A stretch of DNA of 63,260 bases, filler included, from 8 parts of 8 records of this genome joined end to end with filler, not necessarily neighbours in it; one strand, 5' to 3'; counted from the whole stretch's first letter, positions 1 through 63,260 are shown. The notes: generated by a model not told the origin, from the letters alone. Numbers and translations: made by a program.

Positions 1-1246
1 CCAGCACCACGATGGCATCGTCCACCACCATGCCTGTTGCCAGAACCAGTGCCAGCAATGTCAGGATGTTGATCGAAAAGCCCGCCGCATAGATCGCCGC
101 GAGCGTGCCGATCAATGCCACCGGCAGGGTCAGCGTCGGGATCAGCGTCGCGCTGACGCTGCGCAGGAACAAAAAGATGACCGCGACCACGATGACAACC
201 GCCAGGGCCAGCGTCCAGAGCACTTCTTTGATCGAGCCGTTGATGAACACCGCATCATCCGAGGTGACAAAGATGTTCACGTCTTCGGGCAGAGTTTGGT
301 CGAGTTGCGATACCACCTCGTGCACGGCGGCGGAAATTTCCAGCGTGTTCGATGTGGCCTGACGGATCACGCCCAGCCCCACCCCGGTCTGTCCGTTCGC
401 GCGCAGGATGGTTTCGTTCGGGGCTGGTCCCAGTGTTACCGAAGCGACATCGCCAAGGATCACGTTATCCTTGATTTCCAGCGCCTCAAATGCGGCTGCG
501 GTGTTGACGGATGCGGTGGTGCGCACGTTGATCGATTGGCGATCCCCCATCAGGTCGCCGGCGGGCGCGTCAAAGGCGATTGTCTCAAGGGCGCTGCGCA
601 CATCGGCGAGGCTCAGCCCCCGGCTGGCCAGTTCCATCTGGTCGATGTCGACGCGAAAGATCGGGTCGCGGTCGCCAAAAATCTGAATATCGGCCACCCC
701 GTTGATTGAAATCAACCGGTCCTCGACCCGGTCCTGCACGATCTGGGTCAATTCCTGCGGCGACCGGCTGGCCGAGGTGACAGCCACGCGGATCACCGGC
801 TGGGCATTGGCGTCTGCCTTGACGATCAACGGCTGATCGGCGTCGTCGGGCAGGGCATTAGCAATGCGGGCCACCGCGTCACGTGTGTCGGTGGCAGCGA
901 CGCTGATATCGACGTCATCGTTGAATTCCAACGTCACGCGACTGCGTCCGAACCGCGAATTGGACGAAATGCTGCGCACCCCCGCGACCCGGCCCACCGC
1001 ACCTTCGACCCTGCTGGTGATTTCCTGATCCACGCTTTCGGCGGCAGCACCGGAAAAGTCGGTGGTCACGGTGATCACCGGGCGGTCGACGTCGGGCAGT
1101 TCGCGAATTTCCACGCCAAACAGGGCGGCGATCCCGGCGATGACGATCAGGGCGTTCAGCACAAAGGCCAGGATCGGTCGCTGCACGAAAATCGCCGTGC
1201 CCGATGCTTTGGGTTCGGGGGTGTTTTGTTCAGGCGTATCGGTCAT
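1..1246 (-). CDS. RND efflux transporter permease subunit (AcrB/AcrD/AcrF family); C-terminal part runs off the window start
   Basis: Manual translation from the ATG at 1246: MTDTPEQNTPEPKASGTAIFVQRPILAFVLNALIVIAGIAALFGVEIRELPDVDRPVITVTT...GMVVDDAIVVL. Collinear with the complete RND protein at 24763-27951. Confidence 0.93.
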   Translation of the reverse strand, partial: MTDTPEQNTPEPKASGTAIFVQRPILAFVLNALIVIAGIAALFGVEIRELPDVDRPVITVTTDFSGAAAESVDQEITSRVEGAVGRVAGVRSISSNSRFGRSRVTLEFNDDVDISVAATDTRDAVARIANALPDDADQPLIVKADANAQPVIRVAVTSASRSPQELTQIVQDRVEDRLISINGVADIQIFGDRDPIFRVDIDQMELASRGLSLADVRSALETIAFDAPAGDLMGDRQSINVRTTASVNTAAAFEALEIKDNVILGDVASVTLGPAPNETILRANGQTGVGLGVIRQATSNTLEISAAVHEVVSQLDQTLPEDVNIFVTSDDAVFINGSIKEVLWTLALAVVIVVAVIFLFLRSVSATLIPTLTLPVALIGTLAAIYAAGFSINILTLLALVLATGMVVDDAIVVL

Positions 1247-1247
1247 G

Positions 1248-2420
1248 TCAGCCCCGCTTGCGATCAGAGAGTTCGGCGCGCGCACCGTCCTGCATAGGTT
1301 CCTGTATTGTCGATTCCACTTCGGCCCCGGGGCGCAGGGTTTGCACACCTTCGGTCACCACTTGGTCGCCGGGAAACAGGTCTGCCTCGACCAGAACGGA
1401 ATCGCTGTTGCGCTGGCGGATCACAACCGGCACGCGCTCTGCCTGCCCGTCACGCACGGCCCAGACAAAGGATCCGTCGCTGGACCACTGCACAGACAGC
1501 GGGTTGATGGCTGGATACTCTTCGCCCGCAAAATGGAGTGTGACAGAAAACGCCATACCTTCGCGCAGGCGGTCGTCGCTGTTGTCCATCCGCGCCTGCA
1601 CCCGCAGTGTGCGGCTTGATCGGTCAACCACGTTGTCCAGCGTCGCCACCGTACCGGTCAGCACCTGATCGCGGTTGGCCAGTGGCGAAAGGTCCACCGC
1701 CATGCCGGGGTCCAGCTGACTGATCACCCGTTCCGGCACCCGAAAATCGATTAGCAGTTGCGAACGGTCGGTCATTGTCGCTAATTCATCCTGCGCCGAG
1801 ATGCGGTCGCCCTGATCCACCTCAAACAGCCCGATCCAGCCCGAAATTGGTGCCCGGATCACCCGCTGGGCCAGATCAAATTCGGCCTGACGTATTTCCA
1901 GTTCGGCGTTGCGCAGCGCCAGATCCGCCGCTCGTATCTGCACCGTGGTGACAGCGCCCGAATTTTGCAGCGATCCCAGACGGGATACTTCTTCTTGGGC
2001 GTCCACCTGCATCAGGCGGGCGCGTTCCAGCGCGATCTGTTCTGCCTCGTCATCCAGCCGGACGATGATCACGCCCTCCTGTACATAGCTGCCGGCATCA
2101 AAGGCGATTTCGCTGATGCGCCCGGTCGCCTCTGACCGCACAACGACCGAGCGTAGGGCGCGCCCGTCGCCCACTGCGGTGATGCGGTTGTTCAGGGTGC
2201 CTTGGGTCACTTCGGTCGTGACCACCCGTGTCGGGCCACCGCCGCCCCTGCGGCCAGCGGGCGTTGTGGGTGCCTGTGTTTCAGCCACCTCAATACCAAG
2301 CGCGTCCAGAACGCCGGTTCCGGCAAGCCAGCTGGCGGCCGAAGGGACATAGGTCAGCCAGATCGCCAGCGTTCCGGCGATCACGATTGCCCCAAGCAGG
2401 ATTTGTCTCAAGATGGCCAT
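1248..2420 (-). CDS. RND efflux periplasmic adaptor (membrane fusion protein)
   Basis: N-terminal TM, lipoyl-like half motifs (IRAPISGWIG) and VDRSSRTLRVQA. Directly upstream of the AcrB-family gene. Start set at MAILRQ (2420). Confidence 0.92.
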   Translation of the reverse strand: MAILRQILLGAIVIAGTLAIWLTYVPSAASWLAGTGVLDALGIEVAETQAPTTPAGRRGGGGPTRVVTTEVTQGTLNNRITAVGDGRALRSVVVRSEATGRISEIAFDAGSYVQEGVIIVRLDDEAEQIALERARLMQVDAQEEVSRLGSLQNSGAVTTVQIRAADLALRNAELEIRQAEFDLAQRVIRAPISGWIGLFEVDQGDRISAQDELATMTDRSQLLIDFRVPERVISQLDPGMAVDLSPLANRDQVLTGTVATLDNVVDRSSRTLRVQARMDNSDDRLREGMAFSVTLHFAGEEYPAINPLSVQWSSDGSFVWAVRDGQAERVPVVIRQRNSDSVLVEADLFPGDQVVTEGVQTLRPGAEVESTIQEPMQDGARAELSDRKRG

Positions 2421-2792
2421 GGGTTGGTCTGTCCTCGGTTGCTGGCATTGCTTACACCACACAGATAACGGACCACTGCGAAAGCATAGCCGATCACGCA
2501 GATATTACCTGATTTTGGGGTCTGTCAGGCGGACGTCGCAGGGACTTTGCCGGTTTTCAGGTCATCGGTGGGTCGCGCCGTCCAAAACATGTCACCCGAC
2601 GCGCGGCATTGAACGGGGACCGGCGCATTTCTGCGTGCCATTTTTACGTGGCAAAGCCTTGTGCGGCACGCGGTATCGGACGGCATGCGCGCGCCGCCGC
2701 CCTCCGCTGAGGCTTGGGAAATGTCCGCCGTGCAAGACTCCGAAACAGCAGTGCGATGTCGGCGGTCACCCGTCACGCCGGACCCATTCAAC

Positions 2793-3233
2793 CTAGCGCA
2801 TATCCTTTTCATGCAGGAACTGGCGGATATCCATCGCCTGCTTTTCGTCCATCGAGACATAGATCAGGTCCATGTTCGTCCGTTCCGTGACCATTTCGCC
2901 TGGATAGGGCAGGTAGGACAGTTCCCGCGACCCAAAAGATGGCGATGCCGTGCCGACCTGCCATTCCGTGGTCAGTTTGACATCCACCAGCTTGAGCGAC
3001 GGCCCACCGCCCCGCCCCGGTTTTTCGAGCGGTACCCCGGCCAGGCGCAGATACGACATCTTGTCTTTGGCGGTGATAAAGCCGTCGATGAACTGCGCGG
3101 TCAGGACCTGAAGTTCTGCCGCCTCGTCCGGGCCGTGCATATGGCTGTGGTGCGGGTCGTCATCCGGGTGGTTGTGGTCATGTGGGTGGGCGTGATGATG
3201 GTCATGTCCGTCGTGGTGATGATCGTGCGGCAT
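2793..3233 (-). CDS. Uncharacterised 146-aa protein with His/Asp-rich N-terminus; candidate metal (Ni) chaperone for the guanidine hydrolase
   Basis: MPHDHHHDGHDHHHAHPHDHNHPDDDPHHSHMH followed by a globular domain. Its ATG overlaps the hydrolase stop codon (TGATG, 3231-3235). Confidence 0.8.
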   Translation of the reverse strand: MPHDHHHDGHDHHHAHPHDHNHPDDDPHHSHMHGPDEAAELQVLTAQFIDGFITAKDKMSYLRLAGVPLEKPGRGGGPSLKLVDVKLTTEWQVGTASPSFGSRELSYLPYPGEMVTERTNMDLIYVSMDEKQAMDIRQFLHEKDMR

Positions 3234-4501
3234 CAGTCTTTCCTCTTGGCGCGGGTGGTCCAGCGTTTGCCATCGCGGGCCTCATCATAATCGCCCATCG
3301 GGATGCTGACCGGCTTGTCGATATGGACCTTGTGTTTGCCCAAGGTGCCGTTCGACACCATCGAACCCAGCACGTCTACAATGACCCGCGTGCCCATCAG
3401 CGCTGTGATTTCGGACTGGTCATAGGGCGGGGACACTTCGACCAGTTCCATGCCGCAGATGCCCTCGGCCGCGACTTTGGATGCCAGGGCCAGCGCCTCG
3501 CGCGGGAGGAATCCGCCCGGTTCGGGCCAGCCGGTGCCGGGCACGAACCCGCAGTCGATACTGTCGATATCAAAGGACATATAGACCATATCAACGCCGT
3601 CCCACGCCATTTCCAACGCCATTTCCGCCGTCTTGTCGATTCCCATCTTTTCCATGTCTGACATGGTGATGATGTTGGTGTTGCGGTCGCGCACGTTTTT
3701 CACCGCGTCGCGTGGGACCTGCCAGCCGCCGATGCCGACCTGAACAAGGTTTTTGGCCGGCACGTTCGGCAGGTTGGTGGAATGGAACCAGGGTGTCGTG
3801 TGCATCCGTTCATCCAGATCCTTTTCCTGAATGTCGGCATGGCGGTCGAAATGCACGATGCCGATCTTTTTGCTGGTACATTCGGCGATGCCGCGCACGC
3901 AAGGAAAACCGATGGAATGATCACCGCCAATGATGATCGGAAGCGAGCCTGAGGAGAACACATGGCTGACCGCACGGCTGATCTGGTCGAATGTCTTTTC
4001 GATATTGCCGGGGATGGTGAAAATGTCCCCCGCATCGCACAGCGACATCTGTTCGCGCAGATCTACTCCGATCTCATAGTTATATGGCGTGTAAAGCGCC
4101 GATATCTTGCGCACCCCCTGCGGGCCGAACCGTGTGCCGGGGCGATAGGTCGTGCCGCCGTCGAACGGCGCGCCCAGCACGGTCGCGTCATAGTTGCCAA
4201 CCTCGGTCACATCCTCGGTATAGGGCGCCTTTAGAAAGGTGTTGATGCCGGCGTAATGGGGCAGTTCGCCCCGGGCAAAGGTGGGGATATCGCGGTCTTC
4301 GATGCTGTCAGCGGCGGTCAGACCCATGCGCAGGGCCCAGGCGCGTTCCTTGGCCCATTCGCTGCCAGGAATATCGGCCTCGGCGCGGGCCGCCTTCCAG
4401 CCCAGCAGCTTGGTCAGGTCGGGGTGATGCCGACGCGTGCCCGTTGCGCGTTGATCGGCGGGATGGTGGGACCGGCTGCGGTCATGAAGGGGTGTGAACA
4501 T
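3233..4501 (-). CDS. gdmH: Ureohydrolase (arginase/agmatinase superfamily), guanidine hydrolase GdmH-type
   Basis: Metal motifs GGDHS, HFDRHAD and SFDIDSID, plus FARGELPHYAGINTFLKAPY, DLDERMHTTPWFH and GTGWPEPGG, which resemble cyanobacterial GdmH (Sll1077) from recall. Lies in a guanidine-riboswitch operon. SD AGGAGG precedes the ATG at 4501. Confidence 0.85.
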   Translation of the reverse strand: MFTPLHDRSRSHHPADQRATGTRRHHPDLTKLLGWKAARAEADIPGSEWAKERAWALRMGLTAADSIEDRDIPTFARGELPHYAGINTFLKAPYTEDVTEVGNYDATVLGAPFDGGTTYRPGTRFGPQGVRKISALYTPYNYEIGVDLREQMSLCDAGDIFTIPGNIEKTFDQISRAVSHVFSSGSLPIIIGGDHSIGFPCVRGIAECTSKKIGIVHFDRHADIQEKDLDERMHTTPWFHSTNLPNVPAKNLVQVGIGGWQVPRDAVKNVRDRNTNIITMSDMEKMGIDKTAEMALEMAWDGVDMVYMSFDIDSIDCGFVPGTGWPEPGGFLPREALALASKVAAEGICGMELVEVSPPYDQSEITALMGTRVIVDVLGSMVSNGTLGKHKVHIDKPVSIPMGDYDEARDGKRWTTRAKRKD

Positions 4502-5249
4502 GGGTGTCCTCCTGGGTATTCTGGAAGGGGTAGCCGCCGTTTCGGGCGTCAAAATCATAGGTGATGGTGGCGCCGATGACGTCAGGGTCGGTCGGGTCCC
4601 AGCGCGGCTTGTCAAAGACCAGCACCCGGTCGCCCAGTTTGAACCCCTCCTCAAGGTCATGAGTGACCATGAAGACGGTCATGCGGGTTTCTGCGCGCAG
4701 TTCCTGAAGAAAATGGTGCATCGCCAGCCGTGTGCCGGGGTCGAGCGCCCCGAACGGTTCATCGAGCAACAGGATGCGGGGGTGCGCCTGCAGCGCCTGC
4801 CCGATGGCAAGCCGCTGTTGCATTCCACCGGACAGGGCGGCGGGATAGGCATCTGCCATATGCCCCAGCCCGATCCGGTCCAGCACCTCTTGTGCGCGAC
4901 CCCGTGCGGCACGTCGCGCGCGCAGGGGCAGGCGGCCCCACCGTGTGCCAAAGCTTTCGGCGGCCACGATGTTGTCGCGCACGGTCATATGTGGAAAGAC
5001 GGAATACCGCTGGAACACCACGCCGCGTTCGCGCCCCGGTTCGCGTGCGGGTTCTGCGCCATCGATGCGGATTTCGCCGCGCGTGGGGCGTTCCTCGGCC
5101 AGCAGCAGGCGCAGAAACGTGGATTTACCACAGCCGGACGCCCCGACGATGGACACGAATTCGCCCTCGTCCACATCCAGATTGACCCGTTCGAGGATGG
5201 GTCTCTGGCCATAGCTCTGAAAAATGTTGCGCACGGTCACAAAGCTCAT
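4482..5249 (-). CDS. ABC transporter ATP-binding subunit (NitT/TauT type), probable guanidine importer
   Basis: Walker A GASGCGKS, signature LSGGMQQR, Walker B LLLDEPFGALD. Start overlaps the permease stop (ATGA). Confidence 0.93.
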   Translation of the reverse strand: MSFVTVRNIFQSYGQRPILERVNLDVDEGEFVSIVGASGCGKSTFLRLLLAEERPTRGEIRIDGAEPAREPGRERGVVFQRYSVFPHMTVRDNIVAAESFGTRWGRLPLRARRAARGRAQEVLDRIGLGHMADAYPAALSGGMQQRLAIGQALQAHPRILLLDEPFGALDPGTRLAMHHFLQELRAETRMTVFMVTHDLEEGFKLGDRVLVFDKPRWDPTDPDVIGATITYDFDARNGGYPFQNTQEDTHVHTPS

Positions 5250-6058
5250 AACCCGCCCCCCGCCCAAGGGTACAGCCGCCGCGACAGCGCCCGCAGCGCC
5301 CAGTCCATGATAAAGGCAAGTATCGTGATCCAGATGACGTAGGTCAGGATCACATCCATAGCGAGGTAGCGGCGCACCAGGAATATCCGGTAGCCAAGGC
5401 CAAGGTCGCTCGCGATCGCCTCGGCGGCGATCAGGAAAAGCCAGGCTGGCCCCAGCGACAGGCGCACCGATTGGATCAGTCGGGGCATCACCTGCGGAAG
5501 CGCCACCCGCAGCGCAATGACCAACGACGTGGCGCCAAGGGTTTCGGCCTTGACGATCATTTCGCGCGGGATGTCGATCACCCGTTGGGTCATATCGCGG
5601 ATCAGGAAAGGCGTGATGCCGATGACGATCAGCACGACCTTTGACAGCTCGCCCAGCCCGAAGGTGATGAACAGGATCGGCAGCACAGCCAGCGGCGGGA
5701 TCATGCTGAGCACGGCAATGAACGGGCTAAAGGCGCTGCGCGCATAGGGCAGCAGACCGATCAAGACGCCAAAGACCAGCCCAGTCAGCGCCGCGATACC
5801 CACACCCAGCGCCAGCCGCATCAGGCTGGCCCCGGTGTCGTACCACAGCAGGATGCGGCCCGTACGTCTGTCGCCCGTGGTTAACAGTTGTACAGCGGTG
5901 TCCCAGATTGTCGCGGGTGCGGGCAGCAGTCGGTCCTGCGGGTTCACCGCCAGCCGCGCATCCGAGGCGATCATGTAGACCACCAGCGCCAGCGCAAAGG
6001 GCAACAGCGTGAGAAAGACCGCCATCGCCGGTCCTGGGGTGCGGTTGATCAGGCGCAT
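5246..6058 (-). CDS. ABC transporter permease (NitT/TauT type), probable guanidine importer
   Basis: Multiple TM helices, EAA-like loop KAETLGAT, and WLFLIAAEAIASDLGLGYRIFLVRRYLAMD. Start at MRLINR. Confidence 0.92.
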   Translation of the reverse strand: MRLINRTPGPAMAVFLTLLPFALALVVYMIASDARLAVNPQDRLLPAPATIWDTAVQLLTTGDRRTGRILLWYDTGASLMRLALGVGIAALTGLVFGVLIGLLPYARSAFSPFIAVLSMIPPLAVLPILFITFGLGELSKVVLIVIGITPFLIRDMTQRVIDIPREMIVKAETLGATSLVIALRVALPQVMPRLIQSVRLSLGPAWLFLIAAEAIASDLGLGYRIFLVRRYLAMDVILTYVIWITILAFIMDWALRALSRRLYPWAGGGL

Positions 6059-6104
6059 ATGCGGTGTCCCATTGGCCCCGGCGTGGTGACCGGGGCCGTT
6101 GCCA

Positions 6105-7172
6105 TCACAGGCTGCCTTCGGCGGCCATCTGCATATAGGTCGTGTCGAACCGGAACTGGACGTTTGCTTCGCTGCCGATGACCGACCCGTCTGGATATTC
6201 CACGCCGACGAAATCGGCGCTTGGTGCACCTTCGCCCAGGATGCCCTTGTCGAACAGGAATTCGGCGACATTGACCATAGTTTCGGACAATTCCGGGCTG
6301 CTGGTGAATGTCACCGCATCGGCGGGATCATAGAACATCTGGGTCGAGGCAAGTTGTGCGTCATACCCCGCCAGATCCGTCCCCGACGCCTCGGCCATTT
6401 CGGTGCGTGCGGCAATGCCTTCGTCGGTGTCCGACGACATTATGACCATCAACTCGTACCACGCCCCAACCAGCGCGCGGCCGAAATCAGGGTTGGCGTT
6501 TAACGTGTCGGTGTTGACCACCATAAGGTCGATGATTTCGCCCGGGATATCGGCGGAATCAAACAGCTTGTGCGCGCCCGGCTCCTCTAGGATGGCCGAC
6601 ACCAGTGGGTTCCATGTGACCACAGCCTGCACATCGTCGGTCGCATAGGCCGCAATCATATCGGCGTCCGACGTGTTGATGACCCCGTCCAGATCCCTCT
6701 CTGACAGACCAACTGAATCCAACCCGCGCGCCAGCAGGTAGTGCGACACCGACAGTTCCACGAGGTTCACAGGCTTGCCCGCCAGATCGGCCAGCGTGCC
6801 TTCGCCCTTGAGAATGATCGCATCGTTGCCGTCGGAATAGTCCCCGACGATCAGCGCCGTTGTGTCCACGCCGGACCCAGACGGGATCGACAGCGTGTCC
6901 ATGTTGGTGGCCGAAACGCCATCGAACGCGCCTGCCGTGTACTGGTTGATCGATTCGACGTAATCGTTGATCTGAACGATATCGACGGTGATGCCGTATT
7001 TCTCGGCCCATTTGTCCATGATGCCGCTGGTTTCCAGATAGCCCCAGGGCATCCAGCCGACATAAATCGACCAGGCGACCTTGAAATCGGTCTTTTCTTG
7101 CGCGCCGGCCGCTGTGGCGACCCCCAGAGCCAACGCAGCCGACGTCAACAGGTATGTCATTGTCTTGGTCAT
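6105..7172 (-). CDS. ABC substrate-binding protein of the 'putative urea ABC transporter' family associated with guanidine operons
   Basis: Signal peptide, then FKVAWSIYVGWMPW and QINDYVESINQYTAG. First gene after the riboswitch. SD GAGGGG. Confidence 0.9.
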   Translation of the reverse strand: MTKTMTYLLTSAALALGVATAAGAQEKTDFKVAWSIYVGWMPWGYLETSGIMDKWAEKYGITVDIVQINDYVESINQYTAGAFDGVSATNMDTLSIPSGSGVDTTALIVGDYSDGNDAIILKGEGTLADLAGKPVNLVELSVSHYLLARGLDSVGLSERDLDGVINTSDADMIAAYATDDVQAVVTWNPLVSAILEEPGAHKLFDSADIPGEIIDLMVVNTDTLNANPDFGRALVGAWYELMVIMSSDTDEGIAARTEMAEASGTDLAGYDAQLASTQMFYDPADAVTFTSSPELSETMVNVAEFLFDKGILGEGAPSADFVGVEYPDGSVIGSEANVQFRFDTTYMQMAAEGSL

Positions 7173-7264
7173 GGTCTTCCCCTCAGGCCATGTTCCGCCG
7201 TGTGATGAAAAGCCGGGCCAGAGGCGGAACGGAATAAGAGAGCGGGCCGGGCCATGTTGCAGTG

Positions 7265-7372
7265 CTCTCCCGGGATTTTGTCCCGCCGTGTACCTGCGCG
7301 GAATTGGCCGCGCTGGCGGCATCTCTCGGACCAGACCCATCGTGTTGGATGGCGGAACCCTAGACGCCCTGC
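7265..7372 (-). ncRNA. Guanidine-I (ykkC-yxkD) riboswitch
   Basis: Minus strand reads GGCGTCTAGGGTTCCG...GGTCTGGTCCGAGAGATGCC...ACACGGCGGGACAAAATCCCGGGAG. All hallmark ykkC segments are present in order, upstream of a transporter and ureohydrolase. Confidence 0.93.
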
Positions 7373-7616
7373 ACATATTAGGCTGCCCGTAGGTTCGGAT
7401 TGCACAAAGCGTGGTGTGGGGGGCGGGTGCGGCGATACTGCGGAGCGCCGGTAAATTCCGCGAAATTAGGGGCGCTGCACTTTAATCTGGCGGTATGTGC
7501 GCCCGAAGGGGCAGCAGAGGGCGGCGACTTTCCATTTTCGGTGCTTGGTGCCAGCAAGGGCTTTCATCACTTCGACCCAGGCGCGCACTGCTGACCACCC
7601 CGGATCGGGGATCAGA

Positions 7617-8675
7617 TCAGGGTGGCGTACCGCGGGAAAAATTTTCGCGCCAGCGGCGGATGAACTGCGCGCGCTTTTGCTGGTCCAGCGCCACGATCAG
7701 TGCGGGGGACAGCCCGATGGGCCGCAGGGCGGTTTCCGACAACGGGGCGCGTTCCTCGGCGCTGGTCTTGTCTGTCAACGGGTCGATCAGCAGCACATCC
7801 GCCAATGCCACCCGCCCCTGCTCCGACAGCAGGAAATCCAGAAACGCCGCCGCCATCTCACGGTGGGCGGCGCTTTTCGGAATCATCAGCGCCCGCGACA
7901 GCACCAGCGTGTAGTCCTGTGGCAGCACGATGCCGATGCGCGGATCGTCCAGTGCGGCCACTTGGGCATAGGACCCCAACACGTTGTAGGCGATGAGATA
8001 CCGCCCTTCGGCCACCCCGGAGATGATTTCCGCGGAACAGCAGGTCGCCACCGCGCCGGTCCGTCCCAGACTTTCGAGCAGGGCGCCAAACGTGGTCGCC
8101 TCGCGTGCATCCGAAAAGGCAAAAAGATACCCCAGCCCCGATTCCTCGACATCATAGGTTGCGACCCGCCCCGCATAAGGCGATGCGGTGGGGCGCAATA
8201 GATCCAGCAGGTCGAACCGGGTCAGCGGCACATCCCCGGGCGGCACCAGATCGCGGTTGTAGGCAATAACGGCGGCCTCGCGCGTGATGCCCCACAACTC
8301 ATCCCGCCAGCGCAGGGCAGGGGGCATGGCGGTGGTCAGCGCCGACACATGCGGCGCGGCGCAGGCGTTGTTGACCAGCTGCACCATCTGATGCACGCCG
8401 GACGATATGACGACATCCGCGCCGACCTTGCCTGATGCGCATTCGGCCAGGCTCAGATCGAACAACGCGTTCGACCCCCACTGTTCGTAATCCACGGCCA
8501 GATCCGGCTGCCTGTCCAGAAAGGCGGCGATCACCGGGCCAAACACGCCTATATCCGTTGTCGACCGCACCAGCAGGCGTAGCGGTGCCGCCTCTGGGCC
8601 AAAGCTGTGGCGCACCTCTTGTGTCGCGCCGGGCAGGGCCCAGAGACAGAGCATCAGACACAGCAGCCCCCTCAT
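7617..8675 (-). CDS. Periplasmic solute-binding protein (Fe3+/AfuA-like fold) co-transcribed with tctDE
   Basis: Signal peptide, YNVLGSYA and LPQDYTLVLSR motifs. Overlaps the kinase stop codon. No permease or ATPase adjacent. Confidence 0.8.
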   Translation of the reverse strand: MRGLLCLMLCLWALPGATQEVRHSFGPEAAPLRLLVRSTTDIGVFGPVIAAFLDRQPDLAVDYEQWGSNALFDLSLAECASGKVGADVVISSGVHQMVQLVNNACAAPHVSALTTAMPPALRWRDELWGITREAAVIAYNRDLVPPGDVPLTRFDLLDLLRPTASPYAGRVATYDVEESGLGYLFAFSDAREATTFGALLESLGRTGAVATCCSAEIISGVAEGRYLIAYNVLGSYAQVAALDDPRIGIVLPQDYTLVLSRALMIPKSAAHREMAAAFLDFLLSEQGRVALADVLLIDPLTDKTSAEERAPLSETALRPIGLSPALIVALDQQKRAQFIRRWRENFSRGTPP

Positions 8676-10060
8676 GCCGATTCCGCCACCGGCGGCAGCA
8701 CCAGCGCCGCGCGGAATCCCGCATCGACGCGGCCCAGCACAAGTTCACCGCCATAGGCCTGCGCCACCGCTGCCGCGATAGCCAGACCCAGCCCGGTCCC
8801 GTCACCCCGCGTGCCTGAATCTCGGGCGAACCGGCTGCCCAGCCGGTCCAGGAATTCCGCGCTTGGTCCGGTGCCGCTATCCTCGACCCACAGCACGGCG
8901 CGCGACCCTTCGATCGACGCCCCGACCCGGACCGGCGAGGCGCCGTATTTCACCGCATTGCTTGCCAGGTTTTTGGCCGCCTCTGTCAGCGACAACAGAT
9001 CGCCCCGCATCAGTACCGCCTCCTCACCAATCATCAGCCGGATTTCGACCCCCGGCGCGGTGAGTGTAAAGTCCCCAGCCTCGACCACCTCAAGCGCCAC
9101 ATCACGAAGGTCGACCGTCTCGCGCCGCACTGATTCGGCGCGGTGGATCACCAGCGCCCGACTTAGCATCTGATCCAGCAGATGGCCCAGATCGACCGTG
9201 CGGCGGTGGATACGCAGCACAATGGCGTCGCGGCGCGCACCGTCGGGTTCGTCTGCCGCAAGATCGGCCTGCGCGCGCAGCGCGGCGACCGGTGTGCGCA
9301 GTTGATGCGCCGCATCCGAAATCAGCCCGCGCATCGCGCGCACCTGCTGATCGATCCGCCCCATGAACCCGTTCAATGCGCCAACCATATCTTCGGCCTC
9401 TTTCGGGACCGGTGCCTTGATCGGTGTCAGATCATAGGGGTCGCGTCGGGCCACTGCCTCGGCCAGGCGGTCCAGCGGGCGCAGGGCCGAACGCACGGCA
9501 AAGACCGCTAGCAGCGACATCAGCACCCCGGCCCCGGCCAGCAGGACCAGCGCCCTTTGCGTGATGTCCAGCGCAAGTGCGCGGCGGGCACGCAGGGTCT
9601 GGCCCACGATCACCTCGACCGGGCCCGACACGGTGCGTTCGGCAAACCGCCGCGTGACGGCCGCATACCGCGCCGCCTCTCCGGAAAAGGCCGCGTCGTA
9701 AAAATTCACATCCAGCCCGGCGGCATCCGGTGGCTTTGGCAGGGCGGCATACCCGGTCAGCAATTCGCCCCCCGGGCCGGTCACGCGGTAGGCAATGCGG
9801 TCATCGGGGGCAAGCGCGAGCAGTTGAAAAGCCGAGATCGGCAGATCCACCAGCAGGTAACCCCCGTCGACCGAAATCGACGCGGCGATGTCGTTGGCCG
9901 CGCCCACCAGCAACCGGTCATAGGCATCTTGCGCCGCCTGCCGACCATAGGCAAAGGCCGCGACCGACACCAGAACACCGCCAACACCAAGCAGCAAAGC
10001 CACCGCCAGCGCCACGCGCGCGACCAGCGACATCTGCCAGGGCGGGATGTGGCTATTCAT
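8672..10060 (-). CDS. tctE: Sensor histidine kinase, TctE-like
   Basis: Two TMs with AYDRLL periplasmic start (2CSK_N type), H-box DAAHQLRTP, N-box NLASNAVKY, G-box GTGLGLAI. Confidence 0.82.
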   Translation of the reverse strand: MNSHIPPWQMSLVARVALAVALLLGVGGVLVSVAAFAYGRQAAQDAYDRLLVGAANDIAASISVDGGYLLVDLPISAFQLLALAPDDRIAYRVTGPGGELLTGYAALPKPPDAAGLDVNFYDAAFSGEAARYAAVTRRFAERTVSGPVEVIVGQTLRARRALALDITQRALVLLAGAGVLMSLLAVFAVRSALRPLDRLAEAVARRDPYDLTPIKAPVPKEAEDMVGALNGFMGRIDQQVRAMRGLISDAAHQLRTPVAALRAQADLAADEPDGARRDAIVLRIHRRTVDLGHLLDQMLSRALVIHRAESVRRETVDLRDVALEVVEAGDFTLTAPGVEIRLMIGEEAVLMRGDLLSLTEAAKNLASNAVKYGASPVRVGASIEGSRAVLWVEDSGTGPSAEFLDRLGSRFARDSGTRGDGTGLGLAIAAAVAQAYGGELVLGRVDAGFRAALVLPPVAESA

Positions 10061-10724
10061 CGACGAGGATCCGGTACCCCAGCCCGCGCTGCGTTTCGAT
10101 CCGCACATCGCAGCCCGACAGCTTTTTGCGCAGCCGTGCGATGTATAGTTCGATCGCGTTCAGACCCACATCCGCATCGTCAAAGGAGAACAGCCGCTCG
10201 TACAGCCGCTCTTTGTCCATTAGCGTGCCCATGTTGCGGATCAGCAGCCCGAGCAGTGCAAATTCCCGCCGCGTTAGCGCCAGCATCTGCCCCCTGACTG
10301 CCACGGTTTTGGCCGTCGGGTGGAACACTAGATCGCCAAGGGTGATGGCTTCGCTTTTCTGGCCCTGTTCCCGACGATAGAGCGCGTGAATGCGCGCCTC
10401 AAGTTCACGTTGATCGAACGGTTTTACCAGATAATCGTCCGCGCCTAGGTTCAGCGCCGACACCCGGTCATCGACCGAAAACAGCGCGGTCAACATGATC
10501 ACCGGCGTGCGCAACCCACGTGCCCGCAGCTCTTGCAGCAGATCGGTGCCAAGCCCGTCGGGCAAGTTGATGTCAAGAACGATCACGTCATACCCCTGCA
10601 CATCGACAAATCCGCGGGCCTCATCCAGCGTGGCGGCCATGTCGCAGGCCATGCCCGCCCGTTCGAGCCGGATCACAATGGCCTCGGCCACGTCGCGCGT
10701 ATCCTCGACCAGCAGCACACGCAT
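10053..10724 (-). CDS. tctD: OmpR-family response regulator, TctD-like
   Basis: MRVLLVED, LDINLPDG, GADDYLVKPF and winged helix NAIELYIARLRKKL...RGLGY. Confidence 0.85.
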   Translation of the reverse strand: MRVLLVEDTRDVAEAIVIRLERAGMACDMAATLDEARGFVDVQGYDVIVLDINLPDGLGTDLLQELRARGLRTPVIMLTALFSVDDRVSALNLGADDYLVKPFDQRELEARIHALYRREQGQKSEAITLGDLVFHPTAKTVAVRGQMLALTRREFALLGLLIRNMGTLMDKERLYERLFSFDDADVGLNAIELYIARLRKKLSGCDVRIETQRGLGYRILVDE

Positions 10725-10780
10725 GTTCGTGACGTCCCCCAAAAAACTGCGCCCCGACCGGATCATGTGTCCGCTTTGCG

Positions 10781-10818
10781 TCAGGTCAGTTCAGGGTGTG
10801 ACAGGTTGGCGACAGGTT
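10781..10818. promoter_or_regulatory. Helically phased CAGG direct repeats; probable TctD operator
   Basis: CAGG at 10782, 10792, 10802 and 10813 (GACAGGTT twice, 11 nt apart) upstream of tctD. Confidence 0.5.
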
Positions 10819-10943
10819 CAAGGCCTATCAACCGCCCACTCGGCACACGCGAGGAGACCGGAACCAACCCGGAGCGTGTTGTCGGCCTGCCAGCCCAGCT
10901 GGCCAAACAGACATGCCCGCCGGTGCCACCGGCAAAATGACGT

Positions 10944-11043
10944 NNNNNNNNNNNNNNNNNNNNNNNNNNNNNNNNNNNNNNNNNNNNTTAATTAATTAAN
11001 NNNNNNNNNNNNNNNNNNNNNNNNNNNNNNNNNNNNNNNNNNN
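10944..11043. other. Artificial contig spacer
   Basis: N44-TTAATTAATTAA-N44, giving stops in all six frames. Confidence 0.99.
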
Positions 11044-11068
11044 CCCCCCCCCCCCCCCACACACACAC
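11044..11068. repeat. Poly-C and (CA)n microsatellite at contig edge
   Basis: C-run followed by acacacacac. Confidence 0.85.
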
Positions 11069-11312
11069 TGGTATCGTCCACAAACGGGTATGGTGGCTGT
11101 CTGAGAGAAGTTTCAGTTTCAGCTCTCGGTTTTTATTGGCAGCTCTGTTTTCTGTTTCGGCTTCCAATTGCTTCCTTGAAGCTCGGATGGCGCTCTGAGA
11201 AAGAAAGTAGTTTCCGCGGCGCAGGTGGTTTGAGGAGAAGCTTGGTTTTGGTCTGTGAAGACAAAGGGGAAAACAAGTCTCAAAACAAAGTGGCAGGGCA
11301 GGCGAAACAGCC

Positions 11313-14181
11313 ATGCCTGCCAAGCGGCCGGCAGGTGCCGTCGCCGCTGTCGTGCCTCGAGGACTTCTGAAGAAGGCGAGGAAGCGGTTGGAAAGGGGTA
11401 AAGCCACACCGGCCGACTTGGCACTTTTGCAACGTGGCTTGGCGACAGCAACCCAAGGCCAGTCCCATTCCCAAGAAAAAAAAGAACCGGGGCAGTCGAA
11501 CGAACAGGCACTTTTCCACTCCGTTTTTGGAAATGCCCGCCCACGCGTGCTGTTTCAAGAATCTTACTTCGATGAAAAGCAGCGAGAGCAGCAAATCACC
11601 TCGAAAGAGTTCCACAACCTCCTCTTCTGGGTGCTCACCGAAAGCATGGGCACGAAGCCAGGCTGGGTGTTTGTCGACAACAAAGCGCTCATTCCGTCTG
11701 TGGTTCTTGTTGTGGTGGACGCTCCCTCCCCGGCGGTTTGCAACTACCAGCCGGCCTTCACCAAAGAGAATGATAAAGCTGGTGGAGATGTATTTGTGCG
11801 CATGCGTATTTCTAGTCCTCATCATTCCAATTTGTCAACATCGGGGAGCGGCTTGCCATCTGTGGCGGAGCGGCTGTTGCTTTCGGAGCCATCGTCGGCT
11901 GAAAAGAAGAAGCAGCTGAAGCAGCGTCGAAGTCGACAGACTCGCTCGCGTCGTGAGCGGTGTACCATCGAGGATCTTATCATGACTCAACAGCAGCGCG
12001 AGCAGCACGGATACAACCAAATAAAACACACAATGGATCTCACCGCCGAAGTGGAATCTTTCAGTCGCGCAACCAGCGGCACAGGCTCTCCTGAAAAAAA
12101 ATCTCGTCTCGCCACGACCAGTGCCGGCGATAGCGAGGACGATCAACGCAGCGATAACCCCGCGGACAGTGATGGGAAACCAGAGGTGTGGATTGATGGG
12201 AAATTTGGTGGAAGGCGCTGCCGCGATGGTGTTGCGTGCGCAGATCCACTTTGTGGCTTCGCGCATCCAATGTCATGGCCACATCAGCCTAGCACGAAGA
12301 CCCCGAAGCTCAAGCGCCTAAAAATTACCAGACAGTTGACCCCACGTGGCACGTCCGTGATCAAGACCACGTACCGACCAGAGGCTGTTGTGCTCACTGT
12401 GCGTCCGGTAGAGCAGGACAGAGATTTGGCGTTGGCTCCTGCGGGAGGGCCATCAGCTTCGACAGACGCTGGTGAGAGCGGGGCAGCTACCTCAAGCGCG
12501 TCGATTGCTAGCAGCTCCTCAGTGAAAGCAGCGAGTGTGTTTGCTCTTGACTGTGAAATGGTTGAAACAGAGCTGAACGACCTACATCGATCACACCCAC
12601 ACGATGAGGTACGCAGTGCCACTCCCCAATGTATTGGCGAATACTCTGTGGGTTTGAAATTACCCCGGTTGCAACGTGTGTCTGGTAGACCAGCACCCAT
12701 CCGCCCCCCGCTTTTTTGACAACCTATTCTTTGTACATAGGTGGCTCGAGTCACAATCGTGGACGTACATGGAACTGTGGTATTGGATGAGCTCATTTGT
12801 CCGTCGGAGAAGATCGTCGATTATCGAACACAATGGAGTGGAATTTCCGAGTCATCGTTGAGAGGTGTTACGCAGACGTTGGTTCGTAAAATGGAAGCTT
12901 CCACGATGCATCCGCACTGGAACGGGCGGTGACCAAAAATAGCGACTGATGCATGAAACTTGGTGTGTGTGTGCTCAGGCGGATGTTCAAGCGAAAATTC
13001 GAACCATTCCGGGATTAGATTCTCGCGCCATCCTTGTTGGGCACTCGCTGAATTGCGACCTTGAAGTTCTACAGTGGCAGCATGACCGCGTTGTCGATAC
13101 CGCTGTTTTGTTTCCGCACCACAAAGGTGGAGAACAACCACTTTTGTAACCTTTGTGTTGGTGGCGAGAGGGAAAAGAGCTGCTGGTGACGCGTGTGTTG
13201 TTCGTGCGCTATCGACAGGCTTGCCTTTTAAGCAATCTCTTCGACATTTGGTGAAGAAACACCTTCGAGCGAGCGTAAAAGGCGCAGCTGGCGGTGAGGG
13301 TCACGATAGTGCTGAGGATGCTCGTGCTGCCCTGGTGCGTGTGCGGTTGTCGATGAGCTTCGACAGCGCGAGCGAATTCCTCCAACCTGTCATTCCACCA
13401 CTCACCACCAATCGGACACACTGTGGTAGGCCCTAGTCAAGCTGAAGATGGAGCGCGGGATCAAGTACGGGCTGATCGAGAGACTTCCGCGAGTTCCACT
13501 GTTGCAAGTTTTACGGGCTTCGGGCAATCTCAAGTTTTCCGCGCTGATCGCACACCATGACTCGCCGAAATTGGCGACTGGGGCGATAACTGCAGCGTTC
13601 AATTTGGTGCGGCATCACCCAGCTACGGGCTGTGCTGCTATGGACCAAGCAATATCAAACAAAAAGTGCCCTACCAAAATGGCTGACTGGCTGGCCAGCA
13701 CGTTCAAAGGTCACAAAACAGCCATGGGCACAAAAATGGACATTCCGTTCTACTGCATGGCAATCGATGCGGGTTGTTCGCAGCCTATTGGTCACAACGA
13801 TCGTGAGAACGAAACTCCCGATAGTGAAGCAACAGCAGGGACCGCCTCAGGATCTGACCGCGCTGCGGTATCCTCAAGCTGCCGAGATATGTTTGTAGAA
13901 GCCAGCAAGGCCGTGGAAGGGTCTTTGCCGGCTGGAACGTTGCTCCTTTACGTAGCACCGTCGGCGTTAACTCCAGGCCATAACTTCGCTTCAGGTGTGG
14001 AATCTTTCCTTGCTTGGGTGCTGTCGGTTTTTGCCCGCATGTGTCGTGGAGTCGCGATTGGGTGCTTTGCATCACAGTGATTTTTTGTCACCTGTGTCCA
14101 GATGGGCAGCGTCCTAACGAACGCAGTTTGCAACGAAACGAATACTGTGATCTGCTACTACGTATTGTTGGAAACAGTTAG
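11313..14181 (+). CDS. Eukaryotic RNA exonuclease (REX1/REXO1/REXO5-like DEDDh), multi-exon
   Basis: Splicing GT-AG introns at about 12609-12740, 12882-12978, 13127-13218, 13335-13429 and 13995-14101 joins ExoI FALDCEM, VARVTIVD...DYRTQWSGI, ExoII VGHSLNCDL, DTAVLFPH and ExoIII GHDSAEDARAAL, then LVKLKMERG. The last exon is less certain. Confidence 0.85.
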
Positions 14182-14324
14182 CACAACTTCTGCTTGCTAG
14201 AGCACTAGATACTTTCCACCACCCTCAGCCAGGAAGCAATGAGACCTCTCGCTGGTCAAGACTCGGCTTTTGCATTTGATTATTTATGTCTTTTTCCACT
14301 TTTTTTTTTGTCATCAATACGTCG

Positions 14325-16519
14325 TCATTTCAGTTGCAGCTTTGTGAGCAAGGAGTCAAGGTCCAATGCCGCCGCTTCCTCGTATGAAACGTTTGCCCGG
14401 TCACGGATTTCGGCCAGAGTGCTGTCCACCTTGAGTTCGCCATTTTCGAAAATGCACTGCAGACGATCTGTTGCAGGGTCACCAAGACCGTTTTGCATTG
14501 TCACGTAGCCATTGTCGATTGCACATGCTTCCTTGATGTACCTGACGTATGACGCATACATAGCACGCGAAAAGAGTGTTTTTACCATACTCAAGCCAGC
14601 AGCGTACGCGTAGGCACAACGAGGCGCTTCGCTGTTCCTACAAGCAGGGTCAACGTACGTGGCTGTATCGTTGTCAGCTGCTAACACAGCATCCACCTTT
14701 TCGCCTTGGGAGCCATCAAGCTTGTGGAGCGTGAGACGACCTTTTTTGGATTTTTTCATGGGTTGGTCAATTGGAGACTTGAATACCTCACGGTCTTGCA
14801 ATTCGCCGGTTTCGTCTGCGTAGGTGATGAAGCTACATTTGAAGGCAAACTTCTGCGTGTCGCTGACAAGTACAAAATGCGGGCACCACGTCAAAAAGTT
14901 GCGCATTACCGCATTCTCACTGGCCATACGAGTTGAGTACATGTAATACGATGCAAGCGCAAACAAACCGATTGTGCTTCTGAAGAAGGCCACCTCCACT
15001 TCCAAAGCCAATGTTACTGGCGGACCAGCCATTTTGTTTCAGGTACTCGAGAATCTCGACAAGGGTCTCAAATTGAATGCCGTCTCCTTGAATGATACGA
15101 ACATGATCATCCAGCACCTGTAAAGGTCATGCCGCAGAAAAAGCATCAAGAACACAACACAGGGTTCAAACCACAAATGTCACTGCATTTGGAACAGGTT
15201 GATTGACCAAGACGATCCACACCAATAAAAACGCGTGCTCGACAAACCCAGTATCCTTTGGAGTTTTTGCGCTTGCCAAACGTCTCACCAAGAATCTCCA
15301 AGATTTTAAGGTCAACAATCTTTGGCTCTCCTGAATCTGGCCGAACAATCAATTGTCCTGGGTTCGCTCCATCACCTTCGCGGTTGACAATCAAATCCTT
15401 CAGCTGACCCCACCTGCATAGCCAAGAACAACAACCCAGAACCATCCGATGTGAGAGTGAGGGGTCGTGCGCAGCCAAAGCTATGCAGGGCTACATGCTG
15501 AATCATGCCGCAACGACTCCTGCCCAGTGCCAACGAAAATGCCGCTTGACTAACATGGTGGAGCCACAGGCCGTGTAGATATCATAAGAATCACTGACAC
15601 AGGCAACCAAACCCTGGGGAAACTGCTTCAGCATGTTGCGGAATGCATCGAGTTCATTATCACGGCCCCAGGAGGTGATGGTCGAGTGTTCTGATGCTGG
15701 AATCGAATAACCTGCCACAGCCCCTGGCGACTCACCACCACCCCCCGCGTAAAAGTCACGGGCCAGCACCAACGCTGCAATCGTGTCAGTGCCGCGGAAG
15801 TTAACAAGGTGAGAGCAACCCCCGAGCGCAGCGGTCTCCACTGACGAAACACCCCGGAAACCAAAGTCCTGAAGCTTGAAGTTCTCGCCGTAAGTGCCGT
15901 CCGGCAACTTATCCGCGGTGTCGAGAAGGTAGCGCGTGATGATTTTCTTTTGTGCGCGCGACCCAGACGCGACGGTCATTGGGTACCACACTTGGACCAG
16001 CAACGTTTCGAGAAAGTTGGTGAGCCAGAAGCACTCCGGGTCCGTGTTCTCGACAGTCATCAGCACGTTCTTGTACGGGATCACTTCGCCCTCCAGCGGT
16101 GCGCAGATGCGAATCGGCAGGCGCCCCCCGTGCTTGTTCACAATGTGCATCCACTTGTCACGCGGGAATATCGAGCCGGGCCCAAAGTGAGCGCCGTAGA
16201 TCTTCTCGGCTTCGTCGATTTTAGCTTCCGTGACGACCACCCCGCACAAGTAACGCTTCAAAAAGTACTGCAGCCCAAAGTTCACCACGTGCAGGTGTTT
16301 GCCACCGCGGCTTTCCAGGTACGAGTAGATGGTCTTGGTACCAGGCGGGTACTGCGCCCAGTGGGTGACTTTGTACGAGTCCGTGAGCAGCAGCAGGTTG
16401 TTGAGCCCACTCGAGATCACGCTGCGCAGTTGAGACACTTCCGACTTGGCCGCTTCAATGGTTGTGATGTCGCTGGCATCAGCAGGCTTCCCTCCAAGCA
16501 CACCGACGGAGGCCCCCAT
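14325..16519 (-). CDS. NAMPT: Nicotinamide phosphoribosyltransferase, eukaryotic, multi-exon
   Basis: LLTDSYKVTH, LQDFGFRGVSS, SIPASEHSTITSWG, CVSDSYDI, IVRPDSGEP, RIIQGDGI, FGSGGGLLQK and RDTQKFAFKCS are spread over 5 exons separated by GT-AG introns. Confidence 0.93.
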
Positions 16520-16743
16520 GACGTTTGGTGCTTTCTTTTTGATTGAAAAACAAAACCCAAAAAGAGGAAAAAAAAATGAACCAACGAAGAAAGAAAGAAG
16601 AGCAAAAAAACGAAGAAAAAACAGTCACACTTTTTCTTCCCTCTTTTCCAACAGCTCTTCCACTCCGAAGAACACGACGACGCAACAAAGTGGAGCTTTG
16701 CCTCAAGGGATTGACTCGCTTCCCATTCCTCCAGTTCCTGCGG

Positions 16744-16773
16744 TCGCTCACTCACTCGCTCACTCTCTCACTC
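16744..16773. repeat. (CTCA/CTCG)n microsatellite at contig edge
   Basis: tcgctcactcactcgctcactctctcactc. Confidence 0.75.
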
Positions 16774-16873
16774 NNNNNNNNNNNNNNNNNNNNNNNNNNN
16801 NNNNNNNNNNNNNNNNNTTAATTAATTAANNNNNNNNNNNNNNNNNNNNNNNNNNNNNNNNNNNNNNNNNNNN
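16774..16873. other. Artificial contig spacer
   Basis: N-TTAATTAATTAA-N. Confidence 0.99.
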
Positions 16874-16874
16874 T

Positions 16875-17675
16875 GATTATTACATGAACGAACCCTGGAC
16901 CCGCGATGGGCGCATCAGTGCCGATGTGGTTTCCGTCGCCCCGGATATTGCCGGGCTGATCAGCGAAGTTCATGTTCATGACAACCAGCAGGTCAAGGCG
17001 GGTGATCTTTTATTTGCGATTGATCCCGCACGCTATCAGGTGGCGGTCGATCAGGCTCATGCCAAACTTTCAAGTGCGCGCGCGGCGCGCGATCAGGCAG
17101 CGCGCGAAGTCAAACGCTATCAGGGGCTTAATTCCGACGTGGTGTCGCGCCAGAAAAAGGAACAGGTAGCAACCAGCCTTCAAACCACCCAAGCCGCTAT
17201 GGAGCTGGCACAGGCCGATCTTGATCTGGCCGAGCTTAATCTTGAACGGACCCGCGTTGTGGCATCGGTCGACGGGATTGTGACCAATTTTTCTGTACGT
17301 CCGGGTAATTATGTCGGGGCCGGGTCGGCGGTGGCGGCCCTTGTCGATAGCAGGTCATTTTATGTTGCCGGTTATTTCGAAGAAAACAAACTGCCGCGCA
17401 TTGCGATTAACGACAAGGTCGAAATCCGCTTGATGGGTGAAGACCGATCCCTGTATGGTCATGTGGTCAGCATTGCTGGCGGCATTCAAGATAGTGAACG
17501 ATCAGGAAGCTCTGCCGGTTTGGCCGTCGTCAAACCGACCTTTAGCTGGGTCCGTCTGGCCCAGCGTGTCCCGGTCCGGGTGGCCATAGATGACGTGCCA
17601 TCAGGTGTGCGTCTTGTTGCCGGGCGCAGTGCCAGTGTGACTATTCTACAAATGGACAAAACAGTCACATTTTAG
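16875..17675 (+). CDS. HlyD-family adaptor of AaeA/fusaric-acid efflux type, 5'-truncated
   Basis: YYMNEPWTRDGRI, SFYVAGYFEENKL and PTFSWVRLAQRVPVR. Confidence 0.88.
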   Translation, partial: DYYMNEPWTRDGRISADVVSVAPDIAGLISEVHVHDNQQVKAGDLLFAIDPARYQVAVDQAHAKLSSARAARDQAAREVKRYQGLNSDVVSRQKKEQVATSLQTTQAAMELAQADLDLAELNLERTRVVASVDGIVTNFSVRPGNYVGAGSAVAALVDSRSFYVAGYFEENKLPRIAINDKVEIRLMGEDRSLYGHVVSIAGGIQDSERSGSSAGLAVVKPTFSWVRLAQRVPVRVAIDDVPSGVRLVAGRSASVTILQMDKTVTF

Positions 17676-17693
17676 AAAAGTTCTGACCGTGTT

Positions 17694-18527
17694 TTACTGC
17701 CCAATCTCGCCAAGTAGCGATGGGGTGCCAAACTGGCGTAAATCAGCGTTTGAGCGTTCAAAATACAATGACCAGAAACTTTCCAGCGATTTGAGCGCAA
17801 CAGACGAACGGTATTTGCCATCGTTAAGGAAACCACCCCCTATGACATAGACCTTTGTGCGGTCCATATCTTCGAAGGACACCTTCGTTTCGAGTTTTTC
17901 CAACTCACGTGCCGCGTTTAGCTTTTCCAGTTTTCCGGCACCGTATAGTGACAAGAGATCCGAATTCTCCATCATATCTGAGATGATCAGCATGTATTTC
18001 TCGGGCGTGCCAGATTGGGAGATTACACTTTTTGTGACATTGGAAAGATTGGACAGGATTTCTGTTTTTGGAAGGTCAGTTGTCGCATTGGAGAAGGTAT
18101 GTAAAAGAGCCTTTCCGGTAAAGGTTCTAACTTGACTGTCCTGACTTTTTTGACAGGTATCGATTTGGCGCAATATCTTCTTTGAGATCGCGTAGCGGGT
18201 ATCGTCGGGCAGGCGGGCGTCAATAACGCCGCGCAGAATAATTTCAGTATAGTATCCCGCGGCATTTGCCGAAAATCCTATAACCTGAACGGAATCACCT
18301 GGCATGAGGAATTGGATAATCTTCTGATAGGATTCTTCCTGAAGCTTTGAATCCAGCGCCATGGTCTGATCAACAAGAACGTAAAGATCACGCGATAGAG
18401 CCGGGGGCGCAATATCCCCCAGCTTTACTGTGTCGTAGCAACTTCCTATTGTCGCCGGTGCGGCCTGCAACGAGGTTTGAGCGAAGCCCAGCAGAAATGC
18501 AAAAGCAGCAAAAGTGTGTTTGAACAT
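17694..18527 (-). CDS. Uncharacterised secreted protein with vWA-like alpha/beta motifs
   Basis: Sec signal peptide (…TSLQA|AP), strand-Asp motifs LYVLVDQT and MLIISDMMENS, KVYVIGGG. SD AAGGA. Confidence 0.78.
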   Translation of the reverse strand: MFKHTFAAFAFLLGFAQTSLQAAPATIGSCYDTVKLGDIAPPALSRDLYVLVDQTMALDSKLQEESYQKIIQFLMPGDSVQVIGFSANAAGYYTEIILRGVIDARLPDDTRYAISKKILRQIDTCQKSQDSQVRTFTGKALLHTFSNATTDLPKTEILSNLSNVTKSVISQSGTPEKYMLIISDMMENSDLLSLYGAGKLEKLNAARELEKLETKVSFEDMDRTKVYVIGGGFLNDGKYRSSVALKSLESFWSLYFERSNADLRQFGTPSLLGEIGQ

Positions 18528-18558
18528 TGTCGTTATTTCCTTGGATCACGGGGCTTGA

Positions 18559-20058
18559 TCATGATTCCCCCAGTTCCTTGCGGATACGCTCGCGCATTTC
18601 TTCTTCGGTTTCGGTCTTTTCTTCGCGGGCTTGTTTTTCGTTCAACAGTTCCTGACGGATACGTGCTTCCATTTCCTCACGGGTTTCGGGGCTTGGCTCA
18701 GAAACAGTCGGTGTGAGTACTTCTTTGGTTACGTGTACGGGCGACTGTTTACGTTTGTCCGCATTCTGGCGCGATATTTCAGCTTTGTTTTCGGATTGTT
18801 CGTGGTGATCGATGAATGTCCGATCAGCAGAACCCATCAAGACTTCGCGGTGTGTCTTATCCACGCCGTTCGCTGCGGCATTTGCCGTAAGCCTTACTTG
18901 CAAATTAGACAGATGCTTTTGTGCGACGCGAGCAATCGCATCCCGCTTGCGCTCATACCAGGCTTCATATGAGGTTCGACTTGGGAAATTGCGGATAATA
19001 CCGCGTGCAGTAGCACTTTCCTTCCCGGCAAAGCCGGTTTTGTAACCGATACCAATACCCATAATCTGAATGAGAATGAACAGGGTCGCAAGAATGGCAT
19101 AGGTCGTCAGGTTGGCGGCATCGCGCGCGCCTTCTTGTTCATTTTCAGCCTGTTGGTCAGCGTCTGCCTGAGGTTGGGTAAGCGCACTGGGAAGCCCGTC
19201 AGATTGAAGATCACCAAGTGAGAAAATAGAGTTGCTTGATGGGGCATCCGAACCGATTGTTTCAGCCGTCTTTTCCTGCTGATACGTTTCATACCGCACA
19301 TAAGTGGCACCTACTGCAACGCCAATAATTGCGATTGTCGCAATGATCGTCCAGATCGGGGCGCCCGGGGTTACATGGGCGTTGGTATCAACACGGTGAA
19401 GGATCTGCATATAGGCAGGATCGTTGTCATCAACCTGATCATTTTCAAGCGTGACCTTGTTTGTGCGGCCCAAAAGGTTCGCCCGGTCTTCGTCCGTATC
19501 ATGCATCCACCAAGTACGGACTTTTTTGATCAAGCCGCGCTTGTGAAGTTCCTGACCAGACTGATGCGTGAGGAAAACCAATACACAAGAAATCAGGAAG
19601 GCAATGAAGAAGGACCCTTGAACCTGCAACTGTTCACTGGCACCTGGAAGCGTGTATCCTGCAAGAACATAGGCAAAACCGAGTGCCTCGACGAAAACCA
19701 TAGCAATCAGAAGAATGCGCATAAAGACGCCGAGTTCGTTTCGTCCGAGTTCTTGAACTTTGCCAAGATAGCTTTTGGAACGATCATACATTTCCGGATC
19801 GGCGGCAATACGGCGTATGTCACCGGCAAAGTCGTCACAAAGAGTTCGTTCTGATGCAAACCAGCCATCTTTACGCACTGACATGTCTTTTGCCAGTCGA
19901 CGCGTTTTGCCAATAATCGGCAAACTATACATCATGCTTTTGAAAAACAGTTTTACCTCGTCCCACCATGTGATGACGAGAATAACGAATATTGCCGTTA
20001 GTACGGCAGCCCCGATAATGGCGCGATAGGCCAGCAAGAATGCGTAAAGTTCATCCAT
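18559..20058 (-). CDS. Uncharacterised multi-pass membrane protein with charged helical C-terminal tail
   Basis: About five hydrophobic segments and an E/R/K-rich tail with the duplicated motif EEMEARIRQEL / EEMRERIRKEL. Starts 3 nt after the OmpA gene stop. Confidence 0.82.
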   Translation of the reverse strand: MDELYAFLLAYRAIIGAAVLTAIFVILVITWWDEVKLFFKSMMYSLPIIGKTRRLAKDMSVRKDGWFASERTLCDDFAGDIRRIAADPEMYDRSKSYLGKVQELGRNELGVFMRILLIAMVFVEALGFAYVLAGYTLPGASEQLQVQGSFFIAFLISCVLVFLTHQSGQELHKRGLIKKVRTWWMHDTDEDRANLLGRTNKVTLENDQVDDNDPAYMQILHRVDTNAHVTPGAPIWTIIATIAIIGVAVGATYVRYETYQQEKTAETIGSDAPSSNSIFSLGDLQSDGLPSALTQPQADADQQAENEQEGARDAANLTTYAILATLFILIQIMGIGIGYKTGFAGKESATARGIIRNFPSRTSYEAWYERKRDAIARVAQKHLSNLQVRLTANAAANGVDKTHREVLMGSADRTFIDHHEQSENKAEISRQNADKRKQSPVHVTKEVLTPTVSEPSPETREEMEARIRQELLNEKQAREEKTETEEEMRERIRKELGES

Positions 20059-20061
20059 GGA

Positions 20062-21618
20062 TTACTGTTCCGTACTTTTAGCAAGTTTCAGGTTCATCCC
20101 GTTGGCAAAAACCTGACTGTTCTTGTCGTAGTAAATTCGGGATTCTGCGGTTTTGTTTTTGGCGCTTCCCTTGGGGAAGAAGACATCGACGCATCTTACA
20201 GGCCAGACATTTTCATCAAGAAATACCCGATAAATCACACCGTTCTGGCCGGCATAGGATCGCGCAGACCCTGTGGTGTGAAGTGCAGGGGTTTCGTCGC
20301 CTTTTTGGTAGTTATCAAAGACATAGAAATCGGGTTGTTTGTCGACCAGACCGCTATCTTTAAGAACGGCAACATTGGTCAACCCAACAAGGTGACCATT
20401 CACATTGTCATGCCAGGATGTCGAATAAAGTCCTGATACATAGTCCGAAGTGCGCCGGAGTGGTTTGTCATCATCAAGTGACATAACTGCGCCAACTGGG
20501 CGATAGGTGTCATTGATGCAGGTTGTCCCTAACATGGGGTCATCATTGGAAGCCTGCGCATCGGAAATAGGCCAAAGAGACGCCATCAGACTTTTGCCCT
20601 CTTCTTTCTTTTCGATTTGCTCAGCAAGGTTTTGGTCATACTCCGCAATGGATTGGCCGCCGAAATCGATAGAAGTTCCTGATTTTAGCGCTTTGGGCGG
20701 AGGAGCAATATCCTTTGTGGCAACCTGAACTTTATCTGAAGGTTTGGGAGAGGTTTGAGCTTTCGGTGGTGCCGGGGGCGTTTCAGGTATTTCCTGAGAT
20801 GCCGCAACGCGGGCAGGCAAAAGCGGATCGCTTTCTACGAAACTGTCATAGGCGATGATACCGTCTTCAGTTTCAAGTTCGACAACTTCAACGCGCCGGT
20901 TTGTCGCCCGGCCTTCTGGTGTTTGGTTGGTTGCTATTGGTCGGTCAGCACCGGCACCTTTGTAATAAAGGTCTGATACGGGGATGCCTGAGTTCGAAAA
21001 GATTTTGGCAACCTCACGCGCGCGTTGTTCAGAAAGTTTGCGGTTGAAGGCATCCGGGCCGGTTGCATCTGTATGCCCGACAATGAGAACTTTGCGGTTT
21101 TTATCGGCATATGTTTTTGCCAGTTCCTGCAAGTCTTGAGCTGCAGATGGTGTTGGTTGTGAGTCGCCGGTTTCAAACATTGCAGTATTTGATACCGTTA
21201 CGGCGATACCCTGTTCACCCTCTTTTTGCGAGGTGTCATCCGGGTTAACCCAGCTTCCAGACGCCGGGGCTGTAATAGCCTGAACGTTAAGATCGGTTTC
21301 TTTCATGCGTTGCTGAACAGCCGCAAGTTCCTTGCATCTGCTTTGCAGATAAGATTGTAGACCTTTGCCTGCCAGGCCACCGGCAGCACCTCCGGCAACG
21401 GTCGCAAGGCCTCTATTGTCGCCGCCAAGCAGAAGGCCAAGCCCGATGCCAATCACCGCCCCGCCTATCACATAGGCGGCTTCGTTATATTCGCATTCGC
21501 CGTTCGCACCGGGTGTAGTGCTTAGATAATTAGCGCTACTGCCATTGGTTACGCAGCCACTTAGCAAACTGGTTGCGCATAAAGAAGCAACCAGTGCCTT
21601 TGCAGGCTTGAATTTCAT
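20062..21618 (-). CDS. OmpA-family lipoprotein (glycine zipper, OmpA_C peptidoglycan-binding domain, extra C-terminal domain)
   Basis: Lipobox LLSGC, GGAVIGIGLG…GGAAGGLAG zipper, VGHTDATG…NRKLSEQRA…GRATNRRVE, then a Pro-rich linker and an unassigned C-terminal region. Start at MKFKPAK. Confidence 0.88.
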   Translation of the reverse strand: MKFKPAKALVASLCATSLLSGCVTNGSSANYLSTTPGANGECEYNEAAYVIGGAVIGIGLGLLLGGDNRGLATVAGGAAGGLAGKGLQSYLQSRCKELAAVQQRMKETDLNVQAITAPASGSWVNPDDTSQKEGEQGIAVTVSNTAMFETGDSQPTPSAAQDLQELAKTYADKNRKVLIVGHTDATGPDAFNRKLSEQRAREVAKIFSNSGIPVSDLYYKGAGADRPIATNQTPEGRATNRRVEVVELETEDGIIAYDSFVESDPLLPARVAASQEIPETPPAPPKAQTSPKPSDKVQVATKDIAPPPKALKSGTSIDFGGQSIAEYDQNLAEQIEKKEEGKSLMASLWPISDAQASNDDPMLGTTCINDTYRPVGAVMSLDDDKPLRRTSDYVSGLYSTSWHDNVNGHLVGLTNVAVLKDSGLVDKQPDFYVFDNYQKGDETPALHTTGSARSYAGQNGVIYRVFLDENVWPVRCVDVFFPKGSAKNKTAESRIYYDKNSQVFANGMNLKLAKSTEQ

Positions 21619-21835
21619 GAAAACCCCAAATTCAATCAAAATGTGTATTAGTCCCCACAAATACTATTAACGTTACTGGCGCTCAGTCAGCAAGCATTGT
21701 TTGGATGTTTATGAGAGATTATGTTTTGGCGTGCCGCAGTGCAAAAAGTGGCTTGCAGTGCATGGCAAGTTTGGGTAATTTTCGTAAAAATTAAAGATAA
21801 ATATTGTACGAATATTATCAAACGGGAGATTCCTG

Positions 21836-22230
21836 ATGGCTGCTGCCCCGCGTCCGCGCCGTTCTGTTTTGTATATGCCGGGATCGAACGCCCGCGCGCT
21901 GGAAAAGGGCAGGAGCCTTCCGGCGGATGGACTTATTCTGGATCTGGAAGATGCAGTTGCACCCGATGCCAAGGATAGTGCGCGCGATCAGATTGTCAGT
22001 GCCCTTGCCGAAGGGGGTTATGGCAAACGCGAAATTCAGATCAGAACCAATGGCCTGAATACGCCGTGGGGATATGCCGACATTGTTGCTGCGGCCAAAA
22101 CGTCTGCCGATGCCATCTTGCTGCCAAAGGTCGAAAGTGCCGATACCGTCCGCCAAGTGGCCGCGATCATGGAGGCCGAAAGTGCCCATGATGGCATGAC
22201 CATCTGGTGCATGATGGAAACCCCGCTTGC
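21836..22230 (+). CDS. CitE/HpcH-family CoA ester lyase (malyl-CoA lyase/thioesterase-like), 3'-truncated
   Basis: RPRRSVLYMPGSNARALEK, ILDLEDAVAP, ILLPKVES and WCMMETP. Confidence 0.88.
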
Positions 22231-22330
22231 NNNNNNNNNNNNNNNNNNNNNNNNNNNNNNNNNNNNNNNNNNNNTTAATTAATTAANNNNNNNNNNNNNN
22301 NNNNNNNNNNNNNNNNNNNNNNNNNNNNNN
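22231..22330. other. Artificial contig spacer
   Basis: N-TTAATTAATTAA-N. Confidence 0.99.
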
Positions 22331-22461
22331 CCGTTGGGTCCGATCAGCGTGACGATCTCGCCCTTGCGGATGGTCAGGTCAACTCCGCGCACAAGCCAGC
22401 GCCCGGAGCGTTCGGCACCTGCGCGCTCCAGCGAGATCAAAGGGGGTTCTGGTTGCAGCAT
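22331..22461 (-). CDS. znuC: Zinc ABC transporter ATPase, N-terminal fragment
   Basis: GVDLTIRKGEIVTLIGPNG (start of Walker A), divergent from znuA. Confidence 0.85.
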
Positions 22462-22509
22462 TTCGATTCCTCAAAAAACCGGCTTTCCGATCTTGCCTGA
22501 TGATATGGC

Positions 22510-22550
22510 ACACGTTATACCGTTACACAACAATGTAACTATATAACATT
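22510..22550. promoter_or_regulatory. Two Zur-box-like sites between znuC and znuA
   Basis: AATGTAACTATATAACATT (22532-22550) and an inverted related copy GTGTAACGGTATAACGTGT (22528-22510). Both resemble the AATGTTATAnTATAACATT consensus. Confidence 0.72.
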
Positions 22551-22562
22551 CAGGAGATTTTC

Positions 22563-23579
22563 ATGACCACGCTTCGCAGCTTTGCCGCCAGCGCCTGCCT
22601 TTGCCTTGCGTTCCTGCCAGCCTCGATTGTGCAAAGCACTGCCGAGCCGCGCGTCGTCACCTCGATCAAGCCGGTTCACTCGCTGGTGGCGTCTGTCATG
22701 GAAGGCGTTGGCATGCCGGATCTGATTGTCAGCGGTGCTGCCTCGCCGCACGCCTATGCGCTCAAGCCCAGCCAGGCGCTGGCGTTGGAAAAAGCGGATC
22801 TGATTTTCTGGATCGGCCACGAGCTCGAGAGCTTTCTGGAAAAACCCATCGAGACAATCGGGGCGAATGCCCGTGCGGTGGAACTGATCGACAGCGACGG
22901 CTTGATCCAGCTGCCGTTTCGCGAAGGCGGCCCCTTTGAGGCTCACATGCACGATGAGCATGAAGACCATGCGGACGGCGCCGATCATGATCACAAAGAG
23001 GGCGAAGAGCATGCAGAAGCTGATGGTGACGCCCAAGACGACCACCAAGACCATGATGAGGGCTTCGACGCCCACCTGTGGCTTGATCCGCTCAATGCCA
23101 AGGTCTTTGTCAGGGCTATCGGCGAAGCACTGTCAGCAACTGACCCGGCCAATGCATCGACCTACGCCGCCAATGTTGCCCGCACCAACGAGAAGCTCGA
23201 CGCCTTGATCGACGAGGTCAACGCCACCCTCGCCCCGGTTCACGGCAAGCAGTTCATCGTGTTTCATGATGCCTACCAGTATTTCGAAAAGCGCTTCGAC
23301 ATGGAGGCAGCGGGGTCGATTACCGTTAATCCAGAGGTGCGTCCGAGCGCCGAAAGAGTTGCCGCGATCCGAGACAAGATGCGTGAACTTGGTGCGGCCT
23401 GCGCGTTTTCGGAACCACAGTTCGACAGCCAGCTGATTGACGTCGCGATTGAAGGCACTTCGGCGCGGACTGCAGTTCTTGATCCCCTGGGGGCAACACT
23501 TGATGACGGGCCGGAGCTGTATTTCGATCTGATCCGCACCCTCGCCACATCAATGCACGACTGCCTCCAGAACGGCTAA
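22563..23579 (+). CDS. znuA: Zinc ABC transporter substrate-binding protein
   Basis: VVTSIKPVHSLV, ASPHAYALKPS, His/acidic loop, DAHLWLDP and VFHDAYQYFE. Confidence 0.95.
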   Translation: MTTLRSFAASACLCLAFLPASIVQSTAEPRVVTSIKPVHSLVASVMEGVGMPDLIVSGAASPHAYALKPSQALALEKADLIFWIGHELESFLEKPIETIGANARAVELIDSDGLIQLPFREGGPFEAHMHDEHEDHADGADHDHKEGEEHAEADGDAQDDHQDHDEGFDAHLWLDPLNAKVFVRAIGEALSATDPANASTYAANVARTNEKLDALIDEVNATLAPVHGKQFIVFHDAYQYFEKRFDMEAAGSITVNPEVRPSAERVAAIRDKMRELGAACAFSEPQFDSQLIDVAIEGTSARTAVLDPLGATLDDGPELYFDLIRTLATSMHDCLQNG

Positions 23580-23770
23580 CGGCCTCCGGCCTCCGGCACT
23601 GTCCATGCCCGCGATGACAAGTAGAACTTGCGGAACCATTGTGGATTTCGCAAGTTTGCTGACATAGGTACCCTCCCGAGTTGCCGGACACGCTGACATC
23701 AGGTAACCGGTTGCCATCGCAAAGACCCGTGACACCGCGTCTCGAAAAGCATGGATAGGAAAATGACACC

Positions 23771-24709
23771 ATGAGCGGACTGCTTGCCCTTCTCGATGAC
23801 GTCGCCGCACTGACCAAGCTGGCAGCAGCTCAACTGGACGATGTCACCGCGCAAGCGGCCAAAGTCGGCGTCAAGACAGCCGGCATCCTGATTGACGACA
23901 CCGCGGTCACGCCAAAATACGTAACCGGTCTTCCGGCAGCGCGTGAATTGCCCATCGTCTGGCAGATCGCGCGCGGCTCGCTGTTCAACAAGCTCGTCAT
24001 CCTGCTGCCGATTGCGATGCTGCTCAACGTGTTCGCACCCTGGCTGTTGTCACCGCTGCTGATGATCGGCGGCGGGTATTTGTGTTTCGAAGGCGCCGAG
24101 AAAATCTGGCATTTCTTTCATCCCGAACCGGTTCCGGTCTACGAAGACAATCCGATCGATCATGCCCATCTGGAAAAACAGAGGGTCAGCGGCGCGATCA
24201 AGACCGACTTCATCCTGTCGGCCGAGATCATGACGATTGCGCTGTCCTCGATTGAATCCGGCACGGTGTGGATGGAAGCCATGGTGCTGGCCGTGGTGGC
24301 CGTGGGCATCACCGCACTTGTCTACGGCAGCGTCGCCATTCTGGTCAAAGCCGACGATGTCGGCTTGAAGATGGCGCAGGGCGCCTATTTCGACGCGACG
24401 CGCAGCCTTGGCCGCGCCATTGTGCGCGGCATGCCCACCTTCATGGAGACCGTTGCCAGCATCGGTACTGCGGCCATGCTCTGGGTTGGCGGCTCAATCA
24501 TCATCCACGGTCTGGAAGGCTTCGGCATTTCGTTCTTCGGCCATCTGGTGGCAGATTCGTCAGCCGCGGTTCGCGAAGCCGTTGCTGTCGCCTCGGGCTT
24601 CCTCGGCTGGGCGACCGAAGCCCTGATCAGCGGCATTTTCGGCCTTGCTGTCGGTCTGGTTCTTCTGGCAATCATCAGCCTGGGCAAGCGTGTGTTCAAG
24701 CGCGGCTGA
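23771..24709 (+). CDS. DUF808 (YedI-like) inner membrane protein
   Basis: MSGLLALLDDVA, IDDTAVTPKYV, RELPIVWQIARGS and GAIKTDFILSAEIM. Confidence 0.9.
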   Translation: MSGLLALLDDVAALTKLAAAQLDDVTAQAAKVGVKTAGILIDDTAVTPKYVTGLPAARELPIVWQIARGSLFNKLVILLPIAMLLNVFAPWLLSPLLMIGGGYLCFEGAEKIWHFFHPEPVPVYEDNPIDHAHLEKQRVSGAIKTDFILSAEIMTIALSSIESGTVWMEAMVLAVVAVGITALVYGSVAILVKADDVGLKMAQGAYFDATRSLGRAIVRGMPTFMETVASIGTAAMLWVGGSIIIHGLEGFGISFFGHLVADSSAAVREAVAVASGFLGWATEALISGIFGLAVGLVLLAIISLGKRVFKRG

Positions 24710-24762
24710 GTATCACACCAAGATCAAGGGCACGCCTGACGATTGCGTGCCTTTTTTGCTGA

Positions 24763-27700
24763 TCATTCGCCGGGTGAAAGCTCCGGCTGTCCACCCTTGC
24801 GATTGGACATATCACCCGCTTCGCGCAACTCGACGTCGAGGCGGCGTTCCTCCTCGGCCGATGGCGTGGCGAAGCGGGCCAGCAGCAGATAGGCCACCGG
24901 GGTCAGGAACAAAGTGGCGATCATCGCCAATCCAAGCCCGCCGACGATCACCCAGCCAAGTGCAATGCGGGCTTCAGCGCCCGCTCCGAAGGCCACCAGC
25001 AAGGGCACCGAGCCGAGCACAGTGGAAATCATCGTCATCATCACAGGCCTGAGGCGGATGTTGGAAGCCTCTTCGATTGCCGCGCGGATATCCATGCCCT
25101 GATTACGCAACTGGTTGGCGAATTCGACAATCAGGATACCATTCTTGGCCATGACGCCGACGAGCAGCACAAGGCCGATCTGGCTATAGACGTTGAGCGA
25201 GCCACCGGTCATGGCCATGGCGAAGACCGCGCAAGCCAGGCCGAGCGGCACTGTCGAGATGATGATGAAGGCGCTGACAAAGCTTTCAAACTGCGCTGAA
25301 AGCACCAGCAGAACGACAATGATTGCGATGCCGAAGGTAATCAGCATATCATTGGAGGACTGATCCAGCGTGGCGGCTTCGGCAAGCGGAATGATCCGCA
25401 CACCAGCCGGTAGCAGTGGTTCGGCAATGCTGACGGCTTCGGACCAGGCATCCCCGAGTGCAAAAGCCGGGGTCAGGCCTGCGGTGATCGAGACCGAGCG
25501 CATCTGACTTTCGCGGCGCAGGTCGGGTGCCACCGCCTTTTCGGTCAGGGTGGCAATGGTCGACATCGGGATGATACGGCCATCACCGGCCTTGAGATAG
25601 ATCGATTCCAGATCCGTGGGATCGTTGATCGGGTTGTTGGTCGACAGCAGCTTGACCGGATAGGCGCGATCCTCGATGAAGACCTGCGCCACTTCCCTGC
25701 CGTCCAGCAACGCCTGCAAGGCTTCGGCCAGGCCGTCGATATTGACCCCGAGATCGGAGGCGCGTGCGCGATCGATCTGGACGGAAATCTGCGGCTGGGT
25801 GGTTTCATAGGAAAGCTGGATCTGGCGGAAGCGCGGATCCTGCTCGAGCTTCTCGACCATCTGCCGGCCAACCTCCGCCAGTTCGCCGTAATTGTTGCCG
25901 ACAAAAGCGAATTGAAGCCCATTGCCAGCACCCCGGATGCCCAGGCTGTTGGGCTGGATGGCAAAGGCGCGCAGGCCCGGAACCGTGGCAATGGCGCGGT
26001 TGAGTTCGGCGACGATATCGGCCTGCGAGCGCTCGCGTTCACCCCACGGCGCAAGCGTCAGCACCATGAAGCCGTTGTTGGACGAGCCGCCGGTACCGGC
26101 GATGGCGAAGATGTTCCGGACTTCACCGCTGTCGCGAAGCGGAGTCACCAGCCGCTCGATTTCGGTCATGCGGGACCGGGTGTAATCGAGACTTACACCT
26201 TGCGGGGCGGAGATCCGGACGAGTGCAACCGCCCGGTCTTCCGGCGGGGTGAGTTCCTGCGGGATGGTGGGCAGAAGAGCCAGCGCCGAGCCGGCGGTCA
26301 GGAGCGCGATGACGATCACCACCAGCGGCGCATCCAGCGCGCGGCGCAACCATTTTGCGTAGAGGCCGGACAGCGACGTGCCGAACCTTACAAACCCGCT
26401 CTGTTTGGCGGACGCCTTGGACATATCACGACGCTTGATCAGCCGGGACGCCAGCATCGGGCACAGTGTCAGCGCGACCACGCTGGAGATCATCACCGTG
26501 AAAGCCAGCACAAAGCCGAATTCCGTAAACAGGCCACCCGCCTGCCCCGGCAGGAACGAGATGGGGATGAAGACCGCTGCAAGCGTCGCGGTGGTGGTGA
26601 TGACGGCGAAGAACACCTCGCGCGTGCCGATCACAGCGGCGGCGCGAACGCCCATGCCTTCGTTGCGTTTGCGCACGATGTTTTCGAGCACCACGATCGC
26701 GTCGTCCACGACCATGCCGGTGGCGAGCACCAGCGCCAGCAGCGTCAGGATGTTGACCGAGAAACCGGCAAGCCAGATCGCCGCGAATGCTCCGATCAGC
26801 GACACCGGCAACGTGACTGCCGGAATGATGGTTGCTCGCCAGTCGCGCAGGAACAGGAAGATAATGGCGATGACGATGAGCACGGCCAGGACAAGCGTGT
26901 TGCGAACTTCATCGATTGCACCGCTGATGAAGGTCGCGTCATCACTGGTAACCCGAATGTCGACACCTTCGGGCAGGATGGCCTGAATGGCCTCGGTGGC
27001 TCCGCGCACGCCCTGCGAAATCTCAAGCGTATTGGATGCGGATTGCCGAATAATGCCCATGCCGATGCCGGTGCGGCCATTGGCGCGCAGCACGGAATCG
27101 CCCGGGTCGGCGCCAAGTGTGACGTTGGCAACATCGCGGAACCGGACCCGGTCGTTGATGTAAAGATCCTCAAAGCCTTCGGGCGTTGTCACGTCAGCGG
27201 TGGCGCGCACCACAATGTCGGATGTCTGCGCGGTCAGGGATCCGGCGGGCACATCAAGCGCTACGTTGCTCAGCGCGCTGCGCAGATCCGCCAGTGTCAG
27301 CCCGAAGGCCGCAAGTCGCGTCTGGTCGACGTCGACACGGAAAATCTTCTCGCGGTCGCCATAGACATTGACGTCGGCGACGCCGGGGACGGCGGCAAGA
27401 CGGTCGACCACCAGATCCTCGACCAGAATGGTCATGTCCTGGACATTGTAGCGGTCAGACGTCACGGCCAGACGCATCACCGGATCGGAATTGGCGTCGG
27501 CCTTGACGATGCGCGGATCATCGGCGCCATCGGGCATGTTGTTGGTGACGCGACCAAGCGCATCACGTACGTCGGAGGCTGCAACATTGAGATCGGTGCT
27601 GTCGGAGAACTCAACCGTCACACGGCTGCGGCCGAGCGTGGATGTCGACGACATGGAGGCAACGCCGGCAACCCGTGCCACGGCCCCTTCGACGATGGCA

Positions 27701-27951
27701 GTCAGTTCGCGGTCGACAGTTTCCGGCGAGGCTCCGCTGAAAGCGGTGGTGACGGTGATCACCGGACGGTCGACATCAGGCAGCTCGCGAATTTCGGCTC
27801 CATAAAGACCGGCAAGGCCAGCCACAACGATGAGCAAACTTATAACGGTCGCCAGCACGGGCCGGCGAACCATCAGCGCGGTGCCGCCACCTGTTTCGGC
27901 GTCATTGCCCGGCATGTTTTCGCTCTCGACGCCGTTTTGGTCCGCGCTCAT
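24763..27951 (-). CDS. RND efflux transporter permease subunit (AcrB family)
   Basis: 1062 aa with GMVVDDAIVVLENI, KNGILIVEFA and RLRPVMMT. Confidence 0.96.
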   Translation of the reverse strand: MSADQNGVESENMPGNDAETGGGTALMVRRPVLATVISLLIVVAGLAGLYGAEIRELPDVDRPVITVTTAFSGASPETVDRELTAIVEGAVARVAGVASMSSTSTLGRSRVTVEFSDSTDLNVAASDVRDALGRVTNNMPDGADDPRIVKADANSDPVMRLAVTSDRYNVQDMTILVEDLVVDRLAAVPGVADVNVYGDREKIFRVDVDQTRLAAFGLTLADLRSALSNVALDVPAGSLTAQTSDIVVRATADVTTPEGFEDLYINDRVRFRDVANVTLGADPGDSVLRANGRTGIGMGIIRQSASNTLEISQGVRGATEAIQAILPEGVDIRVTSDDATFISGAIDEVRNTLVLAVLIVIAIIFLFLRDWRATIIPAVTLPVSLIGAFAAIWLAGFSVNILTLLALVLATGMVVDDAIVVLENIVRKRNEGMGVRAAAVIGTREVFFAVITTTATLAAVFIPISFLPGQAGGLFTEFGFVLAFTVMISSVVALTLCPMLASRLIKRRDMSKASAKQSGFVRFGTSLSGLYAKWLRRALDAPLVVIVIALLTAGSALALLPTIPQELTPPEDRAVALVRISAPQGVSLDYTRSRMTEIERLVTPLRDSGEVRNIFAIAGTGGSSNNGFMVLTLAPWGERERSQADIVAELNRAIATVPGLRAFAIQPNSLGIRGAGNGLQFAFVGNNYGELAEVGRQMVEKLEQDPRFRQIQLSYETTQPQISVQIDRARASDLGVNIDGLAEALQALLDGREVAQVFIEDRAYPVKLLSTNNPINDPTDLESIYLKAGDGRIIPMSTIATLTEKAVAPDLRRESQMRSVSITAGLTPAFALGDAWSEAVSIAEPLLPAGVRIIPLAEAATLDQSSNDMLITFGIAIIVVLLVLSAQFESFVSAFIIISTVPLGLACAVFAMAMTGGSLNVYSQIGLVLLVGVMAKNGILIVEFANQLRNQGMDIRAAIEEASNIRLRPVMMTMISTVLGSVPLLVAFGAGAEARIALGWVIVGGLGLAMIATLFLTPVAYLLLARFATPSAEEERRLDVELREAGDMSNRKGGQPELSPGE

Positions 27952-29201
27952 GCGCCATTCCCGCCTGATTTTTCAGTGGTTGAGCGCTGAGCGGTCGGCT
28001 CCGGCTTCGACCCTTGGCTTTTGTTGCCGTCAGGTTCCTGGCTGCCTGAAATGATCCGCACAGTGGCGCCGGGCCTGACGTTTTGCACGCCTTCGGTCAC
28101 GACCTCGTCACCGGTGACCAGATCAGCTTTGACCAGGACAGAATCCGAATTGCGCTGAATAATGGCGACATCGACACGCCGGGCTTTGCTGTCTGTAATC
28201 TGCCAGACATAGCTGCCGACAGAATCCCACTGGACCGCCAGAGGATCGACGGCAGGCCAACGTTCCCCTTCAAACCCGATGGTGACTTCGAATGACATGC
28301 CGGCACGCAATGTGTCGTCAACATTGGCGATCTGGGCGCGAACACGCAGGGTCCTGCTGGCTTCGTCCACCCTGTTGTCGACAGCCGAAATCTCACCGAT
28401 GAAACGCTCTCCGGGCCGCGCACTGGCAAGTGCGGTCACCTGCTTGCCCAATTCCATGCCGGAGGCGAAGCGCTCGGGCACGAAAAACTCGATCAGGATC
28501 TGACTGCGGTCATCGATGTTGGCGATCTCGCTCTGGCTGGTGACGTAATCACCCGCGTTGACGGCCAGGATACCCAGCGATCCGCTGATCGGAGCGGTGA
28601 CCGTCCGGCGTGCCAGATTGAGTTCGGCCTCTTTGAGCGCCACATTCGCCGCATCAAGCGCATTCTGCGCCTGATCAGCCTCAACGCTGGAGGCCGCATT
28701 GCTGGCCACCAGGCTTTGAAGGCGGGTGGTCTTGGCTGTCGCATCACTGACGGCAAGCCTTGCGCGTTCGACGGCAAGTTCTTCCTGGGCAGCGTCAAGC
28801 CGGATCAGCACGTCGCCGCGGTTGACCTTGCCGCCGGGGCGCACGGGGATATCCGCAATCTGCCCGGAGACCAGCGTTCTGACCGAGACAGACCGCACTG
28901 CCTGACCAGTTCCTATGGCCGTCAGCTTGTCGTTGACGATGCCTTCGCCGACCGGAGCGACAACGACAATCGCCTCACGCGTTCCCCTGCGCCCGCCCTG
29001 GGCGCCGGCCTGTTGGCCGGCAGCTCCATTGCCTTTGTCCGCATCGGCCGCGGGAGCAAAGAGCGATATCTGCTCAAGCCCGTTGCGGACGAGAAGGTCA
29101 TGCGCGCCGGGATATGCCCATGACCAGGTCACGAATGCGATGGCAATCAGAGCCAGCGATAAGAGCGTTTGCTTCCAGAGTTTCAAATTCGTGTCTCTCA
29201 A
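27948..29201 (-). CDS. RND periplasmic adaptor subunit
   Basis: N-terminal TM, VTAPISG and DNRVDEASRTLRVRA. Overlaps the acrB-family start. Exact start uncertain. Confidence 0.92.
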   Translation of the reverse strand: MRDTNLKLWKQTLLSLALIAIAFVTWSWAYPGAHDLLVRNGLEQISLFAPAADADKGNGAAGQQAGAQGGRRGTREAIVVVAPVGEGIVNDKLTAIGTGQAVRSVSVRTLVSGQIADIPVRPGGKVNRGDVLIRLDAAQEELAVERARLAVSDATAKTTRLQSLVASNAASSVEADQAQNALDAANVALKEAELNLARRTVTAPISGSLGILAVNAGDYVTSQSEIANIDDRSQILIEFFVPERFASGMELGKQVTALASARPGERFIGEISAVDNRVDEASRTLRVRAQIANVDDTLRAGMSFEVTIGFEGERWPAVDPLAVQWDSVGSYVWQITDSKARRVDVAIIQRNSDSVLVKADLVTGDEVVTEGVQNVRPGATVRIISGSQEPDGNKSQGSKPEPTAQRSTTEKSGGNGA

Positions 29202-29611
29202 TCATGTCCTGCGAAAACATCAATCAGCGCCCGCCGTGCCTTCCGGACGTCCAAACCGGCACAGCGCACCGGAAGCTTCAGCGGCGAATGGGGCATTTCA
29301 TCTGAGAAACATAGCGTCTCGCCTGCAGAAAACACCATATCATTTATTCAGGTCTGAAAAATTCGACAGTCTGTATCTTATCACCCGGCCGCTTTGACAC
29401 AGACCTGCCCTAGCGCATCGATGCTTGCATCATCATCCCAATCTCATGGACCTGTGGCTGGAGCTGACATAGATAGGGCGGATATCAGGGTCGGCGATTC
29501 ATCATCCGGCCCAAGTCCGGATCAATGTGACTTGTGTTCTGGTAACATAACGGCTGCGCCACAGACCAAGACGGAGCAGCAGATCAGCTTGCAGGAAAGA
29601 CGGAAACTCTC

Positions 29612-30136
29612 ATGAATGCAGGGCCTATCATCATTCCCGCCATCGCTGGAGACGGATCCCTGTACCCGGTGGAAAAGCTGAAGGTGCACACCGACGGGCT
29701 GTTTCATCTCGCAGTGTCGATTTTCATCTTCGACGGTGATCATCTGCTGATCCAGAAACGCGCCAGCTCAAAATATCATTGCGGCGGCATGTGGGCCAAC
29801 ACCTGCTGCACGCACCCGCACTGGGAAGAGCCGCTGGAGCAATGCGCGAACCGGCGTTTGAGCGAAGAACTGGGGTTTTCTGTCCCGGTGTCGCCGCGGC
29901 GGGTTGTGGAATACTCCGCCGATGTGGGGAACGGCCTGCACGAGCATGAGAAAGTGACGATGTACACGGGCACAGCGGACCGGACGACGCTGAGGATTGT
30001 CCCAAACCCGCTGGAGGTGGATGAAACGCGCTGGGTGGCGCGCGATCAGCTTCATGCCGAGATCGCGCGAAATCCGGAAAGCTTCACCCCCTGGTTCCGG
30101 ATTTATGCGGAGCGCTACCCGGACCTGACGTTTTGA
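29612..30136 (+). CDS. idi: Isopentenyl-diphosphate delta-isomerase, type 1
   Basis: HLAVSIFIF, LLIQKRA, WANTCCTHP, EHE and FTPWFRIY. Confidence 0.93.
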   Translation: MNAGPIIIPAIAGDGSLYPVEKLKVHTDGLFHLAVSIFIFDGDHLLIQKRASSKYHCGGMWANTCCTHPHWEEPLEQCANRRLSEELGFSVPVSPRRVVEYSADVGNGLHEHEKVTMYTGTADRTTLRIVPNPLEVDETRWVARDQLHAEIARNPESFTPWFRIYAERYPDLTF

Positions 30137-30159
30137 ATGGCGTGCAGATAGACCTTGGA

Positions 30160-31323
30160 TCAATCGGACGGATCCGGCCCGCGGATCCTGAGTGAGATCT
30201 GCACCATTGCGATCGCACCGGCCGAGAGTGCCACGCAGATCCAGAATGCGTTGACGCCAACCACGCCAAAGGCAATGCCGAAGCTGGCGACAACCAGAAT
30301 GGAAAACCCCTGCATCATGACGCCAAACAGGCTTTGCGCCTCGGCCGAAATGTCCTCACTGGTGCGTTTGGCGATGAAGTAGAGACACCCAAGATAGGAA
30401 AATGTGAAAGTCACTGCCTGGCCGAGCTGCATCAGCACAATCACCCACAGTGGCGGAGACAGGCTCATGCCGATCCATCTCAGCACCGAGACGACACCGG
30501 CCATCAGGATAAGCACACGGGCGGGAAAGCGGATGTTGATGCGCTTCCAGGCGAACATGGTCGCAGCTTCCGCCGCAGCGCCGAGCGCAATCAATACACC
30601 GATGGTGGATTCGGAAAGGCCCTGCTGCTTCCACACCAGCGATGAAAACGCGTTCATGACCATGTGATTGGCGAACAAAATGGCGCCGGCAATCACCGGC
30701 AACAGCACCCAGGGACGGAACGCGGCAATCACCTCACGCGACAGGAACGTTCCTTCGGACACCGTTCGGGGCCTGTCGGCATCGCGCAGGCGCGGCAGTC
30801 CGACCGCAGCGAGAAACCGGGAGATACAGGCAAAGGCAAACAGCCAGACGAACGACGAAGCGCCAAGCCACAAGATCAGATAGCCGGTGCCAAAACACAT
30901 GGCGAGGAAGCCAACCGTGCCCCACGCCCGCGTTGCACCGAACGAAAACCCGAGCCGCTGCGACAGCCGCATGGTTGCGGCATCTGCCACCGGACTGACC
31001 AGTCCGGCGGGCAATGTGGCCATGGTCCAGACCACAAGGATCATCCAGAAGCCTTCGGCAAAGCCAAGCAGAAGCGAGCAGAATGCGGCCAGGCCGGTGC
31101 CCAGCATGATGGCCTGCTTCCAGTCCGACGCGCGGTCGGCGAGACGGCCGACAAAGACGCTGAACAGCAGCATGCCGGCCATCGGCAGCGTGTTGATCAG
31201 CCCGATGCCAGCGTCGCTGATGCCACGCTCGTTGAGCCAGATCGGCAGGTAGGTGACGGTGACCGCAGGCGCCCAGAACGCCATGGCGTAATAGCGGGTC
31301 GCCGCAAATTCCGGCTTTGACAT
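30160..31323 (-). CDS. MFS transporter (MFS_1-like, HcaT/PPP-related)
   Basis: About 12 TMs, GRLADRAS loop and RAWGTVGF motif. Confidence 0.85.
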   Translation of the reverse strand: MSKPEFAATRYYAMAFWAPAVTVTYLPIWLNERGISDAGIGLINTLPMAGMLLFSVFVGRLADRASDWKQAIMLGTGLAAFCSLLLGFAEGFWMILVVWTMATLPAGLVSPVADAATMRLSQRLGFSFGATRAWGTVGFLAMCFGTGYLILWLGASSFVWLFAFACISRFLAAVGLPRLRDADRPRTVSEGTFLSREVIAAFRPWVLLPVIAGAILFANHMVMNAFSSLVWKQQGLSESTIGVLIALGAAAEAATMFAWKRINIRFPARVLILMAGVVSVLRWIGMSLSPPLWVIVLMQLGQAVTFTFSYLGCLYFIAKRTSEDISAEAQSLFGVMMQGFSILVVASFGIAFGVVGVNAFWICVALSAGAIAMVQISLRIRGPDPSD

Positions 31324-31444
31324 CTCGAACAGGCCCTGAGCAACAACAAGCGGGGAACTGACGCAACGAAAGAAAACGAGCCCCGTAAAACCATTTCAGC
31401 TGTAGTCCATCCCGCCGGGCTGCGCCATGGCTGTTTATTGCTCT

Positions 31445-31807
31445 TTACCTGCCTGCCGATTTGTCCGCATGCGCCTGCTGGCTGTCGCGTGGCGCCTCTG
31501 TGCGGTCATGTAGTCCGTAATCGCGCAGCACATGGGCCACGCGCAGCCGGTAACCGGCAAACACGCCTGCCCTGCCCCGTGACTGGGCCTTGCGATGCGC
31601 GCTCAGGGTCCGCCACCGTTGGACGGCGTCCTCGTCGCGAAAGAACGAAAGCGACAACATTTTGCCAGGAGTCGTGAGGCTTTCGAACCGTTCGACCGAA
31701 ATGAAGCCGTCCACCTCTTCAAGCAACGAGCGCATGGAGGCTGCAATGTCGAGATATTCGTCGCGGCGGCCTTCAGCCGGTTCGACCTCGAAGATGACCG
31801 CGATCAT
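31445..31807 (-). CDS. Antibiotic biosynthesis monooxygenase (ABM) family protein
   Basis: MIAVIFEV, DGFISVERFESL and YRLRVAHVLRDYG. Confidence 0.88.
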   Translation of the reverse strand: MIAVIFEVEPAEGRRDEYLDIAASMRSLLEEVDGFISVERFESLTTPGKMLSLSFFRDEDAVQRWRTLSAHRKAQSRGRAGVFAGYRLRVAHVLRDYGLHDRTEAPRDSQQAHADKSAGR

Positions 31808-32133
31808 GGCCGCAACAGTGCGGCATGCGGGCCGGAAGCGAGCTTGAGGAAAGTCCGGTCCTCGCGCAGAAGGAATTTTTCACGCTGCGCAAATTCATAG
31901 TTCTCGCGGCCCAGCGGATCTTCGGACAGGCGCTGCCTGTAGGCTTCGTAGGCGGCAAGGTTCTCGACGGAATACACTCCGTAGGCCAGTGTCGAGGACC
32001 CTTCATGCGGGCTGAAATAGCCGATCAGATTGGCCCCGCATCGGGGTATCGCCTGCCCCCAGTTGCGGGCGTAGTGTTCGAATTCCTGCTTCTTGGTGGG
32101 ATCAATCTGGTAGCGGATAAAGCAAGTGATCAT
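31804..32133 (-). CDS. NIPSNAP family protein
   Basis: MITCFIRYQIDP…WGQAIPRCGA…LAAYEAYRQRL. SD AAGGAG. ATGA overlap with the ABM gene. Confidence 0.88.
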   Translation of the reverse strand: MITCFIRYQIDPTKKQEFEHYARNWGQAIPRCGANLIGYFSPHEGSSTLAYGVYSVENLAAYEAYRQRLSEDPLGRENYEFAQREKFLLREDRTFLKLASGPHAALLRP

Positions 32134-32182
32134 GACTGTCTCCTTTGTATGGCCTCCTCTGATGCCACGTTGACGCCCTTCA

Positions 32183-32206
32183 ATGCTTCGACTAGCATCG
32201 AAGTAT
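32183..32206. promoter_or_regulatory. Inverted-repeat operator, probably bound by the adjacent ArsR-family regulator
   Basis: ATGCTTCGA-N6-TCGAAGTAT (one mismatch) between divergent genes, overlapping the regulator ATG at 32205. Confidence 0.65.
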
Positions 32207-32894
32207 GAAAGAAGGTCCAGACATCGCCCAGCTGGGCGCGCTGATCGGCGATCCGGCGCGCGCCAACATGCTGACCGCCCTGATGAGCGGCGGTGCGCTG
32301 ACGGCAACAGAACTTGCAGCAGAAGCCGGCGTCACCGTTCAGACGGCCAGTTCGCATCTCAAGAAGCTTGAAACAGCCGATCTTCTGATCCAGCGCAAGC
32401 AGGGCCGGCACCGCTATTTTGCGCTCGCCGATGATGATGTCGGCGCACTTCTGGAAACCATGATGGGGCTTGCCGCCAGGCGCGGCCTGACGCGCACCCG
32501 CACCGGCCCGAAAGATCCGGCGCTGCGGAAAGCCCGGGTTTGCTACAACCATCTGGCAGGAGAGCTCGGGGTTGCGCTCTATGACGGGCTTCTGGCGTCA
32601 GGCTTGCTGGCGGAAATTGACGGCGAACCGGTTTTGACACCGGATGGCCGTGAGCGGATGACACGCTTCGGTATTGACATGGCAGCGCTCGAAACCCTGC
32701 GGCGGCCCTTGTGCCGGTCGTGTCTGGACTGGAGCGCGCGGCGCACGCATCTGGCCGGCTCACTCGGCCAGAACCTGTTGTCCCGTTTCGAGTCCTTGGG
32801 ATGGGCGCAGCGCGAAACAGGATCACGCGTGGTGCATTTCACGCCCCAGGGCGAGGCTGACATGTTGGCTGCCTTTGGCGAGCAGCATGGATGA
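32205..32894 (+). CDS. ArsR/SmtB-family winged-helix regulator with Cys-containing C-terminal domain
   Basis: GDPARANML, TASSHLKKL, QGRHRYF, ARVCYNHLAG and CRSCLDWSARRTHLAG. Confidence 0.9.
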   Translation: MKEGPDIAQLGALIGDPARANMLTALMSGGALTATELAAEAGVTVQTASSHLKKLETADLLIQRKQGRHRYFALADDDVGALLETMMGLAARRGLTRTRTGPKDPALRKARVCYNHLAGELGVALYDGLLASGLLAEIDGEPVLTPDGRERMTRFGIDMAALETLRRPLCRSCLDWSARRTHLAGSLGQNLLSRFESLGWAQRETGSRVVHFTPQGEADMLAAFGEQHG

Positions 32895-32897
32895 TGA

Positions 32898-33293
<396 letters not shown>

Positions 33294-33396
33294 TCCGGCG
33301 CATTCGGGTTTGGTTCTCAGCGTCTTTCCGTGCTGAATATTAAAACTGCTGCTGTCACGCGCCGCATTTGATGTGCGGTCAACGGCCGGGCCCAGC

Positions 33397-34035
33397 CTAA
33401 GGCATGGGAACGTCCTGCACATATTTCGGGACGTGATAGCCACGCTGGACTGCAGGACGTTCGGCAATGCGGACATACCAGTCGCGCACATTGGGGTAGT
33501 CGGCCAGATTGATCTGCTGCCAGTCAAAGCGCGAGACCCATGGCCACATGGACATGTCGGCGATCGTGTACTCACCGCGACCTTCGCCCACGACATAATC
33601 GCGTCCTTCCAGACGGGTGTTGAGCACTTTGTAGAGCCGCTTTGCCTCGGTGGAATAGCGCTCCTCCGCGTAAGCAGACTTTCCGGAATTATATTTCACG
33701 AAATGATGGACCTGCCCCAGCATCGGGCCAAGCCCACCCATCTGCCACATCAGCCACTCAACCATGTGCCAGTACTCGGCGCCCCTGACCTGAAACCTGT
33801 CGTGCTTGTCGGCGAGGTAGAGCATGATCGCACCGGATTCCATCAAGTGCGTGCCCGTTTCATGGTCGACAATCGCCGGGATGCGATTGTTGGGAGCGAT
33901 TTTCAGGAAGTCTTCGCCGAACTGCTCGCCCTTCGAGATGTCGATTGGCTTTGCGGAATATTCGACACCCAGTTCTTCAAGCAGTATCGAAACCTTGCGC
34001 CCGTTCGGGGTAGTCCAGGAATAGAGATCAATCAT
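33397..34035 (-). CDS. Glutathione S-transferase, YfcG/Nu-class
   Basis: TPNGRKV, PNNRIPAI, MESGAIMLYL and WQMGGLGPMLGQ. Confidence 0.92.
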   Translation of the reverse strand: MIDLYSWTTPNGRKVSILLEELGVEYSAKPIDISKGEQFGEDFLKIAPNNRIPAIVDHETGTHLMESGAIMLYLADKHDRFQVRGAEYWHMVEWLMWQMGGLGPMLGQVHHFVKYNSGKSAYAEERYSTEAKRLYKVLNTRLEGRDYVVGEGRGEYTIADMSMWPWVSRFDWQQINLADYPNVRDWYVRIAERPAVQRGYHVPKYVQDVPMP

Positions 34036-34283
34036 GTGTCCGGCCTATTGTGTGGTGGGAGGTGCATCATAATGCATGCACCGCCTGTTGAAAGGCACCT
34101 TTCCTTCGAGAAATGCGGCGACACGAACTCTATTCTCCTCGCCGATCGGGTAACTATTGCAATTAGGTTCTTGCCGCGGCGGCGCGGGGCGGGGCGAGAC
34201 GCAGCAGCAGACGCTTACTGATCGTTTCGGCTCGATATCGGTTCAGTATGAAAATCGGGGAATAGCCAAGTCATTGAAAAGTC

Positions 34284-34313
34284 TGGTCGGAGTGAGAGGA
34301 TTCGAACCTCCGA
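34284..34313 (-). tRNA. 3' portion of tRNA-Pro (truncated by contig end)
   Basis: Minus strand TCGGAGGTTCGAATCCTCTCACTCCGACCA gives T-arm, acceptor strand and CCA. The acceptor sequence is typical of tRNA-Pro. Anticodon not visible. Confidence 0.8.
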
Positions 34314-34413
34314 NNNNNNNNNNNNNNNNNNNNNNNNNNNNNNNNNNNNNNNNNNNNTTAATTAATTAANNNNNNNNNNNNNNNNNNNNNNNNNNNNNNN
34401 NNNNNNNNNNNNN
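34314..34413. other. Artificial contig spacer
   Basis: N-TTAATTAATTAA-N. Confidence 0.99.
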
Positions 34414-34920
34414 ATCAAACTTGGTCGCCAGCATGGCGTTGATGAAACCACCCAACGAAAACAGCGCCGATGTCAGGAACACCGTCAGGATCACCATCGG
34501 CAGATGATGGATCGACAACTGCGTAAAGCCCAGTGACAGCAGCGTTACGATCAACCCGATGCCCAATCCCCGGGACATACCACCTGTCACATAGCCGGCG
34601 AGGATCACCCAGTTGGGCACAGGTGACACCAGCAACTCCTCAATGCTGCGCTGGAACTTCATGGAGAAAAACGACGACACCACGTTGGCGTAGGAACTGG
34701 TGATCACCGACATCATGATCAGACCTGGAACAATGAACGCCATATAATCGAAGCCGCCCATCACCCCAATGCGCGAGCCAATAAGGTTGCCGAAAATAAT
34801 AAAGTACAGCGTCATGGTGACCGCCGGTGGCAACAGAGTTTGTGGCCATATCCGCATGAAGCGACGGATTTCACGGGTGACGATGGTTTTATACGCGGTC
34901 AGCATCGCATCCGTTCTCAT
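34414..34920 (-). CDS. yadH: ABC-2 transporter permease, 3'-truncated
   Basis: REIRRFMRIWPQTLLPP, YMAFIVPGLIMMSVIT and SIEELLVSP. Confidence 0.88.
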
Positions 34921-35864
34921 GCGGTTTCTCCCTGGGTGGCGTTACGGGGGTTGTTGTCCTCAACCATGCGGATAAACAGCTCTTCGAGTCGGTTGGCTTT
35001 GGTGCGCATGCTGACCACCCGAACGCCCTGCTGTTCCAGCTGGATGAACATGCCGTTCAGACTCTGGCCCTTTTCCACATCCACCACCAGGGCGCCCTCG
35101 TCATCCATGTGACTGAAGAAACCGTCGAGCACCGGTGCTTCCGTCAACGGCTCGGCGGTGTCAAGCACGAAGGTTTCAGAGCTCAACTGCTGCAACAACG
35201 CTCGCTTGCTGGTGTGACGCAGGATCTTGCCGTGGTCGATGATGGCAATATTGCGGCACAGGGCTTCCGCTTCCTCCAGGTAGTGGGTGGTCAGGATGAT
35301 GGTGGTGCCCTGTCGGTTCATCTCTTCCAGGAACGTCCACATGGAGCGGCGCAACTCGATATCCACCCCGGCCGTGGGCTCATCCAGAATTAGCAGCTTG
35401 GGTTCATGCACCAGCGCCCGGGCAATCATCAGCCGCCGCTTCATGCCCCCCGACAGCATCATGGCCGGCGTATTGCGCTTGTCCCAGAGCCCAAGCTGGC
35501 GCAGGTACTTTTCTGCGGACTCCGATGCCTTCTTCAGAGGAATACCGTAATAGCCCGCCTGGGTGGTCACAATGTCGAACACCTTCTCAAACTGGTTAAA
35601 GTTGAACTCCTGGGGCACAACACCCAGGTTCAGTTTGGCGTCCGATAGATGGGTGTCGATGTCAGATCCGAATACGCGAACCTTGCCCGCGCTTTTATTC
35701 ACCAGTGAGCAAACAATGCCAAGGGTGGTGGACTTCCCCGCCCCGTTGGGTCCTAGCAAGGCAAAAAAGTCACCTTCGGCGACATGCAGGTCAATCCCTT
35801 TCAGGGCCTGGAAGCCGTCGCCATAGGTCTTGACCAGACCTTCGATTTCAAGTGCGTTGGTCAT
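34917..35864 (-). CDS. yadG: ABC-2 transporter ATP-binding protein
   Basis: GPNGAGKST, VPQEFNFNQFE, LSGGMKRR and LDEPTAGVDIELR. Confidence 0.9.
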   Translation of the reverse strand: MTNALEIEGLVKTYGDGFQALKGIDLHVAEGDFFALLGPNGAGKSTTLGIVCSLVNKSAGKVRVFGSDIDTHLSDAKLNLGVVPQEFNFNQFEKVFDIVTTQAGYYGIPLKKASESAEKYLRQLGLWDKRNTPAMMLSGGMKRRLMIARALVHEPKLLILDEPTAGVDIELRRSMWTFLEEMNRQGTTIILTTHYLEEAEALCRNIAIIDHGKILRHTSKRALLQQLSSETFVLDTAEPLTEAPVLDGFFSHMDDEGALVVDVEKGQSLNGMFIQLEQQGVRVVSMRTKANRLEELFIRMVEDNNPRNATQGETA

Positions 35865-36122
35865 AGTGAATCCAGAGCTGCAGGGGCCACCGACAATGCT
35901 GCTGCCGCGCCCAATTAGTGGAATAGAAAAAACAAAAGCTATAACTGGAGGCCCGGAAAGTGAAATTCAAGTAGTTCGGCGCAATCCCCCCACACCGACT
36001 AAAACCCCAAACTGCGACAGGATTCCCGATATGGCACCAGTGCCGTCCTTATAATGCCGGTTACAACAACTTACAAAAGGTCTTGCACCACCGACCGAAC
36101 GCCAGGGAATGTACGCGCCACC

Positions 36123-37259
36123 ATGAGATCCGTTCACTTCACATCTGTATTACCGTCTCTGATTTGCCCGCTCGCATTAACGGTCCTACTGGCCGGGTGC
36201 TTCGGTGGCGACGGCAGCGGCGGAGATGACGGTTCACGCACGGGGCAGCTCATGCCGGCGGGTATCTCCGGGCTTACCTATTCCACAGCCAGCCGCAACG
36301 GCACCACTGACGCCAACGGACGCTTCAACTACTACCCCGGCGAACGGATCAGCCTTCGCGTCGGCAACCTGCAACTGGCGGATGGGATTCCCGCGCGGTC
36401 CATTGTCACCCCTCTGGAATTCTTCCCGGACCTGCGAACTGCGCTGGAGATACCAGGCACCACCGACGAAGGACTGCAGAACCACCGACTGACAGAACAG
36501 CAACTGATCCAGGATGAAGTTACCCTGATCAACATGACGCGGTTTCTACTGGCGCTCAACTGGAGCCTGAACCTCTCCAATGGCCAGGGCATCGACATAC
36601 GGGAGCGGGTTATTACGCAACTGAATGCCGCGCTACCCGACCTGGACGCGCCGATCGACTTCAATGTTCCTGAAAGCGACTTCGCCGAAGGCGGCAACTC
36701 GCCGTCTCCCGCCAACCAGTTGCTGCAAAGCATCTGCTTCTACCCAGCCGACGATGAGCTTTGTGAAGACCCACCCACCGAAGAGGAAATCGCCAACGCG
36801 GACCCTCGCCCGGACGAAGAAGAGGACCGTGACGAAGACGCCGAGTATCGGGAGGACCTGCAAAGCAAGCGTGATCGCATCCTCAACGCCGTTCGCAGCC
36901 TGGAGGATGTGGATGTCGAGGACGCCGAGGGTTATCTCACGCGGGAACTGGACACCATCAGCACCCAACTGGCCAACCGTTATTACCTGGACGATTATGT
37001 GGCGGAATTCCCCGCATCGGACACCGCCATCAAAACCGTGCGGGTACGCAAGATAGCCGATCAGCCGCAATTGGATACCATTGAAGCCATCAGCACCCGC
37101 GATCAGGATGTGGTGGTGCACTCTTTCGATTGGCAGTCAGCGTCTGTGGAGTATTTTGTCGCGGGTGAATCCGGAGGAGAATCCGAGCTGTTGGTGAACT
37201 TCCGCCCCGAAGGTACCTACCGATGGGTGAAGAAACAGCTCAGGGTACTTATTCAATAA
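36123..37259 (+). CDS. Uncharacterised acidic lipoprotein
   Basis: Lipobox LLAGC followed by a Gly-rich tether and a GLTYST…GTTDANGRFNYYPGE beta module. Confidence 0.8.
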   Translation: MRSVHFTSVLPSLICPLALTVLLAGCFGGDGSGGDDGSRTGQLMPAGISGLTYSTASRNGTTDANGRFNYYPGERISLRVGNLQLADGIPARSIVTPLEFFPDLRTALEIPGTTDEGLQNHRLTEQQLIQDEVTLINMTRFLLALNWSLNLSNGQGIDIRERVITQLNAALPDLDAPIDFNVPESDFAEGGNSPSPANQLLQSICFYPADDELCEDPPTEEEIANADPRPDEEEDRDEDAEYREDLQSKRDRILNAVRSLEDVDVEDAEGYLTRELDTISTQLANRYYLDDYVAEFPASDTAIKTVRVRKIADQPQLDTIEAISTRDQDVVVHSFDWQSASVEYFVAGESGGESELLVNFRPEGTYRWVKKQLRVLIQ

Positions 37260-37281
37260 TTGCTCGATAACCCGAGCCGTA

Positions 37282-38589
37282 TCAGGCGCCGACAATGCGT
37301 GACAGGTTCCAGCGGGACTCCGCACCAGTGACGTCGTAGTGCTCCGGGTTCAACCCTTCCGTGCCATGGGGCAGGCACTCGGCCACTGTCAGGGTGTCAT
37401 GCGCGCCACGCCCTTCATTGTATTTTGCAAGGTCCACGATCCGGGCGGACTTCAACGGCCGGTGATAGCAGTCCGTCATCACCATAACCTTCGGCCACAA
37501 CCGACGCTCCGGCGCATGGGAAACCACAATACCGCGCTGGCCATCGTTAAGCTCAACCAGGCTGCCGGTGGGGTAAATGCCAATGGCCTGGATAAACTGC
37601 TCCACCAGGTCCTCCTGGAATTCAATGTTGCGCATTTCATACAACAGCGTCACCGCGCGGGCCGGCGTCATGGGCTCCGCCGAAGTCCGCGGGCCAATCA
37701 GTGTCTCGAAATATTCTGACAGCCCCGCCACCTTGGCCAGCAGTGGAATCCGGTCGCCCCGGACACCTTCCGGGAAACCGGATCCGTTATGCCGTTCGCG
37801 GTGGCCCTGCACAACACTGAGAACCGCACGGGATAAACCGCTGTCCGCAAGCTTCGCAACACCGCGCTCCACGTAAGTGCGGTACACGGAGAAGTCCTCG
37901 GAATCCAGCTTACCCTCATTGGCAAGAATGCGTGCAGGAAGGTCCAGCTTGCCAACCTGAGACAGCAGGCAGCCCAGCCCAAGGTGATTGAGAAGGCCTT
38001 CATTCAGGCCCAACTGACGACCACAGACCAGCGCCCATACTGCCGTATTCAGGGAGTGCCGATACGTATAGCTGTCATGGTGACGGGTGCGGCTGAGCCA
38101 CAGCATGGCATCGGGATTGCGAACAACGCTGGAAACCATTTTCTGGGTGACGACAGCCACCCCTCTAAGGTCCGGCGTTTCATGCTGACGAATGGCCTCG
38201 AAAACCTGATTCAGCGACGCTTCCGCATCGATCATCAGCTTCTTGGACACCTTCAGTTCTCTGCGCATGGTCGTTACGGAGTCGTACTTGACCGGCTCCT
38301 TGATATTGAGAGGCGGCAACTGTACCGAATCTCGCTCATGCCCTGAGCGTTTGCTCGGGCGCCTGAAGATGCGTTTTCCGGGTTTGCTCTGATCGATGGC
38401 CTCGCGAACCTCGGCCTCATCGATAATCACCCATTTGCAGTGCGTAACCAGCGAACGCACGTCGTTCTGGGAGCGGATGTGAAAGCCCTGGATGGGGAAA
38501 GGCGTCTGATGCCACGGGCGATCGAGATCGGACACAAACATGCCAATCTCCAGATCGTGTACAGCAATTTTCTTTTGACGGACTCCCAC
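37282..38589 (-). CDS. DUF3391 + HD-GYP family protein with degenerate catalytic motifs
   Basis: LEIGMFVSDLDRPWHQTPF (DUF3391), DSYTYRHS, HRERHNGSGFPEG and IGIYPTGSLVEL. The HD dyad is replaced by SQ. GTG start. Confidence 0.88.
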   Translation of the reverse strand: MGVRQKKIAVHDLEIGMFVSDLDRPWHQTPFPIQGFHIRSQNDVRSLVTHCKWVIIDEAEVREAIDQSKPGKRIFRRPSKRSGHERDSVQLPPLNIKEPVKYDSVTTMRRELKVSKKLMIDAEASLNQVFEAIRQHETPDLRGVAVVTQKMVSSVVRNPDAMLWLSRTRHHDSYTYRHSLNTAVWALVCGRQLGLNEGLLNHLGLGCLLSQVGKLDLPARILANEGKLDSEDFSVYRTYVERGVAKLADSGLSRAVLSVVQGHRERHNGSGFPEGVRGDRIPLLAKVAGLSEYFETLIGPRTSAEPMTPARAVTLLYEMRNIEFQEDLVEQFIQAIGIYPTGSLVELNDGQRGIVVSHAPERRLWPKVMVMTDCYHRPLKSARIVDLAKYNEGRGAHDTLTVAECLPHGTEGLNPEHYDVTGAESRWNLSRIVGA

Positions 38590-38770
38590 GGGACACCTCT
38601 AACACGTGCACGAATCGATAATCACTATTGTGACGCCCGCTCAGAAAGAGTCCATTACATTTTTGTAGTGTGAAGTAACCGGAACGCGACAGGGAGTAAC
38701 CGAAACTATCATCAGGAAACAAAATGTAGCAACGTGACACCATTCACATTACTGACAGGTCGCTGCCCTG

Positions 38771-39370
38771 CTATTCGTCGTCACAAACCGAATCATCCAG
38801 TTCCGGCGGCCGGGCGTGAAGTGATCCACGGGGGGATTTGCGGCTATAGATAGTGTAAGGCACCGTTGAAGCCCGGATATAGTCGATGTTGTCGGCATCA
38901 TCGCCACTACCCCGAACGGTCTTGACCGGCTCACAGGACACCAGCAGATCCAGTGACGAACCAATATCGGTGACGCGTGCCGCCGGATCGTCCGCATTTA
39001 TCGTCATGCAGCGCTTGCCAGCTGCCGACGCGCCCGTGCGGGCAACACGGTCCAGCCCTTCGTTACCGCAGGCCCGGATACCCTCCCCGCAGGATTGGTT
39101 GGCGGCGTCTTCATGGCTGTCATCCACCAGACGCCATTCACGGGCGCTACATTGGGTTTCGACGGTAATGGGTGTGGACCGGTTATCCGCCACCCACCAG
39201 CCGGGGTATTCGGCAGTCTGCCACGTCAATTTTACCTGGCGATCTTCGCCAGCCGAATTCTCAGCGGGAAACACCGCGTAGTGGGTGTAATAGGATGCGC
39301 ACCCACTCAGGACAAATGGCAGAACGGCGACGATAAGCCGCATAGGGAAGAAAAATCTGTTGAATATCAT
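38771..39370 (-). CDS. Uncharacterised Cys-rich lipoprotein
   Basis: Lipobox LSGC and six further Cys in the mature part. Confidence 0.78.
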   Translation of the reverse strand: MIFNRFFFPMRLIVAVLPFVLSGCASYYTHYAVFPAENSAGEDRQVKLTWQTAEYPGWWVADNRSTPITVETQCSAREWRLVDDSHEDAANQSCGEGIRACGNEGLDRVARTGASAAGKRCMTINADDPAARVTDIGSSLDLLVSCEPVKTVRGSGDDADNIDYIRASTVPYTIYSRKSPRGSLHARPPELDDSVCDDE

Positions 39371-39385
39371 TCAGGTGAGCACCGT

Positions 39386-39658
39386 CTATTGATCCGCAAA
39401 CTGTAGACCAAAACCGTCGTTGGTCTTACGTACCACCACCATATCCAGCACGGGGGCGGGCACCGGAAGGCCCTGCACCTGGACCTGAACACTGTCACCG
39501 ATCGACGGTGCGAAAGGTTCGGTGTCGACGACTATAAAAACGCCGCCATCGGAAATGTCCCTGGTTGAGAACACGAATTCACCCAGTTCTTCATGGGTAA
39601 CCCGAACCTTCGCACTCATTGCTGTGCGACCGTGCACTCTTCGATCATTCCCAACCAT
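39386..39658 (-). CDS. Stand-alone PilZ domain protein
   Basis: RxxxR (RRVHGR) and DxSxxG (DISDGG) motifs, ending GFGLQF. Confidence 0.9.
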   Translation of the reverse strand: MVGNDRRVHGRTAMSAKVRVTHEELGEFVFSTRDISDGGVFIVVDTEPFAPSIGDSVQVQVQGLPVPAPVLDMVVVRKTNDGFGLQFADQ

Positions 39659-39743
39659 AGTCTGTATGCCCACCACTTTTTACATAGTTTTTATAGTCTT
39701 CCGAAGCATAACACCATTTCCGCGATAAGTTGGCAACGGTGTA

Positions 39744-39782
39744 TTGACACTCAGTGCAACACAAATGAGAATAGTTGGCATT
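39744..39782 (+). promoter_or_regulatory. Sigma70 promoter overlapped by a Fur box
   Basis: TTGACA (39744), 17-nt spacer, GAGAAT (39767). Fur-like AATGAGAATAGTTGGCATT at 39764-39782, upstream of an Fe3+-binding protein. Confidence 0.75.
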
Positions 39783-39855
39783 GTTAACTACCATTACGTC
39801 TCACTACACGTATAAAGATCACCCCTTACCCAAAACCAAAAAAGGAATACCTGCC

Positions 39856-40869
39856 ATGAAAATGAAACTTGCGGCGACCGCCATCGCAGCAGCCTGCGCG
39901 CTGCCCCTGCAGGCCAGCGCTGACGGCGAGGTCAACATCTACTCCTACCGCCAGGCTTACCTGCTGGAACCGCTGCTGAATGCGTTCCAGGAAGAAACCG
40001 GTATCGAAACCAACGTCGTCTTCGCCAAGAAAGGCCTGGCAGAGCGACTGGAGCGTGAAGGACGCAACAGCCCCGCGGACCTGGTGATGACGGTGGATAT
40101 CTCCCGCATCAACGAGCTGGTTGAGCGCGACCTCGTTGAAGGCATTGAAAACGAAACCCTGCAGAGCAACGTCCCGCAGAACCTTCGTCATCCTGACGGC
40201 AAGTGGTTCGCCCTCACCACCCGCGGCCGGCTGATCTATGCCTCAAAGGAACGTGTTGAAGAAGGCGAGATCACGACCTACGAGCAACTGGCGGATGAAA
40301 AGTGGGATGACCGCATCTGTACCCGCAGTGGCAAGCACCCTTACAACATTGCCCTGTTCTCCTCCATGATCGCCCACCATGGCGAAGAAGCCACTGAAGA
40401 GTGGCTGGAAGGCCTGAAAGACAACCTGGCACGCAAGCCCCAGGGCGGTGACCGTGACCAGATCAAGGCCATCCATGCCGGCGAGTGCGACATTGCCATC
40501 GGTAACAGCTATTACTACGGCAACATGCTGAACGACGAGAACCAGCGCGAGGCCGCCGAGTCCGTACGCCTGGTATTCCCCAACGCAGCTGGCCGTGGCA
40601 CTCACATCAACATCAGCGGTATCGCCCTGACCAAAAGTGCGCCCAACCGTGACAACGCCATCCGCCTGATGGAGTTCCTGTCAGAGCCCAAGGCACAGCA
40701 GATTTACGCCGAGGCCAACACCGAATACCCGGCCAACCCCGACGTAAAGCCCTCCGGCATGGTGGCCGAATGGGGTGAGATTAACCCGGACGACCTGTCT
40801 CTCCAGGAAATCGCGGAGAACCGCAGCGCAGCGGTGAAGATGGTTGATCGCGTCGATTACGACAACTAA
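39856..40869 (+). CDS. fbpA: Fe(3+) ABC transporter substrate-binding protein (FbpA/FutA)
   Basis: Signal peptide, VNIYSYRQ, RSGKHPYN, KPQGGDRDQI and IGNSYYYG (Tyr iron ligands). Confidence 0.92.
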   Translation: MKMKLAATAIAAACALPLQASADGEVNIYSYRQAYLLEPLLNAFQEETGIETNVVFAKKGLAERLEREGRNSPADLVMTVDISRINELVERDLVEGIENETLQSNVPQNLRHPDGKWFALTTRGRLIYASKERVEEGEITTYEQLADEKWDDRICTRSGKHPYNIALFSSMIAHHGEEATEEWLEGLKDNLARKPQGGDRDQIKAIHAGECDIAIGNSYYYGNMLNDENQREAAESVRLVFPNAAGRGTHINISGIALTKSAPNRDNAIRLMEFLSEPKAQQIYAEANTEYPANPDVKPSGMVAEWGEINPDDLSLQEIAENRSAAVKMVDRVDYDN

Positions 40870-40884
40870 ACCATCCTTGTATTG

Positions 40885-40915
40885 AAAAAGCCGGGACTCA
40901 GGTCCCGGCTTTTTT
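40885..40915 (+). terminator. Intrinsic terminator/attenuating hairpin between fbpA and fbpB
   Basis: AAAAAGCCGGGAC-TCAG-GTCCCGGCTTTTTT. Confidence 0.85.
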
Positions 40916-40957
40916 GTACAATCCGCACCCTATTCCCAATTCACCCAAAGGAAACCT

Positions 40958-42526
40958 ATGTCCGAGGCCATTGAACAGACCGGGGCGAGATACCCCCTGC
41001 TGGCAAAACGGACCTCGAAACGCTGGCTGATCACCGCCGCAGTGACCACCGCCATCGTGGCGCTTCCGGTACTGTCGGTGCTTATCCTGGCGCTGTTTCC
41101 GGAAGAGAATATCTGGCCTCACCTGCTGGACACCACGCTTCCCCGCTATCTGGTTACCACACTCCAACTCATGGCCGGCGTGGCTTTCATCACGCTGGTT
41201 ATCGGCCTCGCCAGCGCCTGGGCGGTCACCATGTGCGACTTCCCCGGTCGCAAGTTTTTTGAATGGGCCATGCTGCTACCCTTTGCGGTGCCTGCCTATG
41301 TCATCGCTTATGTCTATACCAGCCTTCTGGATTACGCCGGGCCGGTTCAGACCGCCATGCGGGACTGGTTTGGCTGGCACAACGCCGCCGACTACTGGTT
41401 CCCCGAAATCCGCAGCCTGGAAGGCGCCACCCTGATGATCGGCCTGGTGCTCTACCCTTATGTGTACCTGCTGGCACGGGCCGCGTTCCTGGAGCAATCC
41501 CCCTCCCTGTTTGCGGTCAGCCGTAGCCTGGGGCATTCCGCCATCAGCACCTTCTTCCGGGTGGTGCTGCCGATTGCCCGGCCTGCCGTAGCGGTTGGCC
41601 TGTCGCTGGTACTGATGGAAACCCTGAACGACTTCGGTACGGTGGATTTCTTTGCGGTACAAACCCTGACCGCCGGCCTGTTCGACACCTGGATGAACCT
41701 GGGGAATCTGGGAGGCGCCGCGCAGATTGCCACCACCATGCTGGCCTTCGTCGTTATCCTCGTTACCCTGGAGCGCTATTCCCGGCGCAAACAGCAACAG
41801 TTTGCGGCGCGGGACAACCGCGAGCCAATCCGCCGCTTCACCCTGTCACGCCCGCGCCAGTGGGTGTGCGTGGCCGTGTGCGCCGTACCAGTGATCTTCG
41901 GTTTCCTGCTGCCGGCCGCCACCCTTGGTCACTATGCCTGGGAGTACTTCGACGAAAGCTGGAACCCGGACTTCGTCCGCAATACGCTCAACAGCCTGTT
42001 TCTCTCGGGAACCGCCGCGCTGACCACGCTGATCATTGGCGTCACCCTCGCCTACAGCCGCCGCCTGCACAACACCCGGGGCATGCGCGTGATGATGCGG
42101 CTGTCCAGTCTGGGCTACGCCATGCCCGGGGCCGTGCTCGCAGTGGGTGTGATTGTGCCGCTGGCCGGTTTTGACAACTGGGTGGATGGCATCCTGAGGG
42201 ACAACTTCGGGGTCAGCAGTGGGCTGCTGCTTAGTGGTACCGCCTTTGCGCTGGTGTTCGCCTATACCGTTCGCTTCCTGGCAGTCTCCGCAGGCAGCGT
42301 GGAAAGTGCCCTGCAGAAAATCACGCCCAGTATGGACATGGCCTCCCGGTCCCTGGGCCATACACCGGGCAACACACTGCTGAAGGTTCACCTGCCGATG
42401 TTGCGGGGCACCCTGATTACAGCGGCGTTGGTGGTGTTCGTGGACTGTATGAAAGAACTGCCGGCGACGTTAATCCTGCGGCCCTTTAATTTTGAAACCC
42501 TGGCCACCTACGTGTACCAGTTTGCC
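40958..42526 (+). CDS. fbpB: Fe(3+) ABC transporter permease, 3'-truncated
   Basis: Two permease repeats with LYPYVYLLARAAF, METLNDFGTV and MKELPATLILRPFNFETLA. Confidence 0.92.
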
Positions 42527-42626
42527 NNNNNNNNNNNNNNNNNNNNNNNNNNNNNNNNNNNNNNNNNNNNTTAATTAATTAANNNNNNNNNNNNNNNNNN
42601 NNNNNNNNNNNNNNNNNNNNNNNNNN
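42527..42626. other. Artificial contig spacer
   Basis: N-TTAATTAATTAA-N. Confidence 0.99.
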
Positions 42627-42650
42627 GTGTGTGTGTGTGTGTGTGTGTGA
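42627..42650. repeat. (GT)n microsatellite at contig edge
   Basis: gtgtgtgtgtgtgtgtgtgtgtga. Confidence 0.9.
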
Positions 42651-43085
42651 GTGAGGCGGGAGAGACAGAGAGAGTCAGGCAGGCTGGAGATCGAGCGGGT
42701 AGAGAGTCCGGAGAGGATGTGGAGAGAATTGTAGAGGGAGGGAGGGCGAGCGAGTGAGGGAGAGTGTTGAGAGAGAGGGACAACGAGAGACGAGTGAACG
42801 AGCGGCAAGCAGAGGGACAGGCCTTGGACAGAGAGTTTGCGCGCTGCACTTGTTTTGTGTTTATTTTTTATTCAACCAGCTGGCTGATTCTGTCTCCTTG
42901 AAAAAGTGGAAGGCTGGTTGGGTGGTGGCGAAGTGCTTGGGGCTTTCCCCGTTCTCTTTTGGTTTCTTTTTCTTTGTTGTCTTTTTTTTGGTCTTCTACT
43001 TAGTCTTCTCTTATCGCTTGTCAGATCCGTTCTTTTTTTGTTCTTTTTTTAACGATTGTCGCTGCGGTAATCTCCTTCCTTGACC

Positions 43086-44738
43086 ATGGAGTGCCCTTTC
43101 TGCAAAGGGCCAGTGGAGGACGAAAACTGCGACAATTGCGGGAGCCTCGAAGGTTTCACAGCTGATGACACCCGCTCAGTGGAGCAAAAGCCTTCGAAAA
43201 TGATTCAAATGTCATCGGACTGGACGGACAGCTACGCCACCCAAGGAACAGTTTTTGGAGCGGCTCGGGACGCCGGAGCGGAAACAGCCGCCAACACCGC
43301 TCAACCGGCGTTCGGAGCTCAAGAAACGGACGATGTTGATGACGACGACCAGAAGGAAATATTCGAAAGTTCGTGCGTCGACAACGCACTGAAAATTGTT
43401 GATATTAATGTCAACGGACACATTTACCACATTTCGCAAGTGATGGAACCCGACGATCTGGCGCCGATATTCTCTGACGTTTGGACGGGGAGCCAGGTTT
43501 GGCGGTGCAGCGTTGTGTCGTCCCAATTTATGAGCGACTTTTACTCCGGCAAAGTGAGCTTGCGTCCGTGGACATCTGGCGAATCAAAAGAAGCATGTAG
43601 TGTACCACAGGCGGCATCGCCGTCGACAATCGAAAACATTAATGGCGAAGTCAAGGGTAATAGAAGTGCCACCAGTGGCAGTAGCGCTGAAAAAAGTCGC
43701 GATACAAAAGTGGCCGTGGACGGCGTGGACGCTGAAGTCCTTTCCAAGTTGAGATGCATTGAGTTGGGTTCAGGTTGTGGCCTGTTGGCGATTCACGCTG
43801 CAAGGCTGGGCATGGGGCAAGTTGTGGCAACTGATCAAACAGCTATGGTGAGGCTGGCGAGGCACAACATCAAGGCTCGTTCTTCGTCTAATTCTGTTGG
43901 TCGGGTTTTGACCTGATTGTTGCCGCCCTGATCTTGAACGGCGATTTTTTTGGAACTTGCACAGGAAAATTTGCAAGCACCAACCATTCGAGCTTGTGCG
44001 GCAGAAGAATTGTTTTGGGGAGATGCAGACCAAGCAAAGAATTTGCTCCAAGCGTAAGTGAGATGGTCTATTGTCGGGTTCAGCAGCTCAATCATGTGGT
44101 GTGAATGAGTTGCTGAAGCATCCGGCTTTGTGATATGACTGACACGCTCGTTGGCGTTTCGTTTGGCACCCCGTGCAGGTATGGCCCTTTTGACGTCGTG
44201 TGGGTATCAGACTGCCTAAACCCAATTTACGGAGTAGATAGTTACGAAAAGCTTGCCCGCTCTGTGTTGCACTTGGCTGGACCAAACACGTGCGTATTCC
44301 TGGAAGTGAATTGAAGCAGCAACTATGCACTGGCACTTCTTGCTTTGATGTCTGCGCTCACCATGTGTCGTTGTGTTCATTGACTCAACGTTTATTTGTT
44401 CATTTCTGTTTCCAGGCTATGTTTGATCGCATACGAATGTCGTGGAAATACAGACGCTGATGTGGATCCGTTGCAGATATTTTTCACCCACCTTCGTGCC
44501 CGTAAAATGGTGCGTCTGGTCTGGACCCGATCGCCAGCGCCAAGCTGACATGGATTGCCGATGTACCCACGTTGATCTTTGTGCATGCATGTGCTGTGTG
44601 CTTTGTTGGTGAACGCAGTCTATTGCTTTTGAGGACACTGAGTCTCCAATAACAATTTATGCATGTCTCGTGGGTGACGCAACATCAGGAAGTGGCGGTG
44701 CAGCTACCGATGCACCAACAAAGCTTGAGTCGGTGTAA
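43086..44738 (+). CDS. Eukaryotic METTL21/Methyltransf_16-type protein methyltransferase with N-terminal Zn ribbon, multi-exon
   Basis: CPFC…CDNC, WTGSQVW, motif I CIELGSGCGL and VVATDQ. Spliced downstream exons give ELFWGD, FDVVWVSDCLNPIY and LIAYECR. Stop TAA at 44736-44738 is inferred. Confidence 0.8.
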
Positions 44739-44836
44739 CACGTCCCTTGCGTTGGCTTGTCAACTTGATCGACGAGCCCAAAACTGCCTTGTGAGTGTCG
44801 TCAGACCTAATTATTATAATCACGTGGGTGCCAGCA

Positions 44837-47800
44837 TCACCGGTTGTTGTTCTTGGTTGACTTCTTCTTCAAGTGCTTTTTCATTTTCTTCTTTCGCGCC
44901 TCTTGCTGCTGTGCCTTGACCAACTTCTTATGCTCGCGCCTGTCTTCCTTGCTTGCGCGCTTTTTCGTAAAAACTTCACCTTGACCCTTAACGAAACGTC
45001 GGGAACGCCCTCGACCGCCTCCGTCGTACCCTTCGTCGTCACTCCACCTGCTGCGCTCTTCCTCGCTCTCCTCGGCATCGTTGCTCCCCTCATTGCCCGC
45101 GCTGCCGTCACCAGCATCTTCATCGTCTTCGCTGCGAGCTTCCTCTCGCGATTCATTTTGCAAGGAAGTAACAGCCACCCGATTCTCCCACTTTTGCAAC
45201 TTGGCCATGATCTCTGCGAGGCGAAGCTCCTCCTCGGACACAGTCGATTCTGCAGCTGGCGCTTGCTCAACTTGTTCTTCTTGCTGCTGCTCTTCCTGTT
45301 GTTCGTCAATGTGCTCTTCTGTTTCTGTGTGGCCATGCAGCTTGGATACAGCAGCTTGGAATGCGCCTTCGTCGCCACCATTCCTAAGTCGACGCTGCAG
45401 CTCCTCCTCGTCGCCAAGCTCAGCCAGTGAGCGGGGGATTGCCGTTTGCATAAACACATCGTGAGCGACTGCCTCCTCTGCGACTGCACTCTCAGATTTC
45501 ACCGCACCTTCGCCTCTCGCTCTTGCATCAGCTTGCTCGATTAAGTCGTCAAGTGCAGCATCAGCAGTGGCTTGGTCTAAAAATGTGTCATCGGTAATGA
45601 AGTAAAACAGATCCTCCACAGGCACAGTCGCAAGGTCATAGCGTCGGCGCCAAAAGTCTGTCATGTTTTTGCAATCCATTCTCAAGAAATCAAGCGCCAT
45701 GGGGTGATTACTCTCAACACTTTGAGACACGTCGATGATATAGAGATTTTTCTTGTACACGAGGATGTTGTACTCCGACAGATCAGCATGCACTAGGTTA
45801 CACTCGTGAAACCTGCACCGACAACCGATTGCACCAAAATGAGACAGGATTGGGGGTGTGGAAGAACGAACCAATCGACGTGGCAAAACAATCACGCCCA
45901 GGGTCACGAACATGCGGCGCATCATCTGCATGGATTGACGATGGCATTTGCGCACAGACTTTTCCGACAAGTCAGCATCTTTCAGCCGAGGAGCAGGCCT
46001 AAACCACAAGCATGCAAAAACAAATCCGTCACATCGGCTCTACTGCATGCCGAAGCCCCTACACTGCTACGACAAGCAAATTTGACACGTGTCTGACACA
46101 CGAGTTCACGATGTTGTGCGCACCATCCATTCTTGCCAATAAACTCCATCAACAAAATGTGAGCACGGAGGAACAACACACGTGGGCATCTAATGCCAGC
46201 GGCTTCCAGTCGTCGCAAATTGCGCATTTCTTTTTCGGCCCACATCTACATGCACGCACACTCCAATCATTGAAACGCAGCCACAACCAGTGGCGCGCCA
46301 CCAACAGCACGTACGCTTTCCAACCGTGAACATACCTTGACCATCTTCCGGGGGTTCTTTTTACAATATCCGTTGCGGTAGCGATGCTCTCCTGTTACAT
46401 ACTTATCACGGTCTTTAAAAACGAGGATGGCGGTTTTGAAAACCTTAACTGCCACCTCTGTTTGAGTCGTCGATTGTGTAAGACCGTTTTGCGAATCTGT
46501 TTCCCCTGCGTCCGCATCCCAGTCCTTGGACGAGAAGGCGTGATACACATTGGCTTCCTTGCCCGTCGAAATGCAACCGTGAAACGAATCCAGAGTTCGG
46601 TTTGACACCAAGCGAAAAATCATCATCTTGGTGCGGGGGTCCATGACTTGCTCGTTCGTGGCCCTATCATCGCGACCAGTATGCCGATTGCGGTTTTTCG
46701 CATGCTGGGCAGAAGCCCTCTTCAAGCCACCAGCCACATTCTGACTAACACGAGTTGCTCCACCCATGCGATCGCCACTTATTGTGGTGTCGAAGTTTGT
46801 TTGACGTTGCTGTTGTTGCTGGTGGTGCGTCTTGTCCGTTTGATGCTTTCCTGCGTGATGCTGTTTCTGTTTCGTTGACACCGTCTGCTGCGTTGGCATT
46901 GCTTCGGAATTGGAGTTCAAGGCGTTGCCGGCCCCACGTGCAGCATCGGCACTAGCGTAGGCACTACCGTCATCGCCATGGTCCGTGCCAATGGAATCGC
47001 CCTCATCCATCTGCACCAAATGCTCATAGAACAACTCGTCCTCGTCGTTGTCACTGGTCGCAGTGACCTCTGGCTTTGTTTCGGCTGCCGCGTCCGCAAG
47101 CACATTGGAATCGGCCTGCTCGTCGAGGTTGATGAGACGGTCAGCTTGCTTCTGAAGGGGATCATCCTCAGGTAGCAGCGGTTCAACCAGGGATTCACTC
47201 ACAGCAACCACATCACCAACACCACTTTGCCCATCAGCGACGTCATACTGGACGTGAATTTCGGCACGATCAACATCAATGGCAACGACAGTGCCGGTGT
47301 GATCCGTCTCCTCCGCATCGGGAGACGAAAACACGGCAACGCGGTCACCAACTTCAATTTCATCATCTTCATCAAGGTCGTCACTCCCATCATCTTCATC
47401 ACCACTGTCTTCGTTACCATCGGCTGCTTCGTCGCCTCTTCCAATCTCCTCGTCTTCTTTCTGCCGTTGTGTTGGGTTGGCTGTTGCGCCGCTGCCACCA
47501 CCACCGGCTTTTCTCAACGCGGCAGCGAAACTCACGCCCTCCTTCAGTTTGTTGGACGTGGCCACGGCTGCGTTGTGAGCAGCCTCCGACTGCCCAGAAA
47601 GCGGATCAAGGCCGCTTCCTGCTGCCATTTTGAAGCGCTCATGAGAAGGGTCCGCGGCTGCAGCGCGTGCTTCCCGATCTGTAGAGAAGATTTTCTCCAA
47701 CACAGCCGCGACCTCCACCGTGGTACCGTCTTCCACGACCGTGTTGTAGTCCTCCGCGAGCACTAGCGAGAGAAAGTCTTCAAGTTCGAAACTGGTGAGG

Positions 47801-47988
47801 CCTGCCTTACGCTGCTTGATTCGCTCCGCGTGGTTGTACTCGAGGTCTTCCGCAAGTTCGCGGACTTTCTCGCCGAAGTCATTGCGGCTGAACTGGTGCT
47901 CGACTGCTAGCTGGAACGCCTGCCAGCCCTCGATCACATCTTCGAGCCTGCTCAACAGCTTCGCTGTACGAGGAGACACAGCGGACAT
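44837..47988 (-). CDS. RIO1: RIO1 kinase with N-terminal TSR2 and Tudor-like domains, multi-exon
   Basis: Exon 1 (47988-46336) has the TSR2-like domain, then [27 protein letters not shown] and [11 protein letters not shown]. Later exons give [27 protein letters not shown] and a Lys-rich RIO1 tail. GT-AG introns at 46335-46246, 46123-45999 and about 45915-45813. Confidence 0.92.
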
Positions 47989-48135
47989 TCTGAACGAAAA
48001 CAACAAAAAATAAAAAATAAAAACAAAAATGAAGCAAACAAAGCGCCTCGTAACACACGTACGTGCACACACGCAGACCCAACGTGAGGTTTGTGAGATC
48101 CCAAAAGCTGTCCTTGAACAGAGACGGGCACAGTT

Positions 48136-48170
48136 GCAGACACAGACACAGACACGGACACAGACACAGA
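48136..48170. repeat. (CAGACA)n microsatellite at contig edge
   Basis: gcagacacagacacagacacggacacagacacaga. Confidence 0.85.
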
Positions 48171-48270
48171 NNNNNNNNNNNNNNNNNNNNNNNNNNNNNN
48201 NNNNNNNNNNNNNNTTAATTAATTAANNNNNNNNNNNNNNNNNNNNNNNNNNNNNNNNNNNNNNNNNNNN
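48171..48270. other. Artificial contig spacer
   Basis: N-TTAATTAATTAA-N. Confidence 0.99.
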
Positions 48271-48300
48271 CGTCGTCGTCGTCGTCGTTGTTGTTGTTGA
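48271..48300. repeat. (CGT)n(TGT)n microsatellite at contig edge
   Basis: cgtcgtcgtcgtcgtcgttgttgttgttga. Confidence 0.85.
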
Positions 48301-48512
48301 TGTTCGTGGTGGTTGAGGCTCGATTTTTGTTTCCTCGAGTTTGTTATTTTTGCTGCTGTCTGTAAGGAAGCGAGGATACCAACTCTCTTCCTCTCTCTGT
48401 CTCTGTCTCTGTCTCTCCGTCTCTGCCTCTGTCCTGGGAAATCTCCGCGTTCTGTCTTCTTTCCCGCTTCTTGTGTTGCTTCGGCAGTTGGGTCGGGCCA
48501 CTGACGTTCAGC

Positions 48513-51500
48513 ATGGCAACGGCGGCTGCGGACACCTCGCCGCTGGGCGTTTTCCAAAAACGAATCGCCGAGATCCAGCAGCATAGGAGCAAGGCGGATC
48601 GAAGCGGGCGGAAAAAGAAGTCCAACCCGGAGCAAGAGAAGCTGGCCATGGTTTACGCGGCTATCCAGGACGTCTTACGCGCTCGAAAGCCTGCAGCGCA
48701 GCAGCAGCAACAACAGGAGCCTCTCAATGTGACTCCCACTGAGTGCTTTGCTGCGACCATGACGGCAATCGAAGCGTCCAAGGGCGAACACCTGTGCGAG
48801 TTGTTCAACCTGCTGTCCATTACTCTACCCGCAGTTCCGCGCCCGGTGCTGTCGGCGAAATGGCAGGTGATGAGCGACGTTCTGTTCCAGATGACCAAGG
48901 TTGCTGCTCAAGTGGAGCTGGCCGAAGCGAATGAAGGGCGGGCCAGCAGCCGGTTAAGTCGTTGGCTGGTGGCATGCATTGCTTCCTTCTTGCGAGCATC
49001 CCTGCACATTGATGCTCGAGTCACCAACAAAGCTGCGAAATCCCGGCTGTACGATCTACTTCTCTCCTCGACTGTTGACCCGCGTCCGAAGGTCCGACGC
49101 ACGGCGCAGGATGGTCTGATCGACATTATTGAAACTGGCCAAGCGACTGGAGCGGCGCAGTTTGCGCTCGGTCATGCGTACAATTTTTACTCTCGCGTGC
49201 TGCGCGTGTCCTGCCTTAATCTGGGAAAGACGGAGGCTCGTGCTGATGGTGTGATCGTACTCGATAGTACTGGCCTACTGCAGCTGCTTGGTTTCTTTAA
49301 GCGGTTTCTGCCATTGGTTCCGGTGACTCGGCTTGCCCCGCTATGCAAGATGATTCTCAACATTCCTGCACTTGGTCAACCCAACTTGACTCACGCTGCA
49401 CTACAAACGATGCATCCTGTGCTGAAAAAGTACGAGTCTGCCGGTTCTAGCGAGTCATCTGCTGTGCGGCAGGCGCGCGTCTCACTCTTGGAGCTCATTG
49501 TGAGCGCTACGGTCGACATGCAGCCTGACGTGCGCGAGGTCGTTCCAATGCAGGTCCGCGTAAACTAGTGCTTGCGTTTCTTTCACGGGCCTGCCGCTCA
49601 ATGAAATAGCCATGCCTGGCAACACTGTGCCAAACTAACCTTGCACTTTTTGACTACCCCTTGCTGTGCCAGTCGTTTTGTGCTCTGGTCGCGCAAAGTT
49701 TCGACCAGTTGTACCGTGCGCACCAAATTGGAGCCGTGCTCATTCTACCTCGACTCGCTGCCAACCTTTGCAAAGCTCTCCGTGATTCGCGACAAGTGGC
49801 AGTGCTCAAGGCTCTGGAAACTGCAAGTTCGCAGGTCTTCACCTGCTTTATTTCTGAAGGCACGTGGAAGCAGCACGCGCAACATGTTGCACGTGCCCAG
49901 ACGAGTGACAGCGAATCTGCGCCACCCACATCCCGGGCGATCAGCGCTGTTTTCAACTTCATTCACGACTCAGCCTTTATGCCAGTGTGGGGATACGTTC
50001 TTCCCATCTTGCGGCGCGTTCTGCTCGCCATAGTGCCGCTTGCCAACGCAAGCCCAGTGGCACAGGGCTACTCCGACCCAGCGCTGGTGCCTCTTGTGGC
50101 CCGCATTGCCCAGGTGTTCGAGGTTGTGCACAGCGCTGATGCCGCAGACGAAGAGCAGACTCGTGCAAACAATGTAAGTTTGTGTTTGGTATGTCCGGTC
50201 AAGTGATTGTGAGAACTGCTGCGAAAAACACGCGCAAGTTGATTGGTTCTCACAGCTTGCTTTTTCAACGTTGTATGCAGACTGCTCTTCGCAACCTAGT
50301 TGCCGTCCTGGCCGCAGGTGTTTCGTGCGTCGGCGTGCGCAACTTTGTCACAGTAGTTCCGTTGAACGGAGGCAAGCCAAGCAACGGATCTGGCGATGCT
50401 CCTGTCAAGAAAGGTGTTGCTCACAGTCGTGAGTGGGTTTTGAATTTCCTAACGTCACAGTTGGCCAGCACCCGCCGCAAAGGACTCGGGCTCTTTCAAG
50501 AGTACTTTTTGCCCCTTGCTGGCGAATGCTCCGCACTAGCGGCACAGAAAGCAGAGGTACGGGTTTGCAAAACACGGTGTGCGCATCTGGTCGCCCGTTC
50601 TATTTGCCACTCAAACATTACCTGTAACAATTCAGGCCGGGGACATGACCTGGGCAAAGCATTACCGAGATCTCACAGTGCGGATTTGGGCACTTCTCCC
50701 ACCGTATTTGAGCCACCCGCTACCTACGGTTCGTGATTGCTGCCATCAGTTTTCGTCGGAGCTGATCGCTTTGTCCTCCAGAAGCGCTGTTTCGGAGCAT
50801 CTCACGTGCTTGGTGCTTGTTTCGCAGCACGACGTTCTTGCTACGTTTCCCAAGCTCGCACGTGTCATGTACAATGCAGCTAAGGACGAGAAGTACCCGC
50901 AATTATCACCAATTATCTGCCAAGCACTTGTGAACATTATTACTCCGTATATCGCTGGAGAGCGCGCTGTGGAAAATGATGACGGGACTCAGGACAACAC
51001 TGGAGACGCAAAAATCATGGTTCGTGCGGGTGTTTGGGCCCCCTATCGGTACTCTCGACTTGGTTTCTGGCGAATTCGGTGGCTGGCTTCAACTCGTGAC
51101 TGACGTTCCGTGCGCTGGCCGTCTCATTATATCCACCGCGTCGTTGCAATGTTCAGGAGGCCCTGCCCGCCGGTGAGCTTGAAAAGGCGCAAGCGATGTT
51201 TCGGCGTTTTGCTCCGAAGTTTGTCCCATTACTCTTTGGACAGTACGAGAAGCAACACGGGGACTGGAGCATTGCCTCGAGTGGAGCGTCCAACTCCGGC
51301 GGCCTCGAAGAAGACTCAAACACGGTTCCAGCTGCTCCCCCGATGCCACTCTCAGCTGCACAGATTCCAGCTGGTGGGGTTGGGCGGGGTGGAAGCGCAG
51401 AACGACTCGCGTCACTCCTCGAAGCTGCAACAAAATATGTCGGGATTGCCGGCACGGCTGCTGCCGATAAATTCGCATCAACTCTGCTGTCTCGCCTTGC

Positions 51501-54024
51501 GAAAGCACAGCTTCCTCTCGATAAAAAAATCACCGACACCAACGCACGTCTTGACAATGTCCGTCAAACGTGCGTGCTTCTTGGGCTTTCACGGGCTCTC
51601 ATCCCTGCTATCGGACGGCCGAAACTCTTGTTGCTGTTCCGCGCGTTGAAAATGATCCTTGATAATTCACCTCTCGGCCTCGTGCAAACACGCTGCTTTG
51701 CAGCTGTGGAGAGCATTTGCCGCCGAGAGCAGCACCTCAGCATGGTACGATACTTTTTGGCGCACGGTTGGATGGGGTGTGCTTGCTTAAGCGCCAGCGT
51801 GTTCCACAATAATCGCGGTTGCTGCTATTATTTGTTGCGATGTTGCGTTGACCACCGTTTCTGTGTTTCTTGCACGTACTTGGTCTTACAGTTCGAAAAC
51901 GGCAAGGTAGACCCGCTCTTGGCAGATCTTGCAAATTTGCTCCAAGACTCACTAGTAAGCGTCGCGCCCAAGGCGAAACGCCGTCGCCTGCGCTGCTTGC
52001 GCATGCTTGTCGACCGGGGAGGATTAAGCCTTGTGGCTAGGAGTGCTGCAGCTCGTGTGGCCCATCAAAAAAATGCTTCCAACGATGCAGACCTGTCGGA
52101 CGATGAAGGCGACAGTGGTGCAGCCGCTCCTGCTGGGCAGTCTTTGGTCAGAACACCTGCTTGTTCAGTATCGGACATGTGAGAGTCGAAAAGTGCCAAC
52201 AAGGCTGTCAATTCCAAGCGCACTCACTTCGTTCCAATTGCTAACTTTGTTCGCTAGACTGACGCCAGTAAAGAATGGCTCGTCGGGTTTCTCGGCGAGA
52301 TTGTGCTGTGCACGAAAGAATCAAATTCACGAGCACGTGAGGCTGCGTTTGAGCTTTTAACAGCCATTGGATCATCGGCTCTTAAACAAGATGGTCAGGA
52401 TGCGCTTGTCGACCTACTCATTATGGTTTCCGCGACTTTGGCAGGGCACACCCCACACATGAAGAGTGCAGGTGTAATTGCCCTTTCACGGCTCTTTTAC
52501 GAATTCCGCAACGAAGCTGCGATGGAGGTGTGGATTGATTGATATGTGCAGTTGCTTGAGGCAACGAGGGAGTCGACTGTGTGTTGTGAAATGTGATTTT
52601 TGTTGTCGTCATCTCGCGTGATTTGATTGCAGCGCCATGGCGTAGAGCTGCTTCGCACAGTCCTCTTGTTGATGCGAGAGAAGAGCCGTGAAGTAGTGAA
52701 GTCCGTGATCGGTTTTATTAAGGTTGCAGTGTCGGCGTTGCCGCAAGAGCAGCTCAAGGTCGAACTTCGGCACATTGTACAAGCCCTGCTGCTTTGGGCT
52801 GGAGAGTCGAAGAACCGCTTCCGCCTCAAAATCAAGGCGCGTGATGATTTCCCTCCTTGCTTGCGCGTTAAGTTTTGCACGATTTTTTGTCCCAGTTGAT
52901 TTGTCATTCATAGTTTTTTTTTTGCTCCCGCTTTTCAGGCTATCTTCGAGCGCCTCGTTCAGAAGTTTGGGGACGAGGCCATTCTCAGCATTGTGCCGGA
53001 GAACGACAAGCCGTTGATTTCGCACATCATCAAGATGAACAAGCGCGCCAAAACTGTGCTGGCAAATGAAAAAAAGGCTCGTCACGAACAACAGTCTCAG
53101 CACAGCACTGGTGGACCTAACAGCAAGAAAGCTGCAGTTGAAGCTGCTGTGCGCGCGCAATTTTCGCGCAAGCGCCGTGCAAGGGCAGAAAGTGAGTCCG
53201 ACGATGATTCTGTGGACGGTGGAGCTGCTGATGCCGAAGACAAAGCCATGGCGAAAAGAGGCCGTCGTAAAGACCGCTCGCAAATGGTGTCAAGTGACCA
53301 GTGGATTCGCGATGATGATGGTGAAGGTGGTGGAGACATGGATCTTCTTAACGCCACGGAAATGGCGCGTCGACTCCGCACCTCGGAACCGAACAGCAAA
53401 TCTACTGTCCGAGTGGATGAGGACGGATTCGCTTTCGGAGCAGATGGTCGTATGATTGTCCCTGATGACTCCAGGCGGATCAAGTCTGGTGATAGTGACG
53501 ACGAAGAGCCGGAAAGTGCCCTCGGCAGGTGTGTATGGTGTTGAGTGAACTGCTATTTCTTGTGAAAACACACATGCTTGTTCCGTGGACGTGGGCATGC
53601 TGCTGGCAGCACGCACGAGCGCTGGGGTCCCACTATCACTTTTGCATTTTTTGCTCACTCTGTTTGTGTTTTTTCTTTTTCTTCTGCTTTTCTTTCGTCA
53701 AGTTGGTCGAAGCAGTCGCGGCAAACTGGGGGTGTGCGTGCGGCCAAGCAAGCACTCGCAGCGAAAATTCGGCAGCAGCGGCATGAAAGCCGCGCTCAGC
53801 AGACAGATGGTGACCGCTTTAAGGCCAAGAAAGCAAGTGGCGACGTTCAGAAGAAGGGTTCCAAATTGGAGCCTTTTGCATACATTCCGCTGGATTCTCG
53901 CTCAACAACGAAAAAGGGCCACAAAGACAACATGCAGCGGTTCGCCAAGCACCGCAACCCCAAAGGTGGAAAAGCATCAGGAAAGAGAAAAGGCGTCGCT
54001 GGTGGCAAGAAACGCAATAGGTGA
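48513..54024 (+). CDS. RRP12: Ribosomal RNA-processing protein RRP12 (NUC173, HEAT-repeat), multi-exon
   Basis: DPRPKVRRTAQ, LCTKESNSRAREAAFELL, MVSATLAGHTPHMKSA, KSREVVKSVIGFIKV and C-terminal GDRFKAKKASGDVQKKG…EPFAYIPL. Many short introns. Confidence 0.9.
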
Positions 54025-54253
54025 CATCGTTTCGCACCAATCAGCACACCACTATTTGGCGCTTAGCTTGCGGAAGCGCAAAACATGGCGTGCCAATTTT
54101 TTCTTTCGTTCGAGATGCCATAAATAAGTTAACAAAGTAGAACTGATTCAAGAACCTGCACAACCTTGCATCAACGTCGGCACACGAAAACACGTCGTGC
54201 CGTCTGCGCATGGTACGGATCCTCAGCCGTTGATATGCGCAACTGACTGGGCC

Positions 54254-56227
54254 TCATCGAGACGCCAGTTCCACTGATTTGCGATATTGTTTGACGAAGG
54301 TCAATACACGCTTCGACACTCGCAAGGCATCAGCACTTGCTACATTCCACGACAGCTGCCGACGCAGGCGCTCATGGACGGGCAGAGCACTTGATACGTC
54401 CAGCTTGGAAAACCGTGAGTTAAACGCTGGATCTTGCAGGTTGACGATGTATGACATTCGGCCGCGACGGTTTGGACGACGTGTTGCTTTGTTAATGTTC
54501 GCACGCTTTGTGTACAGAACGGATGCCACGGCAAAATAGACCTGTATGCCAATGGCAAATACCACGGAGATACCCAAGGCCCAGGTGTCCGCAGTTGCAA
54601 CGCGAGCGCAATTGTTTATGGTGAAGTTGGAAAGCACTTCGCAACTGAGCCCGAATGGCTCGGTGTACAAGCATTGCGCTTCGAAGTCATCATCACAATT
54701 GTAAATCTAGCAAAATCGGAGGCCACAACGGCAAGTTAGACGATGGCTCGATGGTGCAATTTCATCGCTAGCTCAAAGCCATACAAAACTAGGACCGCTC
54801 AACAAGCAAGTAGGACCGCACAACAAGCGAATCACCAACCTGGTAGTGGAGAAATGACGTTGCCAAAAAGTAGCAACCCACTGCGGCGAGGTATCCAAGG
54901 CTCAGATTCAGATACGTGTCTAACGCTGTGACAGTCTGCTTTTTGGGCATTGTCTCGCTGACATAGAATTTGAATCCAATGATGGCGAACACAATCAGCA
55001 TCAGCAGCCCAATGCGGTCCTCCAGTGCACTGCGTGACACGCCGAAAGGGCTGATGCCCAGCAGAACGAGAATGAACAGCGGCATCAAAAGATTCCAAAA
55101 CACATTCCCGCGTTTGCGACGCACGGCAATTTGCACCACGTAGCTGCTCAGGCGGCGTTGTGACGCCACCACGTCTCGTACGTTGCATCCATCGATCCAA
55201 ACGGGCTCATACTCGACCATCCAAGTGGAATTGCTGCTCAACATATGACCTTCTGTGGGTCGCCAAGTCACCGGGTCTGCGAGTATCAAATGGTCTTTAG
55301 CTTTGGGTGCCATTCGTGCAAGTGCTTCCAACTGTTCAAACAAGAGACCCGACTTGCTAGTAACTGAACTCTGAGAAGGGCTCCCTGCACTTTTAACATC
55401 TTCCTCGCTGACCGAAACGGATGAAGCAAGTTTCTGCAACTGAATTTGTAGCTGCAAGACTTGGATATCAAAGGGAAAATGCGTAAGATCTGGCACTGCT
55501 CCGATAGACAAACACAGCTTGGCCGTGTACCTGGGATGCGTGTTCGTGTTCGTACGCATGTGGCAACACATTGCTGCGTTGGTACTGTGTGCACACAATC
55601 AGCAGCATATGCGTTGTTGTTGCCAACATGCACAACTTACTTGACATCCACGGGGCTGGTGGCGGTATTGATTTTGAACTCAGGCTCTCCTTCATACTCC
55701 ATGTGTCGCACATCTGTAAACGAAATGCGTGGAAGGAAGTGGCGCGCCAACAAAGCTGCGGAAATGGACGTGCCACCACGTGTCAGGAGTGACCCGCTTG
55801 GACTTTTCGTGACAAAGGGCCACAGGCTTTCATCCCGCCAGTTGAGCATTACAATGACTTTGCAGGTAAACTGCATGTTCTTCATGTCGTACTCGGACAG
55901 CTCCGTGACCTTTGTCGCAACCTACGGTTGAAGAGTTCATTTGAACGCCCCGTTCCTCCGTCGGTCAGTCTCTGACTCAAAAGCAACAACTAGCGGTATG
56001 CCCCCAAACTCTGTGACGGAAAACACAACATCAACAGTTCAGGATGGAAGTACGACACCAACGCAACCAACCTCCACGATCGGGACATGCTCTAGAATTT
56101 TCTGGGCTTGGGTCTTGAACAAGCTAAAAAGCTTCCGCTCCGCCTTTGTGCTTTCCTTGCACTGGTCTTCGAATTTGTGCAGCAGCATTTCCACCCGGTC
56201 GTTGCCACCTTGAAGGCTGGTTTCCAC
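54254..56227 (-). CDS. Cys-less pentameric ligand-gated ion channel (Pro-loop receptor), multi-exon, 5' end uncertain
   Basis: ELSEYDMKNMQFTCKVIVMLNWRD (beta2-3), DLTHFPFDIQ (Pro-loop), VRRK + M1 NLLMPLFILVLL, M2 EDRIGLLMLIVFAIIGF, M2-M3 MPKKQTVTALD, M3, and M4 in the last exon. Confidence 0.82.
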
Positions 56228-56236
56228 AGTCCCAGA

Positions 56237-56262
56237 AGCAGCAGCAGCAGCGGCGGCGGCGG
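56237..56262. repeat. (CAG)n(CGG)n microsatellite at contig edge
   Basis: agcagcagcagcagcggcggcggcgg. Confidence 0.85.
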
Positions 56263-56362
56263 NNNNNNNNNNNNNNNNNNNNNNNNNNNNNNNNNNNNNN
56301 NNNNNNTTAATTAATTAANNNNNNNNNNNNNNNNNNNNNNNNNNNNNNNNNNNNNNNNNNNN
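56263..56362. other. Artificial contig spacer
   Basis: N-TTAATTAATTAA-N. Confidence 0.99.
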
Positions 56363-58477
56363 TCGATCCTGATTGACGAAGCCCGTACCCCGCTGATCAT
56401 CTCGGGCGCGGCGGAGGACAGTTCAAAACTTTACCTGGCGATCAACGAGCTTGTGCCAAGCCTTGAGATGGGTGAAGTCAGTGAAGAGGGTGAGCCCAGT
56501 GGCGATTTCACCATCGATGAGAAGTCCCGTCAGGTGGAATTGACCGAAACCGGCCATGAAAAAGTGGAAGAGCTGTTGTTGGAAAGGGGCTTGCTGAAGG
56601 AAGGTGAGAGCCTGTACTCCGCAGCCAACCTTAGCCTGTTGCATCACGTCCACTCGGCCCTCCGAGCTCATCATCTGTTCCAGAAGGACGTGGATTACAT
56701 TGTCCAGGGCGATCAGGTGGTGATCGTTGACGAGCACACAGGTCGTACCATGCCGGGCCGTCGCTGGAGTGAAGGTCTGCACCAGTCGATTGAAGCCAAG
56801 GAAGGTGTTCGCATTCAGGCAGAGAGTCAGACCCTGGCATCCACCACTTTCCAGAATTATTTCCGTCTTTACGACAAGCTCGCCGGCATGACCGGTACCG
56901 CGGACACCGAGGCATTTGAATTTCGCCAGATCTACGGTCTGGACGTGGTTGTTATTCCGCCCAACAAGCCCATCCAGCGAATCGATTACAACGATCTGAT
57001 TTACCTGACTCAGGAAGAGAAGTTCCACGCCATCATTGATGAGATCAAGGACGTGACGGCTGAGGGACGACCAATCCTGGTGGGCACGGCCTCAATTGAG
57101 GCCTCTGAGCTTCTGTCCATGCTGCTCAAGAAGGCGCGGATTGACCACAAGATCCTGAACGCCAAACAGCATGAGAGTGAGGCCCAGATCATTGCCCAGG
57201 CCGGTCGCCCGGGTGCAGTCACCATTGCCACCAACATGGCCGGCCGTGGTACGGATATTGTGCTGGGTGGTAACTGGGAATTTGAAGTGGCGGGTATGGA
57301 AAGCCCCACCGAAGAGGAAATTGCCCGCACCAAGGCCGAATGGACCGAGCGCCACAACCAGGTACTTGAGGCTGGTGGTCTGCACATCATTGGTACCGAG
57401 CGTCACGAATCCCGCCGTATCGACAATCAGCTTCGAGGCCGTGCCGGTCGTCAGGGCGATCCTGGTTCATCACGGTTCTTCCTGTCGCTGGAAGATAACC
57501 TGATGCGGATATTCGCGCCGGATCGGGTGAAGAGCCTGATGCAGGCCATGGGGATGAAAAAAGGCGAGGCCATCGAGCATCGAATGGTCACCAACGCCAT
57601 TGAAAAATCCCAGCGCAAGGTGGAAGGCCGCAACTTCGATATGCGGAAAACCCTGCTGGAGTACGATGATGTTGCCAACGACCAGCGTACGGTGATCTAT
57701 GATCAGCGTAACGAGGTCATGTCCTCGGAAGACGTTTCCGAGATGATTAAAACCATTCGCGAGGATGTGGTGGACTCTCTGGTCAGTGAGTTCATCCCGC
57801 CGCAGAGCATGCCGGAGCAATGGGATGTTGCCGGCCTGGAGAGCCAGCTGCAATCGGAGATGGCCATCAACCTGCCTGTTCAGAAATGGCTGGACGAGGA
57901 CAGCAAGCTCTACGAAGAGAATCTGCGTCAGCGTATTCTGGAAGAGATTGTCGCGGCCTACGACGCCAAAGAGGAACTGGCGGGCTCCGAGCCCATGCGC
58001 AAGTTCGAGAAGCAGGTGTTCCTGCAAGTGCTCGACACGCTCTGGAAAGAGCATCTATCAAACATGGATCACCTGCGCCGTGGTATCCACCTGCGTGGTT
58101 ATGCCCAGAAGAACCCCAAGCAGGAGTACAAGCGCGAGGCCTTTAACCTGTTTGAAAGCATGCTGGAAACCATGAAGCGTGATGTGGTCCGGGTGTTGTC
58201 TCATGTCCGTGTTCAGAGCCGTGAAGAAATGGAAGAGGTGGAACGCCGCCGCAAGGAAGAGCTGGAGCGGGAGCTTGCCCAGGCGCGACTGCGCCACGAT
58301 GAAACCAGCGCCACCGCACAGCACAGGCAGGATGACAGCGCAGATGGAGCTGCTACCCAGCAGCCTCAGGGAACGCCGGAGACTTTTGTGCGACAGGACC
58401 GAAAGGTAGGGCGAAACGAGCCTTGTCCATGCGGGTCTGGCAAGAAGTACAAGCAGTGTTGTGGAAAGGTCAACTGA
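56363..58477 (+). CDS. secA: Preprotein translocase ATPase SecA, 5'-truncated
   Basis: [49 protein letters not shown] and SEC-C motif [19 protein letters not shown]. Confidence 0.98.
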
Positions 58478-58504
58478 TTTCCGCCGCTGAGTGAGCGAAC
58501 TAAG

Positions 58505-58538
58505 GCCCGCACCCTGATCGACAGGTTGCGGGTTTTTC
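58505..58538 (+). terminator. Probable intrinsic terminator after secA
   Basis: GCCCGCACCCTG-ATCGA-CAGGTTGCGGGT followed by TTTT. Confidence 0.6.
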
Positions 58539-58604
58539 GTTTGGTAACCGGTGTTCCGGCCGGATCGCCGGGTAGAAGCCGATCATGACGAAAGGAGAGT
58601 GAAA

Positions 58605-59822
58605 ATGGCAGTTGGTCCAGGAACCTTGCCGACGTTTTTCCCGGTGGCCGGTGTCAGGCTGGGTATCGGCAGTGCCGGTATCAAGAAACCCGGCAAGAAG
58701 GATCTGGTGGTTATAGAGTTGGCGCCGGGTAGCCGAGTGGCCGGTATTTTCACCCGTAATCAATTTTGCGCGGCCCCTGTTCACGTCACGCGAAGCCATC
58801 TGGCAAGCGATGCACCGCGCTACCTGCTGATCAACACCGGCAATGCCAATGCCGGCACCGGCGAACAAGGCATGAAGGATGCCCAGGCCTGTTGTCAGGC
58901 TTTGGCGGATCACGCCGGTGTCCCCGCTGGTAGCGTGCTGCCGTTTTCGACAGGGGTTATCGGGGAGCCACTGCCGGTTGGTAAAATTGTCAGCGCGTTG
59001 CCGCAAGCACTGGCGGATGTCTCGGAGTCCCACTGGGCTGAAGCAGCGTCTGGGATCATGACCACCGACACTCGTCCCAAGGGTGCCTCGCGCCGGATTG
59101 ATCTGGATGGCCAAGCGGTATCCATATCCGGTATCAGTAAGGGGGCGGGCATGATCCGCCCCAACATGGCTACCATGCTGGGCTTTATTGCCACCGATGC
59201 GAATATCGCACCCGATGTGTTGGCGAGCCTTGCGTCAGAATTAGGAGAGGCGTCGTTCAATCGGATTACCATCGACGGTGACACGTCCACCAACGATGCC
59301 TGCATGCTCATTGCCAGCGGTCAGTCCGGCGGCCCTGAAATCGCGGCCGATAGCCCGTCCCTGCCAAAGCTCAGGGAAGCGCTGCGCGAGGTGTTCCTCG
59401 AGCTGGCGCACGCGATTGTTCGCGACGGCGAAGGTGCCACCAAGTTTGTCACCATTGATGTGAGCCGCGCGACATCGGTACAGGAGGCGCTGGACGTTGC
59501 CTATACGGTCGCTCACTCACCACTGGTCAAAACCGCACTGTTTGCATCCGATCCCAACTGGGGGCGGATACTGGCTGCCGTGGGGCGTGCTGGTGTCGCC
59601 GGTCTGGACCTGAACGCCCTCGAGATCTGGCTGGGAGATGTGTGCCTGGTTCGCAATGGCGGCCGTGCTGCGGATTACAGCGAGTCCCGCGGGCAGGCCG
59701 TGATGGACGGTGAGGAAATTACCATCCATATTGATCTCGGGCGGGGGAATGTCAGTGAACGGGTGTGGACCTGCGACTTTTCCCATGACTACGTCACCAT
59801 CAATGCTGAGTATCGCACCTGA
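58605..59822 (+). CDS. argJ: Bifunctional ornithine acetyltransferase / N-acetylglutamate synthase
   Basis: FCAAPV, NTGNANAGTG, IMTTDT, KGAGMIRPNMATML, DGDTSTND and VTINAEYRT. SD AAGGAG. Confidence 0.96.
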   Translation: MAVGPGTLPTFFPVAGVRLGIGSAGIKKPGKKDLVVIELAPGSRVAGIFTRNQFCAAPVHVTRSHLASDAPRYLLINTGNANAGTGEQGMKDAQACCQALADHAGVPAGSVLPFSTGVIGEPLPVGKIVSALPQALADVSESHWAEAASGIMTTDTRPKGASRRIDLDGQAVSISGISKGAGMIRPNMATMLGFIATDANIAPDVLASLASELGEASFNRITIDGDTSTNDACMLIASGQSGGPEIAADSPSLPKLREALREVFLELAHAIVRDGEGATKFVTIDVSRATSVQEALDVAYTVAHSPLVKTALFASDPNWGRILAAVGRAGVAGLDLNALEIWLGDVCLVRNGGRAADYSESRGQAVMDGEEITIHIDLGRGNVSERVWTCDFSHDYVTINAEYRT

Positions 59823-59824
59823 TT

Positions 59825-60790
59825 ATGACGCCAGTTCGGGAAATACACGTTGCGGTGGGTGTTGTCTTTCGTGATGGGAAGGTATTGATCGCCCGTCGGC
59901 CGGACCATGTTCATCAGGGTGGTTTACTTGAGCTTCCGGGTGGCAAGGTTGAGGCCGGTGAAACGGTCCAACAGGCCCTGGTCAGGGAGATTCGGGAAGA
60001 GACCGGGTTGCGGATAAATCCGAACCTGCTTGAGCCGGTGATTGGAGTTCGCCACGATTATGGGGACAAGCGGGTGTTTCTTGATGTCTGGGAAACCTCT
60101 TCCGCTGAAGGCGACCCCGAGGGCCGTGAAGGGCAGGCGATACAATGGCTCGATGTCCAGGACCTGGCGGATGTTGATTTCCCCGCTGCAAACCGTCCGA
60201 TTATCCGCGCCCTGAAGCTGCCTCGTCGCTATGCCATTACCGGTTCTGCTGGCGATCCCTCGGCATTCCCTGAACAACTTCGTCAGCGCTTGCTCGAAAC
60301 GCGCCCACAGATGTGCCTGTTCAGGGCACCGGGACTAAGCGATGAGGTCTACGAGCGGTTGGCGGGCTGGTCACTGGAGGCGTGTCGCGCCAGCGATTCG
60401 CTGTTGATGCTTCACGGTGCCCCGCCGCTGCTTGAGTGCCTGCCCCAGGCCACCGGTTTGCACCTGCCGTGGCGGGAGGCCCGGCAGTTTTCCTCCCGGC
60501 CGATACCCGAGGGCTACCTGCTGGCAATCTCCTGTCACGATGAAGAGGAAATTGCCCATGCAGAACAGCTCCAGGCAGACTTCATTACCCTGGGACCGGT
60601 AAAGCCTACCTCTTCCCATCCTGGCGCGCCGGGAATTGGGTGGGAGCGTTTCCAGGAGCTGGTCGCAGGCGCCGCGATTCCTGTTTATGCCCTTGGCGGG
60701 CTTGTCCCTGATGATATCCTCGCAGCACGGCAGGCTGGCGCTCAGGGCATTGCGGGTATTGGTTTCTGGTGGTCAGGGGACGGATACTGA
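59825..60790 (+). CDS. mutT: 8-oxo-dGTP diphosphatase (Nudix) fused to a thiamine-phosphate-synthase-like domain
   Basis: Nudix box GGKVEAGETVQQALVREIREETGL, FPAANRPII, and C-terminal SCH…GPVKPTSSHP…PVYALGG. Confidence 0.88.
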   Translation: MTPVREIHVAVGVVFRDGKVLIARRPDHVHQGGLLELPGGKVEAGETVQQALVREIREETGLRINPNLLEPVIGVRHDYGDKRVFLDVWETSSAEGDPEGREGQAIQWLDVQDLADVDFPAANRPIIRALKLPRRYAITGSAGDPSAFPEQLRQRLLETRPQMCLFRAPGLSDEVYERLAGWSLEACRASDSLLMLHGAPPLLECLPQATGLHLPWREARQFSSRPIPEGYLLAISCHDEEEIAHAEQLQADFITLGPVKPTSSHPGAPGIGWERFQELVAGAAIPVYALGGLVPDDILAARQAGAQGIAGIGFWWSGDGY

Positions 60791-60866
60791 TCCCGCCGCC
60801 AGTTCTGTACGCTCTGGTATGATAGATCCGTGAAGGCCGCTTTTATCAACGATTTTGGGAGACACC

Positions 60867-61355
60867 GTGAGCAAACTGACGCATCTTGACGATACTGGCG
60901 CCGCGCGTATGGTAGACGTTACGTCCAAGGCTGTTACCGAGCGTGAGGCCAGGGCCGAGGCGCTGATTCGGATGGCGCCGGACACCCTGGCAATGATTGT
61001 GGAAGGGCAGCATCCCAAGGGAGATGTGCTGGCGGTGGCGCGGGTTGCCGGTATCATGGCGGCCAAGAAAACCCACGAGCTGATTCCGCTTTGCCACGCG
61101 CTGAACTTGACCTCGGTAAAGGTAGAGCTGACGCCGGGCAAGGACGGCGCTTCGATTCACATCGCCACTCGCTGCAAGCTCTCCGGCCAGACCGGTGTTG
61201 AGATGGAGGCCCTGACGGCCGCCAGCGTGGCGGCACTGACCCTCTACGATATGTGCAAGGCCGTTGATCGCGGGATGGTCGTGGACAATGTCCGCCTGTT
61301 GGAGAAGAAGGGTGGGCGTAGTGGCCACTGGTCTGCTTCTGACTCCGGTTCGTAG
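60867..61355 (+). CDS. moaC: Cyclic pyranopterin monophosphate synthase
   Basis: [25 protein letters not shown] and [11 protein letters not shown] start after GGAGA. Confidence 0.96.
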
Positions 61356-61438
61356 GATCCATCATACAGAGACTACGCCAGGGCGCTGGCCTCGTGATAG
61401 AATGCGCCGCTCGATTGACTGAACCACGAGGAAACACT

Positions 61439-62053
61439 GTGGCTGTTCGTTACATCCAGACTTGCCGGCTGCCAACCCCTTTCGGCGTTTTCGACATGCA
61501 CGGCTTTGAAGAGCCGGACACCGGAAAGGAGCACGTGGCGCTTACGCTGGGTGACCTCAACAGTCCGGAGCCGATGCTGGCGCGGACCCACTCCGAGTGC
61601 CTGACCGGTGATGCCCTGTACAGCATGCGCTGTGACTGTGGTTATCAGTTGGAAGAAGCCTTGCGCAGTATTGCCCGCGAAGGTCGGGGCATTCTTATGT
61701 ACCTGCGCCAGGAAGGCCGGGGTATTGGGCTGCTGAACAAGATTCGTGCCTACAACCTGCAGGATCAGGGTGCGGATACGGTGGAAGCCAACGAACAACT
61801 CGGCTTTGCGGCTGACTTGCGGGACTACAGCATGTGCCGGGATATGTTGGCGCACCTGGGCATTCGTAGCCTGAGGCTGATGACCAATAACCCCCGTAAG
61901 GTAGATGCTTTGACCGATCTGGGTATAGAAATAGCGGAGCGCGTCCCTCTGCACGTGGGGCGCAACCCCCACAATGAGCATTACCTCAATACCAAGCAGA
62001 GCAAGCTCGGACACTGGTTCGAGACCCACCAGGACGACGATCCCGCCGTCTGA
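61439..62053 (+). CDS. ribA: GTP cyclohydrolase II
   Basis: [26 protein letters not shown] and LMTNNPRK. Confidence 0.96.
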
Positions 62054-62071
62054 TGTGATCTCTTCGCGTGT

Positions 62072-63260
62072 TTATTGAACCGCCTTTAGCGACTGGTTGT
62101 ACTTCATTCGCTCCAGGCGGGTTTCAATAGTGTGCCTGATACCTTCGGCATCCAGTCCACAGGAAGACAGCAACTCGCCGTGCTTACCGTGATCTATGAA
62201 GGTGTCTGGCAGGCCGATCTGAAGCACCGGCTGGCTGACATCCCGACTGTTCAGGAATTCCGTCACCGCGCTGCCCGCTCCGCCGGCAATGGCGTTCTCT
62301 TCAATCGTAACCAGCAGGTCATGCTTTTCCGCCAATGCCAGGATGAGCTCTTCATCCAACGGTTTTACAAAGCGCATGTCGGCGACAGTGGCGCCCAGAG
62401 ACTTGGCAGCCTCCAGTGCGGGCGTGAGCAGTGTGCCGAAGTTGAGTATGGCAACCCCTGAGCCTTCTTTCACGAGCCGACCCTTGCCGATCGGTAGTGG
62501 AGCCAGCTCGCGGACCATCTCTGCACCCGGGCCTGTGCCCCGTGGGTAGCGCACTGCCGCCGGCCCCTCAAACAGCATACCTGTGTGCAGCAGTTGCCGG
62601 GTTTCGTTTTCGTCAGAGGGAGTCATCACGATCATGTTCGGGACACAGCGCAAGTAGCTGATGTCAAACGCGCCTGCGTGAGTGGGGCCGTCTTCGCCGA
62701 CCAGCCCGGCGCGGTCAATCGCGAACAGGACGTCCAGGTTCTGTATGGCCACGTCATGGATCAGCTGATCGTAGGCACGCTGCAGGAACGTCGAATAGAT
62801 CGCCACCACCGGTTTGGCGCCGTCACAGGCAAGGCCCGCCGCCAGGGTGACGGAATGCTGTTCGGCAATGGCGACGTCGAAATACCGGTCCGGGAAGCGT
62901 TGGGAGAACGCCAGAAGATCGGAGCCTTCACACATGGCGGGGGTGATCCCCACAATGCGGTCGTCGGCTTCTGCGGCGTCGCAGAGCCATTGGCCAAACA
63001 CGTTGGCGTATTTCAGCTTCGATGGCTTCGGAGCAACCGGTTCTGGCTTGCTGGGCGGCACCGGTTCGATCTTGTTGATGGCATGGTAGCCGATTGGATC
63101 GGCTTCGGCCGGGGCGAAACCCTTGCCCTTGGTGGTGACCACGTGGAGGAATTGCGGTCCGTCCAGTTCGCGGATGTTCTCCAGAGTCTCCAGCAGCAGA
63201 GGCAGGTCATGGCCGTCGATGGGGCCGATGTAGTTGAACCCCAGCTCCTCAAACAGCGTG
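62072..63260 (-). CDS. dxs: 1-deoxy-D-xylulose-5-phosphate synthase, 5' part beyond the window end
   Basis: [49 protein letters not shown] and AVRYPRG. Confidence 0.97.

Follow-up and report, generated by a model that had tools for sequence, protein, structure and literature searches.

In the YfiBNR (TpbB) system of Pseudomonas aeruginosa, an OmpA-like outer-membrane lipoprotein sequesters a periplasmic protein and thereby frees an inner-membrane enzyme, according to the portions of two studies available to us (PMC4887326, PMC4655355). In a second arrangement, set out in the accessible part of a further study (PMC12204202), membrane-tethered von Willebrand A (vWA) proteins encoded beside tolQ-like genes are proposed to act as force transducers; these proteins have a TM-helix anchor, an SHLS motif or aspartate-bearing pore helix, and an adjacent tolQ homologue. 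Here we describe a three-gene cassette from Thalassospira, g1–g2–g3, whose products probably form an undescribed complex spanning the cell envelope. The first-pass annotation of this DNA could match the trio to no named system, and neither could we; the cassette is very probably one self-contained, three-part envelope module that spreads as a unit.

The analysed window, 63,260 nucleotides in length, consists of eight contigs separated by linkers of the form N44-TTAATTAATTAA-N44. All three cassette genes lie on one of these, a 5.4-kb Thalassospira contig (window positions 16874–22230) whose ends truncate both genes flanking the cassette. The genes are on the minus strand, as are all features located within them below: g1 (20062–21618, stop codon included) encodes a 518-aa outer-membrane-type lipoprotein, g2 (18559–20058) a 499-aa inner-membrane protein and g3 (17694–18527, stop codon included) a 277-aa exported protein. 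The co-oriented structure and coordinates first proposed were borne out, with gaps of 3 nt between g1 and g2 (20059–20061) and 31 nt between g2 and g3 (18528–18558). A composition check agreed with the description of the cassette as more AT-rich than its flanks (G+C 0.47–0.50 versus 0.56–0.58: 0.503, 0.497 and 0.472 for g1, g2 and g3, respectively, against 0.558 for an AaeA/HlyD-like and 0.578 for a CitE/HpcH-like gene fragment). The divergent intergenic region preceding the genes (21619–21835, unstranded) is very AT-rich, as had also been claimed, with a G+C content of 0.378; it holds the presumed g1 promoter and includes a conserved element at about 21731–21769. The g1 start codon is the ATG at 21618, preceded by a GGGG that is invariant among six Thalassospira upstream regions.

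The three genes stay together across genomes. We found g2 in 80 genome loci, and in all 75 that have downstream DNA it is followed immediately by g3 in the same orientation; the other five end at g2 or just past it. Outside the Sulfurovaceae, g1 adjoins g2 in 59 of 61 loci (56 upstream of g2 and, in Photobacterium, three after g3), and the remaining two loci start at g2. Nineteen Sulfurovaceae loci are without g1, so that the link to the cell wall and outer membrane appears dispensable in one lineage; the g1 C-terminal domain was absent from each of five such g1-less genomes searched, which are MAGs and possibly incomplete. Spacing is tight, at 0–50 nt from g1 to g2 in 48 of 49 loci and −4, −1 or 0 nt from g2 to g3 in 41 of 63. 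Since g3 accompanies g2 without exception and the two are usually coupled in translation, this pair forms the core of the cassette, with g1 as the usual third part. Clustering of all flanking open reading frames gave no fourth conserved gene, the next commonest cluster being present in 15 loci and, judging from one scanned member, encoding a GGDEF/EAL signalling protein. The hosts comprise Alpha-, Beta- and Gammaproteobacteria, Campylobacterota and one Myxococcota MAG.

The g1 protein has the architecture originally read from its sequence: a lipoprotein with a glycine zipper, an OmpA domain and a long unassigned C terminus. Its signal peptide and lipobox, identified by sequence and alignment, occupy residues 1–22 (21553–21618), ending in LSGC, of which Cys22 is nearly invariant. 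A glycine-zipper segment spans about residues 47–85 (21364–21480), with the glycine-rich hydrophobic peak at residues 47–65; the Gly-zipper models in Pfam hit 30 of the 51 g1 family members but gave no match to the window g1 itself at E ≤ 0.01. The OmpA-like peptidoglycan-binding domain (residues 147–241; 20896–21180) scores 71.8 bits with PF00691 against a gathering cut-off of 27.2, placing it in the OmpA_C-like family, and the same domain is present in 49 of the 51 members. The solved relatives that match it best by sequence are YfiB (E 4e-30), PA0833 and YiaD. Beyond it, a proline-rich linker (about residues 262–310; 20689–20835), gapped in the alignment, rich in Pro, Ala and Lys, and variable around a length of roughly 50 residues, leads to a C-terminal domain delimited by alignments (residues 311–518; 20065–20688), in which C367, C476 and D478 are invariant. 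No Pfam family matched this domain across the 51 members and PDB sequence matches end at the OmpA domain, leaving about 270 C-terminal residues outside any family. In two Allohahella loci the C-terminal domain is present alone, without OmpA. It is this domain that is the cassette-specific part of g1.

The g2 protein belongs to a new family. It has no match in Pfam, NCBIfam or PADLOC; none of its 279 relatives carries a functional name other than stray labels; and a search of 1.84 billion representatives gave 472 clusters. Its structural model, though confident (pLDDT 87.7), has no PDB match and no solved structural relative. The expectation of about five TMs and a long charged tail proved accurate: there are five hydrophobic helices, the charged tail is 161 residues long, and topology prediction gives five TM helices with the N terminus outside and the C terminus inside, in keeping with the positive-inside rule (16, 9 and 30 Lys plus Arg in the inside loops versus 0 and 3 outside). 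The C-terminal end of the tail (residues 440–499; 18562–18741) carries two EEMxxRIRxEL-like repeats. Zinc ribbons, found in 15 of 120 relatives among the matches listed and C-terminal in both of the aligned ones, replace the tail, which is consistent with a cytoplasmic C terminus. Among the 150 relatives listed, the longest of which has 624 aa, none is a fusion of g2 to g3 or g1.

Most of g2, including its best-conserved residues, lies in the membrane and cytoplasm. Alignments define a core of TM2, a PGASE turn and TM3 (residues 111–170; 19549–19728), with E124, S141, T164, H165 and G168 invariant and E142 and E170 nearly so; over the whole protein, conservation is highest at polar residues within TM helices or at their ends (E124, Q331, H165 and R255). 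Only the PGASE turn, which is short, and a single acidic hairpin of helices between TM4 and TM5, assigned from the secondary structure of the model (residues 252–319; 19102–19305), are exposed to the periplasm. This hairpin has a variable tip, keeps P290 in 98% of sequences, and is acidic at positions 301 and 307 in 75% and 79% of them, respectively.

The g3 protein belongs to no Pfam, NCBIfam or PADLOC family by sequence; the Pfam VWA model does not match the window protein, and VWA_CoxE matches two of 55 family members weakly (best E 5e-4). Its AlphaFold model (pLDDT 88.3) has a Rossmann-like α/β fold with vWA topology, and g3 as modelled is a member of the vWA fold (residues 41–277; 17697–18407). 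A Sec-type signal peptide (residues 1–22, ...SLQA/AP; 18462–18527), defined on the N termini of 55 members, is present in all 55 proteins, that is, the window protein and 54 aligned homologues. Residues D53, T55, S183, D184, E187 and S189 are invariant, as is the cysteine pair C30/C125. A complete MIDAS metal site reads DxSxS ... T ... D and is usually completed by an acidic side chain; in g3, D53-x-T55 and D184 are invariant over the 55 sequences, with no conservation at position three of the first motif. The initial guess of an exported vWA-like protein holds in its fold and its export signal; the metal motif is partly kept. One relative (P0272, 550 aa) consists of two g3 copies in tandem, a hint that g3 dimerizes or that each complex contains two copies.

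The predicted locations of the three proteins, with g1 an outer-membrane lipoprotein carrying a wall-binding domain, g3 in the periplasm and g2 in the inner membrane, fit the envelope-spanning assembly that had been suggested at the outset, and the cysteine pairs that are invariant in g3 and in the C-terminal domain of g1 are consistent with the oxidising conditions of the periplasm. As to how such an assembly might work, we tentatively favour a tether or sensor that joins inner membrane, cell wall and outer membrane with g3 as the adaptor, a specific mechanism that we hold to be possible but clearly short of even probability; a compromise rating for module and mechanism taken together comes out about even. 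In this proposal, g3, probably as a dimer, would bind g2 at its periplasmic hairpin and g1 at its C-terminal domain, with the vWA metal site completed by an acidic side chain. The resulting chain would start at the inner membrane and reach the cell wall and the outer membrane by way of g3 and g1. Shifts in the geometry or integrity of the envelope would form or disrupt the g2–g3–g1 chain, and g2 would relay the signal to its own conserved cytoplasmic domains and its variable tail. Such a relay would follow the logic of YfiB–YfiR–YfiN, with unrelated middle and inner parts. Several observations count against this mechanism. By column statistics, no part of g2 is less conserved than the periplasmic hairpin; the first metal motif of g3 does not keep its third position; the conserved polar TM residues of g2 would suit a channel, a transporter or an enzyme more than a relay that is passive; and the Sulfurovaceae loci do without g1 and its link to wall and outer membrane. 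Additionally, because g2 has no recognisable output domain, the sensor reading comes with no defined read-out.

The cassette might instead encode an ion-coupled machine driven by the proton-motive force, a reading that we consider rather doubtful. Here g2 would conduct protons along a conserved polar path and so move its periplasmic hairpin, and force would act through g3 on the wall-anchored g1, making the cassette a functional analogue of MotAB, TolQR–Pal and ExbBD–TonB assembled from unrelated proteins. Such a path could be provided by the invariant mid-membrane carboxylate E124 in TM2 together with Q331 in TM5 and by invariant or near-invariant polar residues at both faces (S141, E142, R255 and T319 outside; T164, H165 and E170 inside). 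The OmpA-type wall anchor on g1, the two copies per complex hinted at by the tandem g3 and the proposal, in the accessible text of PMC12204202, that membrane-tethered vWA proteins encoded near tolQ-like genes transduce force point the same way. Homology to the A subunits of 5:2 motors was nevertheless not found. As a candidate MotA, TolQ, ExbB or ZorA subunit, g2 has no match to PF01618 or any other Pfam model at E ≤ 0.01; PF01618, run over all six frames of the T. lucentensis genome, picked out six genes but not g2; the g2 profile, compared by hhalign with 16 MotA/TolQ/ExbB proteins from Thalassospiraceae, gave a probability of 0.5% (E 0.11); and no MotA, ExbB or TolQ chain is among the best 50 structural rows for the g2 model. 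Nor is there a single-TM partner with a plug aspartate. The signal peptide of g3 is cleavable, and g1, tried as a MotB, TolR, ExbD or ZorB subunit, has a signal peptide and LSGC lipobox and no TM-aspartate segment, overlapping the ZorB and MotB models in its OmpA domain only. For the analogy that the first-pass annotation drew to MotAB, Tol–Pal and ZorAB, these searches give no homology.

Phage defence had also been suggested, with g1 and g3 sensing attack on the envelope and g2 acting as a membrane-damaging or signalling effector in anti-phage or abortive infection. Signs of horizontal spread, which would suit such a system, are real: the cassette is patchy, occurring in 8 of 37 Thalassospiraceae genomes; in 42 of 63 loci its G+C content is lower than that of the flanking DNA; flanking genes differ from locus to locus; the gene tree is at odds with taxonomy at depth; and 20 plasmid records carry the cassette, one of them a mobilisable Aliarcobacter plasmid on which it lies between IS elements. 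One Terasakiella locus has a cytosine methylase on one side and a SIR2/ThsA-like gene on the other, and single loci are found beside an integrase and relaxase, a MazF toxin, or a caspase-domain gene and IS21. The wider context offers little support, however, with clearly defence-type matches at 1 of 36 loci (131 flanking proteins), the other matches being housekeeping look-alikes such as FtsH, PrmA, MutY and IstB, and the neighbours mostly metabolic or housekeeping genes. Neither g2 nor g3 matches any PADLOC family at E ≤ 0.1 (PADLOC-DB from 2023), and g1 matches ZorB models only through its OmpA region (residues 141–248), arguing against Zorya or any other system in that version of PADLOC. 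Further, a search of 50,697 phage records found no cassette match, and families are monophyletic in the gene tree, which suggests long vertical residence. We judge a defence role unlikely.

Somewhat less probable again is that g2 is a membrane enzyme or transporter for an envelope component or metal ion; g3 would then be the partner that binds substrate or metal in the periplasm, and g1 would localise g2 to the wall. The conserved Glu, His, Asp, Arg and Gln residues in or near the membrane helices and in the cytoplasmic loops of g2 resemble an active or binding site, and the binding of divalent cations by vWA metal sites is established for the fold. That the three genes are unrelated chance neighbours in one strain is extremely improbable, contradicted as it is by the synteny counts for g3 and g1 and by an order and tight spacing that recur in at least three phyla while all other neighbours vary.

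Returning to the envelope module, each described system resembles it in part. The N-terminal 245 residues of g1 carry lipobox, glycine zipper and OmpA domain in the same order as the YiaD and PA1041 lipoproteins. Unlike these, g1 is about double the length, owing to the cassette-defining linker and C-terminal domain, and it scores below their cut-offs, with a partial match to NF053611 (YiaD_Gzip_OmpA) at 124.3 bits versus 175 and to NF053612 at 100.1 versus 250. With the vWA force transducers, as presented in the accessible part of PMC12204202, the cassette shares a periplasmic vWA domain that is encoded beside an inner-membrane partner and is proposed to operate within a trans-envelope system. 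It falls outside that group: the g3 signal peptide is cleavable, its hydrophobic stretch has no acidic residue, and no tolQ-like neighbour was found among 92 flanking proteins (35–36 loci, Pfam scan) or in the conserved clusters. MotAB, TolQR–Pal, ExbBD and Zorya ZorAB likewise pair an inner-membrane protein with an OmpA-type peptidoglycan-binding protein, and a membrane-embedded carboxylate is conserved in g2. The wall-binding g1, however, is an outer-membrane-type lipoprotein rather than the inner-membrane plug protein of 5:2 stators, and the cassette is without the ZorC, ZorD and ZorE genes of Zorya.

Finally, YfiBNR has the gene order yfiR-yfiN-yfiB, which differs from that of the cassette. 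Among solved chains, YfiB is the nearest to the g1 OmpA domain, but g1 scores 86.4 bits with the YfiB equivalog model NF053585, below its cut-off of 128, and is 518 aa long with a glycine zipper and the C-terminal extension, whereas YfiB has about 160 aa. In place of the periplasmic repressor YfiR stands the vWA-fold g3, and in place of the diguanylate cyclase YfiN stands g2, with five TM helices and neither a GGDEF nor a periplasmic PAS-like domain. We take the likeness of the cassette, which is not itself a member, to be one of architecture only: in both, an outer-membrane lipoprotein of the OmpA/Pal type is encoded alongside a soluble protein of the periplasm and an inner-membrane protein with several membrane passes.

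The cassette lies entirely within one five-gene contig of the window (16874..22230; 5,357 bp, G+C 0.504). There, three ORFs on the minus strand encode a 518-aa lipoprotein (g1, 20062-21618), a 499-aa inner-membrane protein (g2, 18559-20058) and a 277-aa exported protein (g3, 17694-18527), with intergenic gaps of 3 nt (g1–g2) and 31 nt (g2–g3). Two plus-strand fragments bracket this trio: an AaeA/HlyD-like gene truncated by the contig start (16884-17675) and a CitE/HpcH-like gene truncated by the contig end (21836-22230). G+C is 0.503, 0.497 and 0.472 in g1, g2 and g3, compared with 0.558 and 0.578 in the flanking fragments and 0.378 in the upstream intergenic region. The first-pass annotation, made from the sequence, had described this gene structure and orientation, both gaps and the AT-richness relative to the flanks, and was right in every detail that could be checked. 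The g1 start at 21618 is marked by a GGGG plus ATG arrangement that is invariant across six Thalassospira upstream regions. Upstream of g1, at about 21731-21769 on the minus strand, an element made up of an inverted repeat, CTTGCcatgcacTGCAAG, and the CCACTTTTTGCACTGCGGCA that follows it is kept in 4 of 6 Thalassospira loci and is marked as terminator-like by our scan; it may serve as a regulator site or as an attenuator. An Rfam search of the contig came back empty at E ≤ 0.1.

Among named records, the Thalassospira lucentensis Mv1 chromosome is the closest: its g2 protein is 99% identical, and its DNA matches window positions 17693-22230 at 97% identity. Third-position G+C in Mv1 is 0.455-0.49 across the trio versus 0.54-0.61 in most neighbours. 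Synteny ends precisely at the g3 stop codon (window 16874-17693 versus L001:8366 onward, L001 being the Mv1 locus); beyond g3 the window carries the AaeA/HlyD-like gene and Mv1 a beta-lactamase-family gene. A chimeric contig, which the absence of that flank from Mv1 might suggest, is unlikely because T. mesophila also has an HlyD-family gene on the same side of the cassette.

The 63,260 bases of the window are eight contigs joined through N44-TTAATTAATTAA-N44 linkers (10944-11043, 16774-16873, 22231-22330, 34314-34413, 42527-42626, 48171-48270 and 56263-56362) rather than one genome stretch, and these may not all come from one organism, since their G+C ranges from 0.50 to 0.63. On the contig at 11044-16773, a minus-strand region (14325-16519) holds a nicotinamide phosphoribosyltransferase gene (NAMPT_N and NAPRTase, 15503-16519) with an apparent continuation in other frames at 15146-15478 and 14325-15032, two pieces without a Pfam match; the arrangement resembles either introns, in which case the contig may be eukaryotic, or frameshifts. 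The contig after that of the cassette (G+C about 0.60, unrelated to it) carries Pfam-confirmed ZnuA (22563-23579) and DUF808 (23771-24709) genes and a 1,062-aa ORF (24763-27951) that, by the look of its sequence, encodes a putative AcrB-type efflux pump.

Across genomes, g1, g2 and g3 form a unit in which the pairing of g2 with g3 is obligatory and g1 is usually present. Two conserved g2 peptides retrieved 143 relatives from contigs representing one genome per species, and the best 80 loci were kept. In 75 of these, g2 is immediately followed by g3 in the same orientation, and the five others are contigs that stop at or shortly beyond g2; for g2 and g3, the check on whether the genes stay together, which the first-pass annotation had proposed, comes out at 75 of 75 loci with downstream DNA. 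Directly upstream of g2, 54 of the 80 loci have g1, with its OmpA and C-terminal parts in one ORF. Elsewhere g1 follows g3 (3 Photobacterium loci), a short form from Allohahella takes its place upstream of g2 (2 loci) or the locus begins at g2 (two). The remaining 19, all belonging to Sulfurovaceae or to a bin close to them, are g2–g3 pairs without g1. Five of these genomes were searched with a profile built from the g1 C-terminal domain, and none of the five gave a match; they are metagenome-assembled and possibly incomplete. In 41 of 63 loci g3 starts at or within the end of g2 (spacing of -4, -1 or 0 nt), and in 48 of 49 the g1–g2 gap is 0-50 nt, spacing that is typical of co-translated partners. 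All-against-all clustering of the flanking ORFs revealed no further conserved neighbour. GGDEF/EAL genes adjoin 15 of the 80 loci, a count that, by a rough estimate, would be explained by how common such genes are in these genomes. On Pantoea and Aliarcobacter plasmids, RefSeq labels g1 'OmpA family protein', g2 'hypothetical' or 'zinc ribbon domain-containing protein' and g3 'hypothetical'.

At its N terminus the lipoprotein g1 carries a signal peptide and a lipobox, LSGC (Cys22), followed by a hydrophobic Gly-rich stretch peaking at residues 47-65; in 30 of the 51 family members, Gly-zipper Pfam models find a match. Residues 147-241 form an OmpA domain, which scores 71.8 bits with PF00691 (cut-off 27.2). 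Among NCBIfam models, YiaD_Gzip_OmpA, PA1041 and YfiB fit best, each scoring under its cut-off. By sequence, the nearest relatives of solved structure are YfiB (E 4e-30), PA0833 and YiaD, with matches confined to the OmpA part. A Pro-rich linker of variable length then leads to a domain of ~200 residues with invariant C367, C476 and D478. This C-terminal domain has no Pfam family in any of the 51 members, no PDB sequence match and no usable match among the named clusters of the ESM Atlas. At two Allohahella loci, a 217-218-aa protein consisting of the C-terminal domain, without OmpA, stands in for g1, which makes the C-terminal domain the cassette-specific part and the OmpA half an anchoring module.

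The exported protein g3 and each of its 54 aligned homologues have a Sec-type signal peptide. The protein belongs to no sequence family in Pfam, NCBIfam or PADLOC (2 of 55 family members weakly match VWA_CoxE), and a PDB search with its profile returned nothing below E 0.1. In its predicted model (pLDDT 88.3), strands and helices follow one another as in a vWA domain, and Foldseek matches the model to integrin I domains, ITIH1 and complement C2a with probability 1.0 and E values from 3.6e-6 upwards, at modest TM-scores of 0.33-0.39. Invariant residues are C30, C125, D53, T55, F85, L119, S183, D184, E187, S189, F251 and W252. Within them, D53-x-T55 and D184 are fixed and the last position of the first motif is not, so the description of a degenerate MIDAS in the first-pass annotation is a fair one. 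We ruled out that g3 is itself a lipoprotein: its conserved N-terminal Cys follows a cleavable A-x-A-type site and is paired with the invariant C125. The sole longer form found, P0272 (550 aa, from one metagenome contig), consists of a tandem pair of g3-like vWA domains, both sharing about 32-34% identity with g3; this tandem hints at two g3 copies per complex.

The membrane protein g2 has five hydrophobic helices (13-31, 115-133, 146-164, 233-251 and 320-338), and loop K+R counts of 16, 9 and 30 inside versus 0 and 3 outside place the N terminus out and the C terminus in. It has no match in Pfam, NCBIfam or PADLOC, nothing below E 0.1 in a PDB search with its profile, and matches only to unnamed clusters in the ESM Atlas. 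A search of 5.8 billion proteins returned 279 relatives; among the 120 listed, those with names are 'hypothetical' save for two stray labels. A profile of residues 1-400 matched 472 clusters among 1.84 billion representatives at E ≤ 1e-3 and 418 at E ≤ 1e-10; the family is compact, with no tail of distant relatives leading towards a larger superfamily. Neither a g2–g3 nor a g2–g1 fusion occurs among the relatives listed, the longest of 150 being 624 aa. Zinc-ribbon domains (PF13240, PF12773) occur in 15 of the 120 listed relatives, such as P0053 and P0079, and also in L082:5989-7596; in the two that we aligned they replace the charged C-terminal tail of g2, which makes the cytoplasmic end a module that can be exchanged. 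E124 (mid TM2), S141, T164, H165, G168, D210, R222, R255, Q331 (mid TM5), G334, G338 and a GFAGKES stretch are among the residues that do not vary across 102 sequences. In the AlphaFold model, a confident one (pLDDT 87.7, pTM 0.75), TM4 and TM5 are prolonged into a long periplasmic helical hairpin with a variable, low-confidence tip; P290 is present in 98% of sequences, and positions 301 and 307 are acidic in 75% and 79%. A member of no known family and without a solved structural relative, g2 is a new membrane component.

Starting from the established predicted locations, the vWA fold, the obligatory g2–g3 pairing and the usual presence of g1, we tentatively propose, as the likeliest of several readings, a tether chain with g3 as its adaptor and g2 as its reader. 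The metal site of g3 would be completed by an acidic side chain supplied either by the g2 hairpin or by the C-terminal domain of g1; in the latter, D478, near C476, is invariant. The inner membrane would be joined through g3 to g1, which would hold the wall by its OmpA domain and the outer membrane by its lipid anchor and glycine zipper, the Pro-rich linker supplying reach for the C-terminal domain. The state of this g1–g3–g2 chain would be read by g2, whose conserved mass lies in the membrane and cytoplasm. The conserved polar residues within the g2 helices would also suit an ion-coupled machine, an unlikely reading. In its detailed form, which we consider quite unlikely, this would be a new trans-envelope machine: five-TM g2, unrelated to MotA/TolQ/ExbB, would use a buried invariant Glu to turn membrane energy into movement of the periplasmic hairpin, and a dimeric soluble vWA adaptor would couple that movement to the wall and outer-membrane lipoprotein. 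If so, the stator principle would have been invented independently.

The cassette is accessory: g2 occurs in 8 of 37 species genomes of the family of T. lucentensis, once as a fragment at a contig end. It was found in at least three phyla, with hosts including Shewanella, Marinobacter, Halomonadaceae, Methylobacillus, Oxalobacteraceae, Arcobacter, Campylobacter, Sulfurovum and Pantoea megaplasmids. Overall, G+C in the cassette follows that of the host (0.27 to 0.64), but it is below that of the flanks in 42 of 63 loci (mean difference -0.018); the gap is wide in some hosts, as in Campylobacter showae with 0.387 versus 0.486 in the flanks. Twenty plasmid records carry g2, twelve of them Pantoea megaplasmids; 15 of the 20 are typed non-mobilisable, and on a mobilisable Aliarcobacter cibarius plasmid the trio sits amid IS elements. 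None was found in phage records. In a quick maximum-likelihood tree of 79 g2 sequences, with an incomplete careful search, several long branches and arbitrary rooting, families are monophyletic, Alphaproteobacteria are split between two clades far from each other, two Ferrovibrio species standing apart, and Campylobacterota are nested among Pseudomonadota. One g2, from a bin labelled Candidatus Izemoplasmatales (L028), groups as sister to the g2 of a Sulfuricurvum bin (100% support, short branches); its contig is probably mis-binned, because a cassette that encodes an outer-membrane lipoprotein would hardly be expected in bacteria that lack a wall. The trio is a compact mobile module whose outer part carries a new domain on a known wall anchor, and it is small enough for transfer into a laboratory strain.

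A Pfam scan of 92 flanking proteins from 35 loci found mostly housekeeping or metabolic genes, with mobile or conflict-type neighbours at a few loci only: a caspase-domain protein and IS21 IstB adjoining the cassette in a Myxococcota MAG, an integrase and a relaxase near it in Phaeospirillum, and MazF in Sulfuricurvum. In a Terasakiella MAG (L008, 2071-3327 and 8525-10481), the cassette is flanked by a C5 cytosine methylase on one side and by a SIR2/ThsA-like gene with a ParA-like ATPase on the other, the only clearly defence-like setting among 36 loci examined. Proximity to defence islands, suggested earlier as a check, did not hold up: PADLOC, run on 131 flanking proteins from these 36 loci, gave clearly defence-type matches in 1 locus, the remaining matches being FtsH, PrmA, MutY and IstB look-alikes and similar, and the cassette is therefore not a regular resident of such islands. 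A role in defence, which the patchy, mobile distribution would suit, is quite improbable. Slightly less likely still is that g2 acts as an enzyme or transporter, for which its conserved intramembrane polar residues could likewise be cited. A sensor, a motor or a defence system would each, if right, add a new component class to envelope biology.

No homology was found behind the analogy with MotAB, Tol-Pal and Zorya that the first reading had drawn: g2 lacks their MotA_ExbB domain in Pfam, and g1 lacks the TM-aspartate plug of MotB-type proteins. PF01618 picks out six genes of the T. lucentensis genome, g2 not among them, and an hhalign comparison of the g2 profile with 16 MotA/TolQ/ExbB proteins from Thalassospiraceae gave a probability of 0.5%. 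TM-tethered vWA proteins beside tolQ-like genes were proposed as force transducers in 2025 (PMC12204202); they differ from g3, which is not TM-tethered and has no tolQ-like gene adjoining its cassette in the loci scanned. The main text of openly accessible papers, searched also by RefSeq accessions and locus tags of Pantoea and Aliarcobacter homologues, held no description of the trio, and the exact g1, g2 and g3 proteins are absent from the sequence collection. In line with the first-pass annotation, no named system matches: the cassette is real, widespread and conserved and matches no described system, its newness being that of database and full-text searches without a match. To our knowledge, only a handful of links between inner membrane, wall and outer membrane are known in Gram-negative bacteria, among them Tol-Pal, Ton, flagellar stators, Lpp/OmpA tethers and YfiBNR. 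With YfiBNR the cassette shares an identical layout and, in g1, a YfiB-like OmpA domain, but its g3 is no YfiR and its g2 no diguanylate cyclase.
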